From Myxococcota bacterium (lineage in GTDB: Bacteria > Myxococcota > JACRCW01), in contig JBFMGU010000171.1 of NCBI GenBank assembly GCA_040752415.1, positions 1-23,019 on the forward strand: a stretch of DNA of 23,019 nucleotides. The letters run 5' to 3'. This document shows, in pieces, positions 1-23,019 of the stretch (position 1 is its first letter; every line of letters begins with the position of its first letter). The translations under genes were made by a program, and so were the position numbers. The notes below the pieces were generated by a model that did no database searches, had not been told where the DNA came from, and worked only from the letters and a program-made list of their open reading frames with translations.

Positions 1-13
1 GCTCTTCCGATCT
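1..13 (+). other. Illumina TruSeq-type adapter remnant (GCTCTTCCGATCT); not biological
   Basis: The first 13 nt exactly match the shared 3' end of the Illumina TruSeq read primers and sit at the contig edge. Confidence 0.93.
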
Positions 14-162
14 CTTCATGCCGCAGTCCGAAAGGGTGCGGGCACCGCTCCGATTCGTGAGATTGCGAAGCCCGCACCCGTGCCACGTCGGGAAACGTGC
101 CGGCCTGTCCACGAGAGCGAACGCTGCCGGCACTTTCGGACTGCGGCATGAAGTGCCGCTTT
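14..162. repeat. REP-like inverted repeat pair (left arm truncated by the contig edge) enclosing two inner hairpins
   Basis: 14-34 CTTCATGCCGCAGTCCGAAAG is the perfect reverse complement of 133-153. Inner inverted repeats lie at 34-43/70-79 (GGGTGCGGGC/GCCCGCACCC) and 97-104/126-133 (GTGCCGGC/GCCGGCAC). Unit 133-162 matches 1406-1435 at 24/30 nt. Confidence 0.75.
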
Positions 163-338
163 CGCTCGGACCAGCGGGGCGGCCTCTGCCAGACGGAGGC
201 CAAGCGGCGTGACAACTTCAACGGGAACCACTGTAAGCCTGGTTTCGCGCATTGCTTGCAGCTGCCCGGTCCAGCCGATGCGACCTTGTCACAGTCGGCA
301 GCCCGCTCATAGAAGGCCGCTACTCATCGGAGGGTTCG

Positions 339-1280
339 TTGGCCTTCACAAAGCTCCTTGTCGTCGCGATGCTCATGATCTCAGCATCCGAATCGCTGGC
401 CGCGGAGGAGGCGAGCGCCGCACCGTCCCGGGACGTGGCACCGGAGAACCAGCCGCACGGCGACGAAGTTGCACTACCGCAACGCGCGCCGGACGAGGAC
501 CCTGCGGTTGCGCAAGGTAACGCCGCGACCAGCCGGGATGAAGCCGCGTCATCTGAGGAGGGTGACAACGGGCCGGCAATGTGGAGCCTCGCCTCACGCC
601 CGTTGATCGACCTGGCGCCGGGCATGACCGCTGGACTGACGGCGATGGTGCTGGGCAGCGTCCTGCATCTTGGCGCGCTCTACGGGTTGTTCAGTGTCGT
701 CTACACGCTGCTTCTCACCGCGCGCACGCCCGCGCCACGTGTGCCGCAGCAGCCGCTCATCGTCGCCCTGGCTGCGCTCTCCACTTGCTTCTGCGGCCTG
801 CCTTCCCTGGCTGTCCTGGCGCCGTTGTGGGAGTACACCGCGTTCATTGCCGGGTCTTCCGCAGGTGGCGCCGTCAACTTCTTCCGTGCCATCCGCGGCG
901 GTACCGGGTCCCCGAGGGCCCATTTGGTACGCGCGGCCTCGGTCCCGCTATTCGCAACGTTGGCTGGTGCCGCGCCTCTGCTGCTGGGCTGGCCTCTTGC
1001 TGTAGGCGCGCTGGCCATCTTCCTTCCGGGGCTGCTTTTCGGCGTGTCGCTGGGTGATGCGCTGCGGCTGAACGAACCGGGAAGGTTGATCCTGGAGCAC
1101 TCCGCGCTTGTCGTCGGAATGACCGGTGTGGGGCTCATGCTGCTTGGAGCCGCCGTGGTGCGACCCGCGCTGTACATCCTGTTGCGCAATGGCGCGGTCA
1201 CTGTGGACCGGATGGTGCGACACCGCCCGTGGCCCGTGGACAACCGCGCCTCGGTCGACGAGGTCTCCGAGCTGGATTGA
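339..1280 (+). CDS. Hypothetical multi-pass membrane protein with N-terminal signal-like segment and acidic linker
   Basis: Within ORF 252..1280. TTG at 339 lies 5 nt after GGAGG (329-333) and gives MAFTKLLVVAMLMISASESLA-AEE. An acidic linker and several hydrophobic helices follow. It uses more A/T-ending codons than neighbouring genes. Confidence 0.7.
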   Translation: MAFTKLLVVAMLMISASESLAAEEASAAPSRDVAPENQPHGDEVALPQRAPDEDPAVAQGNAATSRDEAASSEEGDNGPAMWSLASRPLIDLAPGMTAGLTAMVLGSVLHLGALYGLFSVVYTLLLTARTPAPRVPQQPLIVALAALSTCFCGLPSLAVLAPLWEYTAFIAGSSAGGAVNFFRAIRGGTGSPRAHLVRAASVPLFATLAGAAPLLLGWPLAVGALAIFLPGLLFGVSLGDALRLNEPGRLILEHSALVVGMTGVGLMLLGAAVVRPALYILLRNGAVTVDRMVRHRPWPVDNRASVDEVSELD

Positions 1281-1294
1281 GTGCGCCTCGCAAC

Positions 1295-1377
1295 GGTTCC
1301 CGTTGAAGTGGTCATTGTCTGGCAGGATGCGCCGCGTTGGTCCGAGCGGTACTTCAACGGAGTGCCACGCGCAGTCC
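1295..1377 (-). repeat. Diverged inverted copy of the 138-229 repeat unit
   Basis: The reverse complement reads GGACTGCG...TGAAGTACCGCTCGGACCAACGCGGCG..CTGCCAGAC..TGACCACTTCAACGGGAACC, versus GGACTGCGGCATGAAGTGCCGCT..CTCGGACCAGCGGGGCG..CTGCCAGAC..TGACAACTTCAACGGGAACC at 138-229 (last block 19/20 identical). It also has its own 10-bp IR at 1300-1309/1351-1360. Confidence 0.8.
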
Positions 1378-1613
1378 TTCCGTCGTTGCCGCCGCGGGCG
1401 CAGCCCTTTGGGAGTGCGGTCTGAAATACCGCTTTGGTTCGGCTCCGTCGGCGATGGGATGCACCGCCGCAAGCTGCGTGGCGACGCACACGTCGTGGGG
1501 CGGGGTCAGCAGGGAGAAGCGCTCCACCGAGGAGCCGAACCAAAGCGGTATTTCAGACCGCACTCCCAGAGGGCTGCGCCCGCGGCGGCAACGACGGAAG
1601 GACTGCGTGTGGC
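1364..1613. repeat. REPIN-like long inverted repeat: 83-bp arms (1364-1446, 1531-1613), 84-nt spacer
   Basis: 81 of 83 positions are complementary. Each arm contains a GGAGTGCGGT-CTGAAAT-ACCGCTTT hairpin unit. It lies between two convergent genes. Confidence 0.95.
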
Positions 1614-1695
1614 GCCGCCACGACCGACTGTCATGCCTCTGCGCCAGGCCTTGGCCGCTACGACGACCCCACGGGTTTGACGGGACCCTCGCGCT

Positions 1696-2823
1696 TCACG
1701 GCAGCGGGTGCGCCTCGAAGAAGTCCAACAGGTAATCCGTCGCGGAGATGTCCTCCGTGGTGTGGCCCAGCAGCGGAATGGAATTCCCTCCTGGCCACTG
1801 GTGACCGCCGCCGTCGATGGTGCACAACTCCACCACCGCGTTGTCGGAGCAACCCGTGTACGCGCGACACGTCACATCACCCTGCTGGTAGGTCACTTCC
1901 GTCGACGTGGAACAGCCGTTCACGTCGGCCCACGCGCTGGTCACCTCCTCCGCGCCGTTCACCCCATCAATGCCGTACTGGTAGCTGACAATCGTGTCGC
2001 TGGTGCCGTGGAAGTGCAGGATGGGCGTGGCGCGTGACGGCGTGCAGGGCGACACCACGACGAGCCCCGAGATGGACGCAATGGCCGCAAACGTCTCCGA
2101 GTGCTCACACGCCAGCCGGTACGAGAAGTGGCCGCCGTTGGAAAGGCCCGTGGAATAGACGCGCTTGGGATCAATGCACAGCGACTGCTGCACGTGCTCC
2201 AGGATCGCCAGCGTGAATCCCACGTCGTCAACCTGGTTGGTGTAGGCGGAGCCGCAGCAGTTGCCCGCGTTCCAGCTCATGCCCGTTCCCTCCGGGGTGA
2301 CCACCACGAATCCGCGGGCGTCGGAGCGCTCGTTCATCCCGCTCAGGTACTTCTGCACGCCCGCCGTGGTGTTCAGTCCGTGGAAGTTGAAGACGAGCAT
2401 GGCGCCGGAAGCCGGCCGCTGTGCGTACGACTCGGGGATGTGCAGGTGGTACTTGCGTGCCGTTCCGTCGTGGGTGAGGTCGCATTCAAACTCGCCGCCG
2501 CCTTCGTCGGTGCATCCGGGGACCACGCCGCTTCCGCAGGCCCCACCTCCGCTGCTGCTTGACGACGAGCTGGTGCTGGAAGCGCTCGTGCTGGTCGCGC
2601 TCGCGGTGCCGCTGGTGGAAGCGGCAGACGACGAGCTCACGGACGCGGAGGTGCTGGTGCTCCCGGTGCCGGTGCCCGCGTCGTCCTGACCGGAAGCTCC
2701 CGCGTCCGCGGGGACACCGCCCGTTGACGTGTTGTGCGTTTCCCCCGACGGATCCTCCGGGCCTTGACAGCCGAGGCTCAACAAGACCCCCAGAACCGCT
2801 GCGATTCTCACGCGTGCGACCAT
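1696..2823 (-). CDS. Lipoprotein alpha/beta-hydrolase, LpqC / PHB depolymerase family esterase
   Basis: This is the C-terminal part of ORF 1696..4989. It has a lipobox (LLSLG-C), a Ser/Thr-rich linker, and the motifs FNFHGL, WNAGNCCG, IDPKRVYSTGLSNGG (nucleophile elbow), HGTSDTIV (Asp) and GGGHQWPG (His). The start at ATG 2823 is an estimate. Confidence 0.88.
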   Translation of the reverse strand: MVARVRIAAVLGVLLSLGCQGPEDPSGETHNTSTGGVPADAGASGQDDAGTGTGSTSTSASVSSSSAASTSGTASATSTSASSTSSSSSSSGGGACGSGVVPGCTDEGGGEFECDLTHDGTARKYHLHIPESYAQRPASGAMLVFNFHGLNTTAGVQKYLSGMNERSDARGFVVVTPEGTGMSWNAGNCCGSAYTNQVDDVGFTLAILEHVQQSLCIDPKRVYSTGLSNGGHFSYRLACEHSETFAAIASISGLVVVSPCTPSRATPILHFHGTSDTIVSYQYGIDGVNGAEEVTSAWADVNGCSTSTEVTYQQGDVTCRAYTGCSDNAVVELCTIDGGGHQWPGGNSIPLLGHTTEDISATDYLLDFFEAHPLP

Positions 2824-2982
2824 GCGGGGAGGCGTATCGGTCGGCGCGCCTGGAACGAGCATCGGACAGGCGGCGAGGTCCGCTTCCTGTCGGAGCCGAC
2901 GTGCACGTGGGACGGGCTCCGGCCTTGCGCCCTCGTCCCCTGCCGGCCATAGAACGCGCCGTCCTTTGCCAGGAGGTCCAAC

Positions 2983-5046
<2,064 letters not shown>

Positions 5047-5341
5047 CGGGCCTCACTCACAGGCCGCCACGCGCACCACCGCCAACTCCTGGACATTCCC
5101 CCATGAACAGGCCCACGTGACGTCGCCATTGGCGTGCGTGGCACAGTCATCCTTCCACACGGAGCCCACGTTTCACGGCTCCGCGCAACCAGGTCGACGG
5201 GTGAGGCGTACCGACCCGTGTGGCCAGGTGCGGCTCCTCCTGACTCTCCAAGCGTCGCGGCTCCCGGCACGTCGTGTCCCATGAACATGTGACGTCCTCG
5301 TTGAGAGACCTCATGCCTCGGGAAGAGCGCGTCTCCAACGG

Positions 5342-5370
5342 TTGACGTCGCCAATTCACGGACCTACACG
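5342..5370 (+). promoter_or_regulatory. Putative sigma70-type promoter for the diheme lipoprotein gene
   Basis: TTGACG (5342-5347), a 17-nt spacer, then TACACG (5365-5370), about 75 nt upstream of ATG 5444. Confidence 0.4.
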
Positions 5371-5443
5371 CCCGACCGGGGGTAGGGGCCTACCCAGCTT
5401 TATCCAACGTTCCTCCGCAGGGTCGCGGAGGGGGAGCAATCCA

Positions 5444-8400
5444 ATGCGCAGTGTCTTGAAGCCGTCGCTCGGCGTGGTCGTGGTGTCCGCGCTGCTGGCC
5501 GGCTGTCCGCCCACCACCACGGGCGGCACCACCGACACCACCACGTCCACCGCCACCGCGACGTCGTCATCCTCGTCGTCGTCCAGTTCATCGTCGGGGG
5601 CGTCCACCTCAACATCGTCGTCGTCATCCTCCAGCTCGTCGTCGGGTTCCACCAGCACGAGCAGCAGCTCCTCCAGCTCCAGCAGCTCCAGCAGCACGTC
5701 CAGCTCCAGCACCGGTGGCCCGCCTACCTGCGACGAGTACTGCACCACCATCCAGGCCAACTGCCAGGGCGGCAACGCGCAGTACCCCTCGCAGCAGTTC
5801 TGCCTGGATGCGTGCGCGCTGATCGCCAACACCGGCGTGCGCGACGAGACCAGCGGCAACACGCTCGGCTGCCGGCTGTACCACGCGGGCGCCAGCGCCG
5901 ATGATCCGCAGACGCACTGCCCGCACGCCGGTCCCGAGGGTGGCAACGTGTGCGGCACGCCGTGCGAGCACTATTGTGACGTCGTGGAGACCGCCTGCGT
6001 GGAAGGCCTGGCGCTCTACCCCAACCGCGAGGACTGCCTGGCCGCGTGCAGCAGCTTCGGCCAGGACGGCGCGCCTTCCGCCACCAGCGGCGACTCGGTG
6101 CAGTGCCGCAGCTACCACGGCACCGTGGCCAGCCTCTCCGAGGCCAATGCGCAGACGCACTGCCCGCACGCCGGCACCAACAGTGCCACGTGCAACGCGG
6201 GTGGCGGCCCCGTCGACGCGGGACAGCCCACTGACGCCGGCCCGGTGTGCAACCCGGAGAGCCCGGTGTGCACGCCCGCCTGCGGCGCCAACGACTTCTG
6301 CGACACCGACTGCACCTGCCAGCCGGTTCCCGTCGTCACGCTGCTGCCCCGCGCCAGCAGCTCCACCACCGTGGACATCAACGCGGATGACACGCTGGTG
6401 GCGGTGGCCAACCGCGACCACGGCAGCGTCTCCATCTTCAACGCGTCCACCAACACGCTCATCAACCGCATCGACGGGTTCGTCGATCCGCGCGGCGTGG
6501 CCTTCCACCCGGACACCACCACGCTCTACGTCTCCGACCGCGACGGCATCACCAAGCTCACCGACGTGGGCACCGTGAGCCCCGCGCCCGGTCAGACCGC
6601 GCTGGATGGCGTGTGCGCCGAGCCGCAGGGCATTGCGCTCTCTCCGGCGGGCAACAGCCTCTACGTGGCGTGCCTCGACGGTTACGTCGTCATGGTGGAT
6701 GCGGTGGCCCTGACCGTCACCACCACCACCGACCTGCGCGGTGCCAACGCCACCGGTGGCGCGCTCCCGCTCAACGCCGCGGCCATGGCCATTGCGGTCA
6801 CCAACGACGGTGATGCCGACGAGACCGACGAGACCGTGGTGGTCCCGCTCTTCTACTACGAGCGCGTGGCCATCAACACCGCCACCGACGCCGACCTCGG
6901 TGGCCTGGGCGTGGTGGCGTTGCTCGACGACACCGCGGCCGTCGTGAACCGCATCAACATCCAGCCCACGGCGGACACGGGCTTTGGCACCGGTGCGTTC
7001 TTCAACCAGCTCTCCGGCGTCTGGGTGCAGGAAGGCAAGGCGTTCATCCTCGCGCTCGCCGCTTCTCCCAAGGGCCCGCCGGGACCGGGCGCGGCCAACC
7101 CCGACGCTGGCGTGCCGGCCGCGGGTGGTCAGAACACGTTCCCGTACCTGCTCAACATCGACCTGGCCACGGCGGCGGAGGACGCGGAGAACCACATCAA
7201 CCTCAACCGCGAGATGCTCAAGGAGGCCGGCACCATCCGCTTCATGTCCGTGCTCTCCGGCGTGGCGTTCGTGCCGGGCACGCGCATTGGCTACCTCACC
7301 AGCTCCGCCTCCGACGCCATGGTGCGCATCAAGCTCGGCACCGACTTCGAGCTGGTGGACTTTGGCAGCACGCTCTCCAACTTCATTGCGTTGGACCAGA
7401 TGCCCAGCGGACTCACCATCAGCCACGGCAGCCTGGGCGTACGCGCGTACGTCAACAACGAGGTCGCGCGGAAGGTGCAGGTGGTGACCTTCTCCAGCCA
7501 GAGCGTGACGGCCACGGTGGAATCCGCTCCGCTTCCCGTCGACACGCTCGAGGAGCAGATGCGCAAGGGCAAGCGCTTCTACGTCACCAGCACCGGTCGC
7601 TGGGGCAACAACGGCATGGTGGGCTGCCTGGCCTGCCACCCCGGCAACGGCGCGCTGAGTGACAACGTCACCTGGTACTTCGCCGCGGGTCCGCGCCAGA
7701 CGGTGGCCATGGACAGCGACTACGGCAAGGTGGGCGACGTGGAGACGGGCGCTCCGGATCCCGCCAACCAGCGCGCGCTCAACTGGACCGCCATCTTCGA
7801 CGAGATGCACGACTTCGAGCTCAACACGCGCGGCGTCTCCGCGGGCGTGGGCGCGATTGTCAGCGCGGACGCCCTGGCCAACAGCAGCCGCATCAACCTG
7901 GCCAACGCGGGCCCGGACGGCGGGCCGGCCCAGTTCCTGCGCAACTCCACCGCGACCATCGTCGACGACGTGTCCACGCACAAGGAATGGAATGACATCG
8001 AGAAGTTCGTGATGGGCATTCCCTCGCCGAATGCGGGGAGCAGCAACACGGTGGGCGGCCAGCAGCAGGCGGCCATCGCCAGGGGTCGTACCCTGTTCAA
8101 TGACGGCAACTGCCAGCTGTGTCACGGCGGCAGCAAGTGGACGGTGAGCCGCGTTCCGTACGACCCGCGCGACGACACCGGTGGTCGGTTTGCCGCGGAG
8201 CGTGCGCGCACCACCAGCTATGCCGCCGGCGCGTTGTCCGCGTTCAACACCGACACCACCGTGGTTGCCGGCGACGACACCGCCGACAATCCCGACGCCG
8301 GCATCAGCGTGACGCCCAAGCTGGACCGCCTGGCGTGCAACCTGCGCAACGTGGGGACGTACCAGGCGGGACCGCTGGAGGTGCGGCAGAACATGGCGGC

Positions 8401-8683
8401 CAACAACCCCGCGCAGGGCGCCCGGGGCTTCAACCCGCCGTCGCTGCTGGGCGTGCGTTATGGCGCGCCGTACCTGCACAACGGCTCCGTGGCCACGCTG
8501 ACGGAGCTGTTCGGCTCGGCCTACGACGCGCACACCACGGCGGGGAACGTGAACTTCCTGGCCAACGCGCAGACGCGTGACGCGGACGTGGCGGACCTGG
8601 TGGTGTTCCTCGAGTCCATCGACGACACCACGCCGGTCTTTGCCATCCCCGCCGGCGCGGACATCTGTCCCACGGTCCCGTGA
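5444..8683 (+). CDS. Large lipoprotein: Ser-rich linker, two Cys/His repeats, YVTN-like beta-propeller, C-terminal diheme cytochrome c peroxidase/MauG-like domain
   Basis: GGGGAG RBS before ATG 5444 and lipobox LLAG-C. Propeller blades include VAVANRDHGSVSIF, PRGVAFHPD and PQGIALSPAGNSLYVA. Heme motifs are CLACH (7625-7639) and CQLCH (8111-8125). PPSLLGVRYGAPYLHNGS resembles the CCP/MauG signature. Confidence 0.88.
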   Translation: MRSVLKPSLGVVVVSALLAGCPPTTTGGTTDTTTSTATATSSSSSSSSSSSGASTSTSSSSSSSSSSGSTSTSSSSSSSSSSSSTSSSSTGGPPTCDEYCTTIQANCQGGNAQYPSQQFCLDACALIANTGVRDETSGNTLGCRLYHAGASADDPQTHCPHAGPEGGNVCGTPCEHYCDVVETACVEGLALYPNREDCLAACSSFGQDGAPSATSGDSVQCRSYHGTVASLSEANAQTHCPHAGTNSATCNAGGGPVDAGQPTDAGPVCNPESPVCTPACGANDFCDTDCTCQPVPVVTLLPRASSSTTVDINADDTLVAVANRDHGSVSIFNASTNTLINRIDGFVDPRGVAFHPDTTTLYVSDRDGITKLTDVGTVSPAPGQTALDGVCAEPQGIALSPAGNSLYVACLDGYVVMVDAVALTVTTTTDLRGANATGGALPLNAAAMAIAVTNDGDADETDETVVVPLFYYERVAINTATDADLGGLGVVALLDDTAAVVNRINIQPTADTGFGTGAFFNQLSGVWVQEGKAFILALAASPKGPPGPGAANPDAGVPAAGGQNTFPYLLNIDLATAAEDAENHINLNREMLKEAGTIRFMSVLSGVAFVPGTRIGYLTSSASDAMVRIKLGTDFELVDFGSTLSNFIALDQMPSGLTISHGSLGVRAYVNNEVARKVQVVTFSSQSVTATVESAPLPVDTLEEQMRKGKRFYVTSTGRWGNNGMVGCLACHPGNGALSDNVTWYFAAGPRQTVAMDSDYGKVGDVETGAPDPANQRALNWTAIFDEMHDFELNTRGVSAGVGAIVSADALANSSRINLANAGPDGGPAQFLRNSTATIVDDVSTHKEWNDIEKFVMGIPSPNAGSSNTVGGQQQAAIARGRTLFNDGNCQLCHGGSKWTVSRVPYDPRDDTGGRFAAERARTTSYAAGALSAFNTDTTVVAGDDTADNPDAGISVTPKLDRLACNLRNVGTYQAGPLEVRQNMAANNPAQGARGFNPPSLLGVRYGAPYLHNGSVATLTELFGSAYDAHTTAGNVNFLANAQTRDADVADLVVFLESIDDTTPVFAIPAGADICPTVP

Positions 8684-8689
8684 TGCATC

Positions 8690-8730
8690 CGGGCGGGCGC
8701 CTGCCTCTCTTCGCGGGCGCCCGCCCGTTT
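8690..8730 (+). terminator. Putative intrinsic terminator
   Basis: 15-bp GC-rich stem 8690-8704/8713-8727 (one G-U pair), 8-nt loop and a short TTT tail, starting 6 nt after the stop codon. Confidence 0.6.
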
Positions 8731-8766
8731 CCCACTCGCTCCTTGGCGTCCCAGGGCTGACAGCGG

Positions 8767-8846
8767 TTCCGCCGAAGCCTCGACCTGTGGCGCGGACCAT
8801 TCCTGTCTGCGATTCCGCGCGAAGCCTCGGTCAGTGGCGCGGACCA
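8767..8846. repeat. Imperfect tandem direct repeat, 2 x 33-34 nt
   Basis: TTCCGC-CGAAGCCTCGACCTGTGGCGCGGACCA (8767-8799) versus TTCCGCGCGAAGCCTCGGTCAGTGGCGCGGACCA (8813-8846): 3 substitutions and 1 indel. Confidence 0.8.
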
Positions 8847-8943
8847 CGCTGCTTCTTCGTCGCCACCGCTTGCTCCACCGGGGCCGGGGGCGCGAACATT
8901 CCCGCGCGCGGGCGTCCGGTGCTCATCCGTGACGGAGGTTCCC

Positions 8944-9882
8944 TTGAAGGTCCTGGCTCGACGCGTTGCGCTGGCGGCGTGCGTGGTGGTGTTTGTCGCG
9001 GAGGTCCGCGGTCAGTCGGACGGCGGCGCGGCCGAGCCCGTGACGACGACAGCCGCGCCTCTTCCCGACGCGGTGGACCAGCCGGGCACGCCGTTTCCGT
9101 CGGAGGATGAGACCCGCGCCTGCCGTTGGCTGGACGTGCGCATCGAGCAGCGACGTCGCCAGGAGCTCTTCCCGCACGTGTTCACCCTCGCGGAGAAGGA
9201 GGCGCGCCCGCAGGTCCAGTGGCGTCTGGCGCAGGCCATCATGGGCTACTACGAGTTCCACCGCGAGGCGCCCGACAAGGAGAAGCTGCGTGGCTACACC
9301 GCGGCGGAGCGCCTCATGCGTGACTGCCAGGCGCGCAAGGGTCCACCACATTGCGAGTTCTTCCTCGGCGCGGCCATCGGTCGCCAGGCCACCGTCAAGG
9401 GCGTGATGAGCTCCTTGCGCGCGCTGCGTCCCATCGAGGGCGTGTGGCTGACCGGCCTGGAGCGCAGCAAGAACCGTCCGGACCTGCTCCTCGACGGAAG
9501 TCCCATCGAGTCGTACTTCTACTACGCGCTCGGCGCGCTCTACCGCATCCTGCCCGACTGGTGGATCATCAAGGTCATCACCGGCGTGCGCGGCGACCTG
9601 GACAAGTCCATCTCCATGCTGCGCAAGGCCGTGGCCATGCGGCCGGATACCGCCACCTGGCTGGAGCTGGGCGTGGCGCTGACCTGCAGCGGTCACAAGC
9701 GCGACAACCCCGCGCATCTCTCCGAGGGGAAGAAGATCCTCCAGGACGTCATCGGCATGCCGCGCAAGGCGGAGTACGACGCCGTGGACCAGCAGGCGGC
9801 GCGCCACATCCTGGAGCATCCCAGGAGCGCCTGCGGCTACAGCCGCGACAAGATGCAGGACGTGGAGAGCCAGCCGCGGTAG
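8944..9882 (+). CDS. Secreted alpha-helical TPR-like protein (possibly TatT-like)
   Basis: Within ORF 8929..9882. TTG 8944 follows GGAGG (8934-8938) and gives a signal peptide. TPR-like helices include YFYYALGALYRILP, GDLDKSISMLRKAVAMRPD and WLELGVAL. GC3 is high. Confidence 0.7.
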   Translation: MKVLARRVALAACVVVFVAEVRGQSDGGAAEPVTTTAAPLPDAVDQPGTPFPSEDETRACRWLDVRIEQRRRQELFPHVFTLAEKEARPQVQWRLAQAIMGYYEFHREAPDKEKLRGYTAAERLMRDCQARKGPPHCEFFLGAAIGRQATVKGVMSSLRALRPIEGVWLTGLERSKNRPDLLLDGSPIESYFYYALGALYRILPDWWIIKVITGVRGDLDKSISMLRKAVAMRPDTATWLELGVALTCSGHKRDNPAHLSEGKKILQDVIGMPRKAEYDAVDQQAARHILEHPRSACGYSRDKMQDVESQPR

Positions 9883-9886
9883 GCAC

Positions 9887-11029
9887 TCACCGCACCGACA
9901 GCTCGTCCCGCTCCAGGCAGTTGCCACCCACGTCGACGCCGTGCTCGCCGTGGTCGCGGATCCCGTTGCGACAGTGGTTGGTCACCAGCGGCACGTGCCG
10001 GTTGAAGTGCACGCGCAGCACGTGCTCGTTGATGACGTCGTTGCCGGAGCAGGAGCGGCCGCAGTCGGGGGCGCACGGGTCGCTGGTGCAGTCGTGTGTG
10101 CTGGGGAACCAGTGCTGGGGGCTGTGCGCCGCCTGGCCGCACGGCGGGTAGTTGTGCGTGCCGCTCTTGCGCGAGAGGTAGATGTCGTCGCGGCTGGAGA
10201 GGAACCACTGCGCAAACTCCACCTGGTGCAGCCACTCGTGCATCATCACCCCGCGCTCCGCGCACTCGAACGGGAACGCGCCGGAGGTCTTGGGCACCCA
10301 GCTGTAGCCCGCGCCGCCAATCCCGTAGTCGCTGCCGTAGGTGAGCCCGCACGCCCCCACGTCAAAGGAGACCCCCGCCTCCTCGTCGAGGACACCGTGT
10401 GAGAGCATGATGAAGTCCGTGTCCGGCCGCAGGTGCGGGCGCAGGTGCTTCTCCAGCCCAAAGGGCGGCAACCAGAAACCGTTGCCAATCCGCGCCAGGC
10501 CCACCTCCAGCCGCGGCAGGTGGATGGCCTCCAGGTTGAGCACCACGCCGCCGTCGGTGAAGACGTTCGTCTCGGTGATGAACGTGTGCAGCTCCTCGTT
10601 GAGCCAGGCCACGTCTTCGTCGGAGAGCGTGATGGTGAGGCACACCGCGTCGGCACGACCCTTGAGGCGCGTGTCGCCGGGCGGCAGCGAGATGAAGTTG
10701 TCGTTGTCGGCAAAGCGCACCACGCGCCCGCCGCGTCGGTTCAAGCTGGCGCAGGTGCCTTCTCCGCACGGGTCGCCCACAAAGCAGGTGCGCAGCTCCC
10801 GTACGAGGAAGACCTGCAACCGGAAATCCTGCACCAGTCCTTCACCGCCCGGGTTCGGCTCGTCATCCATCAGGCAGGAGTCCGGGACCGCTGCGGTGCC
10901 CTGCGACGCCTTGTGCGCAATCAGCGCTGCCGCGGGAGGTGATGGGGGGGACGTTCCGACGTCGGAAAGCCTGGTGCATGCCAGCGCGGTCAGCAGGCAC
11001 GCTGACGCGCTGAGCAGCACGACCTTCAT
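9887..11029 (-). CDS. Lipoprotein with zincin-type HExxH motif (putative metallopeptidase) and Cys-rich C-terminus
   Basis: Lipobox LTALA-C, VMMHEWLHQVE, and a C-terminal CRNGIRDHGEHGVDVGGNC module. A purine-rich RBS-like stretch precedes the ATG. Confidence 0.75.
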   Translation of the reverse strand: MKVVLLSASACLLTALACTRLSDVGTSPPSPPAAALIAHKASQGTAAVPDSCLMDDEPNPGGEGLVQDFRLQVFLVRELRTCFVGDPCGEGTCASLNRRGGRVVRFADNDNFISLPPGDTRLKGRADAVCLTITLSDEDVAWLNEELHTFITETNVFTDGGVVLNLEAIHLPRLEVGLARIGNGFWLPPFGLEKHLRPHLRPDTDFIMLSHGVLDEEAGVSFDVGACGLTYGSDYGIGGAGYSWVPKTSGAFPFECAERGVMMHEWLHQVEFAQWFLSSRDDIYLSRKSGTHNYPPCGQAAHSPQHWFPSTHDCTSDPCAPDCGRSCSGNDVINEHVLRVHFNRHVPLVTNHCRNGIRDHGEHGVDVGGNCLERDELSVR

Positions 11030-11142
11030 CTGCTCGTCCTTGGCCAGTCATGGTGGGGGAACGCAGCAGATGTAGCGACGGAACGCGGCGCCCGCAGCGC
11101 ACGTTTCCCTTCGTCAGCTTCCCGGTCTTCGTGTCAGCGCGT

Positions 11143-11670
11143 TCAGGTGCGCGGCGTGGGTTCCCGCGGCGGTTGGTACGGCACCGGCAATGTCCGACGC
11201 CACGCGTCGCGCTCCCGCGGCCTCACCTCCCGGCTCAGGTAGTGGTCCAACGAGAGCGGACCGGACCCGAACACCGCGAACAGGCACAACAGGAAGAGCA
11301 CCAGCGTGGCGAACTCCAGCGTCCTGGCCTCCGTGAACAGTCCCTCCCGCAGGTGGACGAAGAAGATCGCGCCCAGCACCACGGGGATCTGCATCAACGC
11401 CGCCACGCGCGTGATGAGTCCCAGCGCCAGCAGCAACCCACCCGCCAGGTGCGCGGTGGCCACCAGGTGCGCAATCCCCACCGCGCTCTGGCTCCACAGC
11501 CCGCCCTCCAGGCGCGAGACGATGTACGCCGTGTGCACCACGAAGTTCGCGCCCATCGCAAACAGGCCCAGGCCCAGGTAGATGCGCACCAGCTCCACGA
11601 AGAGCCAGCGGTGTGCATCCAGCCACGCCACCACACCCTGCCGGCCCACCGTTTCCGTCCGCGCCACCAT
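11143..11670 (-). CDS. DoxX family membrane protein
   Basis: GGAGG RBS before ATG 11670. Motifs LVRIYLGLGLF, HLAGGLLLALGLITRVAA and GSGPLSLD, with about four TM helices. Confidence 0.9.
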   Translation of the reverse strand: MVARTETVGRQGVVAWLDAHRWLFVELVRIYLGLGLFAMGANFVVHTAYIVSRLEGGLWSQSAVGIAHLVATAHLAGGLLLALGLITRVAALMQIPVVLGAIFFVHLREGLFTEARTLEFATLVLFLLCLFAVFGSGPLSLDHYLSREVRPRERDAWRRTLPVPYQPPREPTPRT

Positions 11671-11888
11671 GGCAACCTCCCTCGGCCCCAACGAGCCGGG
11701 TCCGTCTCCGCGCGGCTGCGCGCATGCCCAAGGCACGGCCGCGTTGTTTCTGCCGCCTTCGTGGGAGTTAACGCTCCCCGCGGGGGAATTCTGACGTCCC
11801 CGGCTTGCGTTCCACCCTCCGGTTCGCCATGTATGCCCGCGTCACAGCCCACCCGTGATGCCGTCAACCAGGTCACCGGAGCCCACCC

Positions 11889-14800
11889 GTGAATCTCACC
11901 GACGTCTGCATCAAGCGTCCCGTCCTGGCGTGGATGCTCATGGGGGCCACGCTCGTCTTCGGGGCCGTGGCCGCCACGCGCATGGGGGTCAGCCAGTTTC
12001 CCGACGTGGATTTCCCCAACATCTCCATCAGCGTCACCTGGGAGGGGGCGGCGCCGGAGGTGATGGAGAATGACGTCGTGGAGATCCTGGAGGAGGCCCT
12101 CATGCAGGTGGAGGGCATCCGGTCCATCACGTCGTCATCCCGGCAGGGCAGCGCCTCCATCAACCTGGAGCTTGAGCTCAACCGCGACGTGTCCGTGGCC
12201 TTGCAGGAGGTCCAGACCAAGGTGAGCCAGGCGCAGCGCAGGCTGCCGCTGGACCTGGACCCGCCGGTCATCTCCAAGAGCAACCCGGAGGACCAGCCCA
12301 TCATGTGGGTCGGGTTGTCCGGCGCCGTGGCCCCGCAGGTGCTCAGCGACTACGCGCGCTACCGCCTCAAAGAGAAGCTGCAGGCCATCCCCGGCGTGGG
12401 TGAGCTGATGATGGGCGGCTTCCTGGAGCGCAACATCCGCATCTGGCTGGACGCTGCCAAGCTGGATGAGCGGGGCCTCACCATCACCGACGTCATGGCC
12501 GCGCTCACCCGCGAGCACGTGGAGCTGCCCGCCGGGCGACTCGAGGTGGAGGGGCGGGAGGTCAACGTCCGCGTGCTCGGGGAGGCGCTGGACCTGGACA
12601 CCCTGCGGCGCATCGTCGTGCGCGAGGTGGCGGGCAGCCCGGTCTACCTCGAGGACGTGGCGCTGGTGGAGGACGGGTTCGAGGACGTGCGGCGCATTGC
12701 GCGCGTCAACGGCGTCCCCGCGCAGGGCATCGGCGTCAAGAAGCAGCGCGGGGCCAACGCCGTGGACGTGGCGCGCCGGGTCCATGCCACCTTGGACGAG
12801 ATCCGCAAGACCCTGCCGCCGGAGATGACCCTCGGCATCAACTTCGACTCCACCCGCTTCATCGAGGAGAGCGTGGAGGAAGTGGAGTTCGAGCTGCTGC
12901 TCGCCATCCTGCTCACCGCGCTGGTGTGCTGGATGTTCCTCGGCTCGCTGTCCACGACGTTGAACGTGCTGCTGGCCATCCCCATGAGCCTGCTCGGCAC
13001 CCTGGCGGTCATCTACTTCGCGGGGTTCACCCTCAACACCTTCACGCTGCTGGCGTTATCACTCGCGGTCGGCATCGTCGTCGACGACGCCATCATGGTG
13101 CTGGAGAACATCTACCGCCACGGCGAGATGGGGAAGGGCCGCGTGGCCGCCGCGCGCGAGGGCACGCACGAGATCACCTTCGCCGCGCTCGCCGCCACGC
13201 TGGCGGTGGTGGCCATCTTCATCCCCGTGGTGTTCATGAAGGGGATCGTTGGCAAGTTCTTCCTGCAGTTCGGCGTCACACTCTCCATTGCGGTGCTGCT
13301 CTCCTACCTGGAGGCCGTGACGCTGGCGCCCGCGCGCTGCGCGCAGTTCCTCAACACCGGGCGGGAGCACCGCGGCCTCGTGGGTCGCGCGGTGGACCGC
13401 GGCTTCAATGCGTTGGAGCGTCTCTACAGCTGGGTGCTGCAGCGCGGGCTGCGCTGGCCGGTGCTGGTGTTGCTCGTGGCCGGGGCGCTCTTCGCCGGCT
13501 CGGTGAGCCTGTTGCGCACCCTCCCCAGTGAGTTCGTGCCCAGCCAGGACCAGAGCCGCCTCATGGTGCGCGTGCAGACCGCGGTGGGCTCCGACGTCAT
13601 GGAGACCGACAAGCTCTTCCGCAAGGTGGAGGAGATCATCAACGGCAAGCCGGAGGTGACCCGCGCCTTCGCGGTGGTGGGCGGCTTTGGCGGCGGTGCG
13701 GTCAACACCGGCGTGGTCTTCGTGACGCTGGTGCCGCCAGAGCAACGCAAGCTCACCCAGGCGGCGTTCGCGGGGATGATCCGCAAGGAGCTCAACAGCA
13801 TCCCCGGCGTGCGCGCGGTGGTGCAGGACCTCTCGCAGTCGGGCTTCACCGCGCAGCGCGGCTTCCCGGTGGAGTTCTCCATCCGCGGTCCCAACTGGGA
13901 CGGCCTGGTGGCCGCGCGGGAGAAGGTGATGCAGAAGCTGCAGGCCTCAGGTCTCGTCGTCGACCTGGACAGCGACTACCAGGTGGGCATGCCGGAGCTG
14001 CGCATCCTCCCCGACCGCGCGCGCGCCGCCGACCTCGGCGTCTCCATGGGTGACGTGGCCAACACCATCCGCGCCCTCGTGGGCGGGGTGCGCGTGGGCA
14101 AGTACAGCGACGGAGGACGACGCATTGACGTGCGCCTGCGCCTGCTGGCCCACCAGCGCGCGCGGCCGGAGGACGTGGCCCGCCTGAAGGTGCGCGCTGC
14201 CGACGGCACGCTCATCCCGCTCAGCGCGCTGGTGCGTGACGAGGAACGACCAGCGCTGCAGGCCATCACCCGCCGCGACCGCGAGCGCGCCATCAACGTG
14301 TTTGCCAACGTGGCGCCGGGACACGCGCAGAACGAGGTGCTGGCTTTCGTGGAGACGCTGCGCGCGGAGGTGCCGGAGGGCTACCGCATCGTGCTCAGCG
14401 GCTCGTCGGTGGAGTTCAAGGAATCCATGAGCAGCCTGCTCTGGGCGCTGCTGCTCGGGATCCTCGTCGCGTACATGATCCTCGCCTCGCAGTTCAATTC
14501 CTGGCTGCATCCCGTCACCGTGCTCACCATCCTGCCGCTCTCCATGGTGGGCGCGGTGGGCGCGCTCTATCTCGCGGGCAAGAGCCTCAACATCTTCAGC
14601 ATGATCGGCCTGCTGTTGCTCATGGGCATCGTGAAGAAGAACTCCATCATCCTCGTGGAGTACGCCAACCACCACCGGGAGCAGGGAATGAACGCGCGGG
14701 ACGCCATGCTGCACGCCGGCCCCATCCGCCTCCGGCCCATCATGATGACGTCGGTGTCCACCTTGATGGCGGCCATTCCCGCGGCGCTCTCCCTGGGACC

Positions 14801-14990
14801 CGGCGGGGAGATCCGCGCCCCCATGGCCATCAGCGTGCTCGGCGGTGTGCTGGTCTCCACGCTGCTGAGCCTGCTCGTGGTGCCCGCGTTCTACGTCGTG
14901 GCGGATGCGGTGCTGACGCGGTTGGCGCGCCTGTTCCGTCGCGCGGAGGCGCCGCCGCCGGTGCCGGAAGCGCCCACGCCGTCCGCCTGA
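11889..14990 (+). CDS. RND efflux transporter permease subunit (AcrB/AcrD/AcrF family)
   Basis: 1033 aa. N-terminal IKRPV...QFPDVDFP, TM4 GIVVDDAIMVLENI, TM10 GIVKKNSIIL, and RLRPIMMT. Confidence 0.97.
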   Translation: MNLTDVCIKRPVLAWMLMGATLVFGAVAATRMGVSQFPDVDFPNISISVTWEGAAPEVMENDVVEILEEALMQVEGIRSITSSSRQGSASINLELELNRDVSVALQEVQTKVSQAQRRLPLDLDPPVISKSNPEDQPIMWVGLSGAVAPQVLSDYARYRLKEKLQAIPGVGELMMGGFLERNIRIWLDAAKLDERGLTITDVMAALTREHVELPAGRLEVEGREVNVRVLGEALDLDTLRRIVVREVAGSPVYLEDVALVEDGFEDVRRIARVNGVPAQGIGVKKQRGANAVDVARRVHATLDEIRKTLPPEMTLGINFDSTRFIEESVEEVEFELLLAILLTALVCWMFLGSLSTTLNVLLAIPMSLLGTLAVIYFAGFTLNTFTLLALSLAVGIVVDDAIMVLENIYRHGEMGKGRVAAAREGTHEITFAALAATLAVVAIFIPVVFMKGIVGKFFLQFGVTLSIAVLLSYLEAVTLAPARCAQFLNTGREHRGLVGRAVDRGFNALERLYSWVLQRGLRWPVLVLLVAGALFAGSVSLLRTLPSEFVPSQDQSRLMVRVQTAVGSDVMETDKLFRKVEEIINGKPEVTRAFAVVGGFGGGAVNTGVVFVTLVPPEQRKLTQAAFAGMIRKELNSIPGVRAVVQDLSQSGFTAQRGFPVEFSIRGPNWDGLVAAREKVMQKLQASGLVVDLDSDYQVGMPELRILPDRARAADLGVSMGDVANTIRALVGGVRVGKYSDGGRRIDVRLRLLAHQRARPEDVARLKVRAADGTLIPLSALVRDEERPALQAITRRDRERAINVFANVAPGHAQNEVLAFVETLRAEVPEGYRIVLSGSSVEFKESMSSLLWALLLGILVAYMILASQFNSWLHPVTVLTILPLSMVGAVGALYLAGKSLNIFSMIGLLLLMGIVKKNSIILVEYANHHREQGMNARDAMLHAGPIRLRPIMMTSVSTLMAAIPAALSLGPGGEIRAPMAISVLGGVLVSTLLSLLVVPAFYVVADAVLTRLARLFRRAEAPPPVPEAPTPSA

Positions 14991-15297
14991 GCCTGCCCGC
15001 GCTCCGACGTCATCACCCGGTGCGTGATCACGTGACGCGTCGGAGGACGCTCACGCCGGCGCCTCCTCCGGCAACCCATCAACGTCGTGGCCGCGGCGCG
15101 TGATGCGGCTTTCCGGGCCGCGCGGGTGGTGATGTGACCCGCCCATCGCTATCACCGCTCTGGACTCCGCTGCAGCGGCCCCCCAACGTCGCCATGACGT
15201 GGCACCGCCGCCACCGCGGGTTCGCGATCCACATCGTCCACATTCCACCGCCGCGGGGGGGAGCATCGGGGGCTCCGCTTCGCGTCATGGGCCGGCA

Positions 15298-17028
15298 ATG
15301 CCCACGCAGCCCAACCACTCGCTCGAGCGCGCCAAGAAACACCTGCAGAAGGGCAACCTCCAGGCCGCCATCCAGGAGTACCGCCGCGCCGCGGAGGAAG
15401 CTCCGGAGGACGTCTCCATCCACAACGCGCTGGGCGACCTCTACGTGCGCGCTCACGACGTGCGTGAGGCAATCCGCTGCTTCCAGTACGCCGGCGAGGT
15501 CTACAAACAGCAAGACCTCCACCTCAAGGCCATCGCCGTGTACCGCAAGGTCTGTGAGCTGGACCCCGTCGACCACGAGTCGGCGTTGACGCTGGGACAG
15601 CTGTTGGCGCGCGCGGGCCGGCAGGAGGACGCGCAGCGGGTGCTGTTGCGCGTGGTGGACTCGCTGCGCAAGGCGGGGATGCACCAGGCCGTGGTGTATG
15701 TGCTGGGCCGTTGCAGCGAGGCGGACCCCAAGACCTTCGAGGTCGCGCTGGTGACGGCGGAGGAGCTCCTGGGGCAGGGCGCGCTGACCGAGGCGCTGCA
15801 GACGGTGCTCATCGGGCTGCGCGCTCCCCGTCGGGGATTTGCCACGCGGGTGCGGGAGCTGCTGCTGCGCATGGAGCCCAGCGTCGGGGACGTGCCCGCG
15901 TTGCGCCTGGAGCTGGCCCGCGCCTTCCTCCGCGCCGACCTCCCCGTCGACGCCGCGCGGACCGCCGTCACGCTGCCGCCCGGCGTGCGGGGCCGCGTGG
16001 AGCTGCTCCTGGAGGTGGCCCACCGGCTGGTGCAGCAGGGTGAGGCCGCCGACGCGCGCGTGCTGGTGGAAGCCTGCTGGGGCAACCTGGATCCGTCGGA
16101 CGCGCCGCGCGCCGTGGCGGTGCTGGAGGCCATCCACACCGAGCTCCCCGACGACCCCGTCACGCTCGGCATGCTCCGCGCCCTCGGCGTCACCCCGTCA
16201 CCGCCCGGCATTCCCGAGGAGGCGCTGCCCACCCTGGAGCCCCTCGTCGAGCAGCCGCTGCCCGCGGAGCCGGTGACGACGGAGGCGGGCGTTCCCCACA
16301 GCCCGGCCCGGGAGCCGGTGTGGGATCTCCGTCACGCGCCCGGCAGCGCGGGCCACGGCGACCCCACCGCGCGCCCCATCCACGCCCCCGCCCACGAGAC
16401 GCTGCTGGACCCGGATGCGCTGGCGCAACCGCCGCCTCCCGACGAGGAGCAGCATGTCGACCCGGCTCCCGCCGTCGAGGCCCCGTCCGTCGTCGCCGTG
16501 GAGGTGGAGGAGTGCGCCTTCCAGGGGCTCATCGGCCTGCACCAGCTGGAGTGGTACCTGGACATCGAGTGGCGTCGGGCGGCGCGGCGCGGCACCAGTC
16601 TCTCGGTGCTGGTGGCGGAGATCGACGGGCTCAATCCCGAGGCCACCGGCGTCGACGAGCGCGAGCCTTTCGTGGCGGCGGCGCTGCGCGCGGTGCTCAA
16701 GCGGCCCGGGGACATCCTCGCCCGTCGGGGACGGGGCGTCTTCCTGGCGGTGCTCCCGGAGACTCCCGTCGAGGGAGCGCGGGTGGTGGCGGAAGGCATG
16801 CGCGCCGGCGTGGAGGCCTTGACGCCGGAAGAGAACGGAATGCCCGCGTGCGCCACCGTCAGCATCGGGGTGGCCAGCGCCTCGCCGCGCGCCAGCGGAC
16901 ATGGCGGGATGCTGGTGCAGGCGGCGGACGAGGCGCTGTTGGAGACGCATTTCCAGGGCGGCAACTGCGCCAACGTCGCGCCAGTGCTGACCTTCCCAAC
17001 CTCGTCGTCGCGGCTGGCCCGGACCTGA
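15298..17028 (+). CDS. TPR-repeat protein with Pro-rich linker and degenerate GGDEF domain
   Basis: Within ORF 15199..17028; the ATG at 15298 is an estimate. N-terminal TPRs (AIQEYRRA..HNALGDLY..AIAVYRKVCELDP). The C-terminal GGDEF fold has LSVLVAEID, RPGDILARRGRGVF, TVSIGVA and ADEAL. Confidence 0.85.
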   Translation: MPTQPNHSLERAKKHLQKGNLQAAIQEYRRAAEEAPEDVSIHNALGDLYVRAHDVREAIRCFQYAGEVYKQQDLHLKAIAVYRKVCELDPVDHESALTLGQLLARAGRQEDAQRVLLRVVDSLRKAGMHQAVVYVLGRCSEADPKTFEVALVTAEELLGQGALTEALQTVLIGLRAPRRGFATRVRELLLRMEPSVGDVPALRLELARAFLRADLPVDAARTAVTLPPGVRGRVELLLEVAHRLVQQGEAADARVLVEACWGNLDPSDAPRAVAVLEAIHTELPDDPVTLGMLRALGVTPSPPGIPEEALPTLEPLVEQPLPAEPVTTEAGVPHSPAREPVWDLRHAPGSAGHGDPTARPIHAPAHETLLDPDALAQPPPPDEEQHVDPAPAVEAPSVVAVEVEECAFQGLIGLHQLEWYLDIEWRRAARRGTSLSVLVAEIDGLNPEATGVDEREPFVAAALRAVLKRPGDILARRGRGVFLAVLPETPVEGARVVAEGMRAGVEALTPEENGMPACATVSIGVASASPRASGHGGMLVQAADEALLETHFQGGNCANVAPVLTFPTSSSRLART

Positions 17029-17029
17029 C

Positions 17030-17704
17030 CTACGCCTTGCGACCCTTCTGCATCAGGTCCTGCGCCACCTTCTGGCGTTGCCCCACGCTCAGGAACGTCT
17101 CGTTGGTCTCACCCAGCTGCTCCACCAGGTGGCGCATGATGAAGCGCAGCAGGTCGTAGGCCAGCTTCAGCGTCGCCTCGTCGGAGACCAGGTTGTCGGT
17201 CTTGCGCACCTTCGGGTCACACGCGCCGCGGACGATGAAGAGCAGCCTGGTCACCGCGCCCGCCGCCTTCCAGTAGTTCGCCTTGAGGTTGAAGCGCAGC
17301 TCCTTGCGCGCCTCCTCCCACGCCGCGAACGTCATGCCCGCCTCGGTGAGCAGCTCGTTGTCGCCCAGCAGCTTGCGCATGTTCTTGCGCGCCAGCGCCG
17401 CGTGCAGCTCCGGGATGTTCTGGTCGGTGAGGATCTGCTCGACGCGCGGCCGGCTCAGCGACGTCATGCACGCCGCCATGAGGTCCAGGTCCCCCGCGCT
17501 CCTGCCCGCGGCGCGGTTCGCCAGCAGCTTCTGCTGTCCCTTCTGCTGCTCGCGGTAGAGCGGCTCAAAGCCCTTCCACAGCTCCAGGTACTTGAAGTGC
17601 GGCTGCTTCTCCTCCTCGGCCTTGGCCAGGTGGGTGCGCGCCTTGATGAGCGGCGGGATCTCCTCGGGCTTGAGCTGCAGGCTCTGGGGCGGCTTGAAGG
17701 TCAT
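17030..17704 (-). CDS. Hypothetical all-alpha protein, possibly Apea/MauJ-like HEPN fold with degenerate active site
   Basis: Clean 224-aa ORF with very high GC3. KYLELWKGFEPLY and LLFIVRGACD...DEATLKLAYDLL resemble HEPN blocks. The CDS is confident; the fold is tentative. Confidence 0.7.
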   Translation of the reverse strand: MTFKPPQSLQLKPEEIPPLIKARTHLAKAEEEKQPHFKYLELWKGFEPLYREQQKGQQKLLANRAAGRSAGDLDLMAACMTSLSRPRVEQILTDQNIPELHAALARKNMRKLLGDNELLTEAGMTFAAWEEARKELRFNLKANYWKAAGAVTRLLFIVRGACDPKVRKTDNLVSDEATLKLAYDLLRFIMRHLVEQLGETNETFLSVGQRQKVAQDLMQKGRKA

Positions 17705-17897
17705 GGCGCGCTCGTCTTCCGTGGCGGGGAACCGCGCCCCTGCGTATCACGCCGCATTCCGCGCCGGCAGGGCCGCGGCCGTGAAATCCCGGCGAGGGGG
17801 CCGGACGTTGGTGGTGGACCATGGGCCCTGTGGCCTGGCCCCCGCCCTCCCGACTATGGAGGGCCACCAACCGCAATCCCCGAGGGACGTGGCCGAC

Positions 17898-18803
17898 ATG
17901 ACCGAGAAGACCACCATCGACGTTGCCGTGGTTCCCGCCGCCGGGCTGGGCACGCGTTTCATGCCCGCGGCCAAGGCGGTGCCCAAGGAGATGCTGCCCA
18001 TCGCCGACACGCCCACCATCCAGCTCATCCTGGAGGAGGCGGTGGCGTCGGGGATCAAGCACGTGGTGCTGGTCACCGGGCGCAACAAGGAGAGCATCGT
18101 CGACCACTTCGACTACGCCTATGAGCTCGAGCACACGCTGCGCTCCCGCGGCAAGAACGCGGACGCCGACGCGCTCCGCGCCATCGCCGAGAAGGTGACC
18201 GTCACCGCCATCCGGCAGAAGGAGCCCAAGGGCCTCGGTCACGCGGTGCTGGCCGCGCATCCCGTCGTGGGGAACCGGCCCGTGGCGGTGCTCCTGGGCG
18301 ACGATCTCATCTTCTCCACCGCGCCGGGGCAGCGCCCGGCCATGGGCCAGCTCGTCGACGCGTACGCGCGCACCGGCAAGGGCGTCATTGCGCTGATGCA
18401 GGTCCCGCGCGAGGAGATCCACAAGTACGGCGCGGCGGAAGGTGCCTGGGAGGAGGCCGACCCGCGGCTCATGCGCGTCGGGCGTCTCGTCGAGAAGCCG
18501 CCCAAGGGCACGGAGAAGACGGACCAGGCCATCATCGGCCGCTACCTCCTGCCGTCGACCATCTGGGACATCCTCAAGGAGACCCGGCCCGGCGCCGGCG
18601 GGGAGATCCAGCTCACCGACGCGCTGCAGGTCCTCGCCGCGCGGGACGGCCTGTACGGTTACCGCTTCGAGGGACGCCGCATCGACGCCGGTGACAAGGT
18701 CGGCTTCATCGAGGCCACGCTGTGGTACGCCCTGCACCGCGGCGACCTGGCCGCTCCCACGCGCGCCGTGATGCGCCGCCTGCTGCAGGAGATCCCGGAG
18801 TGA
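17898..18803 (+). CDS. galU: UTP--glucose-1-phosphate uridylyltransferase
   Basis: Motifs AVVPAAGLGTRFMPAAKAVPKEMLPI, RQKEPKGLGHAV, LVEKP and GAGGEIQLTDAL. Confidence 0.96.
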   Translation: MTEKTTIDVAVVPAAGLGTRFMPAAKAVPKEMLPIADTPTIQLILEEAVASGIKHVVLVTGRNKESIVDHFDYAYELEHTLRSRGKNADADALRAIAEKVTVTAIRQKEPKGLGHAVLAAHPVVGNRPVAVLLGDDLIFSTAPGQRPAMGQLVDAYARTGKGVIALMQVPREEIHKYGAAEGAWEEADPRLMRVGRLVEKPPKGTEKTDQAIIGRYLLPSTIWDILKETRPGAGGEIQLTDALQVLAARDGLYGYRFEGRRIDAGDKVGFIEATLWYALHRGDLAAPTRAVMRRLLQEIPE

Positions 18804-19615
18804 GACGCACGCACCAGATTGTCGGCATGTTGCTCGTGATGGCGGCCACGTCGGTGGCGTTGGCCTACGCGCCGCATCCCGGGTTCATCCTCAGCCTGTC
18901 GGCGGGCAAGCGCACCAAGCAGCGGCTCAACGCCACGCGTGTCGTCGTCAAGCGCACCGACTACGTGGGGGAGCAGCCCCAGGACCCGCGCGAGCTCACC
19001 ATCACGCTGCGGGAGGGTGGCCGCGTGCGGGAGGAGTGGACGGACAAGGACGGCAAGCACGCGCGCATCAGCGACGGCACGCGCCTCCTCCTCGTCGACG
19101 GCGAGAAGAAGGAGAAGGGCACGCCGGAGCCGGACCTGCTCTACGCGCTGTGGGCCAGCGGCGGGGAGGCCACCGAGCGCGAGCTGGCGCAGGAGCGCGC
19201 GCTCAAGGTGATGAAGGCGTGGGGTGTGGCGGAGAGCCCGGTGGCGTTCTCGCGCATGGATGGGCGCGTGGCGTGGGTGATTGGCGCGGAGAGCCGCAAC
19301 CTGGAGGTCCCGCAGCTGTGGATCGACAAGGACGACTTCCTGCCACTGCGGGTGCTGCACCGTGACGTCGTGGCTGCGCCGCCTCCGCCTGCACCCACGC
19401 CGGATGGCGGCCCTGCTCCCGAGCCGGCTGCGCCGCCCGCGGCCACTGGCGCGCTCGTCGACATCCGCTACCGCAACTGGGGCAGCGCGACGGGTGGTGA
19501 GTTCTTCCCCGGCCGCATCGAGACCTACCGCGACGGTCTGCTGGTGCGCGTGGATGAGCTGGTGAAGGTGGACGTCACCCCCAAGATCGACGAGCGCGAC
19601 TTCAAGCTGGAATAG
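18800..19615 (+). CDS. Exported hypothetical protein, probable LolA-like beta fold
   Basis: The GTG overlaps the galU stop (GTGA), suggesting translational coupling. It has a signal peptide (VALA-Y). RVAWVIG...QLWIDKDDFLPLR and FFPGRIETY are typical of LolA-like proteins. Confidence 0.7.
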   Translation: MRRTHQIVGMLLVMAATSVALAYAPHPGFILSLSAGKRTKQRLNATRVVVKRTDYVGEQPQDPRELTITLREGGRVREEWTDKDGKHARISDGTRLLLVDGEKKEKGTPEPDLLYALWASGGEATERELAQERALKVMKAWGVAESPVAFSRMDGRVAWVIGAESRNLEVPQLWIDKDDFLPLRVLHRDVVAAPPPPAPTPDGGPAPEPAAPPAATGALVDIRYRNWGSATGGEFFPGRIETYRDGLLVRVDELVKVDVTPKIDERDFKLE

Positions 19616-19619
19616 GCGC

Positions 19620-21107
19620 TCACCCGCGCCAGCCGCTGTCCTCCACCTGCGCCACCGACGGAGCATCCACCCGCGGCAGCACCAGCTCGGCGCGACAACC
19701 CTGGCCCGGCTCGGTGGTCAGCTCCAGCCGTCCCCCGTGACTGCGGGCAATCTTCACCACCAGCGGCAATCCCAGGCCGGTGCCCTTCTCCTTCGTCGTG
19801 AAGAACGGGGTGAGCGCGTTCTGCAGCGCCTCCCGCGACATGCCCGGCCCCTGGTCCTGCACCGCCAGCGTGAGGAACTGCCCCTCCAGCGCGGCGCTGA
19901 GGCGCACCCGGGTTCCGGTGGGGGAGGCCTGCACCGCGTTCTGCGCCAGGTTGAGCAGCGCGCGACGGATCTGCCCCTCGTCCAGCGCGGCGTGCAGGCT
20001 CTCGGGCACCTCTGGCTCCACGGCCACCTCCACCTGGCGGTTCCGCCCGTCGGCGGCGCACAGCTGGGACACCTCCCCCAGCAACTGGCGCACGTTGAGC
20101 TCCTTGCGCTGCGGCGGCACGTCGCGGGCGAACATCAGGAAGTCGTTCACCACGCCGCTGAGGTGACCCAGCTCCTTGCGGATGCGGTCCACCGCGTTCT
20201 TGATCTCGTGGCGCAGTGGCGCGGGCACGTCGGGAGGCAGCTCGGCGGCGGTCTCGGACAGGATGCCCGCGTACAGCTCCATGCCGCCCAGCGGGTTGCG
20301 CACCTCGTGGGCAATGCCGGCCAGCATCATCTGGCGTTCCTGGTCGCGGGCCAGCAGGCGCAGCCGCATCTCGTCCAGCGCGCGGGCCACCTGTCCCACC
20401 TCGTCGTCGGCCGCCACGTCAATGGGCCGGCCCAGCTCGCCCTCGCCCATGGTGCGCGCCTGTTGACTGAGGCGGAAGAGCGGGCGGGCCAGGCTGCGTG
20501 CCACGGTGTACGCGGTGGCCACCAGCAGGATCAGCGCCACCGCCACCAGCACCGCGTACAGGCCGGCCAGCGCGCGCAGGGTGCGGAACAGGTCGGCGGC
20601 GCCCTCCACCGCCACCACCATGGGGATCTCGGCGGCGGGCACGGCGGCGTAGCAGCTCTTGTACAGCGCTCCGTCGGGGCCCTCGAACAGGACGGAGGCG
20701 GAAGGCGTGCCGGTCAGCGCGCGCTCCATCTCCACCTGGTCGAACTGCAGGCGCGGCGCGCTGGCGCCAATGGGGAGGCGTCCGTCGGAGTCCAGGCGTA
20801 CGCGCCGGTCCGCGTCCACCAGCATCACCCGCGCCGCGCTGCCGCCCACCCTCACGCTCTCCAGCCGGCGTCGGATGTTCTGCGCGGTGCGCGTGTCCTC
20901 GTCCCCCTCCTGCAGGGTGGCGGCGAGATCCGCGGGGATGGTGGAGGCCGCCACCTGGGCCAGGGCGCACAAGCGCCGACCCAGCTCCTCCTCCAGCGCA
21001 TCCCGGGTTCCCACGTAGGCCACGGCACCACATGCCAGCACCGCGGCGGTGGCGGGTGCGGCAAAGGCCAGCGCCAGGCGGGGACCCAGGGGAAGTCGTC
21101 GGGGCAT
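19620..21107 (-). CDS. Membrane sensor histidine kinase with HAMP domain
   Basis: Two TM helices, HAMP (ARPLFRL..DDEVGQVARALDEM), H-box IAHEVRNPL, N-box LLNLAQNAVQA, G1 DQGPGM, F-box PFFTTK and G2 GTGLGL. The start at ATG 21107 is an estimate. Confidence 0.95.
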   Translation of the reverse strand: MPRRLPLGPRLALAFAAPATAAVLACGAVAYVGTRDALEEELGRRLCALAQVAASTIPADLAATLQEGDEDTRTAQNIRRRLESVRVGGSAARVMLVDADRRVRLDSDGRLPIGASAPRLQFDQVEMERALTGTPSASVLFEGPDGALYKSCYAAVPAAEIPMVVAVEGAADLFRTLRALAGLYAVLVAVALILLVATAYTVARSLARPLFRLSQQARTMGEGELGRPIDVAADDEVGQVARALDEMRLRLLARDQERQMMLAGIAHEVRNPLGGMELYAGILSETAAELPPDVPAPLRHEIKNAVDRIRKELGHLSGVVNDFLMFARDVPPQRKELNVRQLLGEVSQLCAADGRNRQVEVAVEPEVPESLHAALDEGQIRRALLNLAQNAVQASPTGTRVRLSAALEGQFLTLAVQDQGPGMSREALQNALTPFFTTKEKGTGLGLPLVVKIARSHGGRLELTTEPGQGCRAELVLPRVDAPSVAQVEDSGWRG

Positions 21108-21205
21108 GGGGAAAACCGGAATTTGCGTCCAACCGCAACCATGGCTCAAACTGGCCGTGCTTTCACGCTCCGGGTGCTACAAAGGGTGGGGTGCGGGGGG
21201 AGATC

Positions 21206-23019
21206 GTGGCCGCAGCAGCAGATCAGACGCCGCTCCTGGGCGCAGACGGCGTGATCCGCTTTGCCAGCGTGCAGGCGCTGCGCGAGGCCATTCCCAAGCT
21301 GCGGCTCGGCACGTTGACGGCGCGCGGGAAGCCACCGCCGCCGGAGACCACCAGCTTCAAGCTGCTCGTGGACGGCGTGTGGGAAGCCACCGCGCAGGCG
21401 CGCATCATCACGTCGGTGGCGGGCCGCATCCTCTTGCGCCTCCCGGACGTGAGTGAGGAGCTGCTCAAGCAGATCTCCGCGCTCCCCGGCGCGGAGATTC
21501 CCGCGTTGCCGGCGGCTTCCCGGCCCGCCGCCACCGAGGAGGGCCCCAGGCCGGAGGCGAGCGAGGAGCCCCCCGCGGCGCTGGTTCCGTCGGAGCCGCC
21601 CGTTGCCGCGAAAGCTCCGGAGCCCCAGCCGGCTCCACCACCCCAGTCGTCCCTGACCTCGCCGGTCGCGGAGGTGGGCTCTCCGGGGCGTGACGTCGAT
21701 CCCACGCCGCCGGCTCCCGCCGTGGCCGCGGTGGCGGTGGACCTGGCGCCGACGCCGACGACGAGCCCGGACGCCCCCCCGCCGCCCGCGGTCTCGGAGC
21801 TCCCGCCGCTGGCTGCTGCGCCGCCCCCGACGGAGCCGGAGCCCCCCGCGCCCGTCCGCGCGCCGCTGATCTCCTCGCCAATCCTCGAGGTGATGCCGGT
21901 GGGGCGGGACTTCACGCCGTCACGGATGGCGGTTCCCGTTGCTGCCGCCGTGGACGCGGGCCTGGTACTCACCCCCGTGGAGGCGCCCGCGCCCATCTCC
22001 TCGGCCGACGCGGGGCTGGTGCTCACGCCCGTGGAGGAGCCCCCGGCGTCGTTGCAGGCCGCCGCACCCGCGGAAGCTCCGCCTGACGTCGTTCCTCCGC
22101 CCCCCGCTCCCGTGGCGGAAGAGCACGTGCCGTCGCCGGAGGCGGAGCGCGTCGCCGCGGCGCCGTCGTCCATCCCGCAAGCCGCGCCCACCGACGCCGC
22201 CAAGGCCCCGCGCGTGGAGGTCGTGCCGCCGCTGGAGCCGGAGTCGCCCGTCGCGGCCACTCCGGTGACCTCGTCGGAGGAAGCCGAGCCGGAGGACATG
22301 CCGCTCGTCGACGGGCGCGAGATCCGGTTCCGCTCGGATGCGGGGTTCGTGCGTCGTCACCAGGATCTGATCCGCGAGGCGGGGGTGATGGGTCGGTGGG
22401 TGGGGGCGGGCGCGCCGGCGTGGGAGTGCCAGGCATTCGCGGTGCGCGTGGAGGGGCATGCGCACGAGGTCTCCTTGATGGCGGAGCTGGTGCCGCTGCA
22501 GGGCGACAAGGTGGCGGTGGTGTTCAAGGACGTGGCGGGGCTGCGCAAGGGGCTGGAGGGCCTGGCCCGCCAGGTGAGCGGGGAGGCCCACGTGGAGCCG
22601 GAGCCCGCCCCCGCCGCGCCCGCGGAGACCACGCCGGAGCTGCCCCAGCCCGCCATTGACGCCAAGGGGCGGATCACCTTCCCGGACCCCGCCGCGTTGC
22701 AGGCGCACGCGCGCGGCATCGTCGACACCGCGGGGCTGATGGGCCAATGGGTGGCGCTCCGTCCCGCCCAGCGTGAGGCCCGCGACTTCGTGCTGTGCGT
22801 GGCCGGTCACGACGCGGAGATCACCCTGCGCGGTGAGGTGGTGCTGCAGCACCTGCACAGCGTGGCGGTGGTCTTCCACGACGCGACCGCGGTCCGTCGT
22901 GAGGTGGGCGCCCTGTTGGGCCGCCTCGGCGTCACCGACCCCGCGCTGGCACCTCCCGAGCCCGAGCCCGTCGTCACCGCGGCGCCCGAGCCCCCCCCCC
23001 CCCCCCCCCCCCCCCCCCC
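21206..23019 (+). CDS. 3'-truncated large protein with Pro/Ala/Glu-rich linkers and three repeated PilZ-like domains
   Basis: Absent from the ORF track because it has no stop. Manual translation from GTG 21206 (after GGGGAG) stays open to the contig end: MAAAADQTPLLGADGVIRFASVQ... GC3 is high. Confidence 0.8.
   Translation, partial: MAAAADQTPLLGADGVIRFASVQALREAIPKLRLGTLTARGKPPPPETTSFKLLVDGVWEATAQARIITSVAGRILLRLPDVSEELLKQISALPGAEIPALPAASRPAATEEGPRPEASEEPPAALVPSEPPVAAKAPEPQPAPPPQSSLTSPVAEVGSPGRDVDPTPPAPAVAAVAVDLAPTPTTSPDAPPPPAVSELPPLAAAPPPTEPEPPAPVRAPLISSPILEVMPVGRDFTPSRMAVPVAAAVDAGLVLTPVEAPAPISSADAGLVLTPVEEPPASLQAAAPAEAPPDVVPPPPAPVAEEHVPSPEAERVAAAPSSIPQAAPTDAAKAPRVEVVPPLEPESPVAATPVTSSEEAEPEDMPLVDGREIRFRSDAGFVRRHQDLIREAGVMGRWVGAGAPAWECQAFAVRVEGHAHEVSLMAELVPLQGDKVAVVFKDVAGLRKGLEGLARQVSGEAHVEPEPAPAAPAETTPELPQPAIDAKGRITFPDPAALQAHARGIVDTAGLMGQWVALRPAQREARDFVLCVAGHDAEITLRGEVVLQHLHSVAVVFHDATAVRREVGALLGRLGVTDPALAPPEPEPVVTAAPEPPPPPPPPP
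22991..23019. other. Terminal poly-C run (29 nt), probably a sequencing or assembly artefact
   Basis: Pure homopolymer at the contig end, within a Pro-coding region that otherwise mixes CCC and CCG codons. Confidence 0.75.

Follow-up and report, generated by a model that had tools for sequence, protein, structure and literature searches.

A candidate REP/BIME-like palindromic repeat cluster around an orphan gene at the end of a Myxococcota contig

We analysed a stretch of 23,019 nucleotides from a Myxococcota bacterium (contig JBFMGU010000171.1; hereafter the window). With about even confidence, we propose that the first 1.6 kb of the contig is a REP/BIME-like palindromic repeat cluster around an orphan gene, which we call orfX (Table 1). 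In this reading, five alternating units with a common hairpin core would fill both intergenic regions beside orfX. Two of these units, L upstream and R downstream of the gene, would be old, diverged members of the family and not the working ends of a cassette.

Table 1. Features at the left end of the window, with strand and basis of assignment
Feature	Coordinates	Strand	Basis
Contig-start bases	1..13	.	Direct reading; homology of unit a reaches base 14 and ends there (alignment)
Unit a: inverted head module, cut by the contig end; head-to-head dimer with the L head	14..66	-	Arms 14-34/133-153 100% complementary
Unit L: head module with intact core hairpin, then tail module	125..240	+	Alignments, shuffles, nhmmer
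Shine-Dalgarno-like GGAGGG, 4 nt ahead of the orfX TTG start	329..334	+	Direct reading
orfX, 313 aa	339..1280	+	Coding periodicity, hydropathy, codon use
Unit R: tail module 1295-1348, inverted relative to the L tail, and degenerate core at about 1343-1363	1284..1363	-	Alignments, nhmmer
Unit c: left palindrome arm, core hairpin 1411-1435 followed by TTTGGTT	1364..1446	+	81/83 identical to d
Palindrome spacer, 84 nt	1447..1530	.	Inverted-repeat search, folding
Unit d: right palindrome arm, core hairpin 1542-1566	1531..1613	-	81/83 identical to c
Extracellular short-chain PHA-depolymerase-like lipoprotein, 375 aa; convergent neighbour, called LpqC-like in the sequence-only reading	1696..2823	-	NCBIfam NF050058, E 1.2e-53; start and lipobox

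The five units lie within 14-1613 in alternating orientation: a (-), L (+), R (-), c (+) and d (-). All are extragenic and occupy two intergenic regions, one on either side of orfX. The other 21.4 kb of the window holds no unit of the family: a search of 1700-23019 for the core at up to 3 mismatches gave 0 further matches, and the next-best nhmmer match (E 0.43) is no credible copy. Of the window's roughly fourteen intergenic regions, the units occupy two neighbouring ones, on the two sides of the only gene with atypical composition, which hints at a local, linked event and not at two independent arrivals. The GC content of the unit-bearing segment is also slightly lower (0.65-0.68 compared to about 0.69-0.70).

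A hairpin core with a 6-bp stem and a 5-nt loop is present in L, c and d. In L, the core (138-162) has the stem GCGGCA/TGCCGC and the loop TGAAG, and is followed by the tail module at 163-229, which continues weakly to 240. The core hairpin of R is broken, with only one of six stem pairs forming, and that one a wobble (alignment A2). Across 14 aligned copies, which include rows chosen by search pattern and are informative only for the free columns 14, 15 and 22 and for the unselected partner copies, 91.7% of the stem cells pair compared to 82.0 +/- 2.3 in shuffles (0/500). Two stem positions covary; pair 14-22, for example, reads CG in 6 copies, AU in 5 and UA in 2. Unit a aligns to the head of L with 44 matches, 7 mismatches and 7 gap columns in the extended alignment, and matches the core profile at E 0.012 (nhmmer). 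The bases ahead of it resemble what we take to be a sequencing-adapter tail, and the genomic sequence probably starts at 14.

Both types of dimer occur, head-to-head in a/L and tail-to-tail in c/d. The label 'REP-like', used in an earlier reading of this DNA made from the sequence only, is reasonable on the strength of extragenic units, a short covarying hairpin core, inverted dimers of both kinds and one REPIN-like doublet.

That sequence-only reading had also reported L and R as an inverted pair around the gene. The pair is real and aligns far above chance. L (130-235) and the reverse complement of R (1290-1385) give a best local alignment score of 44, which none of 1000 dinucleotide shuffles reaches (mean 15.5, sd 2.7, maximum 31); the top score in the rest of the window is 28 among 886 tile-by-strand comparisons, and L and R in direct orientation score only 20. 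With nhmmer, L matches R at E 2.9e-5. The two tails (163-229 and 1295-1348) align with 49 matches, 4 mismatches and 15 gap columns, corresponding to 72% identity over all columns with three indels. Two inverted pairs are found, 163-194/1317-1348 at 81% and 210-229/1295-1314 at 95% (19/20), and a search of the window with the 20-mer of the latter, allowing up to 3 mismatches, gives exactly two occurrences where 0 are expected.

The finer description of the pair needs some correction. R does begin 14 nt past the stop codon (stop at 1278-1280, R from 1295), and weak homology of R may extend to 1284. Five sequence blocks had been listed as common to L and R, and direct reading and the inverted-pair search find all five at their places. 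Four are indeed common to both units; the fifth, GGACTGCG at 1371-1378, is the start of the adjacent palindrome arm 1364-1446 and lies outside R. Nor do L and R form an isolated bracket, with a further inverted copy at 14-66 that is truncated by the contig start. We also considered L and R as small doublets in their own right, each with TGAAGT and ACTTCA in inverted order, and rejected this: folded alone, L (z -2.0) and R (z -0.6) do no better than shuffles.

Among the pairs in the cluster, L/R is the most diverged: 72% identity, compared to 98% for c/d and 100% over a 21-nt core stretch of the a/L head. Its conservation peaks at the inner edges and not at the outer ends, and the gap between the two arms is 1,065 nt. 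The tail module is common to L and R only, and both tails point at orfX, which is one of 4 possible orientation combinations. Such inward-facing tails, common to these two units only, are as expected of a split tail-to-tail doublet or a bounded cassette and count against an ordinary cluster. Two family members in the intergenic regions beside an existing gene would nonetheless give the same picture as a bracket, and we infer that L and R arrived independently.

The product of orfX is probably a membrane protein, as judged from the hydropathy of its translation: a signal-peptide-like N terminus is followed by an acidic/proline-rich linker and about five hydrophobic helices. Coding periodicity is 0.258 compared to 0.047 +/- 0.024 in shuffles, none of which (0/2000) reaches this value. 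The atypical codon use noticed earlier is borne out: GC3 is 0.78 compared to 0.90-0.97 in confident genes, the CAI-like index is 0.437 compared to 0.64-0.87 for other genes, and the codons CTT and GCA are used 25.6 and 22.4 times per 1000 codons compared to 1.6 and 2.7. The convergent PHA-depolymerase-like gene (1696-2823) has a third-position GC of 0.84-0.91. orfX may be of foreign origin.

No relative of orfX was found. A word-index search of 5.8 billion clusters scored 8000 candidates and recovered only orfX itself. When 1.84 billion representatives were searched with full HMMER, orfX was recovered together with three weak, short matches (E 1.9e-5 to 1.3e-4), which lie in proteins 6264, 1873 and 547 aa long and which we took as low-complexity and rejected as relatives. 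In the genome contigs of species genomes, none of 479 pattern stretches was confirmed by tblastn; tblastn against plasmids found nothing; and Pfam (also at E up to 10), NCBIfam, PHROGs, PADLOC and PDB sequences hold no matching family. The ESM Atlas gave no usable feature match, with structural rows at TM of 0.44 or less and a model pLDDT of 0.45, and the AlphaFold2 single-sequence model (pLDDT 55.3, pTM 0.34) is too poor for a fold search.

The lack of any relative would fit an orfX that is non-functional, whether the frame is open by chance, is left over from a gene in decay or was created by faulty assembly, in repeat-rich spacer DNA at a poorly assembled contig end. Its CAI-like index is close to that of the alternative frames (0.25-0.43), 29 of 2000 shuffles contain an open frame as long, neither structure model is confident (pLDDT 0.45 and 55) and the contig starts with an adapter-like tail. 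We nevertheless hold a non-functional orfX to be very improbable indeed, given the strong period-3 GC signal, the GGAGGG ahead of the start, the signal-peptide-like N terminus and the helices of transmembrane length.

REP and REPIN elements are present in tens to hundreds of dispersed genome copies and are mobilised by RAYT Y1 transposases. In REPtrons, reportedly described by Ton-Hoang et al. 2012, a RAYT gene is flanked by inverted REPs. Flanking by inverted REPs or long inverted repeats is a known layout of RAYT and TIRYT genes, according to excerpts of Di Nocera et al. 2013 (PMC3733652). By extension, L-orfX-R could be a REPtron/TIRtron-like passenger unit as the sequence-only reading had it, with the gene of a non-transposase membrane protein in the place of RAYT, and dependent for its movement on a Y1 transposase that acts in trans from another locus. 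As in REPtrons and TIRtrons, a gene of about 1 kb lies tightly between inverted copies of a repeat, of which solitary copies are also present nearby, and both the foreign-looking codon use and the position at a contig break inside a repeat agree with such a unit.

Unlike in REPtrons and TIRtrons, the bracketed gene encodes a putative membrane protein without HUH or Y1 features: orfX has no Pfam match to a Y1 HUH transposase at E up to 10 and no His-hydrophobic-His motif in its translation. A RAYT remnant in the other frames of 230-1294 was sought and rejected, and 10 alternative-frame ORFs in the region have no Pfam match at E up to 10. The window contains no transposase, integrase or Y1_Tnp among 130 stop-free segments of at least 100 aa, as the earlier reading had stated. 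The diverged ends with their three indels, compared to 98-100% in the neighbouring pairs, the broken hairpin of R and the best-conserved block at the inner edges also argue against a working unit. Further, the 1,065 bp between L and R is about ten times the published REPIN spacers, which are 34-110 bp in P. fluorescens SBW25 in the part of the study that we draw on (PMC3337134).

A second copy of orfX or of the block was found neither in the 1.84 billion representative proteins nor in 185,579 species genomes, plasmids or phages, a point that is weakened by poor sampling of the lineage. We consider the lineage poorly sampled, with no close genome, because the best relative of the conserved neighbouring peptidase is only 68% identical.

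IS231/MIC231-type mobile insertion cassettes have well-conserved terminal repeats, target duplications and several copies. L-orfX-R resembles these and passenger MITE-like elements in its inverted ends around a passenger gene with no transposase inside. Unlike in mobile insertion cassettes, its ends have diverged and match best on their inner sides, and we found neither a target duplication nor, in the collections searched, a second copy. The absence of a flanking direct repeat around L/R is a weak test, with the outer boundaries blurred by neighbouring units. The window has no tRNA or tmRNA as a possible integration site, no relevant tandem repeat and nothing in Rfam at gathering score; two sub-threshold Rfam matches (E up to 5) were taken as noise.

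Taken with the evidence on both sides, a passenger unit moved in trans is very unlikely. The wider claim of a gene capture or mobilisation unit finds no support in view of the divergence of L/R, the lost hairpin of R, the spacing, the lack of a transposase in the window and the lack of a second copy in the collections searched, but it is not refuted.

Another history could account for the inward-facing tails. L and R may once have been the arms of one tail-to-tail doublet into whose centre about 1.05 kb of foreign DNA with orfX was inserted, for example through hairpin breakage and end-joining repair or through a since-decayed element that targets such palindromes, and the arms would have drifted since. 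Some insertion sequences are known to target REP and BIME sites. The tails of L and R face inward as in c/d, the tail module is in these two units only and the insert has atypical codon use. Moreover, without 241-1283 the L/R cores would be about 115-135 nt apart, near the 106 nt between the c/d cores. We still regard such a split doublet as unlikely: direct reading shows no target duplication and no element terminal repeats at 230-240 / 1284-1294, no mobility gene is present, and the insert would end 4-14 nt past the stop codon, a coincidence for a random fragment. Neither L nor R folds better alone than its shuffles, and the two would be arms with almost no spacer, whereas the spacer of the intact doublet 1364-1613 is itself not palindromic.

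The confinement of the family to one end of the window raises the possibility that the whole block 14-1613, orfX and five units together, was imported from a genome in which the repeat family is common, the repeats then being passengers of an island and not native. The units are all in the segment whose GC is slightly lower, beside the only gene with atypical codon use, the other 21.4 kb is free of them and the same hairpin core is found in distant phyla. Yet the contig ends within a unit, as would be expected of a repeat with several copies in this genome; arms that are 98-100% identical point to recent activity or to homogenisation in situ; and no donor was found. We consider import distinctly unlikely.

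The near-perfect 20-nt inverted repeat at the inner edges (19/20, 210-229 / 1295-1314) directly surrounds the segment 230-1294, and the left flank of the contig lies outside the sequence and leaves room for a recombinase encoded off the contig that would flip this segment. Such an inverton is extremely improbable: the window encodes no recombinase, the repeats are part of a larger family with other copies nearby, and inversion would bring little benefit to a complete gene that has its own ribosome-binding site.

Within the repeat cluster that we favour, the 250-bp palindrome 1364-1613 (83-nt arms, 98% identical, 84-nt spacer) would be the only intact element. It folds far better than shuffles (z -17), and 1281-1695 folds at -174.2 kcal/mol compared to -100 +/- 4.4 for shuffles. 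REPs have been described as transcript ends, either as terminators or as 3' stabilisers. The doublet sits between the 3' ends of two convergent genes, and terminator-like sites are flagged at 1416-1432 (+) and 1561-1545 (-), each on the strand of the gene running into it; the scan count of 2 sites is not significant alone (1.6 +/- 1.3 in shuffles), with a T run that is short and interrupted. A two-way transcript end (terminator or 3' stabiliser) would be the most likely role of the doublet, because each core is a hairpin with a T-rich run downstream of the gene on its side. An enzyme encoded at another place in the genome may also use it as a substrate in trans. No promoter-like site was found in 1-3000.

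In these respects the doublet is like bidirectional intrinsic terminators: on either strand, a hairpin with a T-rich run lies downstream of the gene on that strand. Unlike in generic terminators, the core sequence, loop included, is found again in further units of this cluster and in other phyla, which points to more than a generic terminator.

The comparison with known repeats gives a mixed picture. REPs have been reported as HH and TT dimers and arrays, and mostly downstream of coding regions, in the excerpted sections of one account (PMC3733652); the latter position fits R and the doublet 1364-1613. The units are like REP, REPIN and BIME elements in being extragenic with a short imperfect hairpin core and conserved flanks, and, like REPs and BIMEs, they form both kinds of inverted dimer as well as arrays of alternating orientation. 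The doublet is also REPIN-like in its spacer, which is within 34-110 bp, in its long hairpin and in its position downstream of convergent genes. By contrast, REP palindromes carry a GTAG or CGTC tetranucleotide tag at one end, as stated in part of the same account (PMC3733652), and neither tag adjoins the core hairpin here. GTAG is absent from 1-338 and 1281-1700, CTAC occurs there at 320 and 1658 only, and the occurrences of CGTC/GACG (e.g. 1381, 1446) do not abut the core hairpin. Also unlike in REPs and REPINs, the arms are long (83 nt), units are a mosaic of head and tail modules and no RAYT is in the window.

We also looked for the repeats elsewhere. The core pattern, scanned against genome contigs, matched 11 stretches; these belong to six MAGs from other phyla, and no relative is among them. 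Inverted doublets of the hairpin core are found in Verrucomicrobiota and in a MAG with the label Clostridia, and a Blastocatellia MAG and an unclassified MAG have single copies of it; in stretches L008 and L010 it forms convergent doublets. Stretch L003 was set aside as a different palindrome and probably a chance match. None of the 70 ORFs adjoining the hairpin motif in other phyla matches Y1_Tnp. Blastn of 14-1700 against plasmids and phages found nothing, and the palindrome translation (1337-1735, one frame), compared with protein clusters for spurious ORFs on other copies, gave 38 candidates but none at E up to 0.1. The 13-nt core strings have 0 occurrences in the literature searched, a search for repetitive extragenic palindromic sequences in Myxococcus returned no evidently relevant literature, and a RAYT classification paper (PMC5581495) makes no mention of Myxococc-, Planctomyc-, Verrucomicrob-, Acidobacter- or Deltaproteobacteria.

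Regarding annotation, the L-orfX-R bracket should not be labelled a mobile element on present evidence. REP and REPIN elements are regarded as small non-coding passengers. A REP pair that carries a whole gene would, if true, be a new route of gene mobility within or between genomes, which the evidence here does not show. What the region does hold is a previously unseen family of hairpin repeats, built as a mosaic of head and tail modules, in a poorly sampled GC-rich lineage, and its cross-phylum hairpin core may merit a survey of its own.

Five related repeat units of alternating orientation lie within positions 14-1613 of the window, whose GC content is 0.65-0.79. The arms c and d are identical at 81 of 83 positions, while units a and L have 21/21 bases in common at the core and, over about 55 nt, 44 matches, 7 mismatches and 7 gap columns. 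No extra match to the core pattern was found over 1700-23019 with up to 3 mismatches allowed, and a maximum-sensitivity nhmmer profile returned no further copy there (next-best match, E 0.43). The contig break falls inside a repeat unit, where repeat homology begins at base 14; bases 1-13 (GCTCTTCCGATCT) we take to resemble a sequencing-adapter tail. The two together point to an untrimmed read end where a repeat or hairpin interrupted the contig.

The sequence-only reading had described L and R as an inverted REP-like pair around one gene, here called orfX. The L/R repeat pair is real. L aligned to the reverse complement of R scores 44, a value reached by none of 1000 dinucleotide shuffles (mean 15.5, sd 2.7), and 28 is the highest score among 886 tile-by-strand comparisons over the remainder of the window. 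Since the direct orientation scores only 20, the pair is truly inverted. With nhmmer, L against R gives E 2.9e-5. Solid homology covers 163-229 versus 1295-1348; this stretch has 49 matches and 4 mismatches, and three indels account for its 15 gap columns. Every sequence block named in that reading was recovered at its position, and its REP-like label is fair; GGACTGCG (1371-1378), which it had assigned to R, belongs to the neighbouring palindrome arm, the partner arm carrying identical bases at 1600-1613. L and R have diverged far more than either of the remaining pairs, and they are best conserved on the side next to the gene, not at their outer ends.

Repeat units, genes and core loci discussed here
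Feature	Position	Strand	Remark
Unit a	14-66	-	truncated by contig end
Unit L	125-240	+	
orfX	339-1280	+	313 aa
Unit R	1284-1363	-	
Unit c	1364-1446	+	arm of 250-bp palindrome
Unit d	1531-1613	-	arm of 250-bp palindrome
Extracellular PHA-depolymerase-like lipoprotein gene	1696-2823	-	NF050058, E 1.2e-53
Dpp5-like S9 peptidase gene, well-conserved neighbour	2983-5046	+	
Core loci in other phyla	L008:3997-4100, L010:3997-4101, L001/L002/L005/L006/L009/L011		

The repeat family is a mosaic of a head and a tail module. The head has as its core a hairpin of 6-bp stem and TGAAG-type loop, with TTT after it, and is common to a, L, c and d (L and c heads, 78% over 40 nt), and the tail (163-229) is common only to L and R. 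When 14 core copies are aligned, 4 belonging to the window and 10 to other genomes, the stem pairs in 91.7% of cells compared to 82.0 ± 2.3 in shuffles (0/500). Several rows were chosen by a search pattern that fixed most stem columns, and weight attaches only to columns it left free and to partner copies it had not selected. The fifth stem pair is CG in 6 copies, AU in 5 and UA in 2. R is now without the hairpin: one of its six stem positions pairs, as a wobble.

A scan with the core pattern found 11 stretches in six MAGs of other phyla. There the core reads GGAGTGCGG, 2 nt, a TGAAG-type loop and CCGCTTTGG, with a covarying stem. It has several copies in a Pedosphaera MAG; a Blastocatellia MAG and an unclassified MAG have one each. 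In L008 (Verrucomicrobiia) and L010 (a MAG labelled Clostridia), a gap of 47 nt separates the matched copy from a second, pattern-unselected one that converges on it, and the two form an inverted doublet. As 20 fixed bases should yield, arithmetically, about one chance match in the scanned genome collection, the recurrence of the core is real, though sparsely sampled. One of the 11 stretches, L003, is a different palindrome. The 70 ORFs flanking the core loci in other genomes include no Y1 transposase, and those with a family match are mostly housekeeping genes. The core strings had no occurrence in the literature searched, and no Rfam family matches the core.

The palindrome formed by c and d sits between the orfX stop and the stop of the convergent lipoprotein gene. 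The fold of 1281-1695 reaches -174.2 kcal/mol compared to -100 ± 4.4 for shuffles (z -17). The palindrome's 84-nt spacer agrees with the REPIN layout described in PMC3337134, two inverted, hairpin-forming REPs with spacers of 34-110 bp. Terminator-like flags fall at 1416-1432 (+) and 1561-1545 (-), each core on the strand of the gene running into it. With 1.6 ± 1.3 sites expected from shuffles, the scan's total of 2 is not raised.

Third-position GC shows the 1097-codon open frame at 1696-4989 (-) to be a high-GC artefact: only its last 375 codons are the real lipoprotein gene, and the remainder is antisense to the peptidase gene. The lipoprotein and the product of 5342-8683, both secreted, have long serine/threonine-rich low-complexity linkers after the signal or lipobox regions; the larger also carries a C-terminal RoxA-like di-haem cytochrome c domain. 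A DoxX-family match at 11146-11841 (-) coincides with a 280-aa ORF in the plain ORF list, 11050-11892 (+), which is probably spurious. At 21500-23019, GC rises to 0.76-0.79 and long open frames, with no Pfam match, overlap on both strands.

The coding signature of orfX is clear: the GC spread between codon positions is 0.258 compared to 0.047 ± 0.024 in shuffles (0/2000). The length of its open frame, matched in 29 of 2000 shuffles, is by itself weak evidence of coding. GGAGGG lies 4 nt upstream of its TTG start. The predicted product resembles a signal peptide at its N terminus, has a stretch rich in acidic residues and proline, and includes about five hydrophobic helices; confidence in the structure predictions is low. 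As the sequence-only reading had noticed, codon choice in orfX is atypical, with a GC3 of 0.78 compared to 0.90-0.97 in confident genes and the A/T-ending codons singled out there 4 to 30 times commoner than in the reference. Its CAI-like value is 0.437 compared to 0.64-0.87 for ten window genes, whose values are slightly flattered by their inclusion in the reference set.

That the bracket from L to R forms a mobilisable cassette is unsupported, and we regard it as very improbable. As already remarked from the sequence, the window holds no transposase or integrase: none of 130 stop-free segments of at least 100 aa matches a transposase, an integrase or Y1_Tnp. Among known architectures, the bracket comes closest to that of REPtrons and TIRtrons, in which inverted family repeats enclose a RAYT-type gene (PMC3733652); what defines them, an enclosed Y1 transposase, was looked for and is lacking here. 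We found no RAYT remnant in the alternative reading frames of the bracketed segment, no HUH motif in the orfX translation and no second copy of the block in plasmids and phages. Direct reading of the inner and outer junctions revealed neither target duplication nor element-type ends.

No family or relative of orfX was found in any protein, family, genome or plasmid library searched. The neighbouring S9 peptidase serves as a sampling control that bounds all the negative findings: among 5.8 billion clusters its best non-self match is only 68% identical, the named matches being Planctomycetota and Myxococcales-type MAGs. The lineage is therefore essentially unsampled, and neither the lack of orfX relatives nor the repeats' absence from 185,579 species genomes says much on mobility or age.

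L and R may instead once have been the two arms of one palindromic doublet, later parted by DNA carrying orfX. A linked origin of L and R is favoured by the tail module private to both, by an inward orientation of the tails that matches the c/d doublet, and by a core-to-core distance which, once the gene is taken out, is about that of c and d. In addition, the units occupy two neighbouring intergenic regions, one on each side of the only gene of atypical composition. Against an insertion, cassette or otherwise, stand the missing element ends, one broken hairpin and the position of R directly 3′ of the stop codon, a coincidence for a random inserted fragment. We rank the split-doublet reading second and consider it rather unlikely. 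The units also form an alternating array with head-to-head and tail-to-tail dimers, the usual look of REP clusters; the BIME literature describes them as such arrays with both dimer types. PMC3733652 likewise reports alternating arrays with both dimers and places REPs mostly downstream of coding regions; a position directly after a stop codon, like that of R, is normal for REPs. We thus rank first, at about an even chance, an ordinary REP-type repeat cluster around orfX.
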